Translations under genes and position numbers: made by a program | Assembly: GCA_016205145.1 (NCBI GenBank) | Contig: JACQJH010000001.1 | Coordinates: 580,964-612,963 of the forward strand | Length of the DNA stretch: 32,000 nt | DNA from: Candidatus Iainarchaeum sp. | Lineage (GTDB): Archaea; Iainarchaeota; Iainarchaeia; Iainarchaeales; JACQJH01 | Reading direction: 5' to 3' | Shown: piece by piece, positions 1-32,000 of the stretch | Layout: every line of letters begins with the position of its first letter | Position numbering within the stretch: position 1 is the first letter of the stretch | The notes under the pieces: generated by a model | What the model was told of the DNA's origin: nothing | What the model saw: only the letters and a program-made list of their open reading frames with translations | Databases searched by the model: none

Positions 1-1
1 A

Positions 2-673
2 GCCGGCTTGCTGGAAGACCCGGCTTTTGAGCATTCAAGCGAAATGTATCAGATGACAAAGGCGATGGAAAGCGCGCCTGACAAGCCGGCGTTTGTCAGC
101 GTCGGTTTCGAGGACGGCATTCCAGTTTCGGTTAACGGCAAGAAATTGAAGCCAGTCGAACTGCTTGAAACCCTGAACAAAATCGGCGGAGAGAATGGCG
201 TCGGCGTTGTCGACATGGTCGAGAACCGTTTCGTGGGAATGAAAAGCCGGGGCGTCTACGAGGCGCCGGGCGCAACGATTTTGTACGCCGGCCACCGCGA
301 CCTTGAAGGAATTACAATGGACCGCGGCCTGATGCATTTGCGCGACTCGCTCATTCCGCGCTACTCCGAACTGGTTTATTTCGGCTTCTGGTGCTCGCGC
401 GAACTGCAGGCATTGAATGCGTTTGTGGACGCGTCGCAGAAAGGCGTTTCCGGTGAAGTGAAACTGAAACTCTTCAAGGGCAGCTGCATTCCGGTTGGCC
501 GCAAAAGCCCGTACAGCCTGTATGACGAAAGCATTGCGACAATGGAAGCCGGCGGCTCTTACAATCAGGATGACGCCACGGGTTTCCTGAAAATCCAGGG
601 CCTGCCATTGAAAATCCAGTCGAAGGTCAATGAAAAGCTTGGCATAAAATTTTTCGGGCAGGAAACGAAATGA
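2..673 (+). CDS. argG: argininosuccinate synthase, C-terminal part (5' end lies upstream of the window)
   Basis: The frame is open from the window edge. The translation carries ArgG C-terminal blocks (ENRFVGMKSRGVYE, PGATIL, LVYFGFW). Stop TGA at 671-673. Confidence 0.9.
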   Translation, partial: AGLLEDPAFEHSSEMYQMTKAMESAPDKPAFVSVGFEDGIPVSVNGKKLKPVELLETLNKIGGENGVGVVDMVENRFVGMKSRGVYEAPGATILYAGHRDLEGITMDRGLMHLRDSLIPRYSELVYFGFWCSRELQALNAFVDASQKGVSGEVKLKLFKGSCIPVGRKSPYSLYDESIATMEAGGSYNQDDATGFLKIQGLPLKIQSKVNEKLGIKFFGQETK

Positions 674-704
674 ATGAAAAAATGATTTTGGGGCATGATG
701 CAGA

Positions 705-1913
705 ATGAAACTGTGGGACAAGGGCGGAAAAGGCGTTGACCCGCAAATTGGGGCGTTCACTGTCGGCAACGATTACATCATTGACAAGAAGCTTGCCAAA
801 TTTGATGCCATTGCGAGCATTGTGCACGCTAAAATGCTTGTGAAGGCGGGCTTCCTTTCTTCGTCAGAGGCGAAAAAGCTCGAGGGCGCGCTGAAGGAAA
901 TCATTGCGCTTGCTGAGGAAGGTAAATTCGAGATTTTGCAGGAGGATGAGGACTGCCACACCGCGATTGAAAAGTTTTTGACGAAAAAGCTTGGCGAAAC
1001 CGGCAAGAAGATTCACGCGTGCCGGTCGCGCAATGACCAGGTCATGGCGGCACTGCGCCTTTACTCGAAAAGCGAATGCGCGGAGATTGCGAAATCTTTG
1101 GAGAAGCTGATTGCGGCATTGAAGGAATTCGGCAAAAAAAACAACGACGTGAAAATGCCCGGTTACACGCATCTGCAGAAGGCAATGCCTTCATCGGTTT
1201 CGTTGTGGGCCGGCGCGTTTGCCGGTGCCTTGCAGGATGACCTTGCATTGCTGGAATTCTCGCAAAAGCTGGTTGACCAGAATCCTTTGGGGAGCGCTGC
1301 CGGTTACGGCGTTCCCGTTGCGATTGACCGCAAGCTGTCGACAAAACTGCTGGGCTTTTCCAAACTGCAGGAAAACGCATTGTATTGCGCGAATTCGCGC
1401 GGAAAATTTGAGGCGATTGTCCTTTCGGCGTGCGTGCAGGTTTCGCTTGACTTGAACAAGCTGGCAACTGATTTGCAATTGTTTTCCATGCCTGAATTCG
1501 GCTATTTTGAATTGCCTGAAGAATTGTGCACCGGCTCAAGCATAATGCCGCAGAAAAAGAATCCTGACGTTCTGGAACTGGTGCGCGCCAAAAGCCATGT
1601 CGTGCAAGGCGAATTGTTCAAGGTCCTCGGCATTGTCTCGAACCTGCCTTCAGGCTACAACCGCGATTTCCAGCTCACGAAAGAACCGTTCTTCAACGGC
1701 CTTGAAACAACGAAAGCTTCATTGCAGGTCATGGCATTGGCTGTTTCAAAGCTGAAGGTTGACAAGTGGAAGTGCGAGAATGCCCTCACAGCCGAATTGT
1801 TTGCAACCGAAAACGCCTTGAAAAAGGCGAAAGCCGGAATGCCGTTCCGCGAAGCGTACAAGGAAGCGGCGAAGGAACTGCTTGAAGGTAAAGGCAAGGC
1901 GAAAGGTGAATGA
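705..1913 (+). CDS. argH: argininosuccinate lyase (short, 402 aa)
   Basis: Carries the fumarate-lyase superfamily signature GSSIMPQKKNP. The N-terminus (MKLWDKG..., SIVHAKML) is typical of ArgH. ATG 705 lies 31 nt after the argG stop. Confidence 0.9.
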   Translation: MKLWDKGGKGVDPQIGAFTVGNDYIIDKKLAKFDAIASIVHAKMLVKAGFLSSSEAKKLEGALKEIIALAEEGKFEILQEDEDCHTAIEKFLTKKLGETGKKIHACRSRNDQVMAALRLYSKSECAEIAKSLEKLIAALKEFGKKNNDVKMPGYTHLQKAMPSSVSLWAGAFAGALQDDLALLEFSQKLVDQNPLGSAAGYGVPVAIDRKLSTKLLGFSKLQENALYCANSRGKFEAIVLSACVQVSLDLNKLATDLQLFSMPEFGYFELPEELCTGSSIMPQKKNPDVLELVRAKSHVVQGELFKVLGIVSNLPSGYNRDFQLTKEPFFNGLETTKASLQVMALAVSKLKVDKWKCENALTAELFATENALKKAKAGMPFREAYKEAAKELLEGKGKAKGE

Positions 1914-1914
1914 A

Positions 1915-2847
1915 ATGGCGAAGGATGGCAAGGCTGTAAAAAAAACCAGTGCAATTGATTTTTTGACCGGCAAGGAATTGTCGCCGAAGCAGGCTGAAAA
2001 GCTTTTGGATTTGGCAGTGAATGTCAAAAAGAATCCGGCAAAATTTTCCGGCGCCTTGAAGAACAAGACTCTTGCAATGCTTTTCCAGAAGACTTCGACG
2101 CGCACGCGCATGTCGTTCGAAGCGGGAATGACGCGCCTGGGCGGGCATGCGATTTTCCTGGACTGGCGCACTACAAACCTCGCGCTTGGCGCGCTGAAAG
2201 ACGAAGTGAAGTCGATGGAACGTTATTCCGACATTCTGATGGCGCGCGTTTTCAAGCATGAGGATATCCTTGCAATAGCAGAGGCCTCGTCAAAGCCGGT
2301 CATAAACGGCTTGTGCGACAAATGGCATCCGTGCCAGGCTCTCGCGGACTATTTGACGGTCAAGGAAAAGCTTGGCAAGGTGAAGGGCAAAAAGATTGCG
2401 TTCGTCGGCGACGGCAACAATGTGTGCAATTCCCTGATTGTGATTGGCGCCTTGCTGGGGGCAAAGGTTTCCATTGCAACGCCCAAGGGATTTGAGCCTT
2501 CGCAGGACGCGGTTTCGTTCGCAAAAGGCCTTGGCGCCGAACTGTTCATTTGCAATGATGCTAGCCTGGCGGCGAAAGGCGCGGACGTCGTTTACACTGA
2601 CACCTGGGTTTCAATGGGCCAGGAAGCGGATGCGCAGAAAAAGAACGAGGCGTTCAAGCCGTTCCAGGTGACAAGGGAAATTCTTGGCAATGCTTACTTC
2701 ATGCACTGCCTGCCGGCGCACCGCGGCTATGAGATGACAGACGAAGTGATTGACTCGCCCAAGTCGATTGTTTTCGACCAGGCGGAGAACCGCATGCATG
2801 CGCAAAATGCTTTGATTCTTTGGATGCTTGGAAAGGCAAAAATTTAA
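1915..2847 (+). CDS. argF: ornithine carbamoyltransferase
   Basis: Motifs STRTRMSFE, HPCQALAD and HCLPAHRG. ATG 1915 is 1 nt after the argH stop, with AGGTGA 5 nt upstream. The track ORF start at 1882 would overlap argH. Confidence 0.9.
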   Translation: MAKDGKAVKKTSAIDFLTGKELSPKQAEKLLDLAVNVKKNPAKFSGALKNKTLAMLFQKTSTRTRMSFEAGMTRLGGHAIFLDWRTTNLALGALKDEVKSMERYSDILMARVFKHEDILAIAEASSKPVINGLCDKWHPCQALADYLTVKEKLGKVKGKKIAFVGDGNNVCNSLIVIGALLGAKVSIATPKGFEPSQDAVSFAKGLGAELFICNDASLAAKGADVVYTDTWVSMGQEADAQKKNEAFKPFQVTREILGNAYFMHCLPAHRGYEMTDEVIDSPKSIVFDQAENRMHAQNALILWMLGKAKI

Positions 2848-2873
2848 CGAAAATGCGGTGTATGTTTGGGGTC

Positions 2874-4067
2874 ATGAAAATGGCAAGCTTCAGGGTTTTG
2901 GATGGAAAAGGCATTACCTGCGTGAAAGGCATAAAGGCTGTAGGAAAGTTTGCGGGCATCAAGTCGAGCCGCAAGGACTTCTGCGTTGTCGCTTCAGATG
3001 CGCCCGCCGCAATGGCCGCTGTTTTCACGCAGAACACCGCGCGCGCGCCGCCCGTCATTCTCGGCTTGGAGCGCCTGAAGCATGGAAAATGCCAGGCATT
3101 GAATGTCGTTTCCGGCGTAGCGAATGCAGGCACCGGAAAGGAAGGCTTGAAAAACGCAAAACTGCAGGCGAAACTTCTGGCTGATGAACTTGGCATTTCT
3201 GAAAAGCTTGCCATGGTGGGTTCGACCGGCATTATCGGAAAGCAGATGCCCATGGCAAAAATCGAGTCCGCGATGAATGGCGTGAAAGGCGAATTGTCTG
3301 ATTCGGAGAAGGCGGGGATGTCTGCGGTTGAGGCGATTATGACAACTGACACGAAGCCGAAGTTCATTGCGGTCCAGGCGAACGGTTTTGCCGTTGCGGG
3401 CATGGCGAAGGGTTCCGGCATGATCGCGCCCAATATGGCGACAATGCTTTGCTACATTTTCACGGACGCCGCCGTTGGGCAGAATGATTTGCAGGCAGGC
3501 CTTTCAAAGGCTGTTGAAAAAAGCTTCAACTGCATTTCCGTTGACGCGTGCGAGTCGACAAACGATACCGTGCTATTGCTTGCGAACGGCCTGTCCGGAA
3601 AAAGGCCTTCGCAAAAGGAATTTCAGGAAGCATTGGATTTTGTCTGCCTGGATCTGGCTAAAAAAATCGTTTTGGATGGGGAAGGCGCAAGCAAGATGTT
3701 TTCCGCGACAGTCAGGGGTGCAAGGGATTTTGGCAAGGCGAAGGAAATGGCTCTGGCCATTGTAAAGTCAGACCTTGTCAAGACCGCGGTTTTCGGCAAC
3801 GACCCGAACTGGGGGCGCGTTTTGCAGGCAATCGGCCAGACGCGCATTCCATTCGAAATGGAAACGCTTGCCATTTTTTTCGGAAAGGTTCAGGTTGTGA
3901 AAAACGGCCTTGCCGCGGACTTCAATCTGCAGGCAGCGCAGACGGAAATGTCGAAAAGCGGTTTTGAGATTATCGTGATTGCGGGCAACGGAAAAGGCGA
4001 GGCAACCGCTTACGGCTGCGATCTGACTGAAGGCTACATCAAGGTCAATGCGGAGTACCCGACCTGA
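2874..4067 (+). CDS. argJ: bifunctional ornithine acetyltransferase / glutamate N-acetyltransferase
   Basis: ArgJ self-cleavage and nucleophile block PNMATMLCYIFTDA. I chose the first ATG after the argF stop; the track ORF starts at TTG 2820. Confidence 0.88.
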   Translation: MKMASFRVLDGKGITCVKGIKAVGKFAGIKSSRKDFCVVASDAPAAMAAVFTQNTARAPPVILGLERLKHGKCQALNVVSGVANAGTGKEGLKNAKLQAKLLADELGISEKLAMVGSTGIIGKQMPMAKIESAMNGVKGELSDSEKAGMSAVEAIMTTDTKPKFIAVQANGFAVAGMAKGSGMIAPNMATMLCYIFTDAAVGQNDLQAGLSKAVEKSFNCISVDACESTNDTVLLLANGLSGKRPSQKEFQEALDFVCLDLAKKIVLDGEGASKMFSATVRGARDFGKAKEMALAIVKSDLVKTAVFGNDPNWGRVLQAIGQTRIPFEMETLAIFFGKVQVVKNGLAADFNLQAAQTEMSKSGFEIIVIAGNGKGEATAYGCDLTEGYIKVNAEYPT

Positions 4068-4116
4068 ATTGTATTATGGGCTCTGATTGGTTTATGGGAT
4101 TTTTGTTGGTGGAAGA

Positions 4117-5301
4117 ATGGCTGGAAAAATGAAACCCGAAAAGGTTTTTGCGCTTGACCGGGAGTTTTACATGAACTGCTTCCGGCGCAAGCCGATTGTC
4201 CTGGAAAAAGGAAAAGGCTGTTTTGTGTTCGACTCGCAGGGCAAAAAATACCTTGACTTTGTCGGCGCCCTCGCGACGTGCAGCGTCGGCTACTCCAATC
4301 CTGCTGTGACGAAGGCGATTTGCATTCAGGCAAAAAAGCTCGTGAACGCGACCAATTATTATTATACTGGACCGCAGGCACTGCTTGCCGAAAAGCTTGC
4401 GAAAATTTCCGGTTTGCAGAAGGTTTTCCTGTCAAATTCCGGGACAGAGGCAATGGAGGCCGCGTTCAAGCTCGCGCGCAAGTGCACTGGAAAGACGCAG
4501 ATCATTTCGACGGAGAACGCTTTCCATGGCCGCACTTTCGGCGCGCTGACTGCAACGTGGAACAAGGATTACAAGTCGATGTTCGAGCCATTGGTGCCGG
4601 GCTTCAAGACCGTTGCGTTCAATGACGCAAAGGCCCTGGAGGGAGCGATTGATGAAAACACCGCGGCATTCGTCGTCGAGCCGATCCAGGGCGAAAGCGG
4701 CATAAATGTTCCGCATGAAAATTACCTGAAAGCGGTTGCCGGAATATGCAAGGCAAAGGGCGTTCTTCTGATTCTTGACGAAGTGCAGACCGGTTGCGGC
4801 CGAACCGGCAAATTTTTCGCGTTCCAGCTTTCCGGCATCAAGCCGGACATTGTCGTCACGGCGAAGGGCCTTGCAAACGGCTTTCCCATCGGCGCGACTA
4901 TTTCGCGTGAAGGCCTTGATTTTGAGCCGGGCCAGCATGGCGGAACATTCGGCGGCAATCCCCTGGCCTGCAGCGCAGCGCTTGCGACAATAAAGGAAAT
5001 TGAGTCGAAAAAACTCGCGGCCGGTGCTGAAAAGAAAGGCAGGCTTTTCATGCAGAAGCTTTCGGGCCTGCAGAAAAAGTTTTCATTCGTTTCAGATGTG
5101 CGCGGAAAAGGATTGATGGTTGCGGTGCAGCTTTCCGGCGTTTCGGCAAAGGCAGTTGCCGGAAAGTGCCTTGCAAAGGGCCTGCTTGTCAACAGCATCG
5201 GCGACAACGTTTTGCGTTTCCTTCCTCCGCTGACGGTTTCGGAAAAAGAAATTTTGTCTGCAATCAAGGTTTTGGAGAAGGTGTTTGTGGAATGCGCGTA
5301 G
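4117..5301 (+). CDS. argD: acetylornithine aminotransferase (class III PLP aminotransferase)
   Basis: Blocks SNSGTEAMEAAFKLAR, LILDEVQTGCGRTGKFFA and VVTAKGLANG (PLP-Lys region). ATG 4117 is preceded by GGTGGAAG. The track ORF starts at TTG 4087. Confidence 0.88.
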   Translation: MAGKMKPEKVFALDREFYMNCFRRKPIVLEKGKGCFVFDSQGKKYLDFVGALATCSVGYSNPAVTKAICIQAKKLVNATNYYYTGPQALLAEKLAKISGLQKVFLSNSGTEAMEAAFKLARKCTGKTQIISTENAFHGRTFGALTATWNKDYKSMFEPLVPGFKTVAFNDAKALEGAIDENTAAFVVEPIQGESGINVPHENYLKAVAGICKAKGVLLILDEVQTGCGRTGKFFAFQLSGIKPDIVVTAKGLANGFPIGATISREGLDFEPGQHGGTFGGNPLACSAALATIKEIESKKLAAGAEKKGRLFMQKLSGLQKKFSFVSDVRGKGLMVAVQLSGVSAKAVAGKCLAKGLLVNSIGDNVLRFLPPLTVSEKEILSAIKVLEKVFVECA

Positions 5302-6284
5302 GCATAATCGGCGCTGCCGGGTTCGCGGGATTCGAACTTGTCAAAGTGCTGTCCAGCCATCCGAAAGCCGAGCTTGTTGCGCTGAATTCGAAAACGTTTG
5401 CAGGCACGAAAGTCAAATCGGTTTACCCGGAATTCCGGGACGAGAACCTTGCTTTCACGAATTATTCCGTCGGGGAGCTGAACGCCTTGGATTTGGACGT
5501 GGTTTTCCTCGCCGTTCCGCATGGCGCATCCATGCAACTCGCACCGACACTCAAATGCAGGGTAATAGATTTGGGTTCGGATTACCGGTTTCCCGACGCG
5601 AAGCTGTTCAAAAAGGTCAACGGCATCGGGCATGCTGACAAGAAGCATTTGAATGAATGGGTTTACGGCCTGCCGGAATTGTTCCGCCCGAAAATAAAAA
5701 AGGCAAAGCTTGTCGCAAATCCGGGCTGTTATGCGACCGCCTGCATTCTTGCGGGCCTGCCTCTGGCCAAGGAAAAGCTTTTTTCCAAGGCGGTTTTCGA
5801 CTGCAAGTCAGGCTACAGCGGCGCGGGAAGGGAGAAGGCGTCGGACAAGGCTTACATGCAGGGTTTGCGCGAAAACATCGTTCCCTACAAGCTTACGTCG
5901 CACAGGCACATGTTTGAAATGCAGCAGTTTTTGGGAAAAAGCGTTTCATTTTCGCCGCACGTCCTGCCGTTTTACCGCGGCATTGTAGCAACGGGCCATT
6001 TTTTCCTGAAAAAAAAACTGTCCGGCGGGGCGGTGCGCAAAAAGTTCGAAAAGTTTTACGCAAAAGAGCCTTTCGTGAAAATCGTCGAAGGCATTCCGAC
6101 AATGCAGGACATCCAGAAATCCAATTACTGCCTTATCGGCGGCTTCGAGGTTGATGACAACAACCGGCTTGTCATTGTGTCTGCGCTGGACAATCTTGTC
6201 AAAGGCGCGGCCGGACAGGCCGTGCAGAACATGAATTTGATGTTCGGCTTTGATGAAAAGCTCGGGCTGGAAGTCCTGCGGTGA
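5292..6284 (+). CDS. argC: N-acetyl-gamma-glutamyl-phosphate reductase
   Basis: Rossmann N-terminus MRVGIIGAAGFAGFELV and active-site Cys block NPGCYATA. ATG 5292 overlaps the argD stop by 10 nt. The longer track ORF from 5166 is an out-of-frame run through the argD 3' end. Confidence 0.9.
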   Translation: MRVGIIGAAGFAGFELVKVLSSHPKAELVALNSKTFAGTKVKSVYPEFRDENLAFTNYSVGELNALDLDVVFLAVPHGASMQLAPTLKCRVIDLGSDYRFPDAKLFKKVNGIGHADKKHLNEWVYGLPELFRPKIKKAKLVANPGCYATACILAGLPLAKEKLFSKAVFDCKSGYSGAGREKASDKAYMQGLRENIVPYKLTSHRHMFEMQQFLGKSVSFSPHVLPFYRGIVATGHFFLKKKLSGGAVRKKFEKFYAKEPFVKIVEGIPTMQDIQKSNYCLIGGFEVDDNNRLVIVSALDNLVKGAAGQAVQNMNLMFGFDEKLGLEVLR

Positions 6285-6336
6285 AACGCATGGTTCGATT
6301 TGAATCATGCCGTATGCTGTTGGTGGTTGTGGAACT

Positions 6337-7182
6337 ATGCCGGAAATAGTGCGTTATCTCAAGGAAGCATTGCCTTACATCAAAAAGTTCGAGGGAAAGA
6401 CTTTTGTGGTCAAGCTGTCAGGCAAGCTTCTGGATGATGCCGGTGTTTTGCGCGAAATCTGTGGGGACATCGTTTTGCTTGACGCCGTCGGCATTCACGT
6501 GGTTATAGTGCATGGTGCTGGCAAGCAGATTGACGTTGAAACGGAAAAGGCGGGCATTGAGAAAAAGGCCGTGAACGGCCTGCGGTTTACGGACGCCAGG
6601 ACGCTTGCGATTGTCAAAAAGGTTCTCGTTTCAACCAATGCCAAAATAGTTTCCTGCATAAAAAAATCCGGGGCGAATGTGCAGGGCATTGACGGCGTTT
6701 CGCAAAGCGTTATTCTGGCGGCAAAAAAATCTTCCGGCGGCCTGGATTTGGGATTTGTCGGGGCGCCCAAAAAAGCCGATGTCAAAAAATTTGCAAGCCT
6801 GCTTGCAAACGGCGTTGTGCCGGTTGTGGCTTGCCTTGGCAAAACCAGTAGCGGGCAGGTTTTGAACATCAATGCCGACGAGGTTGCCGTGGCAATCGCA
6901 AAGGCGTTGAAGGCGGAAAAGCTCATGATTTTGTCGGACGTGCCCGGCATTTTGCGCGACAAAAACGACAGGAACAGCCTGATTTCCGAGTTGACCGTTG
7001 CGGAAGCGAAAAAGCTTATTGCTGGCGGCGTGATTGCCAGTGGCATGGTTCCCAAAACCCTTGCATGCATTGATGCGCTGAATTCAAGCGTGAAGCGCAC
7101 GCACCTGATTGATGGTTTGGAACACTCGCTCCTGGTTGAAGTTTTCACGGATCTGGGAAAGGGCACGCTGATAAGGAAATGA
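6337..7182 (+). CDS. argB: acetylglutamate kinase
   Basis: Amino-acid-kinase blocks ALPYIKKFEGKTFVVKLSG and VVIVHGAG. ATG 6337 has GGTGG about 10 nt upstream. ATG 6307 is an alternative start. Confidence 0.88.
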   Translation: MPEIVRYLKEALPYIKKFEGKTFVVKLSGKLLDDAGVLREICGDIVLLDAVGIHVVIVHGAGKQIDVETEKAGIEKKAVNGLRFTDARTLAIVKKVLVSTNAKIVSCIKKSGANVQGIDGVSQSVILAAKKSSGGLDLGFVGAPKKADVKKFASLLANGVVPVVACLGKTSSGQVLNINADEVAVAIAKALKAEKLMILSDVPGILRDKNDRNSLISELTVAEAKKLIAGGVIASGMVPKTLACIDALNSSVKRTHLIDGLEHSLLVEVFTDLGKGTLIRK

Positions 7183-7281
7183 CCACTACCGCGTCTGCAA
7201 GGGGCAATGATGGGGTGAAAACCAATTTTGGTGTTTGTTGCCGGCGCAAGGTTTAAATTTCGTGTGCTGTTCTATTTGATA

Positions 7282-7644
7282 ATGGATTTTTCAAAAAAGT
7301 TTTTTCTCGGAGTCTCGGTTCTTGCCCTGCTTTTTGTCTTGGGTTGCGCGCAGTCGAACCCAAAAATGGATTCTTTAGCCAAGTGCCTGACGGACAAGGG
7401 GGCAAAGTTTTACGGCGCCTACTGGTGCCCGCATTGCCTGGAGCAGAAAAAGGATTTCGGCGGCAGCGTTGACAAGCTCAACTACATTGAATGCGCGATC
7501 CAGGGCCAGAACGGGCAGACGCAGGCCTGCATTGACGCGCAGATAAAAGGCTATCCGACCTGGACTTTTGCCGACGGCTCAAGGCTTGAAGGCAGGCTGC
7601 CATTGCCGACGCTTGCCCAGAAAACCGGCTGTGAAGCGCCATAA
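7282..7644 (+). CDS. exported thioredoxin-fold CxxC lipoprotein
   Basis: Signal peptide with lipobox (LALLFVLGC), redox motif YWCPHC and a second Cys pair downstream. ATG 7282 is the start that yields the signal peptide. Confidence 0.7.
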   Translation: MDFSKKFFLGVSVLALLFVLGCAQSNPKMDSLAKCLTDKGAKFYGAYWCPHCLEQKKDFGGSVDKLNYIECAIQGQNGQTQACIDAQIKGYPTWTFADGSRLEGRLPLPTLAQKTGCEAP

Positions 7645-7672
7645 ACCCGGCCTTGTCGTGCGCAAAAGTAGC

Positions 7673-7680
7673 TTTTAAAA
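7673..7680 (+). promoter_or_regulatory. TATA box (TTTTAAAA) for argS; centre about 28 nt upstream of ATG 7705
   Basis: An A/T box inside otherwise G+C-rich DNA. The same spacing to the start codon recurs at leuS, dinB and the 17176 ORF, and to the 5' end of the RNase P RNA. Confidence 0.5.
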
Positions 7681-7704
7681 CACCTTATTCCATTTCTTTT
7701 TTTC

Positions 7705-9432
7705 ATGCCGGATTTTAAGGAACAGCTTGCGCTTGCCCTGGCAAAGGCGCTGGACGGAAAGCTTTCCGAAAGCGAAATTCTCGGAATGCTTGAAGTGCCA
7801 CCGTCGGCCGACTTGGGCGATTTTGCGTTTCCCTGCTTCAAGCTTTCGCCTTTGCTGAAAAAAGGCCCGCAGCAGATTGCGGTTGAATTGCAGGCAAAAA
7901 TTGTTTTGCCGCAGTCTTTTTTGCAGGCAAAATCCATCGGGCCATACCTCAACTTTTTTCTCAAAAAGAAGGTGCTTGCGGAAACCGTCATTGTGCGCGT
8001 TTTGAAGGAAAACAAAAAATTCGGCTTTTCAAAGGCCGGAAAAGGCAGAAAAGTGATGGTCGAGTACAGCAGTCCGAACACCAACAAGCCATTGCACATA
8101 GGCCATTTGCGCAACGATTCGATTGGCATGGCGGTCTCGAACATCCTTGAGGCAAACGGCTGCAAGGTGTTGAGGGCAAATCTTGTCAATGACCGCGGCA
8201 TCCACATCTGCCAGTCCATGCTTGCATACCAGAAATTCGGCAAGGGCAAATCGCCGAAGCAGGCAAAGAAAAAATCCGACCATTTTGTCGGCGACTATTA
8301 CGTTTTGTTCGCGCAGAATGCCAAGGAAAATCCTGCATTTGAAGAGGACGCAAAGGCTTTGCTGAAAAAATGGGAGGCGAAAGACAAGCCCACGATTGCG
8401 TTGTGGAAAAAAATGAACGCATGGGTTTTGTCCGGTTTCAGGGAAACCTACAAACGGTTCGGCTCGCGGTTTGACAAGTTCTTTTTTGAATCGGATTTTT
8501 ATGACAAGGCCAAGCCTTTGATTGATGATGGCCTGCGGAAGGGCGTTTTCACAAAGGAATATGATGGCGCAATTGTTGCCGACCTTGAGGCATTCAAGCT
8601 TTCCAAGAAAATCGTTTTGCGCGCGGACGGCACGAGCATTTACGTCACCAATGACCTCGCTTTGACGATGCACAAGTTTGAGAAGTTCAGCATTGACGAA
8701 GCATTGTGGGTGGTTGCCTCGGAACAGAACTTTTATTTCATGCAGCTGTTCAAGATTTTCGAACTGCTCGGCTTTTCCTGGGCGAAAAAATGCAGGCACC
8801 TGAGCTATGGTATGGTTTTCCTGCCGGAAGGAAAAATGAAGAGCCGCGAGGGAAAAGTTGTCGATGCTGACGACTTGATTGTGGAAGTTGTTGGATTGGC
8901 AAAAACCGAGATTTTGAAGCGCGAGCCGCAAATTTCGAAAAAAGAGCTTGAAAAAAGGAGCCTGGCGATTGCCCTCGCGGCGATAAAGTTTTTCCTTTTG
9001 CGCGTAAGCATCCAGCAGGACATAACCTTCAATCCTGCGGAAAGCGTTTCCTTTGACGGCGAAACAGGGCCGTACGTGCAGTACACCCATGCGCGGGCGA
9101 AAAGCATTCTTGCAAAGGCGAAAGGCAGGCCGAGCGTCAAAGGGGCGGATTTTTCACTGCTCGAATCCGAAAGCGAAAAGAAGGTGCTTTCACTGCTCAA
9201 CGCATATCCCGCGCTGGTCGAGAACAGCCTTCAAAGCCTTTCCCCGCACGCTGTCTGCCAGTACCTTCTGGAATTGTCCGCGGCATTCAACTCGTTTTAC
9301 CATTCCGAGCAGGTTTTGAAGGCGGAAAGCAAGGGGCTTGTCAATGCACGGCTGCTGCTCGTGCAGGCAACTGCAACGGTCATTGCAAACGGCCTGAGGC
9401 TGCTGAACATCGAGCCGATAGAAAAAATGTGA
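7705..9432 (+). CDS. argS: arginyl-tRNA synthetase
   Basis: Class I aaRS with HIGH motif NKPLHIGHLRN. 575 aa. The C-terminal anticodon-binding region ends ...NIEPIEKM, typical of ArgRS. Confidence 0.9.
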   Translation: MPDFKEQLALALAKALDGKLSESEILGMLEVPPSADLGDFAFPCFKLSPLLKKGPQQIAVELQAKIVLPQSFLQAKSIGPYLNFFLKKKVLAETVIVRVLKENKKFGFSKAGKGRKVMVEYSSPNTNKPLHIGHLRNDSIGMAVSNILEANGCKVLRANLVNDRGIHICQSMLAYQKFGKGKSPKQAKKKSDHFVGDYYVLFAQNAKENPAFEEDAKALLKKWEAKDKPTIALWKKMNAWVLSGFRETYKRFGSRFDKFFFESDFYDKAKPLIDDGLRKGVFTKEYDGAIVADLEAFKLSKKIVLRADGTSIYVTNDLALTMHKFEKFSIDEALWVVASEQNFYFMQLFKIFELLGFSWAKKCRHLSYGMVFLPEGKMKSREGKVVDADDLIVEVVGLAKTEILKREPQISKKELEKRSLAIALAAIKFFLLRVSIQQDITFNPAESVSFDGETGPYVQYTHARAKSILAKAKGRPSVKGADFSLLESESEKKVLSLLNAYPALVENSLQSLSPHAVCQYLLELSAAFNSFYHSEQVLKAESKGLVNARLLLVQATATVIANGLRLLNIEPIEKM

Positions 9433-9459
9433 AGAAAAGTTTCTCGCGTGAACTTGGAA

Positions 9460-12198
9460 TCACTCTAAGTAGATTGCCGGCTTTCCGGGAAAAGCGTTTT
9501 TCGCCTTTGCCGCAGGGTCGAAACTTGTTTTTTCGGCTTCTTCAACCAGAACTTCCGCGCCGAATTCCGATTCAAGTTCCTTAATGTAGAAGTCAAGACA
9601 TTGTTTTTCGTTTATCTGCGTTACTGCCTGCATTTCAACCGCTTTCCTGATGGCCTGCGAAACAAATGCCGGGATCTGCGGGCCGAGCTTTTTCAGTTCA
9701 GCGTCAGCCATGCACGCGCGGATCGCCTTTCCGACGTCCGGCTTTCCCTCTTTTTCGATTTCGGCTTTCACGATTTTGAGGCTTTTCCATTTCCATTCAG
9801 GCGCAACGTAAAGCACGATTTTTTTCGGCTTTTCAAGCTTGGCTATGCCGATTATCTGCATTATGTCCTGGCGCACGCTCTGGAAAAGCTCCTCGGCTTT
9901 CTCCGCCTTTTCGTCAATCAATTTTTCATCGGCCTCCGGCCAGGCAGCTTGCGCAACAAGCCCTTTTTCGCCGAGCGATTCCCACAATTCCTCGCATACG
10001 TGGGGTGCGAAAGGCGACAGCAATTGTGCGAGGGCCTTTGCGGCAAATGCGAAAGCAGGGCTTTTTTTGTCATCTAATTTCTGCATTGCTGTGGCAAGCT
10101 GCATTGTTTCCGAAATCGCGTAATTGAATTCGAATTTTTCGATTTGTTCGGTCGCGTTCCTTATCGCGCGGTTGGCTTTGCTGAGCAGAAGCTTTTCTTT
10201 CTGGTCGAAGGCTTTTCCGGAAATTTTTGTTTTACTTTTTGCCCCGGCCTTTGCCGCGCTTTTTATGGCATGGGCGTTTTCCTCGAACAGCAAATGAACT
10301 TTCGCCAAAAACTTGTACGCGCTTTCAACCCCGGCATCGCTCCATTCGAGTTCCTTTTCAGGCGAGGCCGTGAATAAGATGAACAGCCTTGCCGTGTCCG
10401 CACCGAACTTTTCGATTATCTCTTCGGGGCTGACGACATTGCCCAATGATTTGGACATTTTCACGCCGCCCTTCAAGACCATTCCCTGTGCCAGAAGGCG
10501 CGAGAACGGCTCGTCAAATTCCACCAAACCCAAATCGCGGAGTGCCTTGCAGAAAAACCTGCTGTACATCAGATGCAGGATTGCGTGCTCTATTCCGCCG
10601 ATGTACTGGTCGACCGGCATCCAGTATTTGGCTTCGGCTTTTGTGAATGGCTGTTTGCTTTCTTTCGGCGAGCAGTAGCGCAAAAAATACCATGAACTGT
10701 CAATGAACGTGTCCATTGTGTCGGTTTCGCGTTTCGCTTTCGCATTACATTTCGGGCATTTAGTTTCAACAAAGCTTTTGCTCGTCGCCAATGGATTTCC
10801 TCCGGCGGAAAAATCCGCGTCCTGAGGAAGCCTGACCGGCAAATCTTTTTCCGGCACCGGAACCGTGCCGCATTTTTCGCAGTAGATTATCGGAATCGGC
10901 GTGCCCCAGTATCTCTGCCGTGAAATGAGCCAGTCGCGAAGCTTGTAGTTTGTCTTTATCCTGCCCCATTTTTTCTTTTCAAGCCATTTCGAGATTTTTT
11001 CAATCGCCTTGATGTTATCCAATCCGCCGAATTCTGCGCTGTTTGCAAGTACGCCTTCATCGACAAACGCTTCCTTCATTTCATGCGCATTAAGCGTTTT
11101 GCCTTTTGGCTGGATGACGACCTTTTTCTGCAGGGAATACTTGTCTGCAAATTCAAAGTCGCGCTGGTCGTGGCATGGCACGGCCATCACGGCGCCCGTG
11201 CCGTATTCTATCAAAACATAGTCGGCGATGAAAACCGGGCAGACGTCGCCGTTGACGGGATTTGTGAAATACTTTCCGATGAACAAACCGTTTTTGGGCT
11301 TGCCTTCAGCAGTGCGCTCTATTTCGCTGAGCCTTTTGACTTCTTCCTTGAAGCGCGCGACATCGGCTTCGTATTCCGTTCCTTTAGTCCACTTTTCCAC
11401 AAGCGGGTGCTCCGGCGCCAAAACCATGTAAGTTACGCCGAACAACGTGTCCGGTCTTGTGGTAAAGCATGGAATTGTTTCCGATGAATCCTTTTCCTTG
11501 AAAAAAATTTCAACGCCCGTGCTTTTCCCGATCCAGTTGCGCTGCATTGTCCTGACGCGTTCAGGCCAGTTTTCAAGCTTGTCCAATCCGGACAGCAGTT
11601 CGTCGGCGTAGGCGGTTATTTTCAGGTACCATTGTTCAAGGTCCTTCTGCTGAACGTCGGTCTGCGAGTGCCGCCAGCATTTTCCCTGCTGGACCTGCTC
11701 GTTTGCAAGCACGGTTTCACAGGCCGGACACCAGTTGACCTTGGATTTTTTCTTGTAAACAAGGCCTTTTTTCAGCAGCTGGAGAAAAATCCACTGGTTC
11801 CACTTGTAGTATTCCGGTTCGCATGTCCTGACTTCCCTGTTCCAGTCGTAGCTGAAGCCAAGCTGTTTCTGCTGCCCCTGCATTTCCGTGATGCGCGCAT
11901 TCGTCCATTCGCGCGGATGCGCCTTGCCTTGGATTGCCGCATTTTCCGCCGGCAAACCAAAGGCATCATAGCCCATTGGATATAGGACATTGAACCCGCG
12001 CTGCCGGTAGTAGCGTGCCAGCGCGTCGCCTATCGCGTAATTGCGCACGTGGCCCATGTGCAGTTTGCCTGAAGGATAAGGGAACATTTCCAGGACATAG
12101 TATTTTTTCTTTCCCTTTTCCGGTTTTGACTCGAACGCCTTTGATTCATGCCATTTCTTCTGCCATTTCGGCTCGATGGCCTTGAAGTCGTAGGGCAT
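9460..12198 (-). CDS. leuS: leucyl-tRNA synthetase, bacterial-type sequence
   Basis: HMGH ([15 protein letters not shown]) and VKMSKSLGN motifs. Long blocks match my recollection of E. coli LeuS ([48 protein letters not shown]). Confidence 0.92.
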
Positions 12199-12220
12199 AG
12201 CAGAAAATAGCGAAAAACGG

Positions 12221-12228
12221 TTTAAAAG
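12221..12228 (-). promoter_or_regulatory. TATA box for leuS (minus-strand reading CCTTTTAAACC); centre about 27 nt upstream of ATG 12198
   Basis: Same box type and spacing as the other promoters in this window. Confidence 0.45.
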
Positions 12229-12256
12229 GATTTGCGGCGGGCGGAAAAAACACCGT

Positions 12257-14290
12257 TCAGGTTACCATTGTGGCCTCTGTTTTCCAGCCCAATTCAACCA
12301 GTTTTTCCACGTTTTTTCTGCCGGTTTCAGTGGAATTGTCGACCCATATTTCTATCTTGTCGCCGCGCGGGCACTGGCACGCCATGCAGACAATTGTTCC
12401 AGGCGGTGCCGGAATGTTTTTGTATGAAACAACCGGAATGCCGTGGACGATTGAATAATATTCCTTTAATATTTCTTCTTCTGTCGGCGCCCTGATGTAA
12501 ACTCTGTTCAGGTCAGCATGCCATTTCTCCCACGGGTTTTCGCCGCATTGGATCGGCGCGTATGTGAGGACGGTTGTCGAAACATTTTTTTCGCCGATCG
12601 TGAATTCATCGCTTTGGGCTGTTGAGCCGTTCCCTTCCCAAATTTTTTCATTGTCATAATAGGTTATTCGCGCCTTGAATGTTCCGGTTGCCATGGTCTG
12701 CACCGGCATGGGTTCGCCGTTGACCCATTCCTTTCCGTCCCATTCTATTTCCCTTGACTGGCCCGGCTTCAGTTCGTCCGCGCTTGGCGCGCATGCCGCC
12801 ATTATCAGGGGATTTGAAATCTGCACCGGCTTCCATTCCCCGTTTTCAAGGCGGATGATTGAAAGCGGCCCGCACAGCACTGTGCCGGGCTGGATGAAAA
12901 CGCTTTTGTCCGAATCATTTGTCGCGGTAATTTTCACGGTTTCGCCCGAGGAATAGCTTTGCCTGTCGGTCTTGGCTTCAACTTTTCCGTTTCCGGGTTG
13001 TTCGCGTATTTTGACCAGCACATACATTTGCCTGATTTCCTTTGTCGGCTTGACGCTGTATTCAGATGGAACCTGTTCGTCGTACCAGCTTTGCGGCAGC
13101 ACGTAACTCAGGCGCTGCCACGTCCCGGCATTTGTCGGATAAAACATGTTCTTGTACCAGGCATTCGCAAAAGCGTTCGCCTCGCTCTTGGTGAAGCCTT
13201 TGCTTGTCAGGTCGTTTTCAAGCAGCTTTGCGTCGGGCGTGAAATCCTTCAGTTCAAGCGCGACAGTTTGCCCGGCATCGATTTTTTCGGCTGTTGCGGC
13301 TTCGACATTCGTTTCCCAGAACCCGCCGCCGTTGCTTGCAACAAATCTTGCATTGTAAACGGCAAAATCGTTGCCGTTGGTGAGGCTTACCGAATTGCCG
13401 TTTCTCTTTGCCTTGACCCTGTTTTCGAATTGCATTTCTCCTTCGTAAAACAAAAATTTGTGCTTTTTCCCGTCGATCCACAGGTCATCCGAATCAACGT
13501 TTCCGAGTTGCGGTTCAATGGATTCGATCGGCGGGCGGTAACCCTTGCTTGTGGCAAGTGCCCTGGATGGTGTTTCCTGTTTCAGTGAAACACTGCTCCA
13601 GCCCGCGGTTTTGCCGTCTGCGGTTCCGCCGGGATAGACGTCCGTGACCTTTCCGCTTGGAAGGGTGTATTTCGCCGAAAATTTGTCAACATTTTTTGCA
13701 TGAAAGTAAACAATTGGAAGTTTTACCATTGCATCCACTTCGGGCCTGCTTGTCAGAATCGCATTTGATTCGTTTTCGTGGGCTTCTATTACGCCCCACT
13801 CGTGAGCCTCGAATTTGTAATCCGTGGGTGGCGGTTCATTGTCTGGAATTTTTCCCGGATATTTTTCGAAAACAACGGGTTTTGCTGTTTTTGGAATCTT
13901 GATTATGTGATATGGCTGCACGAATGCCTGCGTGCACATTGCACCCTCCGAAGGTTCCGGCTTGTCGACAAGCGCGTAAACGTTCGACTGGGTCTGGCGC
14001 ACATCCTTTATTTCAATTGTGTAACAGCCATTCGGTTTCGAACCGAGCGCTGCCGCAATGACAGTGTATTTGTCAAAATCCATTTCAGGCATCTCTGGCT
14101 GCGGCGAAACGTTCTGCTTCAATTCCGACCAAAAACCGGCGAAGGATTTGGCATCATTGAAGACAAGGTTTCTTGCAGCCTGGATTCCGGAATTCTGGCC
14201 TTTTTCAACGGTTTCAAAGCCGACTTTTTCAATGCAGCCTGCCAGAACAAGGATTGAAAGCAGTGCGAGCGCGGCCAGGATTTTTTTCAT
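12257..14290 (-). CDS. large secreted lipoprotein, function unknown (PrcB-like N-terminal region, BsuPI-like Ig region)
   Basis: [19 protein letters not shown] signal peptide with lipobox. ATG 14290 is preceded by GGTGG. The block [13 protein letters not shown] resembles the PrcB C-terminal motif. [18 protein letters not shown]...[13 protein letters not shown] resembles BsuPI-type inhibitor folds. The domain calls are from memory only. Confidence 0.75.
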
Positions 14291-14399
14291 CAAACCACCA
14301 TTTGTTGCATTTTTGCCTATACGCACTATGGCTTTTGGTATTTAAAGGGCTTTTTGTTTGCTTAGGTAAAAGGCTAACGCTGGAATTTGCCTTGGAAAA

Positions 14400-17087
14400 T
14401 CAGTTGGAAAGCAGGTGCTTCAGTTTCTGTGAATTCTGCGTTGAGCCGCGCGCGATTTTCGCGTTGCCGCCGCCTTTTCCGCCGGATTCCGCGAGGATTT
14501 TCTGCAGTTCGGCCTGCGCGTTTGCACTGCTGTCCCGGCCCGCGACTATTGCAATGCCTTCTGGCGAGCCGAGCAAAACAATTGCGTCTTTTCTTTCCGA
14601 GGCGATCTGCAATGCAAGCTTGAACAGCAGTTCGGAGTTCATGTTGTCGAAGAAATGGCCGATCCTGCCGCCGTGGGTTTGCAAAAGCTTTTTGACCACA
14701 AGCTCGGAGAGCCTTTCGTTGATCTGGCTGATTTCCTTTTTCTGTTCCTTCCATTCGGAGAAAAAGCGCTGCGTCGCCTTGGGCAAATCCGGCACCGGCA
14801 CGTTGAGGTTTTGCGCGGATTCTTCCAGCAATTTTTCCTGCTGGTGCGAATGCCTTATCGCGGCCTCTCCTGCAACATAGACAATTCTTTCGATTCCGTC
14901 CTGCACGCCTTCGCGTTTCACGATTTTGAATGCGCCTATTTCGCCTGTCCTTGAAACGTGCGTTCCGCCGCACGCTTCCACGTCGATGCCTTCGACCTGC
15001 ACGACCCTCAATTCTTTTCCTGGCACATAGCCGCCCTGGTAGAGGCTGAAGCCGAATTTTTCCTCGGCCTTGTTGCGCGGCATGAAAGAAACTTGCACCG
15101 GCACGTTCTGCTGGATGAAAGCGTTCACCAGAAGCTCGAGCTGGTTGAGCTCTTCGCGCGAAATTTTCCTGAAATGCGTGATGTCCAGGTGCGCCTTGTC
15201 CTCGCCCTTGTGCGCGCCGGCCTGCCAGATGTGCCTGCCGAACAATTCCTTGCTTGCCGCATTCAGCAGGTGCGCGCCGGTGTGATGCGCCTTCAATTGT
15301 ACCCTTCTTTTCCAGTCGATTTCCCCGAAAACCTTTTTGCCTTTCCTGAATTTTGAAGCGTCTTTGACTTCGTGCAGTACAACGCCTTCAATTTTCTGCG
15401 TGTCCAAAACCGGAACGCCGTCGATTGCGCCGGTGTCGCCGGCCTGTCCGCCGCCCTCGGCATAAAACGCGGTCTTGTCCAGAATGAGATAGTTTTCAAT
15501 CGTTCCAAGAACGGTTGCATTGAAATTGCGCAGATTCTGGTCCTCGTAGTAAAGCATTTTCGTTTTTTTGAAGCCGGAAACGTTAAGCGCTTTCTGTTTC
15601 GCCTCGTCTTCCTTTTCGTTTTTCCTCGCAACCGAACCATAAAAGTCGTCGGGCGCGCTGAATTCAAAGCCGTGCTTTTTCGCAATCTCTTCCACCAGTT
15701 CGAGCGGGATGCCGTCGCTTTCATACAGCCTGACAAGCTCCTTTTCATCGATGCTTTTGCCCTCGCTTTTCTTCCTTTCAACCAGGGCGGAAACTTTTTT
15801 CTGGCTGAATTCGCGCAGTTCCGAGAACTTTTTGCGTTCTTCGGCTATGACGTCAATCGCCGTCGAAACGCCTTCGCCGACGGTGTCATCAAAGCCCTTC
15901 AATTGTTTTGCGTGCCCCGCCAGTATTTCCTCGAAATCGAGATTGAGGCCGAATTCCTCGTTGAAGCCGAAAACCCTTCTCAGAAGAAGGCGCAGGTTGT
16001 ACCCTCCGCCGGCATTGCTCGGCAGCATTCCATCCGTTGCAGTGTAAAGGATTGTTTTGGTGTGGTCGGCGATGGCGTAAACCGCCTGGAGGCGGCGCAT
16101 TTTGGAAAAGAGTTCTTTCTCGTCGAAGCCAAGCTGTTTTGCGATTTTCTTTTTCTGTTCGCCGATGTTAGATGCTTCGTCCACATTGAGGCTGCCGGAC
16201 AGCTTTGCGAATTCAAGCAGGAGCTTTTTGTCTATGTCTATGCCGGCGGCTTTTTTCATTTTTTCCGCGACCTGTCCGAAAGTGATTTCATAGCTTGTCG
16301 GGTTTCCGTTCGTGAACCACGCCAATCTCTCCAAACCGGCGCCCATGTCAATCACGCGCGTTGAAAGCTCCTCGAACTTTCCCCCGCCGAGTTCCTTGAA
16401 CTGCATGAAAACGCAGTTTCCCAATTCCAAGCCGTTGCAGAAATATTCTATGCACGGGCCGAAAGTTCCGCCGCCGGCCCAGACGTCTTCCTTGAAAATC
16501 ACTTCCTCTTTTTTTGCACCCAAAACCTTTGTCACGTAAGTGAAATCATGGTGCAACGCCTCGTCTTTCCAATAAAAGTTTCCGGTCTTTTTAGAGTTGA
16601 ATGCGTGCTGGCCGAACATGACAAAGCACGTGTAATGCGAACCCGTAACGCCGACATTCGTGATGTCGCCGAACCTGAGGGAAGTCTGCGGCACTATGAG
16701 GGGGTTTGCCGGCGGCTCGATTTCCCCGGAAACCACGTACGGCTGGAAGTCTATGATCGAAGCGTTTGTGAAATAGAGGTCGTCGCGCCACCTGCAGACA
16801 GTGGGATAACGCTTGATTTCGGTGTGCCCCTGCTTTTTGAAGTATTTTGCTATTTCGGCCCAGGTTTCAGTGTAACCCAGCCTTTTCGTCGGCTTGCCTA
16901 TGAAACCGTAGCCCACGCATTTCGAGTCAGCGCAGATTTCCCTGCCCGAATCGAGGGTCCAGAAATGCGTTTTGCAGCTTTTGCACTGTTTGCGCGAATA
17001 GCCCTTTTCAATCAGGGTTTCAACCTTGTAGTGCTTCTGCCATTCCTCGGCAAACTTCTTGCGCAGAATGGTCTTGTCCATTGCCAT
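14400..17087 (-). CDS. alaS: alanyl-tRNA synthetase, archaeal type
   Basis: Archaeal AlaRS N-terminus (CKSCKTHFWTLD...FIGKP...RYPTVCRWRDD), editing-domain motifs HHTGAHLL and CGGTHV, and C-terminal GGKGGGN. ATG 17081 is a possible alternative start. Confidence 0.92.
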   Translation of the reverse strand: MAMDKTILRKKFAEEWQKHYKVETLIEKGYSRKQCKSCKTHFWTLDSGREICADSKCVGYGFIGKPTKRLGYTETWAEIAKYFKKQGHTEIKRYPTVCRWRDDLYFTNASIIDFQPYVVSGEIEPPANPLIVPQTSLRFGDITNVGVTGSHYTCFVMFGQHAFNSKKTGNFYWKDEALHHDFTYVTKVLGAKKEEVIFKEDVWAGGGTFGPCIEYFCNGLELGNCVFMQFKELGGGKFEELSTRVIDMGAGLERLAWFTNGNPTSYEITFGQVAEKMKKAAGIDIDKKLLLEFAKLSGSLNVDEASNIGEQKKKIAKQLGFDEKELFSKMRRLQAVYAIADHTKTILYTATDGMLPSNAGGGYNLRLLLRRVFGFNEEFGLNLDFEEILAGHAKQLKGFDDTVGEGVSTAIDVIAEERKKFSELREFSQKKVSALVERKKSEGKSIDEKELVRLYESDGIPLELVEEIAKKHGFEFSAPDDFYGSVARKNEKEDEAKQKALNVSGFKKTKMLYYEDQNLRNFNATVLGTIENYLILDKTAFYAEGGGQAGDTGAIDGVPVLDTQKIEGVVLHEVKDASKFRKGKKVFGEIDWKRRVQLKAHHTGAHLLNAASKELFGRHIWQAGAHKGEDKAHLDITHFRKISREELNQLELLVNAFIQQNVPVQVSFMPRNKAEEKFGFSLYQGGYVPGKELRVVQVEGIDVEACGGTHVSRTGEIGAFKIVKREGVQDGIERIVYVAGEAAIRHSHQQEKLLEESAQNLNVPVPDLPKATQRFFSEWKEQKKEISQINERLSELVVKKLLQTHGGRIGHFFDNMNSELLFKLALQIASERKDAIVLLGSPEGIAIVAGRDSSANAQAELQKILAESGGKGGGNAKIARGSTQNSQKLKHLLSN

Positions 17088-17103
17088 GGCGGTTCACTTT
17101 TAG

Positions 17104-17111
17104 ATTTAAAT
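17104..17111 (-). promoter_or_regulatory. TATA box (ATTTAAAT) for alaS
   Basis: The centre is 20 nt from ATG 17087 and about 27 nt from ATG 17081. Confidence 0.4.
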
Positions 17112-17145
17112 CCGGACGCTGTTTTAACCTATTAGGCGTGCAAAG

Positions 17146-17153
17146 ATTTAAAA
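17146..17153 (+). promoter_or_regulatory. TATA box (ATTTAAAA) for the 17176 ORF, divergent from the alaS box
   Basis: The centre is about 27 nt upstream of ATG 17176, which implies a leaderless mRNA. Confidence 0.45.
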
Positions 17154-17175
17154 TCATTGGATTCGAATTGTTTGC

Positions 17176-17610
17176 ATGCGACCCAGGCGCAGGATAAACC
17201 GGCACATGATTGCGCGCAATCGTGCCACGGTGCGGGCCAGGCGCAGGGAAAAATCCCGGGCGCATGCGGAAACCTCGCACATCGAAAATCTGCGCACGGA
17301 AAGAGCTGCCGAGCATGAGCAATTTGTGATGGCTTCGGGGGACAGGACAAGCCTTCTTGAGGGCATTGAAGCAAATCTTGCCGGCATGGTGCGCTTGCTT
17401 GGGCGCGGCAGGCGGTTTTCGGACTTGCATATGCATGCTGAGGCGGCAATAGGGGGTTTTGAGCATTTGCTTGAAGTGGGCGGCCTGTCGGACTTGCAAT
17501 CCCGTGCATGTTCGGACTTTATTGAAATTTTGAGGCGCGAAAACTTGTCCGCTGAGGACGTCCTGGGCGTCTGGCGGAAAACGTGCCTGCTTAAACTTGA
17601 TAACTCCTGA
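17176..17610 (+). CDS. hypothetical protein with an Arg-rich N-terminus
   Basis: 144-aa ORF starting at an ATG correctly spaced from a TATA box. The C-terminal two thirds have protein-like composition (LLEGIEANLAGMVRLL...DFIEILRRENLSAEDVLGVW). The overlapping minus-strand ORFs are P/R/A/C-rich junk. I recognise no family. Confidence 0.5.
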   Translation: MRPRRRINRHMIARNRATVRARRREKSRAHAETSHIENLRTERAAEHEQFVMASGDRTSLLEGIEANLAGMVRLLGRGRRFSDLHMHAEAAIGGFEHLLEVGGLSDLQSRACSDFIEILRRENLSAEDVLGVWRKTCLLKLDNS

Positions 17611-17664
17611 TTTTTTCCCGGTTGCAATTGGAAAAAGCGTTTGGCCGAAGATTGGGGCCAAAAG

Positions 17665-17950
17665 TAAGGGCAGCGGGTGGTAAGCCGCCTTCTGTTCTGA
17701 ACTGGCATCCGTCTAAGCGTGCGACAAAGGCACTTGCACTGCAGCCTTTTCCGGCCGTTTCATCCTCGCGAAAAGAAGCTCAATTTTTTATCATCGTGCC
17801 TTTCCGCGGGTTCGTTTCTGTTCCGGAAAACCGGGAAACCCTTTCGGGTTCCCTTGGCTTAAGCAGTGGGCGGACTTTCCTCAGCCGAAAACCATTGAAG
17901 GTTTTTGCCGCATTGAAGCGGCTTGGCCGTGAGCCAGCCTCCCGCTACCC
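17665..17950 (-). ncRNA. rnpB: RNase P RNA (archaeal)
   Basis: The minus strand reads GGGTAGCGGGAGGCTGG...GGCTGAGGAAAGTCCGCCCAC (CR-I) ...GGATGAAACGGCC...CAGAACAGAAGGCGGCTTACCACCCGCTGCCC. The P1 helix (GGGTAGCGGG with CCCGCTGCCC) and the P4 helix (AAGTCCGCC with GGCGGCTT) can both form. A TATA box is centred about 27 nt upstream of the 5' G. Confidence 0.85.
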
Positions 17951-17972
17951 TATAAGAATTGGCTTTCGAGGG

Positions 17973-17980
17973 CTTAAAAA
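17973..17980 (-). promoter_or_regulatory. TATA box for RNase P RNA (minus-strand reading GGTTTTTAAGCC)
   Basis: The centre is about 27 nt upstream of the first G of the P1 helix (17950). Confidence 0.5.
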
Positions 17981-18083
17981 CCTTTGTTTTTTGGCTTTTT
18001 TTCCCGCCGCAAAAAACCATCGTTATGTTTAAGTTAGATGGGTATTTAAGCCATTGTTTGAAAAAGTTGGGTTGGTGGGGGTA

Positions 18084-18731
18084 ATGGCGAATCATAGTCT
18101 GCGCCGCGCGCGCAAGCCGGCAATTCCTGTGCTGTTACAGCTTGTAAGGGAGCCTGAAAAGGAGGTTGCCTTTGCCAGAATCGGCGGCAGGTGGCAGTAT
18201 ATCCGCGGCCAGGAACGCACAAGGGCGAGCGTTTCATGGTATGCGGAATACGAGCATTCCCTGCATTCGCACACCGAAGGCATCAGCGTCAGGCCGTTCA
18301 GAATCCGCGGAAAAGAATTCGAACTGCTGGAAGAGGCGCACGAGCTTTACACGAGCCCATGGGATGTCATGGACCTGCTGAATTTCGGAAAATCCGGGGA
18401 CATCGCTTACATGCTCGATGGCAGGGTTGCGGCATACCTTTTCCTCAAAAAAATTCCCGGCACTCCGCTCGGCATTCCCACAAGAAAATTTTCAAAGGCC
18501 CAGAAAGCGCTTGTGAAAAACCTTCTCGACTGGTACTGCCTGAGGCGCAAAATCAGGCTGGAAGGCGTTTCCGCAAGGGATATGAAAAAGCTTTTGCAGG
18601 CCGTGCATTTCATCAGGCGCGCCAAAAACTGGGCTAAAGCAGGCCTGAAAGCCGAATGGGCGGTAAAGCACGGCTTCAGGCGCGTGAGGAACAGGCTCGG
18701 ATTCGATTACATTGTCAAAGACAGGCAATAG
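18084..18731 (+). CDS. hypothetical protein (215 aa)
   Basis: ATG 18084 is preceded by GGTGGGGG. Balanced amino-acid composition with a basic C-terminal half. No motif recognised. Confidence 0.6.
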   Translation: MANHSLRRARKPAIPVLLQLVREPEKEVAFARIGGRWQYIRGQERTRASVSWYAEYEHSLHSHTEGISVRPFRIRGKEFELLEEAHELYTSPWDVMDLLNFGKSGDIAYMLDGRVAAYLFLKKIPGTPLGIPTRKFSKAQKALVKNLLDWYCLRRKIRLEGVSARDMKKLLQAVHFIRRAKNWAKAGLKAEWAVKHGFRRVRNRLGFDYIVKDRQ

Positions 18732-18752
18732 CCTGCCTGTTTTTCCAAAGCC

Positions 18753-19388
18753 TTATCCTTTCTTTTCAAAACGAATGTTGTATCCGGCTTCAATGGAATT
18801 TCCCACCGGAATTTCGATGAACGTGCCGGCAACCTTGCAGCCCCAAAATCGCTTTTCCTTAGAGATTTTCTCAAGGAACCTGAACCCCTGTTCGTCCATG
18901 TTCGCATGCCACCTGTGCTCTTCGCCGACTGCAAACCAGAGCCTGACCGAAAGAAAGGCCCTGCCGCCATCAGCGAGGCAGGCGCAGATTTTTTGGAAAA
19001 CCCTTTCGGTTTCGCCCACCTCATGCAATGCGCGGAAGGAAAACAGAATGTCGATGTTTTCCGGCAAATCCATTTCGACTGCGTCGCCTTGCAGGAACAA
19101 GTCAAACTGGTTGCTTTCAGGCTCAACCAAATCAACGCCAACGCAAAAAACCCTTTCGCCGAACAGCTTTTTCAGTTCGGCCATCGCCTTGCCGGAACCG
19201 CAGCCCAAATCCAAAATTCTCGCGCATTTCTTTTTCTGCAGCACTTCTTCAGCCAGCGCCTTGATTGTACTGCCTTTTGCAATCTGGTCAAGTATGCGGT
19301 CGTATTCCGCAAGAGACTGCTGCATGTCGACAATGCCGAGCGAATACTTTTTCCTCTGGTCTTCGGCTTCCGGCCTCACGTGCATCAC
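18753..19388 (-). CDS. class I SAM-dependent methyltransferase
   Basis: Motif I ILDLGCGSGKAM, an acidic residue at the end of beta2 (GVDL), and post-I/II blocks (LQGDAVEMDLP, LADGGRAFL). Confidence 0.8.
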   Translation of the reverse strand: MMHVRPEAEDQRKKYSLGIVDMQQSLAEYDRILDQIAKGSTIKALAEEVLQKKKCARILDLGCGSGKAMAELKKLFGERVFCVGVDLVEPESNQFDLFLQGDAVEMDLPENIDILFSFRALHEVGETERVFQKICACLADGGRAFLSVRLWFAVGEEHRWHANMDEQGFRFLEKISKEKRFWGCKVAGTFIEIPVGNSIEAGYNIRFEKKG

Positions 19389-19394
19389 CCCCGG

Positions 19395-19778
19395 TTAAAT
19401 GACCGCCGCCTGCCCTGTCTTTTTGAAATGCCGGTCGCCGGTGAAAATTCTGGCCTCTTGCTCTATCGCCGTCGCCAGAATTATCGAATCAGCGAGGGAA
19501 AGGCCCAATTGCAGGCTGAGTTCTGCTGCATGAATTGCGGTCCTTTCTGTAAGTGCCAGTACAGTGGTCGAATCTATTATGTGGGCAATTGCAAGGAGTG
19601 CCTTCTTTTCGCCGGCATCCCTTTTAATCTTCTTGAAGACTTCAAAAAGCACGATCGTCGGAGTGAAATGCGTTTGCTTGGATGCCTTTTCTATAAGCGG
19701 CGCATACCTGCCGGCTTTCGGGGCATTTGCAAAATACTCTATCCAGCCACTGGAATCAATCAAAACGTTCACTTTCAT
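19395..19778 (-). CDS. vapC: PIN-domain toxin
   Basis: 127 aa. The conserved acidic positions fit a PIN domain (VLIDSS, LFEV, LADSI, TGDRHF). Overlaps the upstream antitoxin gene by 23 nt. Confidence 0.85.
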   Translation of the reverse strand: MKVNVLIDSSGWIEYFANAPKAGRYAPLIEKASKQTHFTPTIVLFEVFKKIKRDAGEKKALLAIAHIIDSTTVLALTERTAIHAAELSLQLGLSLADSIILATAIEQEARIFTGDRHFKKTGQAAVI

Positions 19779-19968
19779 CCCTTACATTTTTGTTTGAAAT
19801 GCCTGCCGCCATGCCGCGCAATTCCTTCAAGGTGCCGATTTTGACAAGCTCTATCGAATTGCCTTTTTCTATTATTGCGAGCTTCTCACCCGCTTTCAGG
19901 TTCAGGTTCTGCCTCGCTTTCTTTGGAATGACAAGTTGGAATTTGCTTGATAAAGTCACAGTTTCCAT
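19756..19968 (-). CDS. vapB: AbrB/SpoVT-family antitoxin
   Basis: 70 aa. The block LSSKFQLVIPKKARQNLNLKAGEKLAI is a typical swapped-hairpin AbrB/MazE motif. The gene lies directly upstream of the PIN gene. Confidence 0.85.
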   Translation of the reverse strand: METVTLSSKFQLVIPKKARQNLNLKAGEKLAIIEKGNSIELVKIGTLKELRGMAAGISNKNVRDESERFD

Positions 19969-20001
19969 AAAACCACAGCAATATTATCGGCAAAAAGGCA
20001 G

Positions 20002-20046
20002 ATAAATCTTACCTTTTGTCTATCGAACATGTTTTGTAAGATTTAT
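20002..20046. repeat. perfect 11-bp inverted repeat ATAAATCTTAC / GTAAGATTTAT with a 23-nt spacer
   Basis: Arms at 20002-20012 and 20036-20046. It lies between the dinB stop, which it overlaps, and the vapB start. Confidence 0.8.
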
Positions 20047-21152
20047 GTGAAATCGCCAAGGCTTTTCTGGGTTTTCGCACCTTGCACGTGCCGGACTTCT
20101 TTTTCCGACAGGCCCGACAACGATATTCCGGCGCGGCGCAGGGCAAGGCCCCTGTTTTGTTCGAAAAGCCTTTCAAAAAGCTCTTTTGCAGTCGCATTAA
20201 TTGCCTGCAGGCCGTCAGTGGCAGCTTCCAGGGTTTTCGCGCGCGAAAACGATTCCAGTTTGTCGGAAATGCCGATTATTGACACGGTTTTGAAGGAAAC
20301 GCCCTGTTTTTGCACGCGCTTATGCAGGTCTTCGGCAAGCCCTTCAATGAATTCCGCAACGTCTTTTGCATTTACGGCATCCTTTTTCATTGTGCCGATG
20401 CGCGACAACTGCTTCCTTTCATGCTCCTCGACTTCGCGTGAATCCCTGCCTTCAGCAAACTCCTTGAAAAGCAGCGCGCGCTTTTCGCCGCAGATTCCCT
20501 CAAGGCGTGCAAGGCTGAAACTGTGCAAATCCTTCACGGTCTTGACGCCTTTTTCCGCCAATGCTTCCGAAGTTTTCGGGCCGATGCCGGGAATCTTGTC
20601 AGCGGGCATCGGAAACAGGAATTCTTTCTCATGGCCGGCTTCAATGACAGTTAAGCCTGCTGGCTTCTTGAATCCGGAGGCGATTTTTGCGACCATCTTG
20701 TTCGAGGCGACGCCCACACTGCAAGTGAGCTTTTCCTTTTGCAAAAGTTCCGCCTTTATGTGTTCAGCGATTTTTTTGCCTTCGCCGATTTTGCCGTCTG
20801 CTCTTTGGGAGACATCAAGATAGGCCTCATCGATTGAAACCTGTTCAAATGCATCCGCATTTTTTCGAAAAATCGCCATTATGCGGTCGGACACCTTTTT
20901 GTAATGATCCCTGTCCGCCTTGAGAAAAGCGGTTTCCGCATTCGCCCTTTTTTTCGCGAATGCGAGCGGCATTCCGGAATGGATGCCGAGGGCGCGGGCC
21001 TCATAATTGCAGGTAGCCACTGCACCGGAAGTTTCGGTGCGGCCAGAATACATTCCCACGACAAGCGGCCTGCCTTTCAGCTTCGGGTTCCGCAGTTCTT
21101 CCAGCTGGGCATAAAAGTAGTCCAAGTCAATGTGCAGGATTATGCGCGGCAT
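20043..21152 (-). CDS. dinB: Y-family DNA polymerase IV (Dpo4/DinB)
   Basis: N-terminus ILHIDLDYFYAQLEEL...RPLVV and the little-finger region. ATG 21152 lies about 27 nt downstream of a TATA box. The track ORF starts at TTG 21173. Confidence 0.9.
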   Translation of the reverse strand: MPRIILHIDLDYFYAQLEELRNPKLKGRPLVVGMYSGRTETSGAVATCNYEARALGIHSGMPLAFAKKRANAETAFLKADRDHYKKVSDRIMAIFRKNADAFEQVSIDEAYLDVSQRADGKIGEGKKIAEHIKAELLQKEKLTCSVGVASNKMVAKIASGFKKPAGLTVIEAGHEKEFLFPMPADKIPGIGPKTSEALAEKGVKTVKDLHSFSLARLEGICGEKRALLFKEFAEGRDSREVEEHERKQLSRIGTMKKDAVNAKDVAEFIEGLAEDLHKRVQKQGVSFKTVSIIGISDKLESFSRAKTLEAATDGLQAINATAKELFERLFEQNRGLALRRAGISLSGLSEKEVRHVQGAKTQKSLGDFT

Positions 21153-21175
21153 GCAAATAAATTTGGCCGCCAAAG

Positions 21176-21183
21176 TTTAAAAT
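21176..21183 (-). promoter_or_regulatory. TATA box for dinB (minus-strand reading GATTTTAAAC)
   Basis: The centre is about 27 nt upstream of ATG 21152. Confidence 0.45.
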
Positions 21184-21238
21184 CGCGGCTGGTGCGCCTT
21201 TCACCTGATTGCGGTGCTTGTTTTTCAAACAGCCCTGA

Positions 21239-21874
21239 TTACTTTTTAACAAAAACAAGCAATTCAGGAGATTCTCTGAATGTTCCGGCAACCAATGCGG
21301 GATTGTCCAAAAGCTGCAAAAGCCATTCCGGAGCGTTCCGTCTGGCATTTGCACTTATTTTTCCTCTAATGTTAAGTGGAATATTGGAAAACCATGCGGG
21401 GCGTTGCGTCTTGTTGTGCAGTTCTTCCATGCCATTCGCCGAAAGCACTCGTTCGCGCGCATCTGAACGCTTATTGTGCAGGTCGTGCATAATCACCAAG
21501 TGCCCGCCGGGCTTCAAAACCCTCACTGCTTCGGCAATGATTTTTTCAACTTCGGAGTTGGGCAGTTCCTTCAATTCTTCTGCATTCAGGACGTTGTTGA
21601 AGTGCACGCTGTCAAAATGGCTGTCAGGAAAGTTTAGTCGCTGTGCCTCCATTGAATGGACTTCGACCCCTTGGGACATTAGGTCTTCCCGCACATGCCT
21701 GAGCTCTGCTTTGGCGCCATGCTTTAAATGTGCGGGAATCCCGTTCAAAAAATGTCTTGAGGAATCAATCGCCACGTAATGCGTATCAGGGGGGAGACTG
21801 GCCCCGTTAAACCTGAGCCTTGTTATGAGCGGGCAGTTTCCGTGTCCCACTTCAAGAATTCTGCGTTCAGGCAT
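21239..21874 (-). CDS. class I SAM-dependent methyltransferase-like protein
   Basis: Motif I variant RILEVGHGNCP, plus RVLKPGGHLVIMHD (post-III/IV block). Confidence 0.65.
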   Translation of the reverse strand: MPERRILEVGHGNCPLITRLRFNGASLPPDTHYVAIDSSRHFLNGIPAHLKHGAKAELRHVREDLMSQGVEVHSMEAQRLNFPDSHFDSVHFNNVLNAEELKELPNSEVEKIIAEAVRVLKPGGHLVIMHDLHNKRSDARERVLSANGMEELHNKTQRPAWFSNIPLNIRGKISANARRNAPEWLLQLLDNPALVAGTFRESPELLVFVKK

Positions 21875-22042
21875 TCCTATCGCTCCGGCAGTAGTATTAT
21901 TGGTGCCGGCTATTTATGCTTATAGGCTTGCTTTTTGTTTTGGTTGACGCGTTTGGCCTTCCGCAGGCTAGGGCGCAAAAATTGCATGGAAGCTTTTGCT
22001 TTGCGCAAAACCTTGGAAAATGGCTTGCGCAGAAGCTTTTTT

Positions 22043-22071
22043 TGCATAGGCATTTATCCCAAGCGGTTCCG
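22043..22071 (-). other. 3' arm of the 23S processing stem (bulge-helix-bulge)
   Basis: Complementary to 25119-25147. Pairing gives a 10-bp helix, the 3-nt bulge UAA, a 4-bp helix (UCCC/GGGA), the 3-nt bulge ACA, and an 11-bp helix. Confidence 0.8.
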
Positions 22072-22111
22072 GACGGACTTTCGTTTCATTGTTCGCATAA
22101 CAATTAACTCT

Positions 22112-25080
<2,969 letters not shown>

Positions 25081-25118
25081 AAAGCCAGAAATAACGAACA
25101 ATGAATGAACTTTCTGTT

Positions 25119-25147
25119 CGGAACCGCTTTGTGGGAATGCCTATGCA
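25119..25147 (-). other. 5' arm of the 23S processing stem (bulge-helix-bulge)
   Basis: See 22043-22071. Confidence 0.8.
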
Positions 25148-25557
25148 TGGGGGCAACTTCGTTTCCCCCTATTACCCCCTTCCTCTTTTGAGAACGTAGG
25201 AGATAAAAGAAAGAAAACAATGCTACTCCCCCATAGCCTTCCCCTTGCGGAAAAAGCCATGGTTTGCTTCCATGAAAACTCCTTTCAGAGAACTAATCAT
25301 GGGAGGGCCAACGGCCCAGGTAAACGCACTGATGAAAACCGCAAATGCGGAAAAAAATATGATTTTACTTCTTCGCTTTCTTCTTCGGCCAGCCCTTCGG
25401 CCTGGCTGCAGGCGCTTCAGGCTTTCCGCCAAAAACGCTTTTCACGAAATCCATGAAACCCATTGTTTCAGACTCCCTTTTTTTCTTTTTTTTTTACCCG
25501 GCACATTGCGAAAGCAATGCGCCTTGGTTTCGGCACACGCGCCCGAAAGCGCGTGCT

Positions 25558-25630
25558 TGGACCCGACGGGATTCGAACCCGTGGCCTCCGCGATGCAAAC
25601 GCGGCGCTCTACCAGCTGAGCTACAGGCCC
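25558..25630 (-). tRNA. tRNA-Ala (anticodon UGC), CCA not encoded
   Basis: The cloverleaf folds by hand. Acceptor stem GGGCCTG/CGGGTCC includes the G3:U70 alanine identity pair. D arm is GCTC..GAGC. Anticodon stem is CCGCG/CGCGG with loop TTTGCAT. T arm is ACGGG TTCGAAT CCCGT. Discriminator is A. Confidence 0.93.
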
Positions 25631-25890
25631 TGGCCGGTTTCGTCCGGCCGGTCCGAAGTTGAGGGTTTTCGCAATGCTCAAACCCTCTGCCGGCCAAAAC
25701 AATATGCCAGGAAGACTTTTGCCCAAACTGGTTTTTATCTTTTGTGCCACGGGCAAAGCCCGCGAATACCTATGATTTGCCAACCATTAAGCGGAATTGC
25801 TTTGACCTAGTGCTTACTCGGCGTTTTGCGAAGCAAAACGCCTTAGTTTCGCTTCACGCAGCCGAAACTGCGTGCGGTCGAAAGCGCGTT

Positions 25891-25918
25891 CGGGAAATTA
25901 TAGGTTTGACTCAGCAAG
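25891..25918 (-). other. 3' arm of the 16S processing stem (bulge-helix-bulge)
   Basis: Complementary to 27518-27545. Pairing gives helix CGGGAAA/UUUCCCG, the 3-nt bulge UAA, a 4-bp helix UAGG/CCUA, the 3-nt bulge CAA, and a 14-bp helix with one G.U pair. Confidence 0.8.
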
Positions 25919-25987
25919 AAAGTATGTGCGCAGTCGGGGCCGGCCGAAGCCGGCCCTTCCTGCTTTGCCTGAATTAATCAGGCAATA

Positions 25988-27475
<1,488 letters not shown>

Positions 27476-27517
27476 GGGTTTGAAACTTCAATAGAATTGG
27501 TTTGCTTGCATTTTTGG

Positions 27518-27545
27518 CTTGCTGAGCCAAATTGCCTATTTCCCG
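27518..27545 (-). other. 5' arm of the 16S processing stem (bulge-helix-bulge)
   Basis: See 25891-25918. Confidence 0.8.
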
Positions 27546-27844
27546 AGCCTTCCACTCAAACACAAACACGGTTTTTGCAAACCATGAAAGCATCTGGCAG
27601 GCATCATACCCAAAACAACTTGGGTACTCATGGAGACACGCAGCGCATTGCTTTTGCAATGCGCTTATCGCACCGTCCCGCCGAAACGGGACAGGCGTGC
27701 CTTTTGTGAGTTTAAACCAAGAGCGCCAAAAGGCACTCTTGGAATAAAAATCCCTAATTGCCATGCGTCAAATCGGACGTCATTGCATGGCAACAACAAA
27801 AACCGTACCGGTTTTTTTGCCCTATATACATGCACCACCCGCTC

Positions 27845-27910
27845 TTTAAAAACCTATCGGGCGGGCCGGGCTTGTTTAAAAAGTTCCAAGCGCGGGCTTT
27901 TGTTAAAAAA
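27845..27910 (-). promoter_or_regulatory. three TTTAAAAA-type boxes about 30 bp apart (27845-52, 27875-82, 27903-10): candidate tandem rRNA promoters
   Basis: Read on the minus strand, they match the TTTTTAAA boxes seen upstream of leuS, dinB and RNase P RNA. They lie 370-435 nt upstream of the 16S 5' end. Orientation is ambiguous because the box is nearly palindromic. Confidence 0.35.
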
Positions 27911-27953
27911 GCCCATAAATTGCTTTTTATGTTTTTCCGCCATAAATTTTCAA

Positions 27954-28427
27954 ATGACTAATGCGGATAAAGGGTATAATTTAGTCAAAAAACTCGATAA
28001 TGGAAAAATTGCTTGTTATCAATTTGAATTTGAAGGAAAACCTATTGCGGCATATATAGGGGTTACAGTTGCAAGTGAAAACAAAATTGGTGGAGGCGGG
28101 AAAGTGGGCGCAAATCCTCTTGACCCTTCAATAAGTGCCCAAGCTATGAAAGAAAACAAAACAGAATACCAATGGGAAAAATATACGACTTCTGCATTTG
28201 CGGCAACCCACCCAGAAATCAGAAGTAAGGAAGTAAGATTGGAATTAGATAGGAAAGTTACTCAGATTTCAGGAGTTGCTGTAATGAATGCTCCGATTCA
28301 AGAACTCCCGCCTAACCAAGCTATAATTACGCCTTCGGGGGCGCTTTTGTCTACTTCTACAGGAACACTTCAAGCCAATACTGATTTTACCCTTGATAAA
28401 CTAAAAAAACATTTTACTAAATATTGA
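27954..28427 (+). CDS. hypothetical protein (157 aa)
   Basis: ATG 27954 is the first start inside the AT-rich DNA. The upstream 108 codons of the track ORF run through the G+C-rich rRNA leader and look non-coding. No family recognised. Confidence 0.6.
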   Translation: MTNADKGYNLVKKLDNGKIACYQFEFEGKPIAAYIGVTVASENKIGGGGKVGANPLDPSISAQAMKENKTEYQWEKYTTSAFAATHPEIRSKEVRLELDRKVTQISGVAVMNAPIQELPPNQAIITPSGALLSTSTGTLQANTDFTLDKLKKHFTKY

Positions 28428-28446
28428 AACCATTTCTAAGCCCGCA

Positions 28447-28514
28447 TGCAGGAGACTGCAGGAGGAAGTCTTTTAAAGAGAAACACACACCTATAGTGCA
28501 GGAGAGTGCAGGAG
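28447..28514 (+). promoter_or_regulatory. four direct copies of TGCAGGAG in two pairs flanking a TATA-like box TTTTAAAG (28471-28478)
   Basis: Copies at 28447-54, 28457-64, 28497-504 and 28507-14. Spacing is 10 bp within each pair and 50 bp between pairs. The last copy also supplies an AGGAG ribosome-binding site 4 nt before ATG 28518. Confidence 0.7.
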
Positions 28515-28517
28515 ACA

Positions 28518-29429
28518 ATGTACCCAACTATACCTACTTTAGCCACATTACCAGAAGGCCTTAAACAAGCAGTGGCAGAAAATGACTTGCCATTAGAGGT
28601 AGCACTCCAATTAACCAAATTGAATAACCCGTTTGTAAACGAGAAAATGGTTCAAGTGATAAAAAGAAAAAAGAAATATGAAAGAGACCTTTTGAAAAAT
28701 GCTTTAGCTGCCGTTAAAAAAAGTAGCCAAATGAAAACCAAAATAAATGGATTAAAAAAAATAGTTGATTCAGGAATAACTCTCTCTTCGGTTTGGGATT
28801 TTGGTAACAGAGATAACTATGCAGGCGATGCAAATTTTTATGGAAATGCTCCAACCCAAGTCGTTGAACAGTGTATTCTGAGGCTTACTAAAGAAACTGA
28901 TTTCGTTGTAGACCCTATGGCTGGTTCTGGGACAACAATCGATGTATGTAAGGCATACAACCGAAAAGTCAAAGCGTTTGATTTAACTCCGACCAGAAAA
29001 GAAGTAGTCCAAAATGATAGTAGAAATATCCCTTTGAGAGATTTTTCTACAGATTTAGTTTTTCTTCATCCGCCTTATTGGGATATGGTGAAATACTCTA
29101 TAAAACAAAATGACATATCACGACTTCCTCTAAATAACTTTTTGGATAGTATGACCCAAATCATAAATGAATCTCAAAGAATTTTGAAAAAAGATAAATA
29201 TCTATGTATCTTGATAGGAGATATAGTAAGAAAAGGAAAATTTATTTCACTATCAAGAAAGTTATCAAACATTTGTGAGAACGCAGGATTAGAAGATGCT
29301 GGATACGCAATTAAGATTACAAAAGATTCTACCAGCCAAAGAAGAAGAGGAAAAGCTATATACGCAGAACTTGCGGCAACAAAAAATTTGAAGCAAAATC
29401 ACGATATAATTATGTTTTGGAAAAAATGA
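28518..29429 (+). CDS. SAM-dependent PPY-type amino-methyltransferase (probable DNA N6-A/N4-C methylase) with a ParB-HTH-like N-terminal segment
   Basis: Motif I FVVDPMAGSGTT lies about 52 aa before motif IV LVFLHPPYW, with acidic motif II/III residues between (KAFDL, QNDSRNIPL). The N-terminal LPEGLKQAVAENDLPLEVALQLTKL resembles the helix pair after the ParB HTH. The track start is GTG 28506; ATG 28518 is preferred. Confidence 0.8.
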   Translation: MYPTIPTLATLPEGLKQAVAENDLPLEVALQLTKLNNPFVNEKMVQVIKRKKKYERDLLKNALAAVKKSSQMKTKINGLKKIVDSGITLSSVWDFGNRDNYAGDANFYGNAPTQVVEQCILRLTKETDFVVDPMAGSGTTIDVCKAYNRKVKAFDLTPTRKEVVQNDSRNIPLRDFSTDLVFLHPPYWDMVKYSIKQNDISRLPLNNFLDSMTQIINESQRILKKDKYLCILIGDIVRKGKFISLSRKLSNICENAGLEDAGYAIKITKDSTSQRRRGKAIYAELAATKNLKQNHDIIMFWKK

Positions 29430-30143
29430 TTATTCTTTTGATATTTTTACCAATTCATTTTTTTGTTGTTCGGTTTTACTTTTTTCATATTCTTTTTTTC
29501 CATTCACAAATTCTTGAACTGCATTGTCAGGCAACGGGTGTACCCCTTTCCCATCAATTCGTGCCATTTTTATTTTTCCGCCTACGTCACCATCAATACT
29601 AATTGTTTCAACCATTGTTTTAGCAACTAAAAAACACATTTCATCTACTCCATAATTTTTATCATATTCTTTTGACAGGATATAACGTGCAATGAAGGGT
29701 TTGCCTTCAGCAACTGTATTATCCCCTCTTCCCGAGAAAAACAAATTTTCACTTCTTAAAACATAAATTTTTGGCATAACTTTAGTTTTTATTTTATCTA
29801 ACCCTGCGATAATTATTGTAACGCTTGGAAAACTTTTACTTCGTGGGTTTATAGTATCTGATATATGGGAAATTTCTTTTTTACAAAATCTTTTAAATTC
29901 AGAAACAACATCAGTTACATACCATTTTTTTGTTTTTGAATATTTATATTTAAAATCTTCTATTAACTGCATGGCTATCTCAGGGTCACCTGCAACTAGC
30001 GCACAAGAATAATCAGTCAATTGAATCATTTTTTGCGCAACTAAAGATTCCATTCTCGAACCGTCGTTATCTACCCACGTTCCTTTACTATCCGCAGCGA
30101 GAACTAAATAATCTTTTCCAGATACCGCAATAACAAGTGTCAT
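29430..30143 (-). CDS. stand-alone proteasome-beta/HslV-like Ntn peptidase
   Basis: Begins MTLVIAVSGKDYLVLAADSKGT. This places Thr directly after Met (Thr1) and Asp at mature position 17, with a QKMIQL lysine matching the Lys33 region. Overall length and block order resemble archaeal proteasome beta (my recollection of the Thermoplasma sequence). It has a K/E-rich C-terminal tail. Confidence 0.7.
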   Translation of the reverse strand: MTLVIAVSGKDYLVLAADSKGTWVDNDGSRMESLVAQKMIQLTDYSCALVAGDPEIAMQLIEDFKYKYSKTKKWYVTDVVSEFKRFCKKEISHISDTINPRSKSFPSVTIIIAGLDKIKTKVMPKIYVLRSENLFFSGRGDNTVAEGKPFIARYILSKEYDKNYGVDEMCFLVAKTMVETISIDGDVGGKIKMARIDGKGVHPLPDNAVQEFVNGKKEYEKSKTEQQKNELVKISKE

Positions 30144-30147
30144 ACTT

Positions 30148-30711
30148 TCACGTTTCCTTATTTACTCTTTGTGTCACAAGACTTGTTACAATTTGATTAA
30201 TAGTTTTATTTTGCTTTTTTGCTATTTTTTTTAATTTTTCAAATTGCTCATTTTCTAAGGAAACAACAACTAAGTTTAATGTGGCTTTTAGCTCCTTTGA
30301 CTTTTTTAATCGATTAATTTGATTTTCTATTGAGACCCCGCGATTATTTTTTGCAAACCTTATCATATCCCTTGCATCGTGTGCACTAAGCCCAACTATT
30401 GAGTTAGCAATTCTTATTTGGTCTTCTTTGTTTTTGATTGCTAACAGCCTCCAACCCAAGTCTTGAGTAATTTTATTTTCTTTTATTAATTGCTTTATCT
30501 CTGATGGCAAATCTAAAAGTTTTATAGTAGAACGAACCATTTCTCTGGACAATGAAAGCAACTTTGCAACTTTTCCATCAGACTTATATTTATCTTTAAG
30601 CTCCTTGAATTTTTCGGCTAAAAATATCCAGTCGTGGGTTTGTTTTCCTTTTGCCTTAAAATTAGAATATATGATGGCAAATATTTCATCTTCATCAACT
30701 TTTTTAGTCAT
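30148..30711 (-). CDS. ParB-HTH-only protein with a C-terminal ribbon-helix-helix-like segment
   Basis: KVAKLLSLSREMVRSTIKLLDLPSEIKQLIKENKITQDLGWRLLAI is a ParB HTH-domain pattern, and no ParB/Srx N-domain is present. The C-terminus LNLVVVSLENEQFEKLKKIAKKQNKTINQIVTSLV fits a beta-alpha-alpha (RHH) pattern. There is an ATGA overlap with the upstream gene. Confidence 0.7.
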   Translation of the reverse strand: MTKKVDEDEIFAIIYSNFKAKGKQTHDWIFLAEKFKELKDKYKSDGKVAKLLSLSREMVRSTIKLLDLPSEIKQLIKENKITQDLGWRLLAIKNKEDQIRIANSIVGLSAHDARDMIRFAKNNRGVSIENQINRLKKSKELKATLNLVVVSLENEQFEKLKKIAKKQNKTINQIVTSLVTQRVNKET

Positions 30712-31541
30712 TCTTCTTGTCCCCTAACGTAACCCTTGATTATTTCGGTGAGAAGGTCTTCTATGCCAATTTTATTTTTACTATTGTTTGCAATTCCTTG
30801 AATTTTATCGAAGTCAGACCTATCAACTAAAACAGTGAGTTTAATTTTTCTGGAAGGTTTTTTTGCCTCGGCTAATATTTCTTCAATAGATGCATCTTTA
30901 TTTTCCATACCCACATCTAGTATATTATCCCATTCTGGTTTTGTCATTCCTATCATATGTCTTGCAATTTTCACGATTTTTTCCGATTTTGGCCAAAAAG
31001 CAGTAGTTAATTTATAGGCTTGTTTCGGGTCAAGTTTTTTTTCAGCTACCATGTCTCTTACTTCTTTTGGTATGATTCGGTAAGAGAGATATTTAGTAAC
31101 TGTTTGAAGAGATAAACCAACATCCGCAGCTACTTGTTCTAATCTCTTTGATTGCGTCCCCGTATACTTACTAAATAATTCATCACATACTCTAATAGTG
31201 TCATTATACGGCAGTTTTGTTCTATTGACATTTTCAGAGAATGAAATAATTCTTTTTGTTAACTCATTAACATTATTGATTAATATTGCTGGAATTTCTT
31301 CTCGTTTTAATTCTTCGAATGCCCTAAATCTTCTTTGCCCTACAAGAACTTTGAATTTTTTATTTCCTTTTCCTTCGGTTAAAAGTATGGGGTGGATAAG
31401 TCCGACATTTTCTATACTCGCTTTTAGCACATCTAGATTATTTTTTCTACCTTCAGTTCTAACATTTAAAGTGTCAACTTCAATATCGTTAATGTTTGCT
31501 TCAAAATATTTTCTATCTTTTATATAGTCAAGTGTAGCCAT
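30708..31541 (-). CDS. ParB/Srx-domain protein with HTH and a C-terminal ribbon-helix-helix-like segment
   Basis: The ParB N-domain shows the arginine patch VLVGQRRFRAFEEL (GxRRxRA type) and IHPILL. The HTH is QVAADVGLSLQTVTKYLSYRIIPKEVRDMVAEKKL. The C-terminus is KLTVLVDRSDFDKIQGIANNSKNKIGIEDLLTEIIKGYV. ATG 31541 is preceded by AGGTGA. The track start at 31568 is less likely. Confidence 0.8.
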   Translation of the reverse strand: MATLDYIKDRKYFEANINDIEVDTLNVRTEGRKNNLDVLKASIENVGLIHPILLTEGKGNKKFKVLVGQRRFRAFEELKREEIPAILINNVNELTKRIISFSENVNRTKLPYNDTIRVCDELFSKYTGTQSKRLEQVAADVGLSLQTVTKYLSYRIIPKEVRDMVAEKKLDPKQAYKLTTAFWPKSEKIVKIARHMIGMTKPEWDNILDVGMENKDASIEEILAEAKKPSRKIKLTVLVDRSDFDKIQGIANNSKNKIGIEDLLTEIIKGYVRGQEE

Positions 31542-31549
31542 ATAGTCAC

Positions 31550-31846
31550 CTAGTGGGTGGCATTCCAATTATCTCGTAAATTTTTCCATTCTTCAATAGT
31601 TATTTCTTTTCTGCCTAATTTACTATTTATCTCAGAAATAAAATCGCCATAGTCTTTAACTTTTTTATCTTTTTGTTCAGCCTTTTCCACTTCCGAACTT
31701 AACTGTTCAATATCTTTGATGTCGTGATTTATCGAAAAGTGTTTCAGGATATCCTTAAATTCGCATTTACAAATTGGGCAAAAATTATTTGTCAATCTAC
31801 CACCTTGTTTTTTGTCTTTTTGAAACCCCTTTGACTTAAAGCCCAC
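31550..31846 (-). CDS. small C2H2-type zinc-finger protein
   Basis: CPICKCEFKDILKHFSINH gives the pattern C-x2-C-x9-H-x4-H. The maximal ORF starts at GTG 31846. The more likely start is TTG 31795, which overlaps the TGA stop of the upstream 50-aa ORF (TTGA) and follows AAGGTGG. Confidence 0.6.
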   Translation of the reverse strand: MGFKSKGFQKDKKQGGRLTNNFCPICKCEFKDILKHFSINHDIKDIEQLSSEVEKAEQKDKKVKDYGDFISEINSKLGRKEITIEEWKNLRDNWNATH

Positions 31847-31944
31847 TTAAAAAGCTTGGTTGGGCTTATTTGATTATTTTCAAGAAACTTCTTTTCATCG
31901 TTAGTTAAGGAAACGGAAACCCATTTAATTCCAGAATTAGCCAT
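31792..31944 (-). CDS. 50-aa ribbon-helix-helix-like protein (below the ORF-track size cut-off)
   Basis: Hand translation gives MANSGIKWVSVSLTNDEKKFLENNQISPTKLFKWALSQRGFKKTKNKVVD. The beta strand (KWVSVSL) followed by two helices fits an RHH pattern. It is the first gene of the operon and sits downstream of an AT-rich, TATA-rich region (31945-32000). Confidence 0.5.
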   Translation of the reverse strand: MANSGIKWVSVSLTNDEKKFLENNQISPTKLFKWALSQRGFKKTKNKVVD

Positions 31945-32000
31945 ATATGCCAAATTATATAAGTTATACAATAACTTTAAAAGCTTATTATATTATATAA

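Follow-up and report, generated by a model that had tools for sequence, protein, structure and literature searches.

Locus organization

The window (the whole stretch of 32,000 nucleotides analysed) comes from a Diapherotrites (DPANN) MAG of ~51% GC and includes part of a low-GC island of ~31% GC, which adjoins the rRNA operon of the MAG and has its right-hand end outside what the window shows. The composition profile of the window places the step from ~51% to ~31% GC near 27,930, ~450 bp beyond conserved 16S sequence. Host and island genes lie on a single 612,963-bp contig, with NCBI protein accessions running consecutively across both. A first-pass annotation of this DNA had named an assembly artefact as a possible source of the island; Logan contig L019, an independent assembly from run SRR12113383, is 100% identical to window positions 27205-29854, a span that includes the 16S 5' end, the GC junction, orf157, the methyltransferase (MTase) gene and part of the peptidase gene, and the junction is therefore not tied to a single assembler.

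All seven ORFs claimed in the first-pass annotation are present, with genes and junctions as described there and coordinates corrected (Table 1). The five minus-strand genes are translationally coupled, and sequence reading recovered each of their junctions: a TTGA overlap of the 50-aa ORF and the zinc-finger gene (31792-31795), an 8-nt gap between the zinc-finger and ParB genes where AGGTGA overlaps the TAG stop (31542-31552), an ATGA overlap of the ParB gene and its paralogue (30708-30711), and a 4-nt gap between the paralogue and the peptidase gene (30144-30147). The MTase and peptidase genes are convergent and their stop codons abut (29429/29430).

Table 1 Features of the low-GC island in the window
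Feature	Position	Strand	Remarks
Left boundary of low-GC island	27900..27953	.	GC ~48% to ~29-37% (composition profile)
orf157	27954-28427	+	Orphan ORF between rRNA promoter region and MTase promoter
Modifier promoter/operator	28446..28517	+	Two tandem TGCAGGAG dyads around TATA-like TTTTAAAG
TGCAGGAG boxes	28447-28454, 28457-28464, 28497-28504, 28507-28514		
TTTTAAAG TATA-like box	28471-28478		Between two TGCAGGAG dyads 50 bp apart
MTase, 303 aa	28518-29429	+	ATG start; NCBI start is GTG 28506
Peptidase, 237 aa	29430-30143	-	Stand-alone proteasome-beta-like Thr peptidase
HTH-only ParB paralogue, 187 aa	30148-30711	-	
ParB, 277 aa	30708-31541	-	
C2H2 zinc-finger protein, 81 aa	31550-31795	-	TTG start 31795
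50-aa ORF	31792-31944	-	
Partial promoter of five-gene operon (putative)	31945..32000	-	Truncated by window end
CTTTTAAAG TATA-like box of five-gene operon promoter	31975-31983		TTATATAA repeats either side

Proteins of the operon

The 50-aa ORF is real, and its earlier designation as an RHH protein found no Pfam, PHROG or PDB match, a beta-alpha-alpha residue pattern being the sole hint of that fold. Its only homologue is at related locus L003, where a comparable AT-rich repeat layout lies upstream of the RHH-like gene, and it is a lineage-specific accessory outside the conserved cassette. The conserved part of the core operon starts with the zinc-finger gene, and in most loci a homologue of this gene immediately precedes ParB. 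The ligands CxxC-x9-H-x4-H are kept in 10 of 11 aligned members, and the most divergent branch has a small AbrB-like gene in place of the zinc-finger gene.

Both ParB assignments of the first-pass annotation hold. The 277-aa protein matches PF02195 (8.8e-13) and TIGR00180 (72 bits, cut-off 58.45), and consists of an N-terminal ParB/Srx nucleotide-binding domain, an HTH domain and a C-terminal strand-helix-helix tail, with the CTP-dependent clamps Noc and Spo0J as its nearest solved relatives. Across 36 homologues, Box II (G-Q-R-R-x-x-A) and Box III (E-N-x-x-R) show little or no variation, and the nucleotide-binding pocket is, judged from its residues, intact. The 187-aa protein, whose gene always lies between the ParB and peptidase genes, is paralogous to ParB residues 136-251 (BLASTP 1e-6) and has a ParB-type HTH domain (PF17762, 2.2e-11) and a C-terminal RHH-like tail (weak RHH_4 match, 2e-4) without the nucleotide-binding domain. 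Its AF2 model (pLDDT 86) superposes on the DNA-binding domains of Noc, Spo0J and KorB with an rmsd of 1.7-2.5 A, and its C-terminus matches the RHH proteins AvtR (0.0028) and ParG (0.029).

The peptidase matches PF00227 at 2.7e-10, above the curated cut-off, and a profile of its family hits the beta subunit of M. jannaschii (1.2e-12); the AF2 model (pLDDT 88) reaches a TM-score of 0.84 against Thermoplasma beta. It had been described as proteasome-beta/HslV-like, of which the proteasome-beta part stands and the HslV part is dropped, since genuine 20S beta subunits are closest. There is no propeptide, the predicted mature N-terminus is Thr once Met is removed, and an additional C-terminal helix is present. 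Thr1, Asp17 and Lys33 are invariant (20 and 40 homologues), and the active site is, judged from these residues, intact. Bacterial relatives of the peptidase are stand-alone and are found in restriction-modification, Abi and integrase islands.

Modifier genes and their promoter

The amino-methyltransferase assignment was borne out (PF01555, 7.6e-20; PADLOC MTase_II, 5e-25), and the enzyme is circularly permuted relative to the beta class, with motif I (AGSGTT) before HPPY (compared with 2zie). Its N-terminal ~80 aa, previously called ParB-HTH-like, are similar, at moderate confidence, to the helices that follow the HTH in the ParB paralogue (hhalign 76%, E 2e-5). ParB and MTase both match phrog_498, a family of ParB-MTase fusions, and the pair at this locus appears to be that known fusion in split form. 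orf157 has no match in Pfam, PHROGs, PADLOC or NCBIfam and no homologue among 59 loci; it is probably lineage-specific and outside the system.

A DNA-modifying gene is adjacent to the core in 35 of 48 loci, most of the other 13 being short contigs that end near the core. Two types of modifier occur, the permuted N6/N4 MTase (type A, as here), found in like position and orientation in L002, L003, L004, L011 and L035, and an SspD/BrxP-like PAPS reductase (type B; SspD 1.7e-33, BrxP 1.3e-34), which takes the place of the MTase in most relatives. Known phosphorothioation systems require P-loop ATPase and desulfurase partners (PMC12914056); the short PAPS reductases of the cassette are without either.

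The four TGCAGGAG repeats reported at the MTase promoter are confirmed, with 4 copies in 28447-28514 and 2 elsewhere in the 32 kb, the shuffle expectation being 0.85 per window. An in-frame TAG at 28494-28496 marks the segment 28446..28517 as non-coding. The dyad architecture is kept at the DNA level in L003, L004 and L011 in differing reading frames, and also occurs upstream of the PAPS-reductase genes of type-B loci. Across 443 kb, 32 of 37 GCAGG-N4-6-GCAGG dyads lie at modifier 5' ends, against 2.7 by shuffle. Tandem GCAGGA dyads with a TATA-like box were present at the modifier promoter in 19 of 32 testable loci, and GCAGG dyads were not found in the other 13; a divergent branch has co-varying GAAGAG dyads. 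Box arrays reach 8 copies. Adjacency of the modifier together with this shared cis-element upholds the functional link that had been suggested between the two convergent halves.

Conservation and genomic context

Of the 45 non-redundant archaeal loci for which DNA upstream is available, 44 have the gene order ParB, HTH-ParB, peptidase. The sources are metagenomes and MAGs (Diapherotrites, Aenigmatarchaeota, Micrarchaeota, Nanoarchaeota-labelled, Bathyarchaeota and Nitrosotalea), and collinearity persists to ~27% peptidase identity. The three core proteins co-evolve (pairwise identities r 0.80-0.87, Mantel p <= 0.001, 32 loci), and the core is inherited as a unit. The proposed co-occurrence of peptidase and ParB in a conserved neighbourhood is thus seen, and the peptidase gene is a genuine component rather than a passenger. 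The unit of conservation differs from that first proposed: the zinc finger, ParB, ParB paralogue, peptidase and a swappable modifier belong to it, and the 50-aa gene and orf157 do not.

In four further genomes, too, the type-A cassette forms a low-GC island (28-35% GC in 42-43% GC flanks). DDE transposase, integrase, Eco57I/MmeI and Type I restriction-modification and TraG-like ATPase genes are the ones seen most often beside the cassette, which is horizontally mobile. The L002 copy is located among housekeeping genes, and several copies are lone 3.5-kb chromosomal islands, not parts of recognisable elements. No viral relatives were found in 2.9 million viral contigs with the peptidase and ParB paralogue as queries.

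Proposed function and alternatives

PADLOC returned no match for the core genes; such silence is what an undescribed system would give, but it does not speak in favour of one. The combination of ParB pair, peptidase and modifier is not described in the libraries or literature searched, as the first-pass annotation had supposed, and for that reason the cassette seems to be a DNA-marking system of a new kind. We infer, at a probability of roughly 45%, that it is a mobile module tied to DNA modification and working by BREX-like logic, in self/non-self discrimination or addiction. BREX types 1 and 4 exchange an MTase for a PAPS reductase together with a protease component (PMC12914056; for BrxL, PMC10164562). 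The cassette is similar in its interchangeable MTase/PAPS-reductase modifier, its protease component and its lack of a nuclease, but its protein families are others.

In the proposed mechanism, a cassette-encoded DNA-binding protein would bind the GCAGGA dyads and set expression of the modifier, in the manner of the C-proteins of restriction-modification systems. The most likely binders would be the two ParB proteins through their RHH tails, because helically phased direct repeats suit RHH binding and because L004 has boxes without a zinc-finger gene. The modifier would mark resident DNA, ParB and its paralogue would form a nucleotide-gated clamp that is loaded on DNA, or retained there, according to modification state, and the Thr1 peptidase would be the output, either as an effector against invader or host or through turnover of the DNA-bound complex or its regulators. 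Since nuclease, helicase and P-loop ATPase genes are all missing from the cassette, a restriction-like output is conjecture.

The same facts also suit a modification module with a self-protective or regulatory role, which is the less probable account. ParB, loaded at the GCAGGA arrays of the element that carries it, would recruit or activate the modifier in cis, marking would shield the DNA of a mobile element from host restriction or serve gene regulation, and a non-toxic peptidase would merely turn over ParB or small regulators, without a defence output. Pairings of ParB-type NTPases with DNA-modifying enzymes are known: ParB-N6_N4 MTase fusions are common in phages (bioRxiv 10.1101/2025.10.10.680097), DndB partners DndC (PMC3632139) and a phage T-dioxygenase is reported to depend on ParB (PMC13229309). 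The MTase N-terminus could be a docking module, the longest box arrays appear centromere-like, and the mobile-element context also fits. However, the viral contigs yielded no relative, the isolated chromosomal islands are not within a recognisable element, and a kept protease with an intact active site, co-evolving no less closely than the DNA-binding proteins do, would be left unexplained.

An addiction (toxin-antitoxin-like) module, in which a stable peptidase toxin is restrained by labile DNA-binding partners (zinc finger, RHH or AbrB proteins, ParB paralogue) and the modifier is a co-selected passenger or second addiction layer, is improbable. Like antitoxin and regulator genes, the small upstream gene comes in interchangeable folds (zinc-finger, RHH-like, AbrB-like), and translational coupling, a mobile low-GC island and the island settings of the bacterial peptidase relatives all agree with it; yet a toxin-antitoxin pair has no need of two large proteins of the ParB family that keep a nucleotide pocket, and the modifier linkage and modifier-specific operators are too regular for a passenger.

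It is very improbable that the locus is a conventional partition module (ParABS-like or type Ib) of an integrated element, with parA beyond the window and the peptidase and MTase unrelated. The TIGR00180 score of the 277-aa protein and the likeness of the direct-repeat arrays to centromeres of RHH partition proteins such as ParG are as this reading expects, and the window stops 56 bp upstream of the operon, leaving room for parA. Nevertheless, the reported absence of a ParA NTPase extends to the family, deviant Walker-A ParA-type proteins occurring only in L004 and L032 among loci with 6-10 kb flanks (Pfam neighbour survey); a survey of ParB-fold proteins judged archaeal HTH-ParBs, seldom found with ParA, unlikely to act in segregation; the peptidase is collinear and co-evolves with ParB; and the boxes lie on the modifier promoter, not beside parB. 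Finally, rRNA operons are classic sites of chimeric joins and the abrupt 20-percentage-point GC step lies beside one, but the joining of another DPANN archaeon's DNA to the Diapherotrites operon by assembly or binning is hardly credible given the position of the switch outside conserved 16S, the Logan contig spanning it, the consecutive accessions on one contig and the four further low-GC islands, and ~47 other loci would validate the cassette even were the junction chimeric.

The ParB-linked peptidase cassette, which occurs in several archaeal phyla and is here hosted by a DPANN archaeon, places a hitherto orphan relative of the proteasome in a functional context for the first time.

Conservation and inheritance of the core genes

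The cassette is a conserved, co-evolving and horizontally mobile module, in which a core of four minus-strand genes, encoding a zinc-finger protein, a full-length ParB (ParB277, 277 aa), an HTH-only ParB paralog (187 aa) and a proteasome-like peptidase (237 aa), is coupled to a DNA modifier that can be exchanged. When the sequence was re-read, all ORFs and the four junctions were found as the first-pass annotation had described them (the first and third are TTGA and ATGA overlaps, the second a gap of 8 nt in which AGGTGA overlaps the TAG stop, and the fourth a gap of 4 nt), and the stop codons of the methyltransferase (MTase) and peptidase genes abut.

Close relatives of the peptidase are few and every one comes from uncultured archaea. 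Loci were sampled from the contigs of these relatives, from at least six species-representative genomes (Micrarchaeota, Aenigmatarchaeota, three Bathyarchaeota and one Nitrosotalea) and from at least 37 JGI metagenome loci, and HMMs built from the confirmed components were applied to every locus. The genome and metagenome scans used alignment A1 as the query, alignments A2 (111 sequences) and A3 (40 sequences) being too diverse, and their locus counts are lower bounds. At least 48 non-redundant archaeal loci were obtained, and 45 of those listed include DNA upstream of the peptidase gene. The pairing of a peptidase with ParB-like genes, proposed from the window alone, recurs as a collinear arrangement in 44 of these 45 listed loci, with the HTH-only paralog directly upstream of the peptidase gene on the same strand and the full-length ParB gene preceding the paralog wherever the contig extends far enough. 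The lone exception, locus L047, holds a truncated peptidase remnant, and the ParB and paralog genes are absent from it. A C2H2 zinc-finger gene lies upstream of the ParB gene in most of the loci listed, with the C2H2 ligands conserved in the 81-aa protein, and an AbrB-like gene takes its position in the most divergent branch. The pairwise identities of the peptidase, ParB and paralog are correlated (r 0.80-0.87, Mantel p ≤ 0.001, 32 loci), so the three core genes are inherited as a unit, and the possibility raised in the first-pass annotation that the peptidase gene is an unrelated passenger is ruled out. An additional full-length ParB gene at locus L040 suggests tandem or nested cassettes.

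Two accessory ORFs of the window copy did not share in this conservation. The 50-aa minus-strand ORF had been assigned an RHH fold, for which no Pfam, PHROG or PDB support was found. The plus-strand orf157 was rejected as a system component since no homolog was present in any library or locus searched, and it may be a lineage-specific or spurious ORF.

Properties of the core proteins

The family assignments made earlier for four of the proteins were borne out by profile searches, in which the MTase matched PF01555 (7.6e-20) and the peptidase PF00227, above threshold, the 187-aa paralog matched HTH_ParB together with a weak RHH match, and ParB277 matched ParB_N with HTH (PF02195, 8.8e-13) and exceeded the TIGR00180 cut-off (72.1 bits vs 58.45). 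To judge by their sequences, the cassette proteins look active. The ParB Box II (G-Q-R-R-x-x-A) and Box III (E-N-x-x-R) motifs are invariant or nearly so among 36 sequences, and among solved structures its nearest relatives are two CTP-dependent clamps, Noc (the closest, 6e-12) and Spo0J. The core of the paralog superposes on the DNA-binding domains of Noc, Spo0J and KorB with an rmsd of 1.7-2.5 Å.

The catalytic residues Thr1, Asp17 and Lys33 of the peptidase are kept in all 20 close and all 40 broader homologs, and T2, D18 and K38 of the protein were invariant when tested as the N-terminal Thr nucleophile, Asp17 and Lys33. The protein is without a propeptide, and its AF2 monomer model has the beta-subunit fold with an extra C-terminal helix (pLDDT 88, TM 0.7-0.84 vs the Thermoplasma beta subunit). 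The earlier description as HslV-like gave way to a 20S-beta-like one, which was favored by both the structure-model and the profile comparisons, and the NCBIfam model arc_protsome_B gave 26 bits against a cut-off of 224.

An exhaustive profile search extended the peptidase family to 70 clusters at E ≤ 1e-30 and 233 clusters at E ≤ 1e-10, the distant part of which is bacterial (Dehalococcoidia, Sedimentisphaerales and Mycobacteriales; 741 proteins). In all three bacterial loci examined (L057, L058 and L059, from MAGs) the peptidase gene stands alone, without ParB, so that linkage to ParB across the entire family was rejected and the ParB-coupled operon is read as an archaeal innovation on a widespread orphan peptidase. 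Two of the three lie in restriction-modification or integrase islands; the genes of the bacterial islands include Type I restriction-modification, AbiEii, RadC, an MTase-Mrr fusion, a resolvase and integrases. Some representatives of the family begin MS..., and in some of them Ser1 may replace Thr1. The peptidase occurs in archaea and also in Chloroflexota, PVC and Actinomycetota, a distribution similar to that of WPH, and the family may belong to the WPH (reference WP_040339656.1) or ACC (reference WP_161937350.1) group, with which it agrees in taxonomic spread and in the C-terminal helix.

The interchangeable DNA modifier

A DNA-modification gene adjoins the core in 35 of the 48 loci listed. 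The 13 listed loci without one are mostly short contigs that end near the core, and four longer contigs (L034, L040, L049 and L050) are likewise without an adjacent modifier. Six loci, forming the clade of the window, carry the same convergent MTase gene, its stop abutting that of the peptidase gene (type A), and 29 listed loci carry a PAPS-reductase-family gene (PF01507; type B), which lies either upstream, in the same or in divergent orientation, or downstream and convergent. The type-B modifiers match SspD (1.7e-33, over nearly its full length), BrxP (1.3e-34) and, more weakly, DndC; the BrxP match is that of the long modifiers and covers only 94-330 of 779 profile positions, and the short modifiers fit SspD better.

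The window MTase is of the PF01555 type, not the PglX type, and also matches PADLOC MTase_II (5e-25). It is a circularly permuted relative of the beta-class N4/N6 amino-MTases, in which motif I lies ahead of an invariant HPPY; both AGSGTT (AdoMet motif I) and HPPY (catalytic xPPY motif IV) are invariant in six homologs. Moderate support (hhalign 76 %, E 2e-5) was obtained for an alignment of its N-terminal ~80 residues to the post-HTH helices of the paralog. Positions 36-123 and 458-575 of phrog_498, a ParB-MTase fusion family, are matched by ParB277 and the MTase, respectively. PADLOC recognized only the MTase and the PAPS reductase, leaving the core genes unrecognized.

Repeats at the modifier and operon promoters

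The four TGCAGGAG copies reported in the first-pass annotation are real and locally enriched (4 in 68 bp vs 2 in the other 32 kb), and comparison of the DNA across loci extended to the whole family the observation that the modifier promoter is bracketed by repeats. The type-A loci L003, L004 and L011 share the layout of the window, in which two tandem GCAGGA dyads flank a TTTTAAA(G) box and the second dyad is followed by the ATG. In type-B loci the same boxes, in up to eight copies, stand ahead of the unrelated PAPS-reductase genes. GCAGG-N4-6-GCAGG dyads occur 37 times in 443 kb, and 32 of them are at the 5' end of a modifier gene and on the modifier strand, in 19 of the 32 testable loci; shuffling predicts 2.7 dyads in total.

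The repeats were also considered as a conserved N-terminal peptide of the MTase, called as 'MQExAG' in homologs, which the window ATGCAGGAGACTGCAGGAG could encode exactly. This reading was rejected, as an in-frame TAG follows at 28494-28496 in the window, the reading frame of the boxes varies from locus to locus, and they precede PAPS-reductase genes as well. The differing frames indicate that the element is one of DNA rather than protein and that the N-termini of the homologs were over-called; the true MTase start is probably the downstream ATG, giving a protein of ~303 aa.

The divergent branch with the AbrB-like small gene in place of the zinc finger is also marked by a long BrxP-like PAPS reductase that bears a Zn-ribbon at its N-terminus, and here GAAGAG dyads are placed around TAAATA in the same way, so that operator and regulator apparently co-vary there. 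The operon promoters have AT-rich repeats of their own, which are TCTATATAGA palindromes in L004 and TTATATAA repeats in the window and L003; as these differ from the modifier operator, separate regulation of the two promoters is implied.

The putative operator of the modifier is presumably bound by a cassette-encoded DNA-binding protein, and this arrangement suggests timed or feedback control of modification. Direct repeats about one helical turn apart fit cooperative RHH binding. The C-terminus of the paralog gives marginal matches to the RHH proteins AvtR and ParG and models as an extended segment with two helices. In L004 the boxes are present and the zinc-finger gene is absent, which weakly points to the ParB tails, rather than to the zinc finger, as the putative box binder. 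Features with coordinates are collected in the table.

Coordinates of features in the window and in other loci (handles beginning with L denote fetched loci or contigs)
Feature	Location	Strand	Remarks
689-aa host protein	window 12260-14326	-	Sole Pfam match PrcB_C domain
Archaeal RNase P RNA and 16S-tRNAAla(TGC)-23S operon	window 17669-17949 and 22111-27474		No linked 5S gene
128-aa ORF	window 27378-27764	-	Gene call in Logan contig L019; overlaps 16S rRNA 5' end and leader
orf157	window 27954-28427	+	Intermediate GC (~38-45 %); between rRNA promoter region and MTase promoter
Over-called MTase starts	window 28446-28517; L003 11624-11693; L004 4511-4580; L011 6596-6659		~20 codons into the GCAGGA-box/TATA promoter
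Operon-promoter repeats	L004 1090-1200; window 31945-32000; L003 ~8090-8155		Around CTTTTAAA(G/C) box
GAAGAG-N4-5-GAAGAG dyads	L043 ~3950-4090; L044 ~1180-1320; L051 ~1200-1340; L052 ~1740-1880		Around TAAATA; replace GCAGGA
Second full-length ParB gene	L040 2256-3092		After peptidase gene; GQRR motif intact
Degenerate copy	L047 7085-8095		Peptidase fragment, residues ~102-202, beside PAPS-reductase gene with GCAGG dyads

Genomic setting and mobility

The window belongs to a Candidatus Diapherotrites (DPANN) MAG. Its first 27,900 nt have a GC content of ~51 % and carry housekeeping genes (ArgRS, LeuRS, AlaRS, a DinB-like polymerase and RNase P RNA), with the 16S-tRNAAla-23S operon on the minus strand. 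The GC content steps to ~31 % some 450 bp upstream of the 16S gene and stays low through the window end, the low-GC island starting directly beyond the presumed rRNA promoter. The 128-aa ORF called at the 5' end of the 16S gene is almost certainly spurious. The PrcB_C domain of the 689-aa host protein is named for the bacterial proteasome beta subunit, and this protein is positionally unrelated to the cassette.

In every genome examined, type-A cassettes form islands of low GC content (28-35 % vs 42-43 %). The neighboring genes are mostly DDE transposases, integrases, Type IIG and Type I restriction-modification genes, HEPN proteins and TraG-like ATPases. The earlier suggestion that relatives might be sought in viromes yielded none, as searches of IMG/VR for the peptidase and for the ParB paralog found no relative, and a viral origin was rejected.

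Comparison with known systems

At least one defining feature of each known system compared was absent, these being ParA, a restriction endonuclease (REase), PglZ/BrxC, DndD/SspC, and an alpha subunit or AAA+ protein. A parallel in design is BREX, in which the modifier swaps between the adenine MTase PglX and the PAPS reductase BrxP (PMC12914056), and in which BrxL is a Lon-like protease-family protein forming a chambered DNA-binding ring (PMC10164562). The cassette likewise appears modification-based without a dedicated nuclease, with an interchangeable MTase or PAPS reductase and a protease-family component. It differs in that PglZ and BrxC/PglY are absent (PADLOC gave no Brx or Pgl match among the window proteins, and they are not recurrent in neighbors), the protease is an Ntn threonine peptidase instead of a Lon-like one, the DNA-handling proteins are of the ParB family, and the cassette spans ~3.5 kb compared with 10 kb or more.

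In Dnd systems the ParB-superfamily regulator DndB is paired with DndC (PMC3632139), and phosphorothioation requires, besides the PAPS reductase, the DndD/SspC P-loop ATPase and a desulfurase (PMC12914056). The combination of a PAPS-reductase-family enzyme (DndC/SspD) with a ParB-superfamily regulator is shared, the SspD- or DndC-like enzyme being confined to type-B loci; however, the DndD/SspC ATPase, DndE, a desulfurase and DndFGH/SspE were not detected adjacent to the cassette, the window copy has an MTase, Dnd/Ssp systems lack a peptidase, and DndB is of the DGQHR/DUF262 type and not an HTH-ParB clamp.

ParB-MTase fusions (PF02195 with PF01555) are frequent in phages, and a 2025 survey of the ParB fold notes archaeal HTH-ParBs without ParA and does not mention the peptidase or the PAPS reductase (bioRxiv 10.1101/2025.10.10.680097). 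The same two domain families, both with matches to phrog_498, are coupled in the cassette, but as separate convergent genes accompanied by a second ParB paralog, a zinc finger and a peptidase, and with the MTase exchangeable for a PAPS reductase. Among proteasome homologs (20S beta, HslV, Anbu, BPH, WPH/ACC) the peptidase shares the beta fold, Thr1/Asp17/Lys33 and a C-terminal helix; unlike in 20S and HslVU, an alpha subunit or HslU/PAN-type AAA+ protein is absent from the cassette and not recurrent in the flanks. Fuchs, Alva and Lupas (2021) described 22 new proteasome homologs, among them the ACC group of archaea and the widespread WPH group, which with Anbu have predicted coiled-coil C-terminal extensions, and reported no informative gene context for any new homolog (PMC8665760).

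The cassette resembles KorB-KorA and Noc, which are ParB-family CTP clamps used without ParA for DNA-bound regulation, in its putative ParB clamp and in having a small DNA-binding partner, but here the partner is a truncated ParB paralog, the C-terminal domains are RHH-like, and a modifier and a peptidase are linked. KorA reportedly locks KorB for gene silencing. C-proteins control Type II restriction-modification systems, and tandem operator repeats flanking the promoter of a modification gene are common to these systems and the cassette; here, however, the operators are at the modifier and not at C/R genes, and the candidate regulators are RHH, zinc-finger and ParB proteins in place of an HTH C-protein. 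The amino-MTase of Type II systems is present but a cognate REase is not (no nuclease match above threshold in Pfam, PADLOC or NCBIfam). PRTRC systems differ in that TIGR03734 gave 44 bits vs a cut-off of 278.6 and no ThiF-like gene was found in the cassette.

The combination of ParB with a proteasome-like peptidase was not described in the literature searched, in which subscription-journal papers were thinly represented. As the core composition matches no described system, the cassette is rated as new in kind, although all of its parts come from known families.

Interpretation and significance

The preferred reading, with a probability of about 0.45, is a self/non-self or addiction system that depends on modification and follows BREX-like logic. 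In it, ParB and the paralog would read or occupy DNA, and the peptidase would serve as an output or reset device. A more far-reaching reading is put forward more tentatively, namely an unrecognized archaeal immune or addiction class in which a nucleotide-gated ParB clamp with its truncated partner would read the modification state and deliver or license the peptidase effector, the modifier, acting by methylation or PAPS-reductase chemistry, being feedback-controlled through the GCAGGA operators.

The main rival, which we consider unlikely, is a self-protective, cis-acting modification module in which the peptidase is a housekeeping regulator. A toxin-antitoxin-like reading comes next and is distinctly less probable again. 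Classical partition is very improbable: the ParB nucleotide-binding (ParB/Srx) domain and HTH of ParABS are present, but a cognate ParA by parB is not. No ParA was found in the window, which ends at 32,000, or as a family among recurrent neighbors in the loci with flanks, and a KGGxGK[ST] search of all loci with 6-10 kb flanks found ParA-type ATPases in only two (L004 and L032). A conserved 16-bp parS-like palindrome was not found, the conserved elements being the direct GCAGGA repeats on the modifier promoter. That the island was joined wrongly to the host is hardly credible, as the host LeuRS (MBI4052987.1) and AlaRS (MBI4052989.1) share one 612,963-bp NCBI contig, which bears locus tags HY394_03100-03110, with the island MTase (MBI4052998.1), peptidase (MBI4052999.1) and ParB (MBI4053001.1) by exact-sequence look-up, and the independently assembled Logan contig L019 equals window positions 27205-29854 at 100 % identity across the GC junction, so that the join is not tied to one assembler (Logan contigs carrying identical genes stop at window position 31,965).

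If this far-reaching reading, with the peptidase as effector, is true, a stand-alone proteasome homolog would have its first role beyond protein quality control, and a ParB clamp would for the first time be coupled to proteolysis. One family of such homologs gains a strict, testable genomic context, and the ParB nucleotide-switch fold is extended to partners that are a protease and an exchangeable DNA modifier, in archaea, whose HTH-ParBs without ParA the 2025 survey left unexplained. The interchange of MTase and PAPS reductase beside a protease parallels BREX with unrelated parts, possibly as a convergent, nuclease-free design based on modification. With a defined cis-element (the GCAGGA dyads) and point mutants (Thr1Ala, and GQRR to GQAA), biochemistry can start at once. 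DPANN, Bathyarchaeia and Thaumarchaeota, among which the module moves, are largely uncultured groups in which the biology of defense and mobile elements is almost unexplored.

Follow-up and report, generated by a model that had tools for sequence, protein, structure and literature searches.

The stretch of DNA that was analysed (the window, 32,000 nucleotides) ends in a low-GC island, with 31-38% GC against 51% elsewhere. On its minus strand lies an operon which converges on a DNA methyltransferase gene. The features are listed below in window coordinates; those prefixed C2 are on a second contig.

27859 to 27867, unstranded: 9-bp target-site duplication GGGCGGGCC, left copy; its right counterpart, C2:1207-1215, is outside the window
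27868 to 27885, plus strand: left terminal inverted repeat, a perfect match to C2:1189-1206 over 18 bp
27894 to 27914, unstranded: subterminal palindromic element GGGCTTTT-GTTA-AAAAGCCC, with a mirror copy at C2:1138-1158
27954 to 28427, plus strand: 157-aa ORFan, within the inverted repeats, GC 0.38
28447 to 28464, plus strand: distal candidate operator, tandem TGCAGGAG-N2-TGCAGGAG, upstream of the TATA-like box
28470 to 28478, plus strand: TATA-like box CTTTTAAAG of the methyltransferase, read by eye and from conservation across loci
28497 to 28514, plus strand: proximal candidate operator, tandem TGCAGGAG-N2-TGCAGGAG, which ends 3 nt short of the ATG
28518 to 29429, plus strand: DNA methyltransferase, 303 aa (Pfam N6_N4_Mtase, 8e-20)
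29430 to 30143, minus strand: proteasome-beta-like Ntn hydrolase, 237 aa, with an M-T-L start and no propeptide
30148 to 30711, minus strand: ParB2, 187 aa, with a ParB HTH domain, a C-terminus compatible with RHH and no N-terminal NTPase domain
30708 to 31541, minus strand: ParB1, 277 aa, with a ParB/Srx NTPase domain, an HTH domain, an RHH-like C-terminus and no ParA-binding N-terminal peptide
31550 to 31795, minus strand: C2H2-type Zn-finger protein with a helical tail, 81 aa from TTG or 98 aa from GTG 31846
31792 to 31944, minus strand: 50-aa protein, putative RHH; the copy in locus L011 is 74% identical
31975 to 31983, minus strand: TATA-like box CTTTTAAAG of the operon, a 9-mer identical to that of the methyltransferase promoter

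All four gene junctions described in the earlier note are present in the sequence. The TTG of the Zn-finger gene at 31795 forms a TTGA overlap with the stop of the RHH-like gene (31944-31792), an alternative start being GTG 31846; its TAG stop, overlapped by AGGTGA, is followed after 8 nt by the ParB1 ATG at 31541; ParB1 and ParB2 are joined by an ATGA overlap (30711-30708); and 4 nt separate the ParB2 stop from the peptidase ATG at 30143. The convergent stops of the peptidase (29430) and the methyltransferase (29429) adjoin with a gap of 0, and the cassette measures only ~3.5 kb. The contig stops 17 nt past the TATA-like box of the operon.

The Zn-finger pattern C-x2-C-x9-H-x4-H is kept in 7 orthologues, and the one in locus L063 matches zf-Di19 (1e-3). 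The 50-aa protein, which has a paralogue (55-56%) in another island of the same genome, does not accompany the cassette consistently, and its earlier assignment to the RHH family found no support in profile searches. Nor is the 157-aa ORF a conserved part: no match was obtained in Pfam, PHROG, PADLOC or NCBIfam and no homologue in the sister loci or among 5.8e9 proteins.

We observed that the cassette is transposon-borne; its host, a DPANN archaeon with a tiny genome, is related to Iainarchaeota/Diapherotrites. The transposon, of the DDE_Tnp_1 (IS4/IS5) type and at least 5.3 kb long, consists of window positions 27859-32000 and bases 1-1215 of the second contig (C2), and lies upstream of the 16S rRNA gene at a distance of 385 bp. 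Its ends are perfect 18-bp terminal inverted repeats, each flush with the 9-bp target duplication, and the 15-mer core of the repeat has only these two occurrences genome-wide. The DDE_Tnp_1 transposase (C2:15-1190) is 38-41% identical to transposases encoded upstream of, and divergent from, the cassette in L011, L008 and L027, and in L008 a related inverted repeat is found on both sides of transposase and cassette. The transposon itself was absent from the earlier note.

Among the findings which, according to that note, would overturn its proposal were a ParA gene past the window and an assembly artefact. No ParA, integrase or replication gene was found within the transposon, its second-contig part included; a DDE transposase and then the transposon end lie beyond the window edge, and the nearest ParA/MinD-like genes are >100 kb off. 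A chance juxtaposition or assembly chimera, in which unrelated foreign low-GC genes became joined to the rRNA operon, might be suspected since the window stops at a contig end, rRNA regions are prone to misassembly and the GC content of the cassette genes (0.31-0.38) is foreign to the host (0.51). We reject this explanation as so improbable that it scarcely weighs, because the inverted repeats and the 9-bp target duplication join both ends of the island to host-GC DNA, on two contigs, and the gene order is repeated in at least 11 independent assemblies.

In Pfam, ParB1 matched ParB_N (1e-12) and HTH_ParB (3.5e-4), and ParB2 matched HTH_ParB (2e-11) and RHH_4 (2e-4). ParB1 also matched TIGR00180 at 5e-20, with ParB and Noc as its top PDB matches, and its residues 118-274 are paralogous to ParB2 (hhalign 99%, 3e-18). 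These searches bear out the family placement of both proteins and the lack of an Srx domain in ParB2. The motifs GQRRxxA and ENxxR of ParB1 are invariant. The Glu of the canonical GERR motif matters for CTP hydrolysis in ParB; since an invariant Gln replaces it in ParB1, the cycling of the clamp may differ. The RHH-type C-termini resemble those of centromere binders of the ParG and omega types (ParG 1p94, E 0.03), as would suit a stability or addiction module of a mobile element, in which the ParB proteins serve as centromere-binding or silencing factors while the peptidase and labile regulators bring about post-segregational killing by a toxin-antitoxin type of logic. Carriage by IS-type transposons and the pairing of a protease with small DNA-binding proteins agree with such a module, which we nevertheless regard as improbable: the cassette sits in the chromosome, flanked in L007 by housekeeping genes, and therefore has no replicon to partition, the element lacks ParA, a ParA-binding N-terminal peptide was seen in none of 8 ParB1 orthologues, and an obligatory modification gene would be left unexplained.

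The peptidase matched Pfam Proteasome at 2.7e-10, and its PF00227 score was 41 bits as against 159-186 for the host's proteasomal alpha and beta genes, which are encoded elsewhere. Its predicted structure (pLDDT 87) gave TM scores of 0.75-0.83 with 20S beta subunits in a fold search. Thr1, Asp17, the Lys33 equivalent and a D-x-D-V-G-G motif are invariant. The profile match, the fold and the catalytic residues together confirm it as a Thr1 proteasome-beta-like protein, and fold and residues predict that it is active. The Ntn fold with invariant Thr1, Asp17 and Lys33 places the island peptidase close to 20S beta, HslV and other stand-alone proteasome homologues (Anbu, BPH, Connectase), and HslV likewise has no propeptide. 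It differs from these in having no linked alpha subunit or HslU-type ATPase and in a C-terminal helical tail of ~30 residues. The family comprises 69 clusters at E below 1e-30 and is patchy across genomes; it has no match in IMG/VR or PADLOC, and our literature search found no publication on it.

Outside this locus the genes do co-occur. A core made up of the Zn-finger protein, the ParB-CTPase, its paralogue without the N-domain and the Thr1 proteasome-beta-like hydrolase recurred, its order unchanged, in at least 11 independent loci, which come mostly from DPANN metagenomes and MAGs and have differing flanks, and the order ParB_N, HTH_ParB, peptidase was constant in all 11 loci with enough upstream sequence. 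Among 371 Aenigmatarchaeota genomes, the same 2 gave strong matches to both ParB2 and the peptidase and no other gave a strong match to either, and 1 of 41 genomes of the host order carries the cassette. RM genes and IS elements adjoin it in L008, L027 and L063. The core proteins gave no matches in PADLOC, and the conserved gene set is apparently undescribed. With none of the findings named as fatal in the earlier note having come true, each having been tested, its overall reading is supported, with the three roles that it suggested as hypotheses.

Tight convergence of the core with a DNA-modification gene was observed in 14 of 16 loci, the partner being a methyltransferase in 7 and a PAPS_reduct gene in 7. 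The methyltransferase is permuted, motif I (DPMAGSGTT) preceding motif IV (HPPY), its sister-locus orthologues are 52-78% identical, and the N6_N4_Mtase match upholds its family. Its N-terminus, which had been likened to ParB-HTH, does resemble ParB2 residues 61-96, but weakly (hhalign 43%, 36 columns). Of four PAPS_reduct proteins scanned against PADLOC, three matched SspD (1e-31 to 1e-33) and the fourth matched BrxP (1e-16) and SspD (5e-13). As judged from sequence, the modifier thus appears interchangeable between a permuted N6/N4 methyltransferase and, in sister clades, an SspD-like PAPS reductase.

Copies of TGCAGGAG occur at 28447, 28457, 28497 and 28507; the window holds 6, against 0.85 expected, and tandem pairs are unique to this place in the 1.25 Mb genome. 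The four repeats had been placed around a promoter shared with the 157-aa ORF; they are present, but bracket the methyltransferase promoter only, the ORF lying upstream of them. AGGAG in the proximal repeat may double as a ribosome-binding site. Tandem CAGGA-core repeats are found on the sense strand of modifier promoters with either type of enzyme. Since the convergent partner is a DNA-modification gene bearing common operator repeats, the functional link between the two halves of the locus is stronger than had been proposed.

DndB-DndC, DpdB-DpdA, ParB-5mYOX and the ParB-methyltransferase fusions likewise place a ParB/Srx-fold protein beside a DNA modifier that it regulates or activates. The cassette could accordingly be modification cargo with no restriction arm, its ParB proteins delivering or activating the modifier on double-stranded DNA and repressing its promoter, the mark shielding transposon and host from resident restriction or acting epigenetically, and the peptidase only turning over regulators. 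A DNA dioxygenase is strictly dependent on phage ParB homologues for its activation on dsDNA, base insertion requires the ParB-like ATPase DpdB, DndB is a ParB-family regulator, and ParB-methyltransferase fusions are frequent in phages; the want of a nuclease and the weak ParB2-like stretch of the methyltransferase point the same way. We consider this explanation rather unlikely, as it leaves an active-looking Thr1 hydrolase in every locus unexplained, the exchange of methylation for an SspD-type enzyme is typical of self-marking systems and less expected for evasion of particular restriction enzymes, and the viral contigs searched, the usual place of anti-restriction modifiers, do not contain the cassette. 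The cassette differs from the known pairs in that ParB1 is a full chromosomal-type ParB and in its additional HTH-only paralogue and peptidase, the latter found in none of them.

We tentatively prefer, at slightly less than an even chance, that the cassette is a mobile RM/BREX-like self-marking system in which control of the modifier and sensing of DNA fall to the ParB proteins, with the peptidase as effector or timer. The transposon, the conserved core, the interchangeable modifier, the common operator, the active-looking parts and the sporadic island context support it. BREX, Ssp and Dnd also combine a DNA-marking enzyme with non-nuclease-looking partners, and between BREX types 1 and 4 the marker is a methyltransferase or a PAPS-reductase-family enzyme while the rest of the system is kept; the sister-clade PAPS reductases match models from Ssp and BREX (SspD, BrxP). 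Like the cassette, BREX includes a protease-domain protein, BrxL. The cassette differs in lacking PglZ, BrxC, BrxA, BrxB, SspABC and DndACDE, its partners being a clamp-type ParB, a second, truncated one and a Thr hydrolase of the proteasome type. It shares with Type II RM systems with a controller protein a tightly convergent modifier and partner operon, a separate modifier promoter with an operator (here a candidate), small DNA-binding proteins first in the operon, and mobile, sporadic occurrence in islands, but has no recognisable restriction endonuclease. KorB-KorA and KorB-TrbA of RK2 similarly join, on a mobile element, a ParB-CTPase clamp to a small DNA-binding partner with operators at promoters; those of the cassette, which are predicted, are tandem direct 8-mers rather than palindromes, and its partner is a ParB paralogue, with no ParA (IncC) and in an archaeal host.

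In such a self-marking system, the modification enzyme would mark resident DNA. ParB1 and ParB2 would bind the tandem CAGGA-core repeats flanking the TATA box of the modifier through their RHH or HTH domains and set its expression level, as DndB does for the dnd genes and KorB with KorA on RK2. ParB1, as a ParB-type NTP-gated clamp, would load on DNA and report its modification state. The output would be the Thr1 hydrolase, which may degrade a regulator and so time the system following entry into a new host, or may act as a proteolytic effector once unmarked DNA is sensed, with a presumed restriction or abortive activity.

Several observations count against this reading. No nuclease or other recognised restriction component was detected in the cassette by Pfam or PADLOC; L023 has no modifier next to the cassette, and L007 and L021 lack the tandem CAGGA-core repeats. 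The proximal repeat could simply be a ribosome-binding site (AGGAG), ParB1 carries the Gln-for-Glu swap, and there is no arms-race signal given the absence of the cassette from the viral contigs searched. Production of phosphorothioate DNA by an SspD-like enzyme in the absence of SspABC is not known.

Precedents are the replacement of the methyltransferase by a PAPS reductase in BREX type 4 (PMC12839542), a ParB-family partner of a DNA modifier in ParB-dependent 5mYOX (PMC13229309) and clamp repression by KorB-KorA (PMC11790492). DndB, DpdB and GmrSD are further precedents for ParB-family partners of DNA modifiers. Most likely, the cassette acts as a DNA-modification system of a new kind, either self/non-self or selfish.

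The seven ORFs proposed in the earlier note all exist in the sequence, and the four minus-strand junctions are as it described them: the first two genes overlap by TTGA, the next pair is 8 nt apart with AGGTGA across the stop, and then come an overlap of ATGA and a gap of 4 nt. The stop of the peptidase gene (29430) abuts that of the convergent methyltransferase gene (29429). Profile searches upheld the families assigned to the methyltransferase, the peptidase, ParB1 and its paralogue ParB2, and the Zn-finger also stood, its pattern C-x2-C-x9-H-x4-H being kept in seven orthologues. Left unconfirmed were an RHH fold for the 50-aa protein that heads the operon (no Pfam match at E up to 10; best PDB match MazE9, E 1.7), for which profile searches against RHH families gave nothing, and a ParB-like N-terminus of the methyltransferase, which came down to a weak match over 36 columns. 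No homologue of the 157-aa ORF was found among 5.8e9 proteins, nor in the sister cassettes. Its position (window 27954-28427) is taken in other loci by different small genes, a PIN-like gene of 185 aa in L011 and one of 61 aa in L007.

The host genome (2 contigs, C1 and C2; 1.25 Mb; 97.8% complete; GC 51%) has the window as the final 32 kb of C1. Among named matches, the nearest relatives of its arginyl-tRNA synthetase are from Candidatus Diapherotrites/Iainarchaeum MAGs (54-62% identity), and 40 genomes of its order measure 0.5-1.5 Mb; on these grounds the host is a DPANN archaeon. The window holds RNase P RNA and an archaeal rRNA operon:

22111-25080, minus strand, 23S rRNA
25558-25630, minus strand, tRNA-Ala
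25989-27474, minus strand, 16S rRNA

From about 27,900 up to the contig end the GC content falls to 0.31-0.38. Low-GC islands also occur elsewhere in the host, at C1:388-390 kb, C1:510-513 kb, C2:405-409 kb and C1:564000-569000. The last of these (L003:3000-9600), about 12 kb upstream of the window, contains a 652-aa NPPY methyltransferase/REase-like gene and, next to it, one of 248 aa; at C1:568195-568314 it also has a paralogue (55-56%) of the 50-aa protein. A 191-aa ORF of this island (L003:9031-9606) resembles by eye a PolB-exonuclease-like gene of 173 aa that adjoins the cassette in an Aenigmatarchaeota genome (L063:7196-7717).

Elsewhere in the window, an arginine-biosynthesis gene cluster at 705-7182 (Lyase_1/ArgH-like, ArgJ, class-III aminotransferase and amino-acid kinase) represents a greater biosynthetic capacity than is usual for 1.25 Mb DPANN-type genomes. 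A 689-aa protein encoded between the leucyl- and alanyl-tRNA synthetase genes (12257-14326, minus strand) has PrcB_C (1e-11) as its sole Pfam match. The start of C1 (C1:1-75, L005) reads by eye as a tRNA with a CAT anticodon, and C2 ends near a TFIIE-alpha gene; this other contig junction may likewise be near complete.

The continuation of the low-GC island was found on C2, which opens with a DDE_Tnp_1 transposase gene (C2:15-1190; PF01609, 4e-18). In three other loci the same cassette has a divergent transposase gene upstream of it, and the products of these genes are 38-41% identical to the transposase on C2. The two contigs share the following repeats:

Window 27868-27885 and C2:1189-1206, terminal inverted repeats, 18 bp, perfect
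Window 27859-27867 and C2:1207-1215, 9-bp direct repeat GGGCGGGCC, outside the inverted repeats

Mirrored palindromic elements lie internal to both inverted repeats. Inverted repeats bounded by a 9-bp duplication are the signature of a transposon insertion, and the transposase, terminal inverted repeats and target-site duplication of an IS4/IS5-type (DDE_Tnp_1) element are all present. From these repeats, and from synteny with sister locus L011, we infer that C1 and C2 adjoin at the element; the insertion signature also shows that the island is truly integrated in the host genome. The element spans at least 5.3 kb and contains the seven ORFs and the transposase, with nothing else; no ParA, integrase or replication gene lies inside it. 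Repeats containing TTTAAAAAG at 27860-27915 had been considered as tandem rRNA promoters, a reading that was dropped after C2 proved to carry their mirror copies and the 9-bp duplication. In L008, an inverted repeat (26-64 / 4682-4720) is of related sequence and its orientation relative to that of the window is ambiguous, so we use it as support only. In L027 (687-9332) a glycosyltransferase gene is split by a composite island in which the cassette is accompanied by a DDE transposase, two more N6_N4 methyltransferases and an MvaI/BcnI-type endonuclease.

Contigs from many samples yielded homologues of the peptidase at 35-56% identity. In every locus with sufficient upstream sequence (the window, L007, L008, L011, L012, L020, L023, L027, L037, L063 and the P0013 contig), the core genes keep one order: the small Zn-finger, a ParB_N protein of 270-283 aa, an HTH_ParB protein of 181-201 aa and the peptidase. 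The flanks vary by locus, with housekeeping genes in L007 (an Aenigmatarchaeota MAG) and IS elements and RM systems in L008, L027 and L063. The gene of a DNA modifier is tightly convergent on the core, overlapping it by as much as 26 nt (L063) or lying up to 20 nt away. In seven loci this is the permuted methyltransferase of the window (52-78% identical), and in seven others a PAPS_reduct protein. An island of low GC that runs up to a contig end could reflect an assembly artefact, or its genes a chance juxtaposition; beside the repeats shared by the two contigs and the constant gene order, this reading appears to us extremely improbable.

The distribution of the cassette is sporadic. None of 40 host relatives has the peptidase, and among 371 Aenigmatarchaeota the strong matches to peptidase and ParB2 fall in the same two genomes only. 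Scans of IMG/VR with the peptidase, methyltransferase and ParB1 profiles (that of ParB2 being too variable for this use) did not recover the cassette; what they matched were distant methyltransferases (31-53%) and generic ParBs. On a 96-kb contig, L025:6085-8359 looks like a decayed copy: the peptidase is reduced to a 93-aa fragment, and its neighbours are an SspD-like gene, still intact and with its operator repeats, and an IS240 transposase.

The peptidase matches Pfam Proteasome at 2.7e-10. Residues M1-T2, D18 and K38 do not vary across 14 sequences, and S131 and the segment D-x-D-V-G-G are likewise invariant. Position 2 of the profile corresponds to Thr1 of the mature beta subunits, and 101 of 149 library matches start with MTL, MTV or MTI. 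Superposed on 20S beta subunits, the AF2 model of the peptidase (pLDDT 87) gives TM 0.75-0.83. An Ntn peptidase is thus predicted by sequence and model alike, with the N-terminal Thr, Asp17, Lys33 and alpha-beta-beta-alpha fold of that class. No gene for a ring partner, either an alpha subunit or an HslU ATPase, occurs in any cassette examined; the host's own proteasome alpha and beta genes are on C2. An exhaustive profile search placed 69 clusters (50% identity) in the family at E <1e-30 and 222 at E <1e-10. Linkage to ParB persists to about 150 bits and is gone at about 125 bits or below, which restricts the association to about the 65-80 best-scoring clusters. In the peptidase tree the clade of the window is supported at 99/98; since the deep branches lack resolution, exchanges between methyltransferase and PAPS reductase cannot be counted on it. 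More distant members of this propeptide-less proteasome-like family (contigs of P0129 and P0087; L039:5001-5720) stand in other contexts: one has a TaqI_C-like methyltransferase and a GIY-YIG nuclease for neighbours, and a second lies between the genes of ribosomal proteins L4 and L23.

ParB1 resembles chromosomal ParB and Noc, which are its best PDB matches (8e-19), and it matches ParB_N (1e-12) and HTH_ParB in Pfam and TIGR00180 (5e-20). The motifs GLIHPI, GQRRxxA and ENxxR are invariant, with Gln in GQRR. By its sequence it would be a ParB-CTPase clamp, having Box I, GxxRxxA, ENxxR, an HTH domain and a putative dimerising C-terminus. ParB2 (HTH_ParB 2e-11, RHH_4 2e-4) is a paralogue of ParB1 residues 118-274 (hhalign 99%). 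In its structure model a helical part leads into an unpaired stretch and then two helices, and the C-terminal part is compatible with an RHH that needs a dimer partner; the match to ParG is weak (E 0.03). Unlike ParABS partition, the cassette lacks both an adjacent ParA and the ParA-binding peptide of ParB. That peptide, [LIFV]G[KR]G[LIFV] as defined in a published ParB survey, is absent from the first 60 residues of all eight ParB1 orthologues. The earlier remark that no ParA is visible was borne out inside the element and beyond the window, the nearest CbiA/AAA_31 genes being at C1:493993 and C2:432171 and the ParA/MinD-like genes of the host lying more than 100 kb from the element. No ParA/Soj-type ATPase stands beside the cassette in L007, L011, L012, L027 or L063; L008 has one CbiA-like gene about 2 kb away.

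The methyltransferase (N6_N4_Mtase 8e-20; PADLOC MTase_II 5e-25) has invariant DPMAGSGTT and HPPY, motif I preceding motif IV, and so carries the SAM-binding and (D/N/S/H)PPY motifs of a type II RM methyltransferase. When four of the PAPS_reduct proteins were scanned against PADLOC, three matched SspD (1e-31 to 1e-33) and the fourth gave BrxP at 1e-16 and SspD at 5e-13. PglZ with BrxC, SspABC and DndACDE have no match among the window proteins, the only such matches being those of the SspD/BrxP-like enzymes in the sister clades. No cassette protein matches a nuclease family in Pfam, PHROGs, PADLOC or NCBIfam. The element may carry a modification enzyme simply as cargo, a rival reading that we regard as rather unlikely.

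The four copies of TGCAGGAG reported earlier are present, as two tandem pairs 50 bp apart. They stand either side of a TATA-like CTTTTAAAG, just before the methyltransferase ATG, and tandem TGCAGGAG pairs are found nowhere else in the host genome. Across loci, the sense strand of the modifier promoter bears tandem direct repeats built on a CAGGA core with a periodicity of 10-12 bp, usually on both sides of a TATA-like box. They read as TGCAGGAG pairs in five methyltransferase loci and as close variants in L027 and five PAPS-reductase loci, and are absent from L007 and L021. ParB-CTPase clamps load at palindromic parS sites; the repeats seen here are only of the tandem direct kind. The modifier genes are mutually unrelated, and the core operon beside them stays constant; most simply, the repeats would be recognised by one of the core proteins (ParB1, ParB2 or the Zn-finger). 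The proximal copy may double as a ribosome-binding site, with AGGAG a few bases before the ATG. The 9-mer CTTTTAAAG occurs at 28470-28478 (plus strand) and 31975-31983 (minus strand), about 35-45 nt upstream of the methyltransferase ATG and of the first ATG of the operon; the two promoters may share a TATA/BRE design.

IS-type mobility, RM-rich neighbourhoods and sporadic distribution are compatible with a defence or a selfish module. A module for addiction or stability of the element is a rival reading that we hold to be improbable. We favour, at somewhat less than an even chance, an RM/BREX-like self-marking system, because the marker is swappable, ParB proteins are known partners of modifiers, and the cassette is mobile, sporadic and found among RM systems. 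In such a system the ParB pair would control the modifier and sense DNA, and the Thr1 hydrolase would act as timer or effector. As no nuclease is present, this mechanism is inferred. Some weight is kept for roles beyond those considered.

In BREX types 1 and 4 the marker enzyme is exchanged and its partners are kept (PMC12839542); likewise, the cassette appears to swap its marker between methylation and SspD-type chemistry. ParB-family proteins act as regulators or activators of DNA modifiers in DndB, DpdB and ParB-dependent 5mYOX (5mYOX: PMC13229309), and KorB, a ParB clamp, represses promoters with its small partner KorA (PMC11790492). The component families and the marker-plus-partner logic are already known; their composition is not. 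No PADLOC 2.0 model matches the core, whose proteins gave only generic ParB or methyltransferase matches, and no known system, in PADLOC, PHROGs and NCBIfam. Full-text searches of the library available turned up no paper that connects ParB to a proteasome-like protein, and a partner of this kind goes unmentioned in a recent survey of the ParB-CTPase fold. There is a substantial chance that the cassette forms a distinct class. More specifically, and only as a tentative proposal, it may be a new class of mobile archaeal immune or selfish system, in which a CTP-gated ParB clamp reads the modification state of DNA and is coupled to a stand-alone proteasome-type Thr peptidase as executioner or switch, with an interchangeable methyltransferase or phosphorothioation-type enzyme as modifier. 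If true, a defence or addiction system would for the first time have a proteasome-family enzyme, and for the first time a bona fide ParB clamp, among its core parts.

ParB clamps serve chromosome and plasmid segregation and, lately, gene silencing, and proteasome-family hydrolases serve protein turnover. A mobile, conserved cassette that joins the two to a swappable DNA marker would widen the roles of both families. At about 3.5 kb, it would offer a compact system in which modification state is read without a classical nuclease, and because it is small and its operator is conserved, it is directly testable. It would also add a type of defence system or selfish element from DPANN archaea, a group in which little is known of mobile elements and immunity.

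Follow-up and report, generated by a model that had tools for sequence, protein, structure and literature searches.

An archaeal mobile cassette that joins ParB-family proteins and a proteasome-like peptidase to a DNA-modification enzyme

At the end of a 32,000-nucleotide stretch of the genome of Candidatus Iainarchaeum sp. (the window) lies a conserved unit in which genes for a zinc-finger protein (ZnF), a ParB protein, a ParB paralogue (ParB') and a Thr1 peptidase follow one another in that order, together with one DNA-modification enzyme. This cassette is a single self-contained, horizontally mobile unit of about 4 kb. Judged from its sequences, it would most likely act as a modification-coupled self/non-self or addiction module, a reading to which we assign a probability of roughly 45%. 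The original prediction, that these genes form a candidate undescribed system and are not a chance juxtaposition, is supported. It had named four outcomes that would speak against it, namely failure of the family assignments, absence of the gene set elsewhere, a conventional parA just beyond the window, and an assembly artefact; all four were tested and none was observed. No described system of such composition was found in PADLOC or the literature, and within the cassette PADLOC recognised the methyltransferase (MTase) alone, with no known defence model.

The host is an archaeal genome of 1.25 Mb and 51% GC from a groundwater metagenome, in which the cassette forms a 31%-GC island. The left boundary of the island is at 27950..27953, where GC drops from about 51% to 31-39%; the island is situated directly upstream of the 16S rRNA gene, which runs on the minus strand (25989-27474). 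Three Logan contigs bridge this boundary: X1 (27205-29854) and X2 (27205-29157), each with 0 mismatches, and X3 (27143-28118). The crossing without mismatches is seen in independently built contigs of two runs, and a strain variant of a third sample spans the junction too. The host-island junction is therefore not chimeric, as the assembly-artefact concern would have had it. The right end of the window is the end of contig C1, while contig C2 opens with a DDE transposase gene whose homologues adjoin the cassette in loci L004 and L006; the C1 end and the C2 start, when joined, give a promoter repeat as in L006. Since C1 ends there and C2 supplies the transposase and the missing part of that repeat, no parA is concealed past the window, in keeping with the absence of ParA noted originally. 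No ParA-type genes occur near the cassette in the host genome, the nearest being more than 100 kb away.

When read directly, the minus-strand junctions are those first described. The TTG start of the ZnF gene at 31795 overlaps the TGA of the upstream RHH50 gene as TTGA; the ZnF stop (TAG, 31552-31550) is followed by an 8-nt gap and the ParB ATG at 31541, with AGGTGA spanning the stop; the ParB stop and ParB' start share ATGA (30711/30708); and 4 nt separate ParB' from the peptidase ATG at 30143. The stop codons of the MTase (29429) and the peptidase (29430) abut directly in a convergent arrangement.

The family assignments proposed for ParB, ParB', the peptidase and the MTase hold in profile and structure searches. 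ParB (277 aa; 30708..31541, minus strand) possesses a ParB/Srx N-domain, an HTH and an RHH-like C-terminus, and matches ParB_N (1e-12), HTH_ParB and TIGR00180 (72 bits, cut-off 58). Its N-domain has intact CTP-type motifs and aligns to the Noc and ParB CTPases; the protein resembles the Noc, Spo0J and KorB CTPase clamps most closely. Residues G68-Q-R-R71 and E103-N104..R107 are unchanged across 12 homologues, and with GQRR and ENxxR invariant the protein looks active; it is the sole ParB_N gene product of the host genome. ParB' (30148..30711, minus strand) matches HTH_ParB (2e-11) and RHH_4 (2e-4); its DNA-binding domain is of the ParB type and its C-terminus RHH-like. It corresponds to residues 104-275 of ParB, of which it is a paralogue (hhalign 98.8%). 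Its AF2 model (pLDDT 87) ends in a beta-alpha-alpha C-terminus and matches the DNA-binding domains of Noc, ParB and KorB. ParB' thus comprises the DNA-binding and C-terminal region of ParB minus the nucleotide-binding domain.

The stand-alone proteasome-beta-like Thr1 peptidase (237 aa; 29430..30143, minus strand) matches PF00227 at 40.6 bits (cut-off 22.4). It is a divergent third copy in the host, which also has its own proteasome alpha and beta genes, and its identity between cassettes falls to about 30%. M1-T2, D18, K38, S131 and a D-x-D-V-G-G motif are unchanged across 20 homologues, and with Thr1, Asp and Lys invariant the enzyme looks active. The top solved matches to its AF2 model (pLDDT 88) are 20S beta subunits (TM 0.80-0.84). 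It shares the 20S beta fold and the conserved Asp and Lys with HslV, Anbu, BPH and archaeal 20S beta subunits, and as in HslV Thr1 is exposed without a propeptide; however, its identity to solved beta subunits is only 17-19%, and it has an additional C-terminal helix (residues 206-236). Proteasome-type peptidases normally require an unfoldase, but the cassette encodes none, which counts against the self/non-self reading; neither an alpha subunit nor an unfoldase of the HslU or PAN type is found in its operon. To our knowledge no other stand-alone proteasome homologue is fixed in a ParB/DNA-modification operon, and our literature searches returned none.

The 81-aa zinc-finger protein (31550..31795, minus strand) is a conserved core member, and its gene precedes that of ParB in almost every locus. 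The finger originally called C2H2 has the arrangement C-x2-C-x9-H-x4-H, with C6, C9, H19 and H24 invariant in 10 homologues, although its matches to Pfam C2H2 are sub-threshold; the helical tail carries an invariant Trp (W77). The 50-aa RHH50 (31792..31944, minus strand), predicted to be a ribbon-helix-helix protein, has language-model features that point to CopG/RHH_1 clusters (0.90), a lead only, and no match in the HMM search. It occupies this position only in the window and in L006, there as an uncalled ORF 77% identical, and is an optional putative regulator, not part of the core. On the plus strand, the MTase of the predicted pair belongs to the cassette. The 157-aa ORF (27954..28427) is an ORFan within the island, as first described, with no Pfam, PHROG, PADLOC or NCBIfam match and only itself among 5.8 billion proteins; it was rejected as a cassette member, its homologue being absent from every other cassette.

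The MTase (28518..29429, plus strand), whose start we correct to the ATG at 28518, is a 303-aa amino-methyltransferase occupying a variable modification slot. It matches PF01555 (8e-20) and PADLOC MTase_II (5e-25), and its motif order, I (DPMAGSGTT) followed by IV (HPPYW), is a permutation of that in the beta-class enzyme 2zie. The helical N-terminal extension of about 90 aa was originally called ParB-HTH-like; hhalign (72%) hints at a relationship, the match being to the helices after the HTH. Convergent MTases also occur in L003, L004, L006, L009 and L015, and the window enzyme is 55-77% identical to them. Within this clade the MTase has had a history separate from that of the core: between the window and L004 its identity is 77% as against 51-54% for the core genes. 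Both ParB277 and the MTase match the fused ParB-MTase family phrog_498. In a sister clade the MTase is replaced by an SspD-like PAPS reductase (PADLOC SspD 108-110 bits, BrxP 39-43, DndC 19), and the core-gene tree divides cleanly in two, one clade with the MTase, which includes the window, and one with the PAPS reductase. The core always adjoins one DNA-modification gene, an MTase or an SspD-like PAPS reductase according to clade.

Around the cassette promoters lie operator arrays and small, modular regulators. The MTase promoter/operator (28447..28514, plus strand) ends 3 nt before the ATG and contains the four TGCAGGAG repeats that were predicted to bracket it, at 28447, 28457, 28497 and 28507, with a TATA-like TTTTAAAG box between the two pairs (28471-28478). 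No other cluster of at least three TGCAGGAG copies exists in the 1.25-Mb genome. The same operator-flanked layout is found in L004, L006 and L015, the form thus being conserved in four loci, and in four other loci an RHH-like ORF is co-transcribed with the MTase. The operon promoter (31955..32000, minus strand) comprises TTGTATAA-CTTATATAA (31971-31955) and a TATA-like TTTTAAAG (31982-31975), with a distal inverted arm that begins at 32000-31992 and runs on into contig C2. In L006 the order is TTATACAA-NTTATATAA, TATA box, TTGTATAA-NTTRTATAA and ATG, which C1 plus C2 reproduces.

The genes co-occur elsewhere, as anticipated. Both peptidase-seeded and ParB-seeded searches recovered the core, which recurs in the same gene order in more than 30 further loci, the named hosts being Micrarchaeota, Aenigmatarchaeota, Bathyarchaeota and Nitrosotalea; in all, the cassette is known from at least five archaeal phyla. 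The peptidase-seeded search gave 15 loci, all with ParB_N, HTH_ParB and peptidase in succession (15/15), and the ParB-seeded scan gave 26 additional loci in which ZnF-ParB-ParB'-peptidase was present without exception where the contig was long enough to tell. Distribution is sporadic. One of 41 same-order genomes has the cassette, the host itself, and two of 215 same-phylum genomes match at E<=1e-30, the host and a relative at 137 bits in which no ParB was detected beside the match. The cassette is a discrete low-GC island in hosts of differing composition, and many copies are flanked by transposases, integrases or an Orc1/Cdc6 gene. Four copies adjoin Type II or IIG R-M or HEPN genes.

As a modification-coupled module the cassette might work as follows. 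The modification enzyme would mark resident DNA, with ParB helping or targeting it in the manner of the ParB-superfamily partners of phage T-dioxygenases, DpdA, DndC and IbrA. Site recognition on the DNA would fall to the ParB-type HTH that ParB and ParB' have in common; ParB would be able to close into a nucleotide-gated clamp, unlike ParB', which would thus serve as a competitor or adaptor. On unmarked DNA, either an invader or the host chromosome once the cassette has been lost, a ParB/ParB'/ZnF assembly would engage the dedicated peptidase, proteolysis being the effector step. Operators would order expression: the TGCAGGAG copies bracket the TATA box and transcription start of the MTase, RHH50 would most likely act at the TTGTATAA inverted repeats in a promoter region divergently shared with the transposase gene, and the stop-to-stop layout would couple the two transcription units. 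There are precedents in which a DNA-modifying enzyme has a ParB protein as its obligate partner (PMC13229309, PMC12839542, PMC10853773), the dependence on ParB of a DNA modifier acting on dsDNA having been shown experimentally (PMC13229309), and in BREX types an MTase and a PAPS reductase are alternative modifiers (PMC12839542).

Among known systems, the ParB partner pairs (phage 5mYOX-ParB, DpdA-DpdB, DndC-DndB, IbrA-IbrB and ParB-MTase fusions) resemble the cassette in that a ParB-family gene adjoins an MTase or PAPS-reductase-type modifier. The cassette ParB differs in being a full Noc/Spo0J-like protein with HTH and CTP-type motifs, not a DndB, DUF262 or IbrB-type protein, and the N-domain-less paralogue, zinc finger and proteasome-like peptidase, always present in the cassette, are reported for none of these pairs. 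Because the known pairs work without this triad, we infer that it adds a second function. BREX likewise alternates MTase (type 1, PglX) and PAPS reductase (type 4, BrxP) between sister variants, has a protease-family component (Lon-like BrxL) and is sporadic and island-like; the cassette, however, lacks PglZ, BrxC, BrxA and BrxB, its protease-family protein belongs with the 20S-beta-like Ntn hydrolases and is not Lon-like, and the cassette is much smaller (5-6 genes, about 4 kb) and seen in archaea only. With type II R-M systems under operator or C-protein control it shares a modification gene converging on the other arm, operator repeats around the MTase promoter, small RHH/HTH regulators and a low-GC mobile island sometimes next to R-M genes, but no restriction endonuclease or other nuclease domain was detected.

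Several observations count against the self/non-self role. The cassette contains neither a nuclease or helicase nor a motor ATPase or any known toxin domain, and we know of no case in which an SspD-like enzyme alone suffices for phosphorothioation. The three longest metagenomic loci are flanked by integrated-element genes, not defence genes, and the L003 and L019 copies sit among housekeeping genes without defence neighbours.

A possible but less probable alternative is that the cassette only modifies DNA, by ParB-assisted methylation or phosphorothioate-type modification with no restriction or killing arm, perhaps shielding a mobile element or the host from restriction or setting an epigenetic state. 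The sole task of ZnF, ParB' and the peptidase would then be to control modification, the peptidase for instance turning over ParB' or RHH regulators much as the ImmA protease acts on the ImmR repressor in mobile elements. This is consistent with the lack of a nuclease or toxin, with ParB-modifier pairs and ParB-MTase fusions being common in phages and plasmids (the fused family phrog_498 is matched by both ParB277 and the MTase), with the presence of IbrA and IbrB in phages, with the many copies in integrated-element contexts (integrase or Orc1/Cdc6), and with the several RHH-type DNA-binding proteins that are plausible protease substrates. Yet three extra genes kept without exception over deep divergence (peptidase about 30%) are much for regulation, and many known ParB-modifier pairs do without them. 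Lone 4-kb islands, as in L003 and the window, hold nothing else to regulate, and it is the clear regulators (RHH50, s57, the RHH upstream of the MTase) that vary while the peptidase is invariant.

We consider it improbable that the cassette serves a mobile element for partition, silencing or maintenance without a ParA, ParB and ParB' acting like KorB and KorA or a type Ib ParG system and the peptidase and MTase being accessories. With ParABS, KorB-KorA and Noc proteins the ParB has in common GxRR and ENxxR motifs, an HTH of ParB type and a C-terminus that dimerises, and it is closest to the CTPase clamps; the smaller DNA-binding partner ParB' recalls KorA; the RHH-like C-termini have counterparts in type Ib centromere-binding proteins; and transposases, integrases and Orc1/Cdc6 lie nearby, with a ParA-like gene 2 kb from the cassette in L004. 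However, ParA, ParM and TubZ are absent from the cassette at all loci, the nearest ParA-like genes of the host are distant, and a shared palindromic parS-like site or centromere array was sought and none found. The copies are chromosomal: one belongs to a contig of 1.38 Mb, and some have housekeeping genes on either side. The link to a modifier and to the peptidase is obligatory, and partition leaves the modification enzyme unexplained. That there is no system, only an assembly chimera or unrelated passenger genes, is scarcely credible: the island does occupy the extreme end of a MAG contig, next to an rRNA operon, and GC shifts there by 20 points, but the bridging contigs and the same order in more than 30 loci of several phyla argue against it.

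The modification-coupled self/non-self or addiction module thus stays the preferred reading. Among the three roles first suggested (a ParB clamp recruiting a peptidase, proteolytic control of RHH repressors, and a methylation-dependent self/non-self module), a modification-dependent self/non-self role fits the new evidence best, and the exchange of the MTase for a PAPS reductase is the strongest clue to what the cassette does.

The four junctions between the cassette genes are as first described, namely a TTGA overlap, an 8-nt gap with AGGTGA lying across the stop codon, an ATGA overlap and a 4-nt gap, and the stop codons of the peptidase and of the convergent methyltransferase directly abut (29430/29429). 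In Pfam and NCBIfam the calls of the original prediction stand for the methyltransferase, the proteasome-like peptidase, ParB (ParB_N and HTH_ParB) and the ParB paralogue, ParB' (ParB-HTH and RHH). Judged from its sequence, ParB contains an N-terminal ParB/Srx domain with predicted CTP-binding and hydrolysis motifs, and an HTH domain. Aligned with the CTP-dependent Noc and ParB proteins it matches at GQRRFRA and ENVNR, and its nucleotide motifs are invariant within the family. ParB' is paralogous to residues 104-275 of ParB (hhalign 98.8%); its model matches the DNA-binding domains of Noc, ParB and KorB and has a C-terminal beta-alpha-alpha tail that is RHH-like. The zinc-finger protein (ZnF) has invariant metal ligands. 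The methyltransferase matches PF01555 (8e-20) and PADLOC MTase_II (5e-25) and possesses motifs I and IV; the ParB-like N-terminus ascribed to it is faintly suggested (hhalign 72%). For RHH50, the 50-aa ORF, language-model features point to a ribbon-helix-helix protein and are the sole basis of the call, but Pfam gave no match even at E 10. The same Pfam search gave none for the small ORFs on the methyltransferase side. PADLOC recognised the methyltransferase alone, and the peptidase, RHH50 and the 157-aa ORFan had no match in PHROGs.

The peptidase scores above the cut-off of PF00227, and its model (pLDDT 88) has 20S beta subunits as nearest folds (TM 0.80-0.84), that of Thermoplasma among them. 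Among its homologues a Met-Thr start (M1-T2) without propeptide, D18, K38 and a D-x-D-V-G-G motif are invariant. From sequence and model it is predicted to bear the marks of the proteasome beta/HslV family: an N-terminal Thr, equivalents of Asp17 and Lys33, and the alpha-beta-beta-alpha sandwich. An assignment to HslV rather than to 20S beta was rejected, since the fold search puts the 20S beta subunits first. At the loci compared the operon has no gene for an alpha subunit or for an HslU- or PAN-type unfoldase; the canonical proteasome alpha and beta genes of the host are separate and lie elsewhere in its genome. Close relatives of the peptidase number about 20 among 5.8 billion proteins, and with a profile 233 clusters were retrieved from 1.84 billion representatives at E<=1e-10.

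Every contig with a peptidase relative down to about 150 bits carries ParB_N, HTH_ParB and peptidase genes in this order on one strand. Contigs were scanned with the ParB alignment as seed, that of ParB' being too divergent for seeding, and this yielded 26 metagenomic loci, among which the order ZnF, ParB, ParB', peptidase has no exception where the contig is long enough. The original prediction had staked its case on the genes co-occurring outside this locus, and they do so whether the search starts from the peptidase or from ParB. Peptidase relatives at 128 bits or less have another context, one lying in a GHKL-ATPase/peptidase/trypsin operon and another alone. The former, P0084 (128 bits), is a more distant proteasome-like protein that lacks a propeptide; in its operon the peptidase is accompanied by an 84-aa ORF, a trypsin-like protease and a 496-aa GHKL-type ATPase (HATPase_c_3). 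This operon may represent a further conflict-type system built on the same family of peptidases.

The cassette stands out as a separate low-GC island, about 4 kb long, in hosts that differ in composition; those with a name are Micrarchaeota, Aenigmatarchaeota, Bathyarchaeota (three MAGs) and Nitrosotalea. It occurs in one of the 41 genomes searched from the same order (the host only). Among 215 genomes of the same phylum there is one match besides the host, of 137 bits and 27% identity (locus L053, G134:C20:19587-23252), beside which neither ParB nor ParB' was detected within 3.7 kb. At L053 a ZnF-like ORF is found just downstream of the peptidase on the opposite strand. Frequent neighbours of the cassette are transposases, tyrosine integrases and an Orc1/Cdc6 gene; some copies adjoin Type II or IIG restriction-modification (R-M) or HEPN genes, others plain housekeeping genes. 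A second, weak ParB_N-like ORF (264 aa, E 1.3e-4) was observed 4 kb downstream of a Bathyarchaeota cassette (L019:10771-11565). Viral contigs gave no match to the peptidase query, and the ParB query found two IMG/VR contigs with the full cassette of the PAPS reductase type, whose ten flanking ORFs include no viral hallmark gene.

At every locus with enough flank, the ParB-superfamily gene adjoins a gene for a DNA-modification enzyme. In the clade of the window this fifth gene encodes a convergent amino-methyltransferase with its stop 0-4 nt from that of the peptidase. In the sister clade it encodes a PAPS-reductase-family protein, either convergent or upstream in the operon, which scores best against SspD (108-110 bits) and also matches BrxP (weakly) and DndC. 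A tree of the concatenated core splits cleanly into these two types. Since a methyltransferase in one clade is replaced by a PAPS reductase in the other, the variable slot is predicted to hold a DNA-modification enzyme, and this is the strongest clue to function. Within the methyltransferase type, the window and locus L004 share 77% identity in the methyltransferase against 51-54% in the core, and the methyltransferase, its promoter and its regulator behave as an exchangeable unit.

The four repeats predicted at the methyltransferase promoter were borne out: TGCAGGAG copies lie on both sides of a TTTTAAAG box, and the cluster is the only one of its kind in the genome. The same layout (two octamers, TATA box, two octamers, start codon) is found in the window, L004, L006 and L015, and in L003, L009, L028 and L032 its place is taken by a small ORF that is RHH-like and precedes the methyltransferase. 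Genome-wide, TGCAGGAG has 59 copies versus about 38 expected, so that there is no avoidance signal suggesting a restriction target. RHH50 was found in the window and L006 only, both of which have TTGTATAA inverted repeats. As the sole binder of the TGCAGGAG operator RHH50 was rejected, for L015 has the operator and no room for the gene. At L004, RHH and ZnF give way to an unrelated ORF of 57 aa with four TTTCTATATAGAA repeats (L004:1102-1189, 1198-1371); the four copies are palindromic and precede the ORF, a homologue of which lies near a transposase in L015, and the two look like an alternative regulator-operator pair. Because promoter layouts, RHH ORFs and the L004 ORF vary between loci, we consider the regulators and operators modular and the four-gene core fixed.

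Several known systems share a component with the cassette. As in Type II R-M systems there is a predicted DNA methyltransferase, but the cognate restriction endonuclease is lacking, and no cassette protein matched a nuclease family in Pfam, PHROGs, PADLOC or NCBIfam. Unlike BREX, the cassette gene lists hold no PglZ, BrxC, BrxA or BrxB; apart from the BrxP match of the PAPS partner there was no PADLOC match to a Brx protein. Compared with Dnd/Ssp, the loci of the PAPS type have the SspD-like reductase only and not the full DndACDE or SspABCD set, and no desulfurase, nickase, ABC or DndD-type ATPase is among their listed neighbours. The adjacency of ParB and modifier is common to the cassette and the ParB-dependent modification pairs IbrAB, DndBC, DpdAB and 5mYOX-ParB. 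A phage ParB activates its T-dioxygenase on dsDNA (PMC13229309), DpdB partners DpdA and DndB partners Dnd genes (PMC12839542, PMC10853773), and IbrA and IbrB are found as a pair (PMC8813620, PMC4490671). These pairs function without ZnF, ParB' or peptidase, whereas the cassette has all three. We class it with the ParB-coupled DNA-modification modules. Its composition was put forward as previously undescribed, and this holds for PADLOC, which has no model, and for full-text literature searches, which found no description of the cassette, no paper joining ParB, PAPS reductase and proteasome, none linking proteasome-like proteins to anti-phage activity, and nothing relevant on ParB, proteasome and DPANN.

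From the sequences and from analogy with these pairs, our leading reading is a modification-based self/non-self or addiction module, to which we give a probability of roughly 0.45. Several features fit such logic: one slot takes different modification enzymes, the two arms meet at their stop codons in convergent orientation, operators control the modifier, and the distribution is sporadic and mobile. Since the known ParB-modifier pairs work without it, the strictly conserved triad of ZnF, ParB' and peptidase, with its intact predicted protease active site, most likely adds a second arm. With no nuclease or unfoldase present, how that arm works can only be inferred. A module that modifies only, and does so under proteolytic control, would have no such arm and is in our estimate somewhat unlikely.

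Little speaks for a partition module. The cassette resembles ParABS in having a ParB with the N-domain motifs and HTH, but at no locus compared does it contain the ParA, ParM or TubZ NTPase of partition systems. Its ParB is the only ParB_N gene of the host. A search for a parS-like site or array found promoter-proximal repeats only, and no parS-like palindrome is common to the cassettes of the methyltransferase type, which share only 11-mers in coding sequence. Nor does a conventional parA lie just past the window, as had been considered: contig C1 terminates at 32,000, the other contig, C2, opens at base 3 with a DDE_Tnp_1 transposase, and the ParA-type (AAA_31) genes of the host are more than 100 kb from the cassette. 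This transposase (G000:C2:1-1187; 395 aa, with an N-terminal CxxC...CxxC zinc ribbon) is homologous to those beside the cassette in L004, L006 and L015, with 39-42% identity to the divergent upstream transposases of L004 and L006. Joined, the end of C1 and the start of C2 rebuild the promoter layout of L006 (TTATACAA-NTTATATAA, TATA box, TTGTATAA-NTTRTATAA, ATG of the RHH gene), and we conclude that the contigs abut. The assembly break falls inside an inverted repeat of the promoter region that cassette and transposase gene share divergently. With the transposase counted, the island is about 5.3 kb long, and host-level GC is regained about 1 kb into C2.

An artefact, too, has little in its favour. 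C1, whose last 32 kb make up the window, belongs to an archaeal genome of two contigs (1.25 Mb, 51% GC) from a groundwater metagenome assembly; the genomes of its order-level relatives measure 0.5-1.5 Mb. At about 27,950 the GC content falls from 51% to 31% and stays low up to the contig end. Because this jump adjoins the 16S-tRNA-Ala-23S operon (22.1-27.5 kb, minus strand) at a contig end, a chimera test was run. Two runs gave Logan contigs that match the window over 27205-29854 and 27205-29157 with 0 mismatches, and a strain variant from a third sample spans 27143-28118; since all cross the junction between host and island, it is real and the island is not a product of assembly. Some contigs of the two runs match the window only from 28661 on, or only to 29948, and then continue into unlike sequence, and contig depth drops across the cassette from about 38 (27205-29854) to 14-23 (29973-32000). 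Both observations point to a second variant of the cassette or to strain heterogeneity within one community; the drop in depth could also stem from low-GC coverage bias. Within the window a 5S rRNA was not detected next to the rRNA operon; positions 17669-17949 on the minus strand contain the gene for an archaeal RNase P RNA (122 bits). The genome has four more low-GC islands (30-35% versus 51%), at C1:388000-392000, 510500-515000 and 564000-571000 and at C2:405000-410500. At the start of C1 (G000:C1:1-3200), a tRNA gene (anticodon CAT) is followed by slightly low-GC DNA encoding a PRC-barrel protein and a 332-aa tyrosine recombinase (Phage_integrase, 6.5e-45), which could be a chromosomal Xer-type recombinase or part of an element integrated at the tRNA gene.

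Within the self/non-self or addiction reading, a bolder proposal, which we hold to be unlikely, is a new archaeal class of immune or addiction system in which a ParB clamp reads the mark of its own cassette. A nucleotide-gated clamp, tuned by ParB' and by the zinc-finger adaptor, would sense whether DNA bears that mark, be it methylation or a phosphorothioate-type modification, and would then activate the dedicated self-compartmentalising Thr1 protease as effector. If true, such ParB-gated proteolysis would be the first functional link of ParB clamps to proteasome-type proteolysis and the first restriction arm to act by proteolysis and not by cutting DNA. Should the self/non-self or addiction reading hold, the cassette would join R-M, BREX, Dnd/Ssp and Dpd as an archaeal system of modification-based self/non-self recognition, in which a ParB clamp together with a proteasome homologue would take the place of a nuclease in the arm that does not modify. 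ParB proteins are emerging as partners of enzymes that modify DNA, a role that the cassette widens, and, unlike the orphans Anbu and BPH, a stand-alone proteasome-like peptidase gains a defined genetic context and testable partners. Being small (about 4 kb, 5-6 genes) and having two natural variants, the cassette is suited to heterologous reconstitution. Even if it were a regulated modification module only, its strictly conserved protease would represent a new regulatory principle.

Follow-up and report, generated by a model that had tools for sequence, protein, structure and literature searches.

The window analysed here, a stretch of 32,000 nucleotides from the genome of Candidatus Iainarchaeum sp., ends in a group of genes that raises a question of function: what joins two ParB-type proteins and a proteasome-like peptidase in one operon, facing a gene for a DNA methyltransferase (MTase)? 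The original prediction described these genes as an operon and listed their order, their junctions and four TGCAGGAG boxes, all of which we found as claimed (Table 1). On the minus strand, the RHH and zinc-finger (ZnF) genes overlap in TTGA, the ZnF and ParB genes are separated by an 8-nt gap with AGGTGA overlying the TAG stop, the ParB and ParB-HTH genes overlap in ATGA, and a 4-nt gap precedes the peptidase gene, whose stop touches that of the convergent MTase gene with zero intergenic bases.

Table 1. Features of the locus; coordinates are those of the window, and C2 denotes the contig on which the element resumes.
Feature	Coordinates	Strand	Remarks
Target-site duplication GGGCGGGCC	left copy 27859..27867; right copy C2:1207-1215	.	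direct repeat, 9 bp
Left terminal inverted repeat GGGCTTGTTTAAAAAGT	27868..27884	+	reverse complement at C2:1190-1206
Subterminal 21-nt repeat GGGCTTTTGTTAAAAAAGCCC	27894..27914; second copy C2:1138-1158	.	nearly palindromic
157-aa ORF	27954..28427	+	no known family
Operator/promoter of MTase gene	28447..28514	+	two TGCAGGAG box pairs flanking TATA-like TTTTAAAG (28471-28478)
DNA methyltransferase, 303 aa, N6_N4_Mtase	28518..29429	+	motif I DPMAGSGT before motif IV HPPYW
Stand-alone proteasome-beta-like Thr1 peptidase, 237 aa	29430..30143	-	starts MT, no propeptide, C-terminal helical extension
ParB paralogue (ParB-HTH), 187 aa	30148..30711	-	lacks N-terminal CTPase domain; ParB-type HTH and C-terminal RHH-like strand-helix-helix
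Full ParB, 277 aa	30708..31541	-	ParB_N with GQRRFRA and ENVNR; HTH; C-terminal RHH-like tail
C2H2-type zinc-finger protein, helical tail	31550..31795	-	81 aa from TTG start
50-aa RHH-like protein	31792..31944	-	77% identical to same-position protein in L004
Part of divergent promoter region, RHH gene/transposase gene	31945..32000	.	contains TTGTATAACTTATATAA; contig end

The genes are not a chromosomal operon but transposon cargo. Window position 27868 is tied to C2:1206 by a perfect terminal inverted repeat of 17 nt and by a target duplication of 9 bp. One IS4/IS5-type DDE transposon of about 5.4 kb runs through window 27868-32000 and, after a short gap, through C2:1-1206. The terminal repeat occurs in two copies only in the whole genome. 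Just past the window end the element resumes with a DDE_Tnp_1 transposase gene (C2:3-1190; PF01609 match of 67.8 bits at C2:558-1097), and the element has the three marks of the IS4/IS5 superfamily: this transposase, terminal inverted repeats and a target-site duplication. Insertion sequences of this superfamily with passenger genes have the same transposase family, terminal inverted repeats and 9-bp target duplication; the present element is set apart by its 5-6 passenger genes. In a survey of 2019, passenger-gene transposons had not been detected in archaea up to then (PMC6563490). The element is integrated in the chromosome, with target duplication, about 390 bp upstream of the host 16S rRNA gene, and the low-GC contig end is this transposon, inserted recently. 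Homologous transposases also adjoin the cassette in L004, L005 and L012/L022. Between the RHH and transposase genes lies a second conserved operator, and L004, too, has TTGTATAACTTATATAA upstream of its RHH gene.

Near position 27900 the GC content drops sharply, from 0.51 to about 0.31, and the right part of the island has less sequencing depth than the left; both would suit a chimeric assembly or a set of passenger genes that have nothing to do with one another. This reading is refuted: the target-site duplication spans both contigs, and three sequencing runs, each assembled on its own, gave contigs that bridge the left junction (X1 and X2 with no differences, X3 with 7), so the island is not an assembly artefact. 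In addition, the synteny of the cassette is kept across phyla at 30-60% protein identity. The three bridging runs come from one study.

As to whether the genes co-occur outside this locus, the core, which comprises the ZnF protein, ParB, the ParB-HTH/RHH paralogue and the Thr1 peptidase, is syntenic in at least 10 independent loci, in Aenigmatarchaeota, Micrarchaeota, Bathyarchaeota, Nitrosotalea and metagenome contigs. Its spread is sporadic: within the host phylum the cassette occurs in the present genome alone, the profile having matched 2 of 215 genomes, of which the second has no ParB neighbour for the matching gene. A viral contig collection yielded no relative. All hosts found to date are archaea.

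The family calls of the original prediction are borne out by profiles for the MTase, peptidase, ParB and ParB-HTH, and the 50-aa "RHH" protein, with no family match in profile searches, retains only its strand-helix-helix pattern, read from sequence. This small upstream regulator is exchangeable, an AbrB-like protein taking its place in L005. The ZnF protein, which would be 98 aa long if its start were the GTG at 31846, has a CPxC...H-x4-H pattern that is invariant across loci and belongs to no Pfam family. The 157-aa ORF had been counted as a member of the system; it has no homologue in the other loci and a low recognition score, and its slot is elsewhere occupied by a different, non-homologous gene or by none. 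It is variable cargo outside the conserved cassette, and may be no real gene.

The peptidase matches Proteasome (PF00227, E 2.7e-10), and its residues T1, D17 and K33, which are T2, D18 and K38 when counted along the gene, do not vary among 20 sequences across phyla; the active site looks intact. A 20S-beta fold is predicted (pLDDT 88; target-normalised TM-score 0.80-0.84 against the T. acidophilum beta subunit). It shares this fold, Thr1 directly after Met, D17 and K33, a C-terminal helix and the lack of an alpha partner in the locus with the stand-alone homologues, namely HslV, Anbu, BPH and 22 groups described by Fuchs, Alva and Lupas in 2021, among them the archaeal WPH and ACC with their C-terminal coiled coil (PMC8665760). 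What distinguishes the present clade from these homologues is its strict ParB/DNA-modification context, which its more distant relatives lack.

One might then take the peptidase for a variant beta subunit, able to join or poison host alpha rings and so retargeting or disabling host proteolysis to the benefit of the element. Its nearest solved relatives are indeed archaeal 20S beta subunits and not HslV, the cassette has no alpha-subunit gene, canonical alpha and beta genes are present elsewhere in the host genome, and the host range is archaeal. Such a hijack is nevertheless improbable, as it leaves unexplained why the peptidase gene is so strictly linked to a DNA-modification gene and a pair of ParB genes, and the absent propeptide and family-specific C-terminal helix resemble the ring-forming stand-alone homologues (PMC8665760).

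The full ParB is predicted from its motifs to be a canonical CTP-type ParB. It matches ParB_N (E 1e-12; PF02195, 48.4 bits where the cut-off is 26.3) and TIGR00180 (E 5e-20, 71.9 bits against 58.45); in an alignment with Noc, its GQRRFRA and ENVNR, invariant in 10 loci, fall on GERRWRA and ENLQR (the CTP-binding motifs GxxRxxA and ENxxR), and its recognition helix is nearly invariant. ParB_N occurs once in the genome. The paralogue matches HTH_ParB (E 2e-11); its tail, in which the model places two helices after an extended stretch, matches RHH_4 below the Pfam cut-off (E 2e-4, 21.8 bits against 25) and the "Arc-like" phrog_582 (E 0.006). PDB matches of the two proteins include Noc 7ng0 (E 6e-12), ParB 7bnk and, for both, KorB 8qa8.

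A canonical CTP-type ParB brings to mind a ParA-less device for partition or segregation of an extrachromosomal element, either excised or carried as a plasmid, whose centromere would be the TGCAGGAG boxes. Type Ib centromeres are typically direct repeats bound by RHH proteins, and a ParA-like gene lies 2 kb from the cassette in L005. However, that gene is not conserved and falls beyond the inverted repeats, and no NTPase gene, of ParA, ParM or any other type, is found between the two terminal repeats of the present element, as had been claimed; both element ends now being known, and a DDE transposase and terminal repeat being what follows the window, a parA just beyond it is excluded. Given also that the element is chromosomally integrated with target duplication, that the boxes are placed exactly on a promoter, and that the peptidase and modification enzyme would be left without a role, we regard partition as very unlikely.

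The MTase (N6_N4_Mtase, PF01555, E 8e-20), originally called an orphan, is in fact the most conserved member of the cassette, 55-77% identical between loci. Its motif IV, HPPYW, is kept in relatives and has an unusual first residue compared with (D/N/S)PPY. Its N-terminal region of about 40 aa had been described as ParB-HTH-like; the HTH origin stands, but the region is only a remnant, and close relatives are full ParB_N-HTH-MTase fusions. In L014-L017 and L035 a PAPS-reductase-like enzyme (PAPS_reduct; phrog_424, E 1e-38) replaces the MTase; every cassette locus has a modification gene of one type or the other.

The boxes lie at 28447, 28457, 28497 and 28507, the proximal pair ending 3 nt before the ATG. 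The window holds 6 copies of TGCAGGAG against 0.85 expected, and the paired form is unique within the 1.25-Mb genome. A four-box (T/C)GCAGGA(G) cluster is present at the modification-gene promoter in 8 of the 10 loci with a readable promoter, flanking the TATA box and start codon in both cassette types, with no other such cluster within each locus. L005 has degenerate boxes only, and L003 has none; in L003 the MTase gene is instead preceded by a small gene for an RHH-like protein. Loci that have ParB-MTase fusions without the peptidase have no four-box cluster. The boxes do bracket a promoter, as originally noted, but they travel with the ParB/peptidase core and not with MTase specificity. The sole conserved repeats are these 8-bp direct repeats; no palindromic parS, NBS or OB site was found.

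Such an operator suggests the main rival reading, a purely regulatory KorB/ImmA-like circuit, which is possible though doubtful. Here a KorB-like ParB (a CTP-dependent clamp and repressor) would act with the HTH/RHH paralogue, the ZnF protein and the small RHH protein as co-repressors, silencing the modification gene and the transposase, and the ImmA-like peptidase would destroy a repressor upon a signal; the true payload would be the modification enzyme alone, for example shielding element DNA from restriction in new hosts. The position of the boxes in both cassette types, the second operator, the kinship of ParB and its paralogue with KorB and the swappable upstream regulator all speak for it, and it accounts for box conservation and co-occurrence equally well as a conflict module does. 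On the other hand, three kilobases of conserved regulators for one 0.9-kb payload would be uneconomical, and the same MTase clade occurs elsewhere, fused to ParB_N-HTH, beside large GHKL-ATPase proteins in place of the peptidase core, which look like effectors rather than regulators. That the catalytic residues of the peptidase are strictly conserved across phyla is not enough to decide between the two models.

The cassette fits no described system in PADLOC or in the literature searched, in agreement with the original prediction. Significant matches in PADLOC-DB 2.0 are to MTase_II models only, with none for the peptidase or ParB-HTH, although ParB weakly matches the ParB part of one MTase model. 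No nuclease family was detected in any cassette protein with Pfam, NCBIfam, PHROGs or PADLOC, nor was a known toxin domain found in the cassette.

Several known systems share parts of it. The ParB_N-HTH-N6_N4 MTase fusions of phages, plasmids and archaeal mobile elements (phrog_498, matched by both ParB and MTase of the window) combine a ParB/Srx domain with an MTase of this very family; the window MTase shares 49-58% identity with fusions of 480-514 aa, and Bce_0392 of B. cereus is a "ParB-methylase" fusion (PMC5512222). In our cassette, by contrast, ParB is separate, complete and provided with an RHH-like tail, and is joined by the paralogue, the ZnF protein and the peptidase; in the two fusion loci inspected, L045 and L047, both the peptidase and the TGCAGGAG boxes are missing. 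IbrA/IbrB-type prophage pairs, termed prophage transcriptional regulators (PMC8813620), unite a PAPS-reductase-like and a ParB-like protein as the PAPS-type cassette does with its phage-type enzyme, and DndB/DndC and DpdA/DpdB likewise contain ParB-type partners of DNA-modification enzymes, DndB having been discussed as a ParB-superfamily regulator (PMC10853773). These systems lack a proteasome-like peptidase, truncated ParB paralogue and ZnF protein, and our cassette lacks sulfur-mobilising or deazaguanine genes. The KorB/KorA (plasmid RK2) and Noc/Spo0J clamps agree with it in GxxRxxA, ENxxR, HTH fold and promoter sites, but here the host is archaeal, ParA or IncC is absent, the ParB C-terminus is RHH-like instead of the canonical dimerisation domain, and the candidate sites are 8-bp direct repeats instead of 13-16-bp palindromes. 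Finally, type II restriction-modification (R-M) systems with controller (C) proteins also have a convergent modification gene with an operator on its promoter, a small DNA-binding regulator heading the partner operon, mobility and defence-island neighbours; they differ in that no restriction endonuclease or nuclease domain is detected here and the partner operon consists of ParB proteins and a peptidase. Genes of R-M systems or toxins often adjoin the cassette: L005 has both a type I system and a PstI-type R-M pair, L014 has HsdR, L022 has an MmeI-like gene and L004 has a PIN gene. The R-M neighbours may, however, simply mirror the landing preference of transposons.

Our tentative preference is for a conflict or addiction module that regulates itself, is linked to modification and has the peptidase as its output. 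In this module, a core DNA-binding protein would bind the boxes and repress the modification gene by feedback. The likeliest binders would be ParB, whose recognition helix is nearly invariant, the RHH tails that it and its paralogue carry, or both; for ParB the boxes would double as a loading site of a CTP-gated clamp. Since close relatives of the MTase are covalent ParB_N-HTH-MTase fusions, ParB would act physically with the modification enzyme on DNA. The likeliest logic would be an R-M-like "modify or pay" module (addiction and/or defence) to the benefit of the transposon, in which the ParB pair would sense DNA or its modification state, and the catalytically intact peptidase, instead of a nuclease, would execute or reset the response. 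Speaking for this reading are the constant presence of a modification gene, the box clusters that accompany the core in both cassette types, the intact-looking active sites, the pairing of the same MTase clade with GHKL-ATPase proteins elsewhere, the R-M and toxin neighbours and the sporadic distribution; against it speak the lack of a nuclease or known toxin domain, the box exceptions L003 and L005 and the viral contig collection without a relative. A survey of 22 groups of stand-alone proteasome homologues reported no function-suggesting genomic context for the new homologues (PMC8665760); the cassette is the first conserved gene context for an orphan proteasome homologue.

The right edge of the window (G000:C1:580964-612963) coincides exactly with the end of contig C1 of the host genome, an archaeal genome of 1.25 Mb that was recovered from groundwater metagenomes and consists of two contigs (97.8% complete, GC 0.51). 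Near window 27900, the GC content drops from ~0.51 to ~0.31 and stays low up to the contig end. The other contig, C2, opens inside a DDE_Tnp_1 transposase ORF (C2:3-1190). The two contigs share a terminal inverted repeat, of which there are no further copies anywhere in the genome, a subterminal repeat and a target duplication that directly flanks both ends (see the table below); just outside each terminal repeat, the GC content is back at the host level. By our own estimate, a perfect inverted match of 17-19 nt in a space of 1.3 kb versus 0.6 kb arises about once per 10^4 to 10^5 trials, and a match this rare, together with the matching target duplication, makes chance untenable. These three features therefore join the end of C1 to the start of C2. 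The gap between them is probably less than ~100 bp, since the transposase ORF is nearly complete and the corresponding intergenic region between the RHH and transposase genes is 94 bp in the metagenome contig L004; the total size of the element is ~5.4 kb.

Location of features in the window and, where indicated, in contig C2
Feature	Location	Strand	Remark
RNase P RNA	17669-17949		
rRNA operon	22111-27474	-	16S, tRNA-Ala, 23S
Target duplication, 9 bp	27859-27867; C2:1207-1215		GGGCGGGCC
Terminal inverted repeat	27868-27884; C2:1190-1206		GGGCTTGTTTAAAAAGT; C2 copy is the perfect reverse complement
Subterminal repeat, 21 nt	27894-27914; C2:1138-1158		
orf157	27954-28427	+	157-aa ORF
Promoter boxes	28447, 28457, 28497, 28507		TGCAGGAG, four copies
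Methyltransferase (MTase)	28518-29429	+	N6_N4_Mtase
Thr1 peptidase	29430-30143	-	Proteasome
ParB-HTH paralogue	30148-30711	-	HTH_ParB and RHH_4 (sub-threshold)
ParB	30708-31541	-	ParB_N and HTH_ParB
Zinc-finger protein (ZnF)	31550-31795	-	
RHH-like protein, 50 aa	31792-31944	-	

The host/island junction is bridged by contigs from three sequencing runs of one study, each assembled on its own (X1, 2669 bp, and X2, 1953 bp, with 0 differences each; X3, 993 bp, with 7 differences). With the ends linked and the junction bridged, two objections to the original prediction, namely that the island is an assembly artefact and that a conventional parA lies just past the window, are both excluded. The island is a transposon, and we regard the structure of the locus (transposon, conserved cassette and shared operator) as secure. 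Contigs from runs X2 and X4 match the window as far as position 29948, in the peptidase gene, and then continue with 255 nt of unlike sequence; contig depth is ~39 over the left part of the island versus 14-23 over the right. Either AT bias in coverage or the presence in the community of a copy that is variant or rearranged could account for these observations. The insertion point is ~390 bp upstream of the 5' end of the 16S rRNA (window 27475-27867), and ParB spreading or read-through out of the element would reach the host rRNA promoter region; for comparison of the insertion site, the nearest genomes are of the same order only, at no more than 70% identity. Four more low-GC islands (C1:388-391 kb, 511-514 kb and 564-570 kb; C2:405-409 kb; GC 0.31-0.39 versus 0.51 for the genome) may also be foreign insertions.

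The seven ORFs of the island and all junctions of the minus-strand operon, i.e., a TTGA overlap, an 8-nt gap with AGGTGA over the stop codon, an ATGA overlap and a 4-nt gap, are as originally described, and profile searches bear out the family calls listed in the table. The stop codons of the peptidase and MTase genes abut, with zero intergenic bases. ZnF and the RHH-like protein have conserved sequence patterns and no family match. Searches of PADLOC, PHROGs and NCBIfam matched the peptidase to the generic proteasome family only and returned nothing for ZnF, RHH or orf157; the ESM Atlas placed ZnF in unnamed clusters only.

ParB aligns with Noc, ParB, Spo0J and KorB; in the alignment, its GQRRFRA and ENVNR fall on the CTP motifs. 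Its paralogue lacks the N-terminal domain and has the region from the HTH to the tail in common with ParB (E 1e-6); the predicted fold consists of a ParB DNA-binding domain, then an extended stretch and a pair of helices. A ParA-less partition role for these proteins is among the less likely explanations. The model of the peptidase (pLDDT 88) superposes on 20S beta subunits, and the best solved match of its profile is the beta subunit of M. jannaschii. The assignment as HslV-like was rejected, as archaeal and eukaryotic beta subunits rank first in profile and fold searches. M1-T2, D18 and K38 are invariant, so the active site looks intact and a propeptide is absent. The alpha and beta proteasome genes of the host lie elsewhere in the genome; that the peptidase stands in for a beta subunit of the host proteasome is also a less likely explanation.

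Homologues of the peptidase numbered ~20 by word index and 70 clusters (50% identity) at E <=1e-30 in a full profile scan. The expected co-occurrence of the peptidase with ParB genes outside this locus was found: in every contig of the closer set that we examined, the order is constant, i.e., a small protein, a ParB_N protein, an HTH_ParB protein and the peptidase. These loci come from an Aenigmatarchaeota MAG (L003/L013, a 4-kb island of GC 0.26-0.30 amid housekeeping genes of GC 0.44), Micrarchaeota (L012/L022-24), Bathyarchaeota (L014-16), Nitrosotalea (L017) and metagenome contigs (L004, L005-7, L025/26 and L035). Identity to the window proteins is 37-57% for ParB, 31-60% for ParB-HTH, 29-54% for the peptidase and 30-56% for ZnF. 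More distant relatives of the peptidase (E 1e-28 to 1e-17), and one in another genome of the host phylum, G122, have other neighbours, so the ParB-linked peptidases constitute a distinct clade. Within the host phylum, the peptidase profile matches 2 of 215 species genomes, and the cassette is in this genome only; no relative of the peptidase was found in viral contigs. The cassette has crossed between phyla, small-genome DPANN-type archaea included. In Nitrosotalea, a gene of the PAC2 (proteasome assembly chaperone) family lies ~1 kb downstream of the cassette peptidase on the opposite strand (L017:4101-4877), probably by coincidence.

Terminal repeats were also sought at other loci. L005 has a 39-nt imperfect terminal pair that encloses the region from the transposase through the MTase promoter, and L004 has a candidate 18-nt pair (two mismatches) that lies immediately beyond the transposase and a PIN gene; no convincing pair emerged in L012 or L003. 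Several kinds of mobility gene are found beside the cassette: in L025 (10820-12526), a second N6_N4 MTase and a phage-integrase fragment follow it in place of the DDE transposase, and in L035 it adjoins an IS240-type transposase.

Every locus examined carries a modification gene, the type of which is swappable. The original prediction placed in the system a pair made up of an orphan MTase and orf157. The MTase is in fact the best-conserved member of the cassette in the closer loci (55-77% identity), and orf157 is not conserved: the gene upstream of the MTase is different in every locus (orf157 in the window, the PIN gene in L004, unrelated ORFs or none elsewhere), which places orf157 outside the system. 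It is possibly no real gene at all, since its GC content (~0.40) is above that of the rest of the island and its scores and recognition in the ESM Atlas are low. A 265-aa ORF (window 27630-28427) that extends out of host DNA, over the terminal repeat and into orf157 is artefactual: the reading frame happens to stay open over the junction. In the MTase, motif I precedes motif IV, and the catalytic motif, HPPYW, is conserved and unusual. The ParB-HTH-like N-terminus noted originally is not a full HTH; only a remnant of ~38 residues aligns, to the helices after the HTH of ParB. Distant homologues are annotated as TRM11-like, and the sequence fixes neither the target base nor a preference for DNA over RNA.

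In L014-L017, the operon is headed by a PAPS-reductase-like gene, and in L035 such a gene occupies the convergent position; these proteins match the phage family phrog_424 (E 1e-38). The same MTase clade also includes ParB_N-HTH-MTase fusions of 480-514 aa (49-58% identical), which are adjoined by a GHKL-ATPase-like protein of ~780 aa (HATPase_c_3; L045:826-6979 and L047:3-5641) and have no peptidase. L045 additionally encodes a ~320-aa protein of no assigned family and a LAGLIDADG/HTH protein, and L047 a DDE_Tnp_1 transposase; the fusion and GHKL set may be a separate uncharacterised modification-linked module.

The four TGCAGGAG copies reported at the MTase promoter are present and non-random: the boxes form two pairs, one on each side of a TATA-like TTTTAAAG, and reach to the start codon of the MTase. 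L004, L012 and L025 share this arrangement, and L005 has it in degenerate form. Four-box clusters of the form (T/C)GCAGGA(G) also lie upstream of the PAPS-reductase genes in L014, L015, L016 and L035. Each locus of either type has one such cluster and no other, and the fusion loci without the core have none. A second GCAGGA cluster in this genome (C2:252073) is a low-complexity coding repeat and irrelevant. Since the boxes accompany both modification types and are absent where the core is absent, they belong to the core (ZnF, ParB, ParB-HTH and peptidase) and not to the specificity of the MTase. The HTH segment QTVxKYLSYR of ParB is near-invariant over both cassette types, which makes ParB a good candidate for the protein that reads the boxes; direct 8-bp repeats with a 9-10-bp period would also suit RHH domains as readers. 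The window and L004 share a further conserved motif, TTGTATAAnTTnTATAA, in the interval that separates the RHH gene from the transposase gene. In L003, boxes are absent and a small RHH-like gene overlaps the MTase start. In L005, a 57-aa AbrB-like protein replaces RHH and ZnF, and upstream of its gene, between the transposase and the cassette operon (L005:1088-1200), the palindrome TCTATATAGA occurs four times; here the regulator appears to have been exchanged, and the new one to have an operator of its own.

As to function, we tentatively favour a two-module, modification-linked conflict or addiction system, with sensing and regulation as the presumed task of the ParB proteins and the peptidase as the presumed output. 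This reading draws on the following: two unrelated DNA-modifying enzymes pair with the one core, the MTase clade has other large partners as well, the modification gene seems to be under tight promoter control, the cassette is mobile and sporadically distributed, and R-M or toxin genes are frequent neighbours. Most of the same facts are consistent with a leaner explanation, which we consider possible, if rather doubtful: a modification payload under the control of a circuit in which KorB-like silencing is combined with an ImmA-like protease. A new type of immunity or addiction system in archaea, with a self-compartmentalising Thr1 protease as effector instead of a nuclease, seems unlikely on present evidence. 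In such a system, a CTP-switch ParB clamp would load at the TGCAGGAG boxes, read the DNA mark of the partner enzyme (methylation or a PAPS-reductase-type modification) and then license the protease.

In agreement with the original statement that no system of this composition is described, PADLOC recognised the MTase and no other part of the cassette, and literature on ParB with proteasome, PAPS reductase, defence or archaeal transposon gave no description of it. The nearest described systems are ParB-MTase fusions (PMC5512222), IbrAB-type and Dnd-type pairs of ParB and a modification enzyme (PMC8813620, PMC10853773), and the KorB, Noc and ParB clamps, in all of which ParB occurs without a proteasome-like peptidase, and the orphan proteasome homologues of Fuchs et al. 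(PMC8665760), which are not combined with ParB. We place the cassette, as a new variant, among the ParB-plus-DNA-modification modules of mobile elements; the chance that it represents a new kind of system is nevertheless real.

Orphan proteasome homologues of no known role number in the dozens, and their defining survey reported no informative gene context (PMC8665760). The present peptidase clade has a strict and testable one: two ParB proteins, a zinc-finger protein, a DNA-modification enzyme and a conserved 8-bp box.

The cassette is carried by a cargo-carrying DDE transposon with clean ends, a kind of element that, to our knowledge, is rarely documented in archaea. Its parts mix and match: either an MTase or a PAPS-reductase-like enzyme accompanies the core, and GHKL ATPases can take the place of the core beside the MTase. 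Such part-swapping has repeatedly led to new conflict systems. ParB CTPases have roles in partition, nucleoid occlusion and KorB silencing; an archaeal ParB that works without ParA, in association with a peptidase and with DNA modification, would extend what CTP switches are known to do. If the immunity reading is true, an orphan proteasome homologue would for the first time have a function, and ParB would for the first time be linked to a protease.

Follow-up and report, generated by a model that had tools for sequence, protein, structure and literature searches.

At the end of the window, which is the whole 32,000-nucleotide stretch of DNA analysed here, lies a gene set that had not been described before: two ParB-type proteins (ParB-L and ParB-S), a stand-alone proteasome-type peptidase (Pep) and a DNA-modifying enzyme. 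These genes form a real and recurrent system whose co-occurrence is near-obligate; they are found together in about 50 other loci from several archaeal phyla. The conserved core consists of ParB-L, ParB-S, Pep and a modification enzyme, joined in most cases by a zinc-finger protein (Table 1). The original prediction had held that no described system has this composition, and indeed neither PADLOC nor the literature contains one. The matters on which that prediction had staked itself, namely the family assignments, the recurrence of the genes, the lack of a conventional ParA partner and the integrity of the assembly, all turned out in its favor.

Table 1. Features of the cassette and its left end, in window positions.
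Feature	Positions	Strand	Description
Left terminal inverted repeat	27859..27914		Outer module 27859-27885 and inner hairpin module 27894-27914
157-aa ORF	27954..28427	+	Cargo of the element with no family match, outside the conserved system
Operator of the modification gene	28447..28514	+	Two tandem TGCAGGAG pairs around TATA-like TTTTAAAG (28471-28478)
DNA amino-methyltransferase	28518..29429	+	303 aa, circularly permuted beta-class N4/N6
Pep	29430..30143	-	Stand-alone proteasome-beta-type Thr peptidase, 237 aa
ParB-S	30148..30711	-	187-aa ParB-L paralog without the ParB/Srx N-domain: HTH_ParB and RHH-like tail
ParB-L	30708..31541	-	277-aa ParB family: ParB/Srx N-domain, HTH_ParB domain, RHH-like tail
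Small C2H2-type zinc-finger protein	31550..31846	-	Cys-x2-Cys-x9-His-x4-His and helical tail
50-aa protein, first operon gene	31792..31944	-	RHH-like pattern (strand-helix-helix)
Divergent promoter region, operon versus transposase gene	31945..32000		Cut by the contig end, resumes at position 1 of the second contig (G000:C2)

The survey covered 49 distinct loci from DPANN, Bathyarchaeia and Nitrososphaeria MAGs and from metagenomes, and the system is known so far from archaea only. ParB-S lies 5' of Pep in 42 of 43 loci, and a full ParB-L accompanies Pep in 33 of 34. All 22 loci with sufficient flank carry a modification gene (4 methyltransferases and 18 PAPS_reduct enzymes), while the zinc-finger gene was found in 24/33 loci. 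Three further loci were reached through ParB-S, and the triad was present in all of them. Beyond these, no gene is conserved in the neighborhoods, be it a nuclease, a helicase or ParA.

The five minus-strand genes are translationally coupled, with every open reading frame and junction as first described. The gene for the 50-aa protein closes with a TGA that overlaps the TTG opening the zinc-finger frame (TTGA). The zinc-finger gene ends in a TAG stop, overlapped by AGGTGA and followed by 8 nt (GTGACTAT) before the ATG of ParB-L at 31541; ParB-L and ParB-S meet in an ATGA overlap (30711-30708), and 4 nt (AAGT) separate the ParB-S stop from the ATG of Pep at 30143. The proposed convergence on a plus-strand gene pair also holds: methyltransferase and Pep genes are convergent with 0-5 nt between their stops, and here the Pep stop (29430-29432) directly abuts that of the methyltransferase (29427-29429).

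Profile and structure searches bore out the family assignments. ParB-L, with matches to ParB_N (E 1e-12) and HTH_ParB, is predicted to be a nucleotide-binding, DNA clamp-like protein of the ParB/Noc/KorB type. The top fold matches of its AF2 model (pLDDT 85) are CDP- or CTPgammaS-bound ParB, Noc and KorB, and 7bnk, 7nfu and 8qa8/8qa9 lead by both sequence and fold. Judged from sequence, the nucleotide-binding motifs of these CTP-binding proteins are kept, the motifs VGQRRxxA and ENxxR being invariant. The canonical GERR box has Gln in place of Glu, a change that, from ParB mutants, may slow CTP hydrolysis. ParB-S was expected to be a ParB-HTH-RHH paralog without the Srx domain; the HTH_ParB match (E 2e-11) and the alignment to the C-terminal part of ParB-L (hhalign, 98.8% probability) agree with this, whereas the match to RHH_4 (E 2e-4) falls under the family cut-off. 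About 117 clusters make up its family, which stands apart from ordinary ParBs: scores drop from 112 to 48 bits between the two.

Pep is a proteasome-beta-like peptidase as proposed (PF00227, E 3e-10), and the top fold matches of its AF2 model (pLDDT 88) are 20S beta subunits. It starts with Met-Thr and has no propeptide, and a charged helix forms its C-terminus. Its catalytic motifs are intact: T2, D18 and K38, the equivalents of Thr1, Asp17 and Lys33, are each found in 46/46 homologues. As in HslV, to which it had also been likened, the catalytic Thr comes right after the start Met, but the nearest relatives are archaeal and eukaryotic beta subunits and not HslV, with the M. jannaschii beta subunit 3h4p as top PDB sequence match. 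The host also encodes its own alpha and beta subunits; Pep is a third paralog, distant from the alpha and PAN genes. A relative in genome G111 (137 bits) has a Shedu-like nuclease and an integrase for neighbors but no ParB, and more distant relatives likewise have no ParB.

The methyltransferase matches PF01555 (E 8e-20) and the type II MTase models of PADLOC. Motif I (DPMAGSGTT) is N-terminal to motif IV (HPPYW), which is the permuted order, and PDB 2zie aligns as two swapped pieces; the N4C methyltransferases 8s9m/8s9n match as well. Although a GTG at 28506 had been taken as the start, homologues place it at ATG 28518. About 90 aa at the N-terminus of the enzyme form a conserved domain rich in lysine (alignment A5); the ParB-HTH-like character attributed to the N-terminus amounts to a weak likeness (hhalign, 57.6%). 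In most relatives a PAPS-reductase/SspD-like enzyme takes the place of the methyltransferase, which is confined to one clade that includes the present locus; in the Pep tree the methyltransferase-type loci group together as one clade, with 100/99 support. The PAPS partners fall into three subtypes, with SspD (top PADLOC match, E 1e-33), BrxP and DndC as best matches.

The system also has a conserved cis-element, in which direct repeats of 8 bp, arranged in tandem with a spacing of one helical turn, lie on either side of the modification gene's TATA box in different phyla. Four TGCAGGAG copies (28447, 28457, 28497 and 28507) are spaced 10 bp within and 50 bp between pairs. These four repeats were predicted to bracket the promoter of the plus-strand pair; their position downstream of the 157-aa ORF and upstream of the methyltransferase means, however, that the TATA-like box they surround serves the methyltransferase and not the pair. 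The window contains 6 copies of TGCAGGAG (0.85 expected), and its tandem pairs occur nowhere else in the 1.25-Mb host genome, where the single motif is neither depleted nor enriched (59 observed versus 40 expected). Tandem TGCAGGA(G) repeats in this architecture are shared by 18 related loci with both enzyme types, always on the coding strand and just 5' of the modification gene, and the motif reaches 17.9 per kb in promoter windows versus 0.35 per kb elsewhere. Further loci have variant operator motifs. A divergent clade, where the zinc finger is absent, has GGAAGAGA in identical layout, and in the altered-motif clade the HTHs of both ParB-L and ParB-S differ too. The methyltransferase-type locus L003 has no repeats; a small RHH-like gene precedes its methyltransferase instead. 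Where the operon lies away from the repeat-controlled promoter, an additional small regulator gene and locus-specific palindromes are found at its 5' end.

Of the small genes, the zinc finger has C23, C26, H36 and H41 invariant in 11 homologues, in line with the C2H2 assignment. Its start is likely the TTG at 31795. The closest Atlas clusters that carry a name are C2H2/Di19 fingers, a match that serves only as a lead. The 50-aa protein had been called an RHH protein; it shows the strand-helix-helix pattern and has no family match, whether to RHH in Pfam or otherwise. Its sole homologue, in L004, occupies the same slot between transposase and zinc-finger gene; the protein lies outside the conserved core and is probably a locus-specific regulator. 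The 157-aa ORF, formerly counted as part of the system, is an orphan in Pfam, NCBIfam, PADLOC and PHROG; it has no homologue in any related locus and is unique to the present one.

The cassette travels on a mobile element. Window positions 27859-32000 and the first ~1215 bases of the second contig make up one transposon of ~5.4 kb, bounded by terminal inverted repeats and encoding a DDE transposase. It is inserted just 5' of the rRNA operon in the genome of a small archaeon from groundwater. The first contig stops at 32000, and the second opens with the transposase and holds the right inverted repeat; the element contains no ParA, integrase or nuclease, and no ParA partner appears past the window, in line with the original prediction. 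The outer module of the left repeat is identical at 24 of 27 positions to the reverse complement of G000:C2 1189-1215, and the inner hairpin module matches C2 1138-1158 at 21/21; no second such pair exists genome-wide. GC content drops at the left repeat from ~51% (host) to ~31% (island), and the cassette forms a low-GC island in several hosts. Its transposase is homologous to those adjoining the cassette in L004, L005 and L017, and of 215 genomes from the phylum of the host, just 2 carry Pep. The divergent promoter region between operon and transposase gene contains a TATA-like TTTAAAAG and the motif TTATACAAT, with the mirror image ATTGTATAA at the start of C2; an analogous inverted repeat is found in L004.

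What the cassette does can be read in several ways. We prefer to see it as a mobile DNA-modification module that regulates itself, is assisted by ParB proteins and brings its own proteolysis, a reading to which we give an even chance. The ParB-type HTH proteins would bind the operator repeats and set the level at which the modification enzyme is transcribed, as KorB does on RK2 promoters and DndB on the dnd promoter. ParB-L may in addition be a nucleotide-dependent DNA-loading partner of that enzyme, comparable to ParB-methylase fusions, IbrB/IbrA and DpdB/DpdA, and Pep would turn over one of the cassette proteins, be it ParB-S, ParB-L or a small regulator. Modification could then run high when the element enters a new host and be held down later, giving a self-regulated epigenetic mark that travels with the element and protects or marks resident DNA. 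Against this proposal stand the Gln in the GERR box, the use of direct repeats where ParB HTH dimers normally read palindromes, the Pep relatives that have no ParB, and locus L003 with its repeat-free methyltransferase promoter. The invariance of Pep also counts against it: with an apparently intact catalytic site, a purely regulatory role looks modest, which hints at an effector function.

Such an effector is central to modification-dependent immunity of the BREX/Dnd/Ssp kind, where the enzyme would mark resident DNA, ParB-L would load on or clamp unmodified incoming DNA, and Pep, as the effector, might degrade invader or host proteins, or else silence and abort the infection. BREX does include a protease-like component (Lon-like BrxL). 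We regard immunity as rather doubtful: the invariant catalytic residues, the sporadic distribution tied to mobile elements, the RM, HEPN, PIN or Shedu-like neighbors at several loci and the swap of methyltransferase and PAPS-reductase around a constant core, as between BREX type 1 and type 4 (PMC12839542), are all in its favor, but no nuclease, helicase or other recognized effector is conserved, PADLOC has no match for Pep or ParB-S and a single weak type II MTase-model match for ParB-L (E 1.5e-4), and the sole conserved DNA site is the system's own promoter, its motif being near expectation genome-wide.

An addiction or post-segregational module, in which Pep degrades a labile antitoxin-like DNA-binding protein (ParB-S or a small RHH/AbrB-type protein) and loss of the element frees a harmful activity, such as ParB-L nicking or clamping DNA no longer modified, seems unlikely. 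There is no recognizable toxin, ParB-L resembles a clamp that binds CTP, not a nuclease, and the small regulators vary between loci, even though the compact selfish-element setting with a transposase, the RHH-, AbrB- or MazE-like first genes at several loci, the translational coupling and the closely convergent methyltransferase and Pep genes would suit it. Even less probable is a ParA-less partition or stability system with TGCAGGAG arrays as centromere and ParB-L as centromere-binding protein. Type Ib centromeres are repeat arrays of similar appearance, and ParB-L exceeds the cut-off of the partition-type model TIGR00180 (71.9 bits); however, neither the element nor the 49 loci have ParA or ParM (a CbiA-like gene 1.1 kb away in L005 is unrelated), the loci are chromosomally integrated, the repeats invariably lie on the modification-gene promoter, and Pep and the modification enzyme would be left unexplained. 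That unrelated AT-rich genes were juxtaposed by chance or misassembly might be suspected of an island that borders an rRNA operon, reaches the end of a contig and differs so much from its host in GC content, but the probability is negligible. It is ruled out by the identical gene order in ~50 loci from many samples, by the inverted repeats linking both contig ends, and by independent contigs from three runs that bridge the host-island junction on the rRNA flank with zero differences, so that this junction is no assembly artefact.

Parts of the cassette recall known systems. ParB-L shares its fold and nucleotide-binding boxes with the CTPase clamps ParB, Noc and KorB (the last acting with KorA on plasmid RK2) and, like KorB, appears to act at promoters and without ParA. 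It differs from them in its RHH-like C-terminus, the GERR-box Gln and an archaeal setting with an N-domain-less paralog and a constant link to peptidase and modification enzyme. The cassette sites also differ, being 8-bp direct repeats; ParB HTH dimers normally read palindromes, so direct repeats are unusual. ParB-type partners of modification enzymes include DpdB, DndB and GmrSD (PMC12839542), and the IbrA/IbrB pair is carried on viruses (PMC8813620, PMC4490671). In IbrB/IbrA (ParB-like and PAPS-reductase-like), DndB/DndCDE, DpdB/DpdA and the ParB-methylase fusions, mobile elements similarly carry a ParB-family gene next to one for a methyltransferase or an enzyme of PAPS-reductase type, and DndB, reported to regulate modification negatively, offers a parallel to the role proposed for the cassette ParBs. 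None of these has a proteasome-type peptidase, a truncated ParB paralog or a conserved repeat operator, and the methyltransferase here is separate, unlike in the fusions. The interchange of enzymes around a constant core is shared with BREX and Dnd/Ssp; the cassette, with just 4-5 small genes, lacks PglZ, BrxC, BrxA/B, DndD/E, SspB/C and a restriction partner. PRTRC, the ParB-related, ThiF-related cassette of conjugative elements, likewise has a ParB-family protein in fixed association with enzymes of the protein-modification or degradation type, within a mobile cassette. It is bacterial, with E1-like/JAB-type components and neither a proteasome homologue nor a DNA-modification gene, whereas the present cassette is archaeal and has both; the match of ParB-L to the PRTRC ParB model is weak (E 9e-12, far under cut-off). 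Lastly, Pep has the Ntn-hydrolase fold and catalytic triad of 20S proteasome beta, HslV, Anbu and BPH, and is set apart from them by its charged C-terminal helix and its fixed place in a ParB operon.

Searches from the stand-alone proteasome-beta-type threonine peptidase (Pep) and from the 187-aa ParB paralog lacking the ParB/Srx N-terminal domain (ParB-S), followed by HMM annotation of the fetched loci, yielded 49 distinct loci plus three more with cassette genes. The original prediction had made conservation of the neighbourhood a point to check, and the neighbourhood is conserved: it is a mobile cassette restricted to archaea, and its parts are hardly ever found separately. ParB-S lies directly upstream of Pep at 42 of 43 loci, the full 277-aa ParB (ParB-L) is present at 33 of 34 and the small C2H2 zinc-finger protein at 24 of 33, and a DNA-modification gene is found within 4.5 kb at all 22 loci with enough flanking sequence. 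Named genomes carrying the cassette are MAGs of Aenigmatarchaeota, Micrarchaeota, Bathyarchaeota and Nitrosotalea; within the host phylum, a Pep relative was found in only 2 of 215 species genomes. The cassette forms a low-GC island in several hosts, and transposases often adjoin it. No other gene family recurs in its neighbourhoods, and no Pep relatives were found in IMG/VR viral contigs. Relatives of Pep without a ParB do occur at about 95 bits, with one at 137 bits in the other Pep-positive genome of the host phylum (G111), where its neighbours are a Shedu SduA_C-like gene on one side and a tyrosine recombinase gene on the other (L029, contig C20, 5558-9260). A survey of neighbours by ParB_N across genera gave 84 carriers, almost all of them distant proteasome/HslV-type proteins in the lowest band, so that this neighbour count is uninformative; the true Pep relatives in it came only from Aenigmatarchaeota and Nanobdellota, fewer than three from each.

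In the window, the five minus-strand genes are tightly packed, as first described, with a TTGA overlap, an 8-nt gap in which AGGTGA extends across the TAG stop, an ATGA overlap and a 4-nt gap. All structural statements of the original prediction hold, with corrections to the repeats, the methyltransferase start and two weak assignments. The gene for the 50-aa protein stands, while its assignment as a ribbon-helix-helix (RHH) protein is weak; likewise, the plus-strand gene does encode an amino-methyltransferase (PF01555), and the ParB-HTH likeness claimed for its N-terminus is weak. A GTG at 28506 was first favoured as the start of the methyltransferase, an 'MQE' seeming conserved, and was rejected because the repeats upstream are operator copies and the homologues align from the ATG at 28518. 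The methyltransferase and Pep genes converge with their stop codons directly adjoining, separated by 0 nt (29427-29432), leaving no room for a terminator, so the converging transcripts must overlap or collide; the other methyltransferase-type loci (L003, L004, L005, L071) have 1-5 nt between these stops.

Features of the cassette and its surroundings (window coordinates)
Feature	Position	Strand	Remark
RNase P RNA (archaeal)	17669-17949	minus	
16S / tRNA-Ala(TGC) / 23S operon	22111-27474	minus	
Inverted-repeat module	27859-27885		reverse complement of contig 2 1189-1215, 24/27
Inverted-repeat module	27894-27914		reverse complement of contig 2 1138-1158, 21/21
157-aa ORF	27954-28427	plus	upstream cargo
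TGCAGGAG repeats	28447, 28457, 28497, 28507		
Methyltransferase	28518-29429	plus	modification gene
Pep	29430-30143	minus	
ParB-S	30148-30711	minus	
ParB-L	30708-31541	minus	
50-aa protein	31792-31944	minus	first operon gene

The archaeal genome, which comes from groundwater metagenomes, consists of two contigs (1.25 Mb, 51% GC), and the window is the final 32 kb of contig 1. GC content drops to about 31% from about 27860 up to the contig end, and the cassette therefore lies within an island of foreign appearance that the contig end cuts off. The first bases of contig 2 fall within a DDE_Tnp_1 transposase gene (PF01609), whose product is 42% and 39% identical to transposases encoded divergently from the same cassette at two unrelated metagenomic loci. 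Given this transposase and the matching inverted repeats on the two contigs, neither module of which has further copies in the genome, the island appears to be a single element of about 5.4 kb with inverted repeats at its ends. The contig break splits a short divergent promoter region. No direct overlap joins the two contig ends, leaving a short assembly gap inside the element, which probably amounts to only tens of bases, judging from the 94-nt intergenic region in L004. No target-site duplication is evident at the element ends in its own genome, and nothing convincing by way of inverted repeats was seen in L003, L004, L005 and L017, where the stretch covered was the cassette with the transposase or the transposase alone. 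A conserved 57-aa protein beside the transposase gene in L005 (1198-1371) and L017 (7605-7802) seems to belong to the transposase and not to the cassette. The element is inserted about 385 bp ahead of the 5' end of the 16S gene, within or close to the region of the rRNA promoter. Contig depth in runs X1 and X2 (27400-32000) is about 37-39 for the host flank together with the left island half and 14-23 for the right half; the lower values could reflect AT bias or presence of the element in only part of the population.

Pep belongs to the proteasome family, as predicted (PF00227, E 3e-10). Its AF2 model (pLDDT 88) has the fold of 20S beta subunits, and the nearest solved structure is the beta subunit of M. 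jannaschii. The best 60 PDB sequence matches are 20S subunits, mainly beta with a few alpha, and HslV is absent from these 60; nor does any related locus contain an AAA+ gene for an HslU-type partner. T2, D18 and K38, corresponding to Thr1, Asp17 and Lys33, are each conserved in 46/46 homologues with the region present, and the Met-Thr start indicates that there is no propeptide. Canonical proteasome alpha and beta genes are found elsewhere in the host genome, making Pep an accessory paralog, and the cassette has no proteasome alpha gene within it. Pep may use the alpha rings of its host, as its restriction to archaea suggests.

The two ParB-type proteins were also correctly assigned, ParB-L combining ParB_N with HTH_ParB, and ParB-S being a paralog without the N-domain (hhalign 98.8%). 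By its predicted fold and motifs, ParB-L would count as a member of the ParB/Noc/KorB family, with the N-domain fold, the HTH and the putative nucleotide-binding boxes. Its profile matches are PF02195 (E 1e-12) and PF17762, it scores 71.9 bits against TIGR00180, above the cut-off, and the Foldseek matches of its model (7bnk, 7nfu, 8qa9, 6sdk) take in ParB, Noc and KorB structures bound to CDP or CTPgammaS. Across 12 homologues, G68, R70, R71, A74, E103, N104 and R107 are invariant, forming GxxRxxA and ENxxR boxes that align to GERRWRA and ENLQRE of Noc, with the Glu of GERR replaced by Gln. ParB-L is the sole ParB_N protein in the host genome. The ParB-S family is sharply delimited, its members scoring at least 112 bits before a straight drop to 48 bits for ordinary ParBs. 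The zinc-finger protein has a marginal PADLOC match to REase_II (E 0.0063). At L054, a second ParB_N gene (2208-3089, E 6e-13) lies downstream of Pep, in the usual position of the modification gene.

The modification enzyme of the cassette is exchangeable. In the window it is a beta-class N4/N6 methyltransferase (E 8e-20) with invariant DPMAGSGTT (motif I) and HPPYW (motif IV), motif I coming before motif IV in an order that is permuted relative to 2zie. The methyltransferase type, window included, is confined to a single clade, recovered as monophyletic on the Pep tree with support 100/99; all other loci encode a PAPS-reductase-family enzyme of one of three subtypes. The commonest of these matches SspD end to end (E 1e-33), with weaker matches to BrxP and DndC, and the PAPS-reductase gene either opens the operon or runs convergently to Pep, like the methyltransferase gene of the window. 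At L073 (8259-10249), which lies on a contig of 1.4 Mb, Pep faces a convergent 172-aa ORF without any family match, and an IS240-type transposase gene comes after it; this ORF may be a modification gene disrupted by insertion.

The most informative feature is the set of TGCAGGAG repeats. The four copies noted at the outset are real (the window has 6 against 0.85 expected), and nowhere else in the genome do such tandem pairs occur. They had been placed around a promoter shared by the plus-strand pair, which does not hold: they flank a TATA-like box of the methyltransferase gene's own, downstream of the 157-aa ORF. The methyltransferase-type loci L004, L005 and L017, whose cassette proteins are only about 55% identical to those of the window, carry TGCAGGA(G) in two tandem pairs with 10-bp spacing, which flank a TTTTAAAG-like box immediately ahead of the start codon. 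Two to eight copies of the same motif precede the PAPS-reductase gene in Bathyarchaeota, Nitrososphaeria-type and unassigned loci. The variants AGCAGGA and GCGGGA occur at some loci, and in the most divergent protein clade, which has no zinc finger, GGAAGAGA repeats take the identical layout. The motif occurs at 17.9 per kb in modification-gene promoter windows versus 0.35 per kb elsewhere. Such a pattern points to a dedicated operator on the promoter of the modification enzyme, and its persistence from phylum to phylum, together with a change of motif where the proteins change, is what a cognate DNA-binding protein encoded by the cassette itself would leave as its signature. Candidate readers of the repeats are the conserved HTHs of the two ParB-type proteins, ParB-L and ParB-S, each of them altered in the divergent clade; the zinc finger is an unlikely one, since that clade keeps the operator layout without it. 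Where the operon is separated from the TGCAGGAG-type promoter, it has a small extra first gene, RHH-like in the window and L004 and AbrB/MazE-like elsewhere, and locus-specific palindromes. The operon promoter of L005 (1104-1189) has three copies of the palindrome TCTATATAGA about 37 bp apart and that of L004 (8121-8191) an inverted pair of TATACAAATTATA, both different from the conserved TGCAGGAG operator.

The reading we prefer, which we regard as evenly balanced between right and wrong, is an autoregulated marking module. In it, the ParB-type proteins would bind the operator and throttle the modification gene, the nearest analogies being KorB, which is among the fold matches of ParB-L, and DndB, taken as the analogy for a throttled modification gene (PMC12839542). 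ParB-L would act as a nucleotide-dependent DNA partner of the modification enzyme, a partnership matched by DpdB/DpdA, IbrB/IbrA and ParB-methylase fusions, and Pep would serve in the turnover of a cassette protein. As in IbrA/IbrB, a ParB-like gene stands beside a PAPS-reductase-like gene in 18 related loci, while the window has a methyltransferase instead. IbrA carries a DUF3440 domain.

It is rather unlikely, in our estimate, that the cassette is a complete immunity system that depends on modification and has Pep or ParB-L for its effector. No restriction endonuclease gives a strong match in the cassette, no nuclease is conserved across the loci, the signature genes of BREX (PglZ, BrxC), Dnd (DndD/E) and Ssp (SspB/C) are absent, and PADLOC matches the modification enzymes only. 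A partition system is nearly excluded: the absence of ParA, already remarked on in the window, applies to the whole element, contig-2 continuation included, which also lacks an integrase, a replication gene and a nuclease, and no NTPase recurs in the 49 loci. An addiction circuit is very unlikely. That the island is an assembly artefact, as the original prediction had allowed, is likewise nearly excluded, since the junction of host and island is spanned with zero mismatches by independent contigs of three runs, which rules out a chimera.

As a kind, the pairing of a ParB with a modification enzyme was already known; what is new is the obligate peptidase of proteasome type, along with the truncated ParB paralog and the conserved operator. 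PADLOC has no models for Pep or ParB-S, and no description of the cassette was found in the literature. Much work has gone into ParB CTPase clamps and into proteasome homologues, and we know of no system that ties them together; here a single operon keeps the two together in several archaeal phyla, with catalytic motifs intact. It is a doubtful proposal that the cassette represents a new archaeal class of defence or self-marking, in which a nucleotide-gated ParB clamp would read DNA modification from its loading site and control, or be controlled by, Pep, which might dock on host alpha rings. Such docking would explain the archaea-only occurrence, and the class, if real, would for the first time connect ParB clamps functionally with proteolysis of the proteasomal type. 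The same core occurs with either a methyltransferase or one of three kinds of PAPS-reductase/SspD-like enzymes, so that nature has provided an unusually clean experiment on how ParB-like proteins partner modification enzymes, bearing on the unexplained IbrA/IbrB, DndB and DpdB pairings, and its conserved DNA site offers a direct experimental handle. Functions of mobile elements and of defence are very thinly catalogued for DPANN, Bathyarchaeia and ammonia-oxidising archaea, and this compact system adds to them.

Elsewhere in the host genome, contig 1 starts inside a tRNA-like sequence, after which come DNA of lower GC and a gene for a tyrosine recombinase (Phage_integrase, E 6e-45; 1-3200, L013); this looks like a second integrated element at the opposite contig end. 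Four further low-GC islands (31-39% versus 51%) lie at about 388-391, 511-514 and 564-570 kb of contig 1 and at about 405-409 kb of contig 2.

Follow-up and report, generated by a model that had tools for sequence, protein, structure and literature searches.

What is the role of a proteasome-like peptidase gene that closes an operon of ParB-type genes in an archaeon? The question is raised by a gene located on the minus strand at positions 29430..30143 of a 32,000-nucleotide stretch of DNA from Candidatus Iainarchaeum sp. (hereafter the window). Its product of 237 aa, labeled PSL here, was assigned as a proteasome-beta-like N-terminal-threonine peptidase on the basis of the PF00227 profile, an AF2 model and Foldseek. 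A sequence-only reading had described PSL as a proteasome-beta-like protein that starts Met-Thr and lacks a propeptide, that has counterparts of Thr1, Asp17 and Lys33, a GxGxxF-like block and a Lys/Glu-rich C-terminal tail, and that matures in the style of HslV, Anbu or BPH. It had also placed the gene on foreign DNA, away from any alpha subunit or AAA+ gene, as the last gene of a ParB-type operon.

The PSL open reading frame begins with ATG and encodes the N-terminus MTLVIAVSGKDYLVLAADSKG. Residues 4-195 matched the Pfam Proteasome profile PF00227 with an E-value of 2.7e-10 and 40.6 bits (cutoff 22.4), and the match covered nearly the full profile (positions 7-188 of 189). This similarity is well above random expectation, and with the curated profile threshold passed PSL falls among the proteasome-like Ntn hydrolases as defined by Pfam PF00227 and Fuchs et al. 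2021. The AF2 model (pLDDT 88.4, pTM 0.83), together with the Foldseek results, displayed the alpha-beta-beta-alpha arrangement of the Ntn fold, in which helix pairs flank a beta-sandwich core. All of the best 50 Foldseek matches were 20S subunits, with beta subunits on top, E-values down to 1.9e-13, target-normalised TM scores up to 0.84 and an rmsd of 2.5 A. Profile search and structure prediction, the checks proposed for the identity of PSL, therefore both returned a proteasome fold and no different one. The Lys/Glu-rich tail is also present and is predicted to form a helix at residues 216-236.

The active-site residues were located by alignment. Those corresponding to Thr1, Asp17 and Lys33 are T2 (codon 30138-30140), D18 (codon 30090-30092) and K38 (codon 30030-30032), all on the minus strand like G52 (codon 29988-29990) and D184 (codon 29592-29594), the equivalents of Gly47 and Asp166. 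T2, D18 and K38 do not vary across 55 diverse sequences or across 36 sequences derived from loci among the matches listed, and G52 and D184 are kept in at least 90% of these sequences. The sequence-only reading had the positions right: T2 follows the initiator M1 and D18 lies in LAADSKG, each being present in 36/36 distinct relatives among the matches listed, while K38, in AQKMIQL, is preceded by a 4-residue insertion and takes, in the alignment, the place of Lys33 in the beta subunits of M. jannaschii and T. acidophilum. Likewise, the stretch AEGKPFIARYIL, which had been likened to a GxGxxF block, aligns to the TGSGSPFVYGVL block of beta subunits, and its G147 is invariant across the family. 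In canonical beta subunits a Ser129/Asp166/Ser169 network orients Thr1. PSL retains the Asp166 equivalent (D184) and has both serines replaced, Ser129 by K148, a position that varies among relatives (K, A, R or V), and Ser169 by V187, which is conserved among them. Since both serine equivalents are replaced, we infer the catalytic competence of PSL from the conserved triad alone.

Several observations fix the translational start. Among the matches listed, 33 of the 36 distinct genes have the Met-Thr codon pair at -4 to +18 nt from the stop codon of the HTH_ParB gene ahead of it, with an ATGA overlap at this junction in 14 of the 33, and a GGAG-like ribosome-binding site precedes the PSL start. 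Translation begins at Met-Thr, and PSL is therefore made without a propeptide, as had been proposed; the autocatalytic Gly-1/Thr1 propeptide of canonical archaeal beta subunits is absent. A short propeptide ending in Gly-Thr was found only in a divergent clade (L046-L048), which is also linked to ParB genes, and the gene family thus spans the evolutionary shift from propeptide-bearing to propeptide-less beta subunits. Absence of a propeptide is the rule in orphan proteasome homologs (Fuchs et al. 2021, PMC8665760), so that this trait alone is not unusual. Judged from these features, the gene is predicted to encode a genuine proteasome-type protease that does not need a propeptide.

To which proteasome family is PSL closest? 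The best 60 PDB sequence matches were all 20S subunits, and a profile of the PSL family run against the PDB found archaeal beta at 1.2e-12. The family HMM gave 53 bits over the full length of T. acidophilum beta and 22 bits with E. coli HslV, in the latter case over the N-terminal half only. An NCBIfam scan at E <= 0.1 returned the archaeal beta model only and no HslV model; this model, the canonical archaeal 20S beta equivalog TIGR03634, scored 26 bits, far below its cutoff of 224. Anbu and BPH (5LOX or 5OVS) were absent from the best 60 PDB sequence matches and the best 50 fold matches. Neither a match to an HslV model nor an adjacent hslU was found, no AAA+ gene adjoining PSL, and the archaeal hosts and the ParB and DNA-modification neighbors set PSL apart from Anbu and BPH. 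PSL is therefore nearest to the archaeal/eukaryotic 20S beta subunits, and not to HslV, Anbu or BPH. Since its matches favor 20S beta over HslV, the description "HslV/Anbu/BPH-style" holds for the mode of maturation (Met-Thr, no propeptide) but not for sequence and fold affinity. No alpha subunit or AAA+ gene was present in the 32-kb window or within ~10 kb in related loci, which bears out and extends the earlier statement that none is adjacent.

The gene directly upstream, on the minus strand at 30148..30711, encodes a 187-aa HTH_ParB protein (PF17762, E 2.2e-11) that lacks the N-terminal CTPase domain of ParB. Its C-terminus is ribbon-helix-helix-like, with an RHH_4 score of 21.8 bits that is below the cutoff of 25. 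It is preceded by a gene (30708..31568, minus strand) for a protein with ParB_N and HTH regions of the Noc/ParB CTPase-clamp type (PF02195, E 9.6e-13; TIGR00180 parB_part, 71.9 bits, cutoff 58.45), which probably starts at the ATG at 31541 and would then be 277 aa long. Its best PDB relatives are Noc and ParB, the sequence GQRRFRA aligning with GERRWRA. The CTP-pocket motifs N35-x-R37, G77-Q-R-R-x-x-A83 and E112-N113-x-x-R116 are present. Among the matches listed, G77, R79, R80, A83, E112 and N113 are found in 34/34 homologs, and 31-34 of 34 sequences retain pocket boxes I-III; the CTP-binding pocket is accordingly predicted to be intact. The first gene of the core operon (31550..31846, minus strand) encodes a small C2H2-like zinc-finger protein of 98 aa with a C-x2-C...H-x4-H signature. 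Pfam gave only weak matches to it (zf-Di19, E 0.028), and 22-23 of 23 homologs among the matches listed keep C23, C26, H36 and H41.

The order of these co-directional genes is small ORF, ParB_N, HTH_ParB and PSL. The ParB_N and HTH_ParB genes overlap by 4 nt and a gap of 4 nt separates HTH_ParB from PSL, in full agreement with the view that PSL is the last gene of a ParB-type operon. The locus contains the CTP motifs but does not constitute a ParABS system. No conserved parA gene was found in related loci, a CbiA/ParA-like gene being present in L003 alone at a distance of ~2 kb, and no parS site was identified; a scan of the island for palindromes and repeats gave AT-rich low-complexity pairs, except for the TGCAGGAG direct repeats described below.

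On the other side, PSL is met by a convergent gene on the plus strand (28506..29429) for an N6/N4 DNA methyltransferase (PF01555, E 8e-20; PADLOC MTase_II models up to E 5e-25), with zero spacer between the two. This gene probably starts at the ATG at 28518. The sequence TGCAGGAG occurs four times on the plus strand within 28447..28514 (starts 28447, 28457, 28497 and 28507), and only two other copies, one forward and one reverse, exist in the 32 kb. A BRE/TATA-like sequence, GGAAGTCTTTTAAAG, at about 28454-28468 on the plus strand, is flanked by TGCAGGAG copies. The first TGCAGGAG pair and a TTTTAA(A/G) box are kept upstream of the methyltransferase gene in L002, L003 and L010. This region is probably a putative operator and promoter of the methyltransferase gene. 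Further to the left, at the edge of the low-GC island, a gene on the plus strand (27954..28427) encodes a hypothetical protein of 157 aa that matched no Pfam or other family and is not assigned to the conserved module.

Among the matches listed, the convergent methyltransferase arrangement is also present in L001-L005, L010 and L031, and the methyltransferase is swapped for a PAPS-reductase-like PP-loop enzyme in L006-L009, L012-L028 and others; PSL is paired with the PP-loop enzyme at the majority of the listed loci. The PP-loop enzymes scored far under the cutoffs for DndC and CysH, and their nearest relatives are the uncharacterised archaeal families PRK13795/PRK08557. The ParB_N protein and the methyltransferase match the N- and C-terminal parts, respectively, of the phage ParB-MTase family phrog_498. 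The locus thus has the layout of a ParB-assisted DNA-modification module, in which a ParB gene adjoins a gene for a DNA methyltransferase or a PAPS-reductase-type enzyme. There is no conserved restriction endonuclease, and it is therefore not a classical R-M system.

How general is this association? The sets of loci analyzed are samples from genome and metagenome scans (narrower alignments A1 and A4). HTH_ParB and ParB_N genes were found directly upstream of PSL at 51 of the 52 listed loci with upstream DNA (about 44/45 when non-redundant). The zinc-finger gene is usually located ahead of the ParB pair, with homologs at most related loci among those listed, and a methyltransferase or PAPS_reduct gene adjoins the core at nearly all sufficiently long ones. 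Among the matches listed, PSL keeps its ParB neighbors more consistently than its modifying enzyme. The identified hosts, again among the matches listed, are archaea only; they include DPANN, Bathyarchaeota and Nitrosotalea and represent at least six named archaeal lineages. A related bacterial sister family lacks the ParB context. For 30 loci among the matches listed, the identity matrices of the three core proteins correlated pairwise with r = 0.83-0.86, a co-variation that is expected of any co-inherited neighboring genes and is no proof of a complex. Together these results show that the ParB operon is a near-obligate conserved multi-gene module across archaeal phyla, which goes beyond the local view from which the analysis started. 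The 68 profile matches to the PSL family all came from metagenomes or MAGs, with 0 RefSeq proteins, and the locus tags of the named NCBI members suggest that these are younger than the nr database (August 2020) searched by Fuchs et al. 2021. Orphan proteasome homologs number in the dozens, and that survey reported no informative genomic context for any subfamily (PMC8665760). A literature search turned up no published account of the linkage seen here, and the ParB/DNA-modification cassette gives an orphan proteasome relative of this kind its first consistent functional setting.

The GC content of the window falls from ~51% to ~31% at about 27,850-27,950, which supports the earlier statement that the operon lies on foreign DNA. 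In L001, L002, L003, L010 and L024, too, the cassette is richer in AT than the DNA on either side, and transposases, R-M genes, AbiV-HEPN, an integrase and a STAND NTPase are located near it at several of the listed loci. Some loci lie among housekeeping genes (L001), and mobility is therefore not evident everywhere. Relatives of PSL and ParB_N were found neither in IMG/VR viral contigs (alignment scan) nor in GenBank phages or PLSDB plasmids (tblastn). That the GC jump stems from a chimeric assembly joined at the rRNA operon is unlikely, since high GC persists for ~400 nt beyond the 5' end of the 16S gene before it drops, and the AT-rich cassettes of other genomes also argue against it. So does an independent read-level assembly, a 1.3-kb Logan contig that reproduced PSL with portions of both neighbors; an exact look-up of the methyltransferase protein returned no Logan contig.

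The explanation we prefer, at a confidence that we would call evenly balanced, is that PSL is an active threonine peptidase of the archaeal beta lineage, matured by removal of the initiator methionine, which serves as a dedicated subunit of a mobile archaeal module and not as a general 20S-type degrader. This module would be composed of the C2H2-like zinc finger, the ParB/Noc-type protein, the truncated ParB paralog, the peptidase and an interchangeable DNA-modifying enzyme. The ParB/Noc-type protein, with its predicted intact CTP pocket, would be a DNA clamp or DNA-loading protein, the truncated paralog (HTH plus RHH) may be a site-specific DNA binder or repressor, and the slot for the modifying enzyme is taken by an N6/N4 methyltransferase at some loci and by a PAPS-reductase-like PP-loop enzyme at others. 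The ParB pair would bring the module to DNA and direct or control the modifying enzyme, by analogy with ParB-like partners elsewhere, for which DpdB with DpdA (PMC12839542), DndB (PMC10853773), the ParB-dependent phage T-dioxygenases (PMC13229309) and the ParB/Noc-type CTPase, methylase and IbrAB-like genes of archaeal viruses (PMC8813620) provide precedents. PSL itself, probably a beta-only oligomer without an unfoldase, could then cleave flexible segments of the DNA-binding proteins of the module, or of proteins recruited there, and the outcome would be proteolytic control, by processing or turnover, of a DNA-bound complex.

The same data can be read in other ways. PSL might be a stand-alone housekeeping protease, either a general complex like HslV, BPH or Anbu or a substitute for 20S beta, with the ParB genes as chance neighbors. 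In favor of this, PSL shares their superfamily, is propeptide-less like Anbu and BPH, and is accompanied by none of the known kinds of dedicated partner. This reading is already disfavored, and we consider it most improbable, given the ParB linkage at 51/52 loci in at least six named archaeal lineages (among the matches listed), the TIGR03634 score of 26 bits against a cutoff of 224 with no HslV model at E <= 0.1, the foreign composition of the cassette and the translational coupling of PSL with HTH_ParB. Hardly more credible is a non-proteolytic Ntn amidohydrolase or amidotransferase, a Thr1 enzyme that would cooperate with the PP-loop enzyme in a pathway of DNA modification, adding or removing an amide. 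Asparagine synthetase B offers an analogy, as its Ntn glutaminase and PP-loop synthetase domains form such a pair, PSL adjoins a PP-loop enzyme at most of the listed loci, and its Ser129 and Ser169 positions are unlike those of proteolytic beta subunits. However, PSL is equally conserved where a methyltransferase replaces the PP-loop enzyme, as in the window, its tie to the ParB proteins is closer than that to the enzyme of modification, and its Thr/Asp/Lys triad and fold are those of peptide-hydrolysing proteasome subunits.

Two further readings keep PSL as a protease and assign a different purpose to the module. It could be a defence system in which self DNA carries the mark of the methyltransferase or PP-loop enzyme, an unmodified invader is sensed by the ParB clamp and the HTH and zinc-finger proteins, and PSL, once activated, breaks down host or viral proteins in a response akin to abortive infection. 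The layout is reminiscent of modification, sensor and effector parts, the modification enzyme is interchangeable and the composition is island-like; R-M systems, HEPN/AbiV, an integrase and a STAND NTPase adjoin several of the listed loci, and ParB-superfamily proteins recur in defence systems (PMC3632139; PMC12839542). We nevertheless think it unlikely: PADLOC had no match for PSL and HTH_ParB and only a weak partial MTase_II match for ParB_N, the latter resembles Noc/ParB clamps and not the DUF262/GmrS-type ParBs of defence, no conserved nuclease or other classical effector is present, and some loci have housekeeping neighborhoods. Less probable again would be an establishment or anti-restriction module, in which ParB with the methyltransferase or PAPS reductase protects or marks the DNA of the element and PSL removes host restriction or repressor proteins or processes proteins of the element. 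The match to both parts of phrog_498, the transposase and integrase neighbors at some of the listed loci and a GC content below that of the host fit this reading, and archaeal viruses do carry ParB/Noc-type CTPases, methylases and IbrAB-like genes (PMC8813620). Against it, relatives of PSL and ParB_N are absent from IMG/VR viral contigs, GenBank phages and PLSDB plasmids, and no replication, capsid or conjugation genes are conserved beside the cassette.

It is conceivable, though in our judgment still doubtful, that an unfoldase-independent proteasome-type protease acts here as the proteolytic arm of a CTP-dependent ParB clamp and forms, with an interchangeable DNA-marking enzyme, a novel archaeal immunity or element-control system in which ParB proteins read the state of the DNA and this reading is turned into targeted proteolysis. 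If so, an orphan proteasome homolog would gain its first assigned cellular role and set of partners, and ParB-CTPase switches a new output. The near-obligate, co-evolving partners give concrete testable hypotheses, namely on the partner that is cleaved, on dependence on DNA and CTP, and on antiviral protection or element stability. The finding joins two fields, ParB CTPase switches and self-compartmentalising proteases, and enlarges the sparse catalogue of candidate defence and mobile-element systems in DPANN and TACK archaea.

Among known systems, the archaeal 20S beta subunit (PsmB; M. jannaschii 3H4P, T. acidophilum 1PMA) is the best relative of PSL in both sequence and structure. They share the fold, the equivalents of Thr1, Asp17, Lys33, Gly47 and Asp166, and an H5-like C-terminal helix. 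PSL differs in its sub-cutoff equivalog score, its propeptide-less main clade, the replaced Ser129 and Ser169 and the 4-residue insertion before Lys33, and in place of a nearby alpha or PAN/AAA+ gene it has a ParB/DNA-modification cassette in AT-rich island DNA. The Anbu operon contains ATP-grasp, alpha-E and transglutaminase-like genes. Neither an Anbu-type ATP-grasp/transglutaminase operon nor hslU is present at PSL, which is archaeal whereas HslV, Anbu and BPH are bacterial. These three share with PSL a Thr1 exposed by removal of methionine and form beta-only assemblies, and BPH and Anbu are reported to lack a known unfoldase (PMC5777263, PMC5666114). The orphan homologs of Fuchs et al. 2021 resemble PSL in being propeptide-less, in the conserved triad and Gly47 and in their patchy distribution; they have no AAA+ partner, as PSL has none nearby, and some have a C-terminal coiled-coil helix. 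The ACC, WPH and PHI subfamilies are represented by WP_161937350.1, WP_040339656.1 and WP_012956871.1 (PMC8665760). PSL has a near-obligate context where no informative one is reported for any of these subfamilies.

With respect to the module as a whole, ImmR/ImmA of ICEBs1 is a repressor and cognate protease switch of a mobile element. The PSL module may have a similar trait, in that a mobile element would encode a dedicated protease beside an HTH/RHH DNA binder and the two would be translated jointly; ImmA is a metalloprotease whereas PSL is an Ntn threonine peptidase, and the likeness is one of analogy only. Closer in gene content are the phrog_498 fusions, IbrA/IbrB, DndB-DndC, DpdA-DpdB and the T-dioxygenases, which have in common with the PSL module a ParB-superfamily protein paired with a DNA methyltransferase or PAPS-reductase-type PP-loop enzyme, typically on mobile DNA. 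These ParB-assisted modification systems have no reported proteasome-family peptidase, and the PSL module adds to that peptidase two ParB paralogs and a zinc finger.

The gene under study (window positions 29430..30143, minus strand; ATG start, 237 codons, N-terminus MTLVIAVSGKDYLVLAADSKG) encodes the proteasome-beta-like protein (PSL), whose deposited product, MBI4052999.1, is annotated as 'hypothetical'. PSL matched nearly the whole Pfam proteasome profile PF00227 (E 2.7e-10, 40.6 bits, gathering score 22.4), and its sole NCBIfam match, the archaeal beta-subunit equivalog TIGR03634, reached 26 bits, the cutoff being 224. PSL thus belongs to the proteasome-like Ntn hydrolases but is not a canonical beta subunit. 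No match was obtained in PHROGs and PADLOC scans. The AlphaFold2 model, based on 20 homologs (pLDDT 88.4, pTM 0.83), predicts a beta-sandwich between helix pairs and a long C-terminal helix (residues 216-236). The best 50 PDB matches found with Foldseek for this model were all 20S proteasome subunits, with E-values down to 1.9e-13 (T. acidophilum beta: target-normalised TM 0.84, rmsd 2.5 A). A profile of the PSL family retrieved from the PDB M. jannaschii beta (1.2e-12), followed by eukaryotic beta1/beta6 and further 20S subunits; HslV, Anbu and BPH chains were absent from its best 60 matches. In a local HMM comparison, T. acidophilum beta was matched at full length (53 bits) and E. coli HslV across the N-terminal half (22 bits). 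The sequence-only reading had proposed structure prediction and profile searches as checks of its proteasome assignment, and both gave a proteasome fold rather than a different one. Canonical beta subunit, HslV, Anbu and BPH were each rejected as the identity of PSL after features that define each of them had been checked and found lacking.

Alignment places T2, D18, K38, G52 and D184 of PSL at the positions of Thr1, Asp17, Lys33, Gly47 and Asp166, respectively, with a 4-residue insertion preceding K38. This agrees with the earlier observations that Asp17 is in place and that the Lys33 equivalent is displaced by about four residues. T2, D18, K38, G114 and G147 are invariant in 55 diverse family members, and G52 and D184 are kept in at least 90% of these. 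Judged by this conservation, the catalytic triad and the oxyanion glycine are strongly constrained. Canonical beta subunits use a serine network to orient Thr1, whereas the PSL family lacks it: K148, variable across relatives, stands at the Ser129 position, and V187, a conserved valine, at that of Ser169. PSL is apparently an active threonine peptidase of the proteasome family.

Nearly all PSL relatives have MT(L/V) as N-terminus. In 33/36 distinct genes the conserved ATG-ACN lies at -4 to +18 nt relative to the preceding gene's stop codon, overlapping it as ATGA in 14 of them, and a GGAG-like ribosome-binding site is found upstream. Because ATG-ACN hugs the upstream stop and follows this site, Met-Thr is the real start and the longer N-termini of a few database entries are mis-calls; the start without propeptide read from the sequence alone is thereby fixed. 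Methionine aminopeptidase cleaves Met when Thr is the next residue, and removal of Met would expose Thr1 of PSL directly. The most divergent clade (related loci L046:2018-2656, L047:4177-4863 and L048:5977-6624), which retains the ParB linkage described below, has the N-termini MELTEG/TLVI or MTVELTHG/TLVI (the slash preceding Thr1), and DPRIG instead of DGDVGG. Its short propeptide ends in Gly-Thr, as in canonical archaeal beta subunits, which suggests that the PSL family descended from a propeptide-bearing beta subunit and lost the propeptide later. This clade may stand midway in evolution between propeptide-bearing and propeptide-less beta subunits.

A word-indexed search yielded 20 PSL relatives (35-56% identity), the few named ones belonging to DPANN MAGs of Aenigmatarchaeota and Nanoarchaeota. 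When 1.84 billion cluster representatives were searched exhaustively with HMMER, 143 relatives were obtained at E <= 1e-3; they form one BLAST-connected family of two flavours. Group 1, which includes PSL, has only archaea among its identifiable hosts (Diapherotrites, Micrarchaeota, Aenigmatarchaeota, Nanoarchaeota, Bathyarchaeota and Nitrosotalea). Group 2 is bacterial (Rokubacteria, Actinomycetota and others), comprises >870 members with the signature 'GDPRG...DGKVGG', and likewise begins with Met-Thr. On five Rokubacteria/Actinomycetota contigs (L054-L058) the group 2 gene had no ParB neighbours; an ORF of 65-71 aa always came next on its 3' side, and the surroundings resembled a prophage or mobile element (integrase, HTH, small terminase, AAA_25). 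Linkage to ParB is hence specific to the archaeal clade.

All informative group 1 loci among those sampled share a core of constant order and orientation, namely a small ORF (80-100 aa), ParB_N (~270-285 aa), HTH_ParB (~180-200 aa) and then the PSL gene, as anticipated by the description of PSL as the last gene of a ParB-type operon. HTH_ParB lies directly 5' of the PSL gene in 51/52 fetched loci with upstream sequence (~44/45 non-redundant). The exception, L043:6001-6366, is a decayed copy: a truncated PSL remnant beside a PAPS-reductase gene, without ParB genes. These linkage statistics effectively exclude PSL as a chance neighbour of the ParB genes or as a general housekeeping protease. At one locus a second ParB_N gene is present 3' of PSL (L036:2256-3092). 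A DNA-modification-type enzyme adjoins the core: in the DPANN clade including the window, a convergent N6/N4 methyltransferase (MTase; 28506-29429, plus strand) abutting the PSL 3' end; in other clades, a PAPS-reductase-like PP-loop protein, whose gene opens the operon or lies convergently downstream. These PP-loop proteins have the uncharacterised archaeal families PRK13795 and PRK08557 as nearest relatives and score far below the DndC and CysH cutoffs. The identity matrices of PSL, HTH_ParB and ParB_N correlate pairwise (r = 0.83-0.86, 30 loci); by this measure these three proteins evolve together, whereas the modifying enzyme is replaced. PSL shows a tight, specific coupling with a ParB-type DNA-binding trio and an interchangeable DNA-modifying enzyme.

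The ParB_N protein (30708-31568, minus strand) resembles Noc and chromosomal ParB/Spo0J CTPase clamps most closely, its GQRRFRA aligning with GERRWRA. Among 34 homologs G77, R79, R80, A83, E112 and N113 show no variation, and R37 and R116 hardly any; these residues correspond by alignment to CTP pocket boxes I-III. The HTH_ParB protein (30148-30711, minus strand) has the ParB HTH, no CTPase domain, and a weak C-terminal ribbon-helix-helix match. The small core protein (31550-31846, minus strand) retains the pattern C-x2-C...H-x4-H in 22-23 of 23 sequences and is on this basis a C2H2-like zinc-finger protein. A 59-aa ORF 5' of its gene (31792-31971, minus strand, ~55 nt overlap; VSVSLTNDEKKFLENN...SPTKLFKWAL) may by eye encode a ribbon-helix-helix protein, and is possibly spurious. 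Just upstream of the MTase gene, four copies of the direct repeat TGCAGGAG (28447-28514) bracket a BRE/TATA-like box, GGAAGTCTTTTAAAG; the first repeat pair and the TTTTAA box also precede the MTase in three related loci (L002, L003 and L010). These elements are probably the operator and promoter of the MTase gene, whose true start is likely ATG 28518 rather than GTG 28506. The MTase N-terminus (28506-28660), LATLPEGLKQAVAENDLPLEVALQL, resembles the end of a ParB HTH domain, and the C-termini of the two ParB paralogs look alike, a beta-strand followed by two helices of RHH-like appearance; among these three proteins RHH_4 matched, weakly, only HTH_ParB. There are hints here that the MTase and both ParB paralogs have DNA-binding or dimerisation parts in common.

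The initial 27 kb of the window are ordinary archaeal chromosome (~51% GC), assigned by exact protein matches to a 613-kb contig of a Candidatus Diapherotrites (DPANN) MAG, with arginine biosynthesis, ArgRS, LeuRS, AlaRS and RNase P RNA genes and a 16S-tRNA(Ala)-23S operon. The LeuRS and AlaRS genes flank the gene of an otherwise unannotated 689-aa protein with a PrcB_C domain (12257-14326, minus strand; E 1.1e-11), unrelated to the proteasome despite the name. From ~27,900 to the window end GC falls to ~31%, in accordance with the proposed foreign origin. High-GC DNA (27475-27950) extends ~400 nt upstream of the 16S rRNA 5' end before an abrupt AT-rich drop, indicating that the island borders directly on the promoter region of the rRNA operon; the junction is marked by neither a tRNA nor an evident att repeat. 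In the window and in five related loci (L001, L002, L003, L010 and L024) the cassette has a higher AT content than its flanks, and cassette DNA is often island-like. Among the neighbours in related loci are DDE transposases, R-M genes of types I and II, AbiV-type HEPN and UDG, and at L059 a tyrosine integrase, a STAND NTPase, an HD protein and a CYTH protein; some other copies are located amid housekeeping genes. Searches of IMG/VR, GenBank phages and PLSDB plasmids yielded no relative of PSL or of its ParB_N partner. Besides the regulatory role that we favor, PSL might alternatively serve as the effector of a modification-based defence system or as a tool for establishing a mobile element; a function as amidohydrolase in a DNA-modification pathway is the least likely option.

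The sequence-only reading, in its observation as well as its interpretation, was supported as a whole, including the lack of an adjacent alpha-subunit or AAA+ unfoldase gene, none of which occurs anywhere in the 32-kb window. Twenty-two orphan proteasome homologs, archaeal ACC, WPH and PHI among them, were described by Fuchs, Alva and Lupas (2021; PMC8665760), who found no function-suggestive genomic context and reported propeptides to be absent outside beta subunits and HslV. A propeptide-less PSL is hence not unusual among orphans, and bacterial group 2 may be one of their clusters. Our literature search found no report of a ParB/proteasome-homolog module, and the near-obligate place of PSL in a conserved ParB/DNA-modification cassette seems not to have been described before; it makes PSL function directly testable. 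In the regulatory role, PSL, having no unfoldase, would probably act on flexible segments and would control by proteolysis the module's own DNA-binding proteins or proteins recruited to them. The ParB pair would bring the module to DNA and, by analogy, would direct or control the modifying enzyme, as ParB-like partners do in Dpd and Dnd systems and with phage T-dioxygenases (PMC12839542, PMC10853773, PMC13229309).

Follow-up and report, generated by a model that had tools for sequence, protein, structure and literature searches.

Both ParB-like proteins encoded between positions 30148 and 31944 of the window (i.e., the whole 32,000-nt stretch of DNA that was analysed) appear to end in homologous domains that match the ribbon-helix-helix (RHH) superfamily and that replace the canonical ParB C-terminal dimerisation domain. 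Both belong to an operon with the gene order orf50, zinc-finger-like protein, 277-aa ParB, 187-aa protein and, as last gene, a proteasome-like hydrolase, all on the minus strand. The operon genes are tightly coupled, i.e., stop and start codons overlap, as read from the sequence. Respective features are listed in the following.

31945-32000, minus strand: AT-rich region upstream of orf50 with TATA-like boxes, cut by the window end, conserved with locus L010
31792-31944, minus strand: orf50, a 50-aa ORF for a small basic protein (coding pattern compared with L010)
31550-31795, minus strand: small CxxC...H....H zinc-finger-like protein of about 81 aa, continuing into a long helix (homologs at the same position)
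30708-31541, minus strand: ParB-family protein, 277 aa, with predicted ParB_N CTPase-type domain, ParB HTH, helical linker and RHH tail (Pfam, PDB alignment)
31008-31076, minus strand: LP motif in ParB, residues 156-178, IIPKEVRDMVAEKKLDPKQAYKL, aligning with Noc LKLPQEVQEALLQRAITERHARAL
30717-30851, minus strand: predicted RHH-type C-terminal domain of ParB, residues 231-275 (hhalign, joint profile, AF2)
30148-30711, minus strand: 187-aa ParB paralog without the CTP-binding N-terminal domain, with predicted HTH_ParB, linker and RHH tail (Pfam, hhalign)
30445-30513, minus strand: LP motif in the 187-aa protein, residues 67-89, aligning with Spo0J LTLPENIQQLIAEGTLSMGHGRTLLGL and H. pylori ParB
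30157-30282, minus strand: predicted RHH-type C-terminal domain of the 187-aa protein, residues 144-185 (Pfam, PDB, AF2)
29430-30143, minus strand: proteasome beta-like Ntn hydrolase, 237 aa, last operon gene (Pfam Proteasome, E 2.7e-10)

ParB core of the 277-aa protein

Within the 277-aa protein, Pfam identifies ParB_N with 48.6 bits (E 8.8e-13; cut-off 26.3) and HTH_ParB with 21.2 bits, i.e., just under the respective cut-off of 22.6. In the PDB search, residues 27-197 align to Noc/ParB with an E-value of 6e-12, and the aligned part includes the HTH as well as the LP helix; the PDB alignments of the ParB-like proteins include Noc, ParB, Spo0J and KorB. The protein carries GQRRFRA at residues 68-74 and ENVNR at 103-107, and the positions G68, Q69, R70, R71, E103, N104 and R107 are invariant in 22 homologs. 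The mean pLDDT of its AF2 model is 83.9 (monomer). ParB_N with its motifs and the central HTH assign the protein to the ParB/Spo0J family, and it is a complete ParB-type protein with intact Box II (GxxRxxA) and Box III (ENxxR), HTH and helical linker. A canonical ParB C-terminal dimerisation domain was not found by Pfam in the last 50 residues (E up to 10), where RHH-type signals are the only ones reported.

A truncated paralog of ParB

The start of the 187-aa gene overlaps the ParB stop codon (ATGA). HTH_ParB is identified by Pfam with an E-value of 2.2e-11, and hhalign relates the 187-aa family to the ParB family with 98.1% probability (E 1.3e-13) over 163 aligned columns, such that residues 17-186 align to ParB residues 104-275. 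These alignments indicate a copy of the ParB gene from Box III on, which kept HTH, linker and tail and lost the nucleotide-binding motifs. That is, the gene stems from gene duplication and truncation, not from motif shuffling. Since the protein is paralogous to ParB from residue 104 to the end, the shared LP motif and RHH tail were inherited together.

The AF2 model of the 187-aa protein has a mean pLDDT of 85.9 (monomer). Top matches in a Foldseek search of this model against the PDB are the DNA-binding domains of ParB/Noc; because the matches are dominated by the ParB HTH domain, the search is uninformative on the tail.

RHH-type C-terminal domains

A direct comparison by hhalign relates the tail of ParB to that of the 187-aa protein with 96.6% probability (E 6e-10). 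When both are combined into a joint profile, the match list is dominated by RHH proteins, with AvtR (E 7.9e-5) and ParG (0.01) followed by HP0222, ORF56, EndoAI, CopG and Arc.

For the 187-aa tail, Pfam RHH_4 is matched with an E-value of 7e-5 and 23 bits, which is just under the 25-bit cut-off. Among 17 homologous tails, RHH_4 and RHH_7 are matched by 8/17 each, RHH_1 by 4/17 and ParG by 3/17 (Pfam), and the PDB matches of the tail include HP0222, AvtR, ParG, EndoAI and E73. Its assignment to the RHH (MetJ/Arc/CopG) superfamily is thus marginal per single family and consistent overall. The window's own ParB tail alone gives no significant RHH match in Pfam; 2 of its 22 homologs match RHH_1 (7e-4) and 2 match RHH_4. 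The profile of the ParB tail family itself finds ORF56 from pRN1 (0.11) and ParG (0.2). An RHH-type ParB tail is therefore supported mainly through its homology to the 187-aa tail and through the joint profile. RHH families are the only recurrent Pfam matches among the tail homologs, the matches consistently set in where the RHH profiles have their strand, and the segment before the first tail helix is conserved with an alternating hydrophobic/polar pattern as in an RHH strand.

The AF2 monomers show coil (227-240) and two helices (241-252, 260-276) for the ParB tail, and an extended/coil segment (143-153) and two helices (154-166, 171-186) for the 187-aa tail. The latter model reaches pLDDT values of 91-93 in the blocks spanning 151-170, i.e., for most of the first helix, while the strand segment of the tails is lower (64-78). 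DSSP assigns no strand to either monomer model; the strand is left unpaired and no beta-ribbon is formed because only monomers were modelled. For the 187-aa tail, the model is consistent with a strand-helix-helix topology.

The original prediction had assigned both C-termini to the RHH type, and all peptides it quoted are present where it placed them. This assignment stands given the mutual homology of the tails, the AvtR match and the modelled extended segment with two helices. A ParB with an RHH tail had also been called atypical, and it looks so: reviews treat HTH-type ParB and RHH-type proteins as alternative classes of centromere binders (PMC7022226), and RHH is not mentioned in a 2025 survey of ParB-fold domain fusions. 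We regard such a tail as a modest, so far undescribed variant of known DNA-binding proteins.

orf50 and the zinc-finger-like protein

Compared with its counterpart in L010, orf50 shows many synonymous third-position changes at 77% amino-acid identity and is therefore a real coding sequence. It was found in only 2/6 distinct cassette loci, namely in the window and in L010, where a DDE transposase starts on the other strand less than 100 nt upstream of the AT-rich region that precedes orf50. Its relatives (7 representatives, 45-122 aa) are encoded divergently to DDE transposases, without any ParB. Look-ups of the exact proteins, meant to reach beyond position 32000, yielded only short contigs that stop where the window stops.

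By eye, orf50 follows a strand-helix-helix pattern, and it had been counted as a third RHH module. The searches do not bear this out: 0/8 members of its family match the Pfam RHH families, no RHH protein is among its PDB matches, and hhalign against the RHH tail profiles gives probabilities of 2.9%, 0.7% and 4.1%, which places orf50 in RHH register without significance. Its first helix would be about 4 residues shorter than in the ParB tails. That is, orf50 is a real gene, and it is neither a demonstrated RHH protein nor a constant member of the cassette.

The TGA stop of orf50 overlaps a TTG codon (TTGA) that is a possible start of the zinc-finger gene, whose maximal ORF reaches 31846 (98 aa). 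We considered whether orf50 and the 98-aa ORF, which overlap by 55 nt with an A-run inside, form one frameshifted gene. This was rejected, since the two reading frames are arranged alike in L010, the zinc finger of other loci begins just before the CPIC motif, and the TTGA start yields an 81-aa product of homolog size. RNA folding of the overlap revealed no structure (z = +1.9). Homologs of the zinc-finger-like protein are encoded at the same position in L001, L004, L008, L010 and the viral L019; those in L001 (83 aa) and L019 (80 aa) begin just before CPIC. Its match to Pfam zf-Di19 is weak (E 0.028).

Convergent methyltransferase, LP motif and promoter repeats

Convergent on the operon lies a DNA methyltransferase (MTase) gene with the following features.

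28506-29429, plus strand: N6/N4 DNA MTase, 307 aa, probable start ATG at 28518 (Pfam)
28545-28613, plus strand: N-terminal LP-type hairpin of the MTase, residues 14-36, located outside 30148-31944 (hhalign)
28447-28514, plus strand: two tandem TGCAGGAG pairs (28447, 28457, 28497, 28507) flanking a TTTAAA TATA-like box (repeat counts, conserved layout)

N6_N4_Mtase (E 8e-20) is the sole Pfam domain reported for the MTase, in which motif I (residue 136) precedes motif IV (HPPY, residue 188). The gene is conserved and convergent in L001, L004, L008 and L010.

The original prediction had placed an LP motif in three proteins of the locus. For the two ParB-like proteins this is confirmed, and the motif is the conserved helix after the HTH of ParB/Noc/Spo0J proteins: that of ParB aligns to Noc LKLPQEVQEALLQRAITERHARAL and is therefore the canonical helix. 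Being a conserved helix of the ParB HTH domain, the motif is well above chance in both proteins. For the MTase, only a moderate similarity is left. hhalign relates its hairpin to the 187-aa family with 67% probability (P 5e-5), in register with the LP helix, and 0/120 column shuffles reach the observed score. The hairpin is conserved in 45/45 aligned family members and is an ancestral, constant feature of the MTase family. In six fused ParB-MTase relatives, it follows a complete HTH_ParB, after which the window's MTase begins; it is therefore no recent copy made within the operon. The idea of a modular duplication has accordingly to be given up: the ParB-like proteins share their motif by whole-gene paralogy over the 163 columns, and the hairpin of the MTase is ancestral.

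The MTase itself lacks the ParB_N and HTH_ParB domains of the fusion architecture, as far as Pfam matches tell. A recent fission of such a fusion into MTase and 277-aa ParB was considered and rejected, as identity to the fusions is about 26-29% for ParB and their ParB part, compared to 49-57% for the MTase parts.

Just upstream of the MTase start are the TGCAGGAG pairs. The window contains 6 copies of TGCAGGAG, 4 of which are at the MTase promoter, where chance alone would give 0.85 copies in the entire window. The layout of two pairs around a TATA-like box is also found in L004, L008 and L010; L001 has the cassette proteins without the repeats. We consider the pairs a probable operator. A link between the ParB-like proteins and the repeats is purely inferential so far, and the latter could also serve as binding sites of a different factor or as the target of the MTase itself.

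Distribution and genomic context of the cassette

The combination of zinc finger, ParB, truncated ParB and proteasome-like protein with a convergent MTase recurs in DPANN archaea. It was found in DPANN genome bins (MAGs) and metagenome contigs and, more distantly, in 2 viral contigs from IMG/VR (38.5 kb), which were detected by a ParB-profile scan; the profile of the 187-aa family gave no match against the viral contigs. The viral version carries a PAPS-reductase-like gene where otherwise the MTase stands. Conserved in every cassette locus, including the viral L019, is the proteasome-like hydrolase; the 237-aa protein of the window matches the archaeal proteasome beta subunit 3h4p with an E-value of 9e-4.

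The GC content of the cassette is lower than that of both flanks in the window and in 3/4 other loci; in L004, it equals that of the left flank. Respective low-GC islands adjoin transposases and integrases. When all cassette proteins were scanned with PADLOC, the sole matches were to generic models of type II methyltransferases, and no defence system was matched.

No gene for a ParA/CbiA-type or Walker ATPase is present in any locus table (flanks of up to 10 kb, or less on shorter contigs), and the N-terminus of the 277-aa ParB is without the ParA-interaction motif LG(R/K)GL. Without adjacent ParA gene and interaction motif, the cassette does not appear to be a ParABS system. Within the cassette, nothing convincing was found that resembles a palindromic parS site, and the TGCAGGAG pairs at the MTase promoter are its only conserved repeats. 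To our knowledge, no role has yet been assigned to archaeal ParB homologs.

Discussion

The observations as a whole are probably best explained by an RHH-tailed ParB and its truncated paralog that act as regulators of the MTase gene on a mobile low-GC cassette. Since an RHH domain is by nature an obligate intertwined dimer, the tail most likely provides the permanent dimer contact that normally comes from the ParB C-terminal domain. Its beta-ribbon would at the same time offer a second surface for reading DNA. In this picture, the full ParB would be a DNA clamp gated by nucleotide, and the truncated paralog, presumably made by translational coupling via the ATGA overlap, would be a plain site-specific binder. 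The best candidate target would be the conserved tandem TGCAGGAG pair around the TATA box of the convergent MTase gene. That is, the ParB pair may regulate a DNA-modification gene on a mobile element and would not form a chromosome-partition system.

Hetero-pairing of the two ParB-like proteins via their RHH domains is conceivable. A more far-reaching version, which we regard as unlikely, is that the homologous tails join the full ParB to its CTPase-less paralog, in mixed dimers or in a tetramer bound to the tandem repeats, and thereby form an asymmetric clamp with a single gate, which would control, together with hydrolase and zinc finger, a DNA-modification enzyme on a mobile element common to DPANN archaea and their viruses. 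If true, the ParB switch would here be used independently of ParA, with both classical centromere-binder folds in one polypeptide.

Other readings of the locus differ in what they make of the tails and of orf50. The original prediction envisaged three RHH modules in a network of homo- and heterodimers, with the helix motif spread by modular duplication within the operon. The homologous RHH-type tails, the coupling of the operon by overlapping codons, and the strand-helix-helix appearance of orf50 with its non-significant RHH register fit this picture. We nevertheless consider it quite unlikely, since the orf50 family is without RHH signal in Pfam, PDB and profile-profile comparisons, its first helix would be about 4 residues too short compared to the tails, the gene is missing from 4/6 distinct cassette loci, and its relatives reside beside transposases without ParB. 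Furthermore, motif and tail of the ParB-like proteins trace back to one whole-gene duplication, and the hairpin of the MTase is ancestral to its family. The least probable of the readings considered is that the tails are generic amphipathic two-helix dimerisation elements, with RHH matches as composition artefacts of short lysine-/glutamate-rich helices. It would account for the fact that all single-family RHH matches are below the curated thresholds and that DSSP finds no strand in the monomer models. It hardly explains why the matches always begin at the profile position of the RHH strand, involve numerous independent RHH families as well as solved RHH structures and almost nothing else, and reach 7.9e-5 for the joint profile, or why the alternating hydrophobic/polar segment before the first helix is conserved.

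A further alternative keeps the tails as RHH domains and sees in the cassette a module by which an integrated plasmid or virus is partitioned or maintained. Here, the full ParB would spread from a centromere, the truncated paralog would serve as adaptor (comparable to AspA for ParB in pNOB8 or KorA for KorB) or as centromere binder, and the motor ATPase would be encoded elsewhere or lost. Intact ParB motifs, the location on low-GC islands beside transposases and integrases, the occurrence on 38.5-kb viral contigs of IMG/VR, and the known role of RHH proteins as centromere binders (PMC7022226) are in line with such a module. We still deem it doubtful: the flanks of all loci (up to 10 kb) are without ParA/Walker ATPase gene, the ParB N-terminus is without an LG(R/K)GL-type motif, and the constant partners are a proteasome-like hydrolase and a DNA-modification enzyme (MTase, or PAPS-reductase-like in the viral contigs). 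Also, archaeal ParB-HTH proteins were found to be rarely accompanied by ParA and judged unlikely to act in segregation in the 2025 survey of ParB-fold domain fusions.

Regulation of the MTase gene by the ParB pair thus remains the reading we prefer. ParB-fold proteins are today seen as nucleotide-gated DNA clamps that depend on a permanent C-terminal dimer contact. An RHH domain in place of this contact would add a second sequence-reading surface and would merge two classes of centromere binders that textbooks list as alternatives. The conserved truncated paralog would provide a natural experiment, i.e., a ParB clamp with one partner that has no nucleotide gate. The neighbouring hydrolase and DNA-modification genes as well as the occurrence in DPANN archaea and IMG/VR viral contigs point to an uncharacterised mobile-element function.

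Comparison with known systems

Chromosomal ParB/Spo0J and Noc share with the 277-aa protein the ParB_N domain with Box II/III and the HTH including the LP helix (E 6e-12). They differ in that an RHH-type domain here appears to replace the C-terminal dimerisation domain, that ParA partner and ParA-interaction motif are absent, that an N-terminally truncated paralog is paired with the full protein, and that the host is a DPANN archaeon with the genes on a low-GC island.

The tails match in profile searches RHH proteins such as ParG (TP228), omega (pSM19035), archaeal SegB, AvtR, ORF56 (pRN1) and CopG. RHH proteins bind tandem repeats, to which the TGCAGGAG pairs are comparable. While these proteins are small and stand alone or combine RHH with a flexible tail, the RHH domain here forms the C-terminus of a ParB-fold/ParB-HTH protein.

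KorB-KorA of RK2 is similar in that a ParB-family clamp and a smaller DNA-binding protein are encoded nearby, and KorB is among the structural matches of the ParB-like proteins (PDB search, Foldseek). However, KorA is an unrelated HTH repressor, whereas the second protein here is a truncated paralog of ParB; the C-terminal domain of KorB is SH3-like.

Among the ParB_N + HTH_ParB + MTase fusions of phages and plasmids, six proteins are 41-57% identical to the cassette MTase, and ParB-MTase fusions are common in phages according to the 2025 survey of ParB-fold domain fusions. In contrast to the fusions, the cassette MTase has kept only the post-HTH hairpin without ParB_N/HTH, and the ParB proteins are encoded by separate genes on the opposite strand with about 26-29% identity to the ParB part of the fusions.

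Finally, pairs of ParB-like proteins and DNA-modification enzymes are known, e.g., DndB with DndC and IbrB with IbrA, and the PAPS-reductase-like gene of the viral cassette is a further likeness to the DndB-DndC and IbrB-IbrA pairing. DndB is described as a ParB-superfamily protein (PMC10853773). The cassette is likened to these pairs by gene context. Compared to DndB and IbrB, the cassette features in addition a proteasome-like hydrolase and a zinc-finger protein.

Genomic layout of the ParB operon

The window comes from an archaeal chromosome. Rfam places archaeal 23S rRNA (22111-25080), tRNA-Ala, 16S rRNA (25989-27474) and RNase P RNA on its minus strand, and large ORFs on its left encode leucyl-, alanyl- and arginyl-tRNA synthetases. 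GC content is about 51% up to ~27.9 kb, drops just upstream of the rRNA operon, and amounts to 31-39% from there to the window end. The ParB operon sits inside this low-GC island (27900-32000), which is truncated at the window end and whose minus-strand genes form a single closely packed operon. The respective genes and the convergent methyltransferase gene are as follows.

31792-31944, minus strand: 50-aa ORF; its TGA stop overlaps a TTG (TTGA), a possible start of the next gene
31550-31846 at most, probably 31550-31795, minus strand: zinc-finger-like ORF; 8-nt gap to the next gene
30708-31541, minus strand: 277-aa ParB; ATGA overlap with the next gene
30148-30711, minus strand: 187-aa protein; 4-nt gap to the next gene
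29430-30143, minus strand: 237-aa proteasome-like protein; its stop abuts the methyltransferase stop without a gap
28506-29429, plus strand: 307-aa N6/N4 DNA methyltransferase, convergent on the operon

The two convergent stops (29427-29432) have a spacer of 0 nt, and of 0-6 nt in all other loci. This leaves no room for terminators, such that the transcripts may overlap. A 157-aa ORF of intermediate GC (27954-28427, plus strand) separates the methyltransferase from the 16S promoter region; we find neither a Pfam match for it nor a counterpart in the other loci. All peptides quoted in the original prediction occur in the window; the methyltransferase motif lies outside the interval 30148-31944 to which it had been assigned.

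Two ParB paralogs with predicted RHH-type tails

The original prediction is confirmed in part, and its interpretation is likewise supported in part. As the solid outcome, our analysis yields two paralogous ParB proteins, a complete one and one that lacks the nucleotide-binding domain, both ending in a predicted ribbon-helix-helix (RHH) type tail. For the 277-aa protein, Pfam reports a ParB_N domain (48.6 bits, E 8.8e-13) and an HTH_ParB match near threshold. Residues 27-197 align with Noc, ParB, Spo0J and KorB structures (best E 6e-12), and GQRRFRA (68-74) is the counterpart of ParB Box II and ENVNR (103-107) that of Box III, with key residues invariant in 22 homologs. Within the 187-aa protein, HTH_ParB is found (E 2.2e-11) and ParB_N is absent from the Pfam matches. 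Profile-profile comparison relates its residues 17-186 to ParB residues 104-275 (98.1% probability, E 1.3e-13), i.e., the 187-aa protein is a ParB copy covering Box III through the C-terminus and lacking Boxes I and II. Its AF2 model retrieves ParB/Noc DNA-binding domains in Foldseek.

Next, we consider the C-terminal tails (ParB 231-275; 187-aa protein 144-185). Residues 150-182 of the 187-aa protein match Pfam RHH_4 with E 7e-5 to 2e-4 and 22-23 bits, which is below the cut-off of 25 bits. In 17 homologs of this protein, the C-terminal segment matches RHH_4 (8/17), RHH_7 (8/17), RHH_1 (4/17), ParG (3/17) and VapB antitoxin (3/17). The ParB tail of the window yields no Pfam match on its own, and a few ParB homolog tails match RHH_1, RHH_4 or ParG. 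Since such matches sit just under threshold, the tail is missed by standard domain annotation. Against the PDB, the profile of the 187-aa-family tails finds HP0222, AvtR, ParG, EndoAI and E73, all of them RHH proteins (E 0.03-6), and that of the ParB-family tails finds ORF56 of pRN1 and ParG (E 0.1-0.2). Homology between the two tail families is clear (96.6%, E 6e-10), and a joint profile of 34 tails is significant with AvtR (E 7.9e-5), followed by ParG, the anti-CRISPR-labelled chain 9wa8, HP0222, ORF56, EndoAI, CopG and Arc. The AF2 monomer models (mean pLDDT 85.9 and 83.9) show for each protein a C-terminal unpaired extended segment followed by two helices. The extended segments alternate hydrophobic and polar residues as in an RHH strand, with basic or polar residues at the outward positions in the ParB family. 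Judged from profiles and monomer models, the two tails are most likely domains of the RHH type, as had been predicted; for the ParB tail, this reading draws mainly on its homology to the 187-aa tail and on the joint profile.

The LP motif and the methyltransferase hairpin

The original prediction also listed an LP-x-E-[IV]K-type helix motif (LP motif) in ParB, the 187-aa protein and the methyltransferase N-terminus and read it as modular duplication. In both ParB-like proteins, the motif matches residue for residue the conserved post-HTH helix of Spo0J (LTLPENIQQLIAEGTLSMGHGRTLLGL), H. pylori ParB and Noc (LKLPQEVQEALLQRAITERHARAL). By these alignments, the motif is characteristic of ParB HTH domains, and the two proteins have it in common because their genes are paralogs.

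For the methyltransferase, the likeness is moderate. Its hairpin LPxGLKQAVxExDLPLxVAxxL is kept in 45/45 aligned homologs. A hairpin profile from five sequences matches the 187-aa family weakly (25% probability in profile-profile comparison), while the profile from 45 sequences reaches 67% (P 5e-5, 51 columns) with the LP helix in register; none of 120 column-shuffled controls attains this score (maximum 27.1 vs. 32.9). The probability is low (9%) for the ParB family. Six close methyltransferase relatives (41-57% identity) are fusions of ParB_N, HTH_ParB and methyltransferase, and the window hairpin aligns with a fusion-protein segment located after the complete HTH_ParB domain. Given this placement and its presence in all 45 homologs, the hairpin is an old, family-wide element that was not copied within this operon. 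The modular-duplication reading is not supported. Possibly, the hairpin is an ancient repeat of the LP hairpin. The fusions might also suggest a recent gene fission as the origin of ParB and methyltransferase; this is unlikely because their ParB parts show only 26-29% identity to the 277-aa ParB. The fusion genes are found in unrelated gene contexts.

Within the methyltransferase, motif I (DPMAGSGTT, residue 136) precedes motif IV (HPPY, residue 188), i.e., the two motifs are permuted compared with the Pfam model N6_N4_Mtase. A TRM11-family annotation is found for some distant relatives. At one fusion locus (L011, 826-3560), an upstream gene with a faint LAGLIDADG match overlaps the fusion gene at its end, and cassette genes are absent.

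Repeats in front of the methyltransferase

Of six TGCAGGAG copies in the window, where about 0.85 are expected by chance, four are located at 28447, 28457, 28497 and 28507. These copies are arranged as two tandem pairs (spacing 10 bp) that enclose a TTTAAA box, with the second pair reaching to the methyltransferase ATG (28518). Three further cassette loci (L004, L008, L010) share this arrangement, there with a spacing of 9-10 bp. The Aenigmatarchaeota locus L001 is the only one without the boxes. The pairs (28447-28514) are probably an operator, although TGCAGGAG could alternatively be the target site of the methyltransferase itself. RHH dimers (Arc, MetJ, omega, ParG) characteristically bind one-turn tandem direct repeats of this type in a cooperative manner. 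RHH dimers on tandem repeats are also covered in PMC10853773. We infer, tentatively, that the 187-aa protein or ParB occupies the site. In L001, a 61-aa ORF (KITIVFDEEDTKKFLEISNRFGWTDKRIITIALRNFYEKF; 12238-12423, minus strand) with a clear strand-helix-helix (RHH-like) pattern and no Pfam match lies before the methyltransferase.

The 50-aa ORF

The 50-aa ORF had been proposed as a third RHH module. It recurs in a single other cassette locus (L010), where the differences fall mostly on synonymous third positions and the protein is 77% identical; on this substitution pattern, it is a genuine coding sequence. An exhaustive search gave seven representative relatives of 45-122 aa. No RHH Pfam family is found in any of the eight family members, no RHH protein is among the family's PDB matches, and hhalign against the tail profiles yields 0.7-4% probability. 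In addition, the putative first helix would be about 4 residues shorter than in the tails. An RHH assignment is therefore not upheld.

The ORF is absent from the cassettes of L001, L004, L008 and the viral contigs. Wherever placeable, its relatives are divergent to a DDE transposase (L010 5483-6910; L014 120-1492; L015 181-1558; L016 208-1585), without ParB nearby in L014-L016. The ORF is thus best regarded as an accessory gene tied to mobile DNA that is co-transcribed with the operon in the window by chance. The neighboring transposases belong to two families, DDE_Tnp_1 and IS240-type, and a transposase may lie just past the window end.

An apparently mobile cassette

The order zinc finger, ParB, truncated ParB, proteasome-like protein and convergent methyltransferase is also found in an Aenigmatarchaeota MAG (L001/L018), a Micrarchaeota MAG (L004/L017) and two metagenome contigs (L008, L010), with varying housekeeping flanks. 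Transposase or integrase genes are at most a few kb away in L004, L008 and L010. Two 38.5-kb IMG/VR viral contigs hold the first four genes in a distant form (22-35% identity), with a PAPS-reductase-like gene in the methyltransferase's place. The cassette GC (28-35%) is below that of both flanks (37-51%) in the window, L001, L008 and L010, which suggests horizontal transfer; in L004 it equals that of the left flank. The cassette is a conserved and apparently mobile unit of DPANN archaea and their viruses. None of the cassette loci has a ParA-type gene within the flanks covered (up to 10 kb), and PADLOC reports no defence-system match for the cassette.

Ahead of the ParB gene there is always the gene of the small zinc-finger-like protein, with conserved CxxC-x9-H-x4-H and a long helix, and this holds for the viral contigs too; the protein probably comprises 81 aa from the TTG at 31795 and not the annotated 98 aa. 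The proteasome beta-like protein is kept in every cassette, viral contigs included. It begins with MT, such that Thr would be N-terminal without a propeptide, and its Asp18 and Lys38 fall at the positions of catalytic Asp17 and Lys33. On viral contig L019 (GC 52.6%; cassette at 8614-12896), the PAPS-reductase-like gene comes after the proteasome-like gene, and a 65-aa RHH-looking ORF (DUF6290 match, E 4e-4) is located ~0.9 kb upstream.

Comparison with known systems

We propose, by reasoning, a ParB clamp that would be held together by the RHH tail, with the truncated 187-aa protein as its site-specific partner; the pair would control the DNA-modification gene via the TGCAGGAG boxes. According to a 2025 survey of ParB-fold fusions, ParA seldom accompanies archaeal ParB-HTH proteins, and a role of these proteins in segregation is unlikely (bioRxiv 10.1101/2025.10.10.680097). 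According to reviews, partition B-components use HTH (ParB family), RHH or winged HTH (PMC7022226), and the literature found on ParB, CTPase and ribbon-helix-helix jointly always treats the two classes apart. Among fused domains, the 2025 survey names HTH, the canonical C-terminal domain, methyltransferases, CBS and others, and never RHH (bioRxiv 10.1101/2025.10.10.680097). This agrees with the earlier view that an RHH tail on a ParB is atypical: within the limits of our literature search, a ParB-fold protein with such a tail is undescribed so far.
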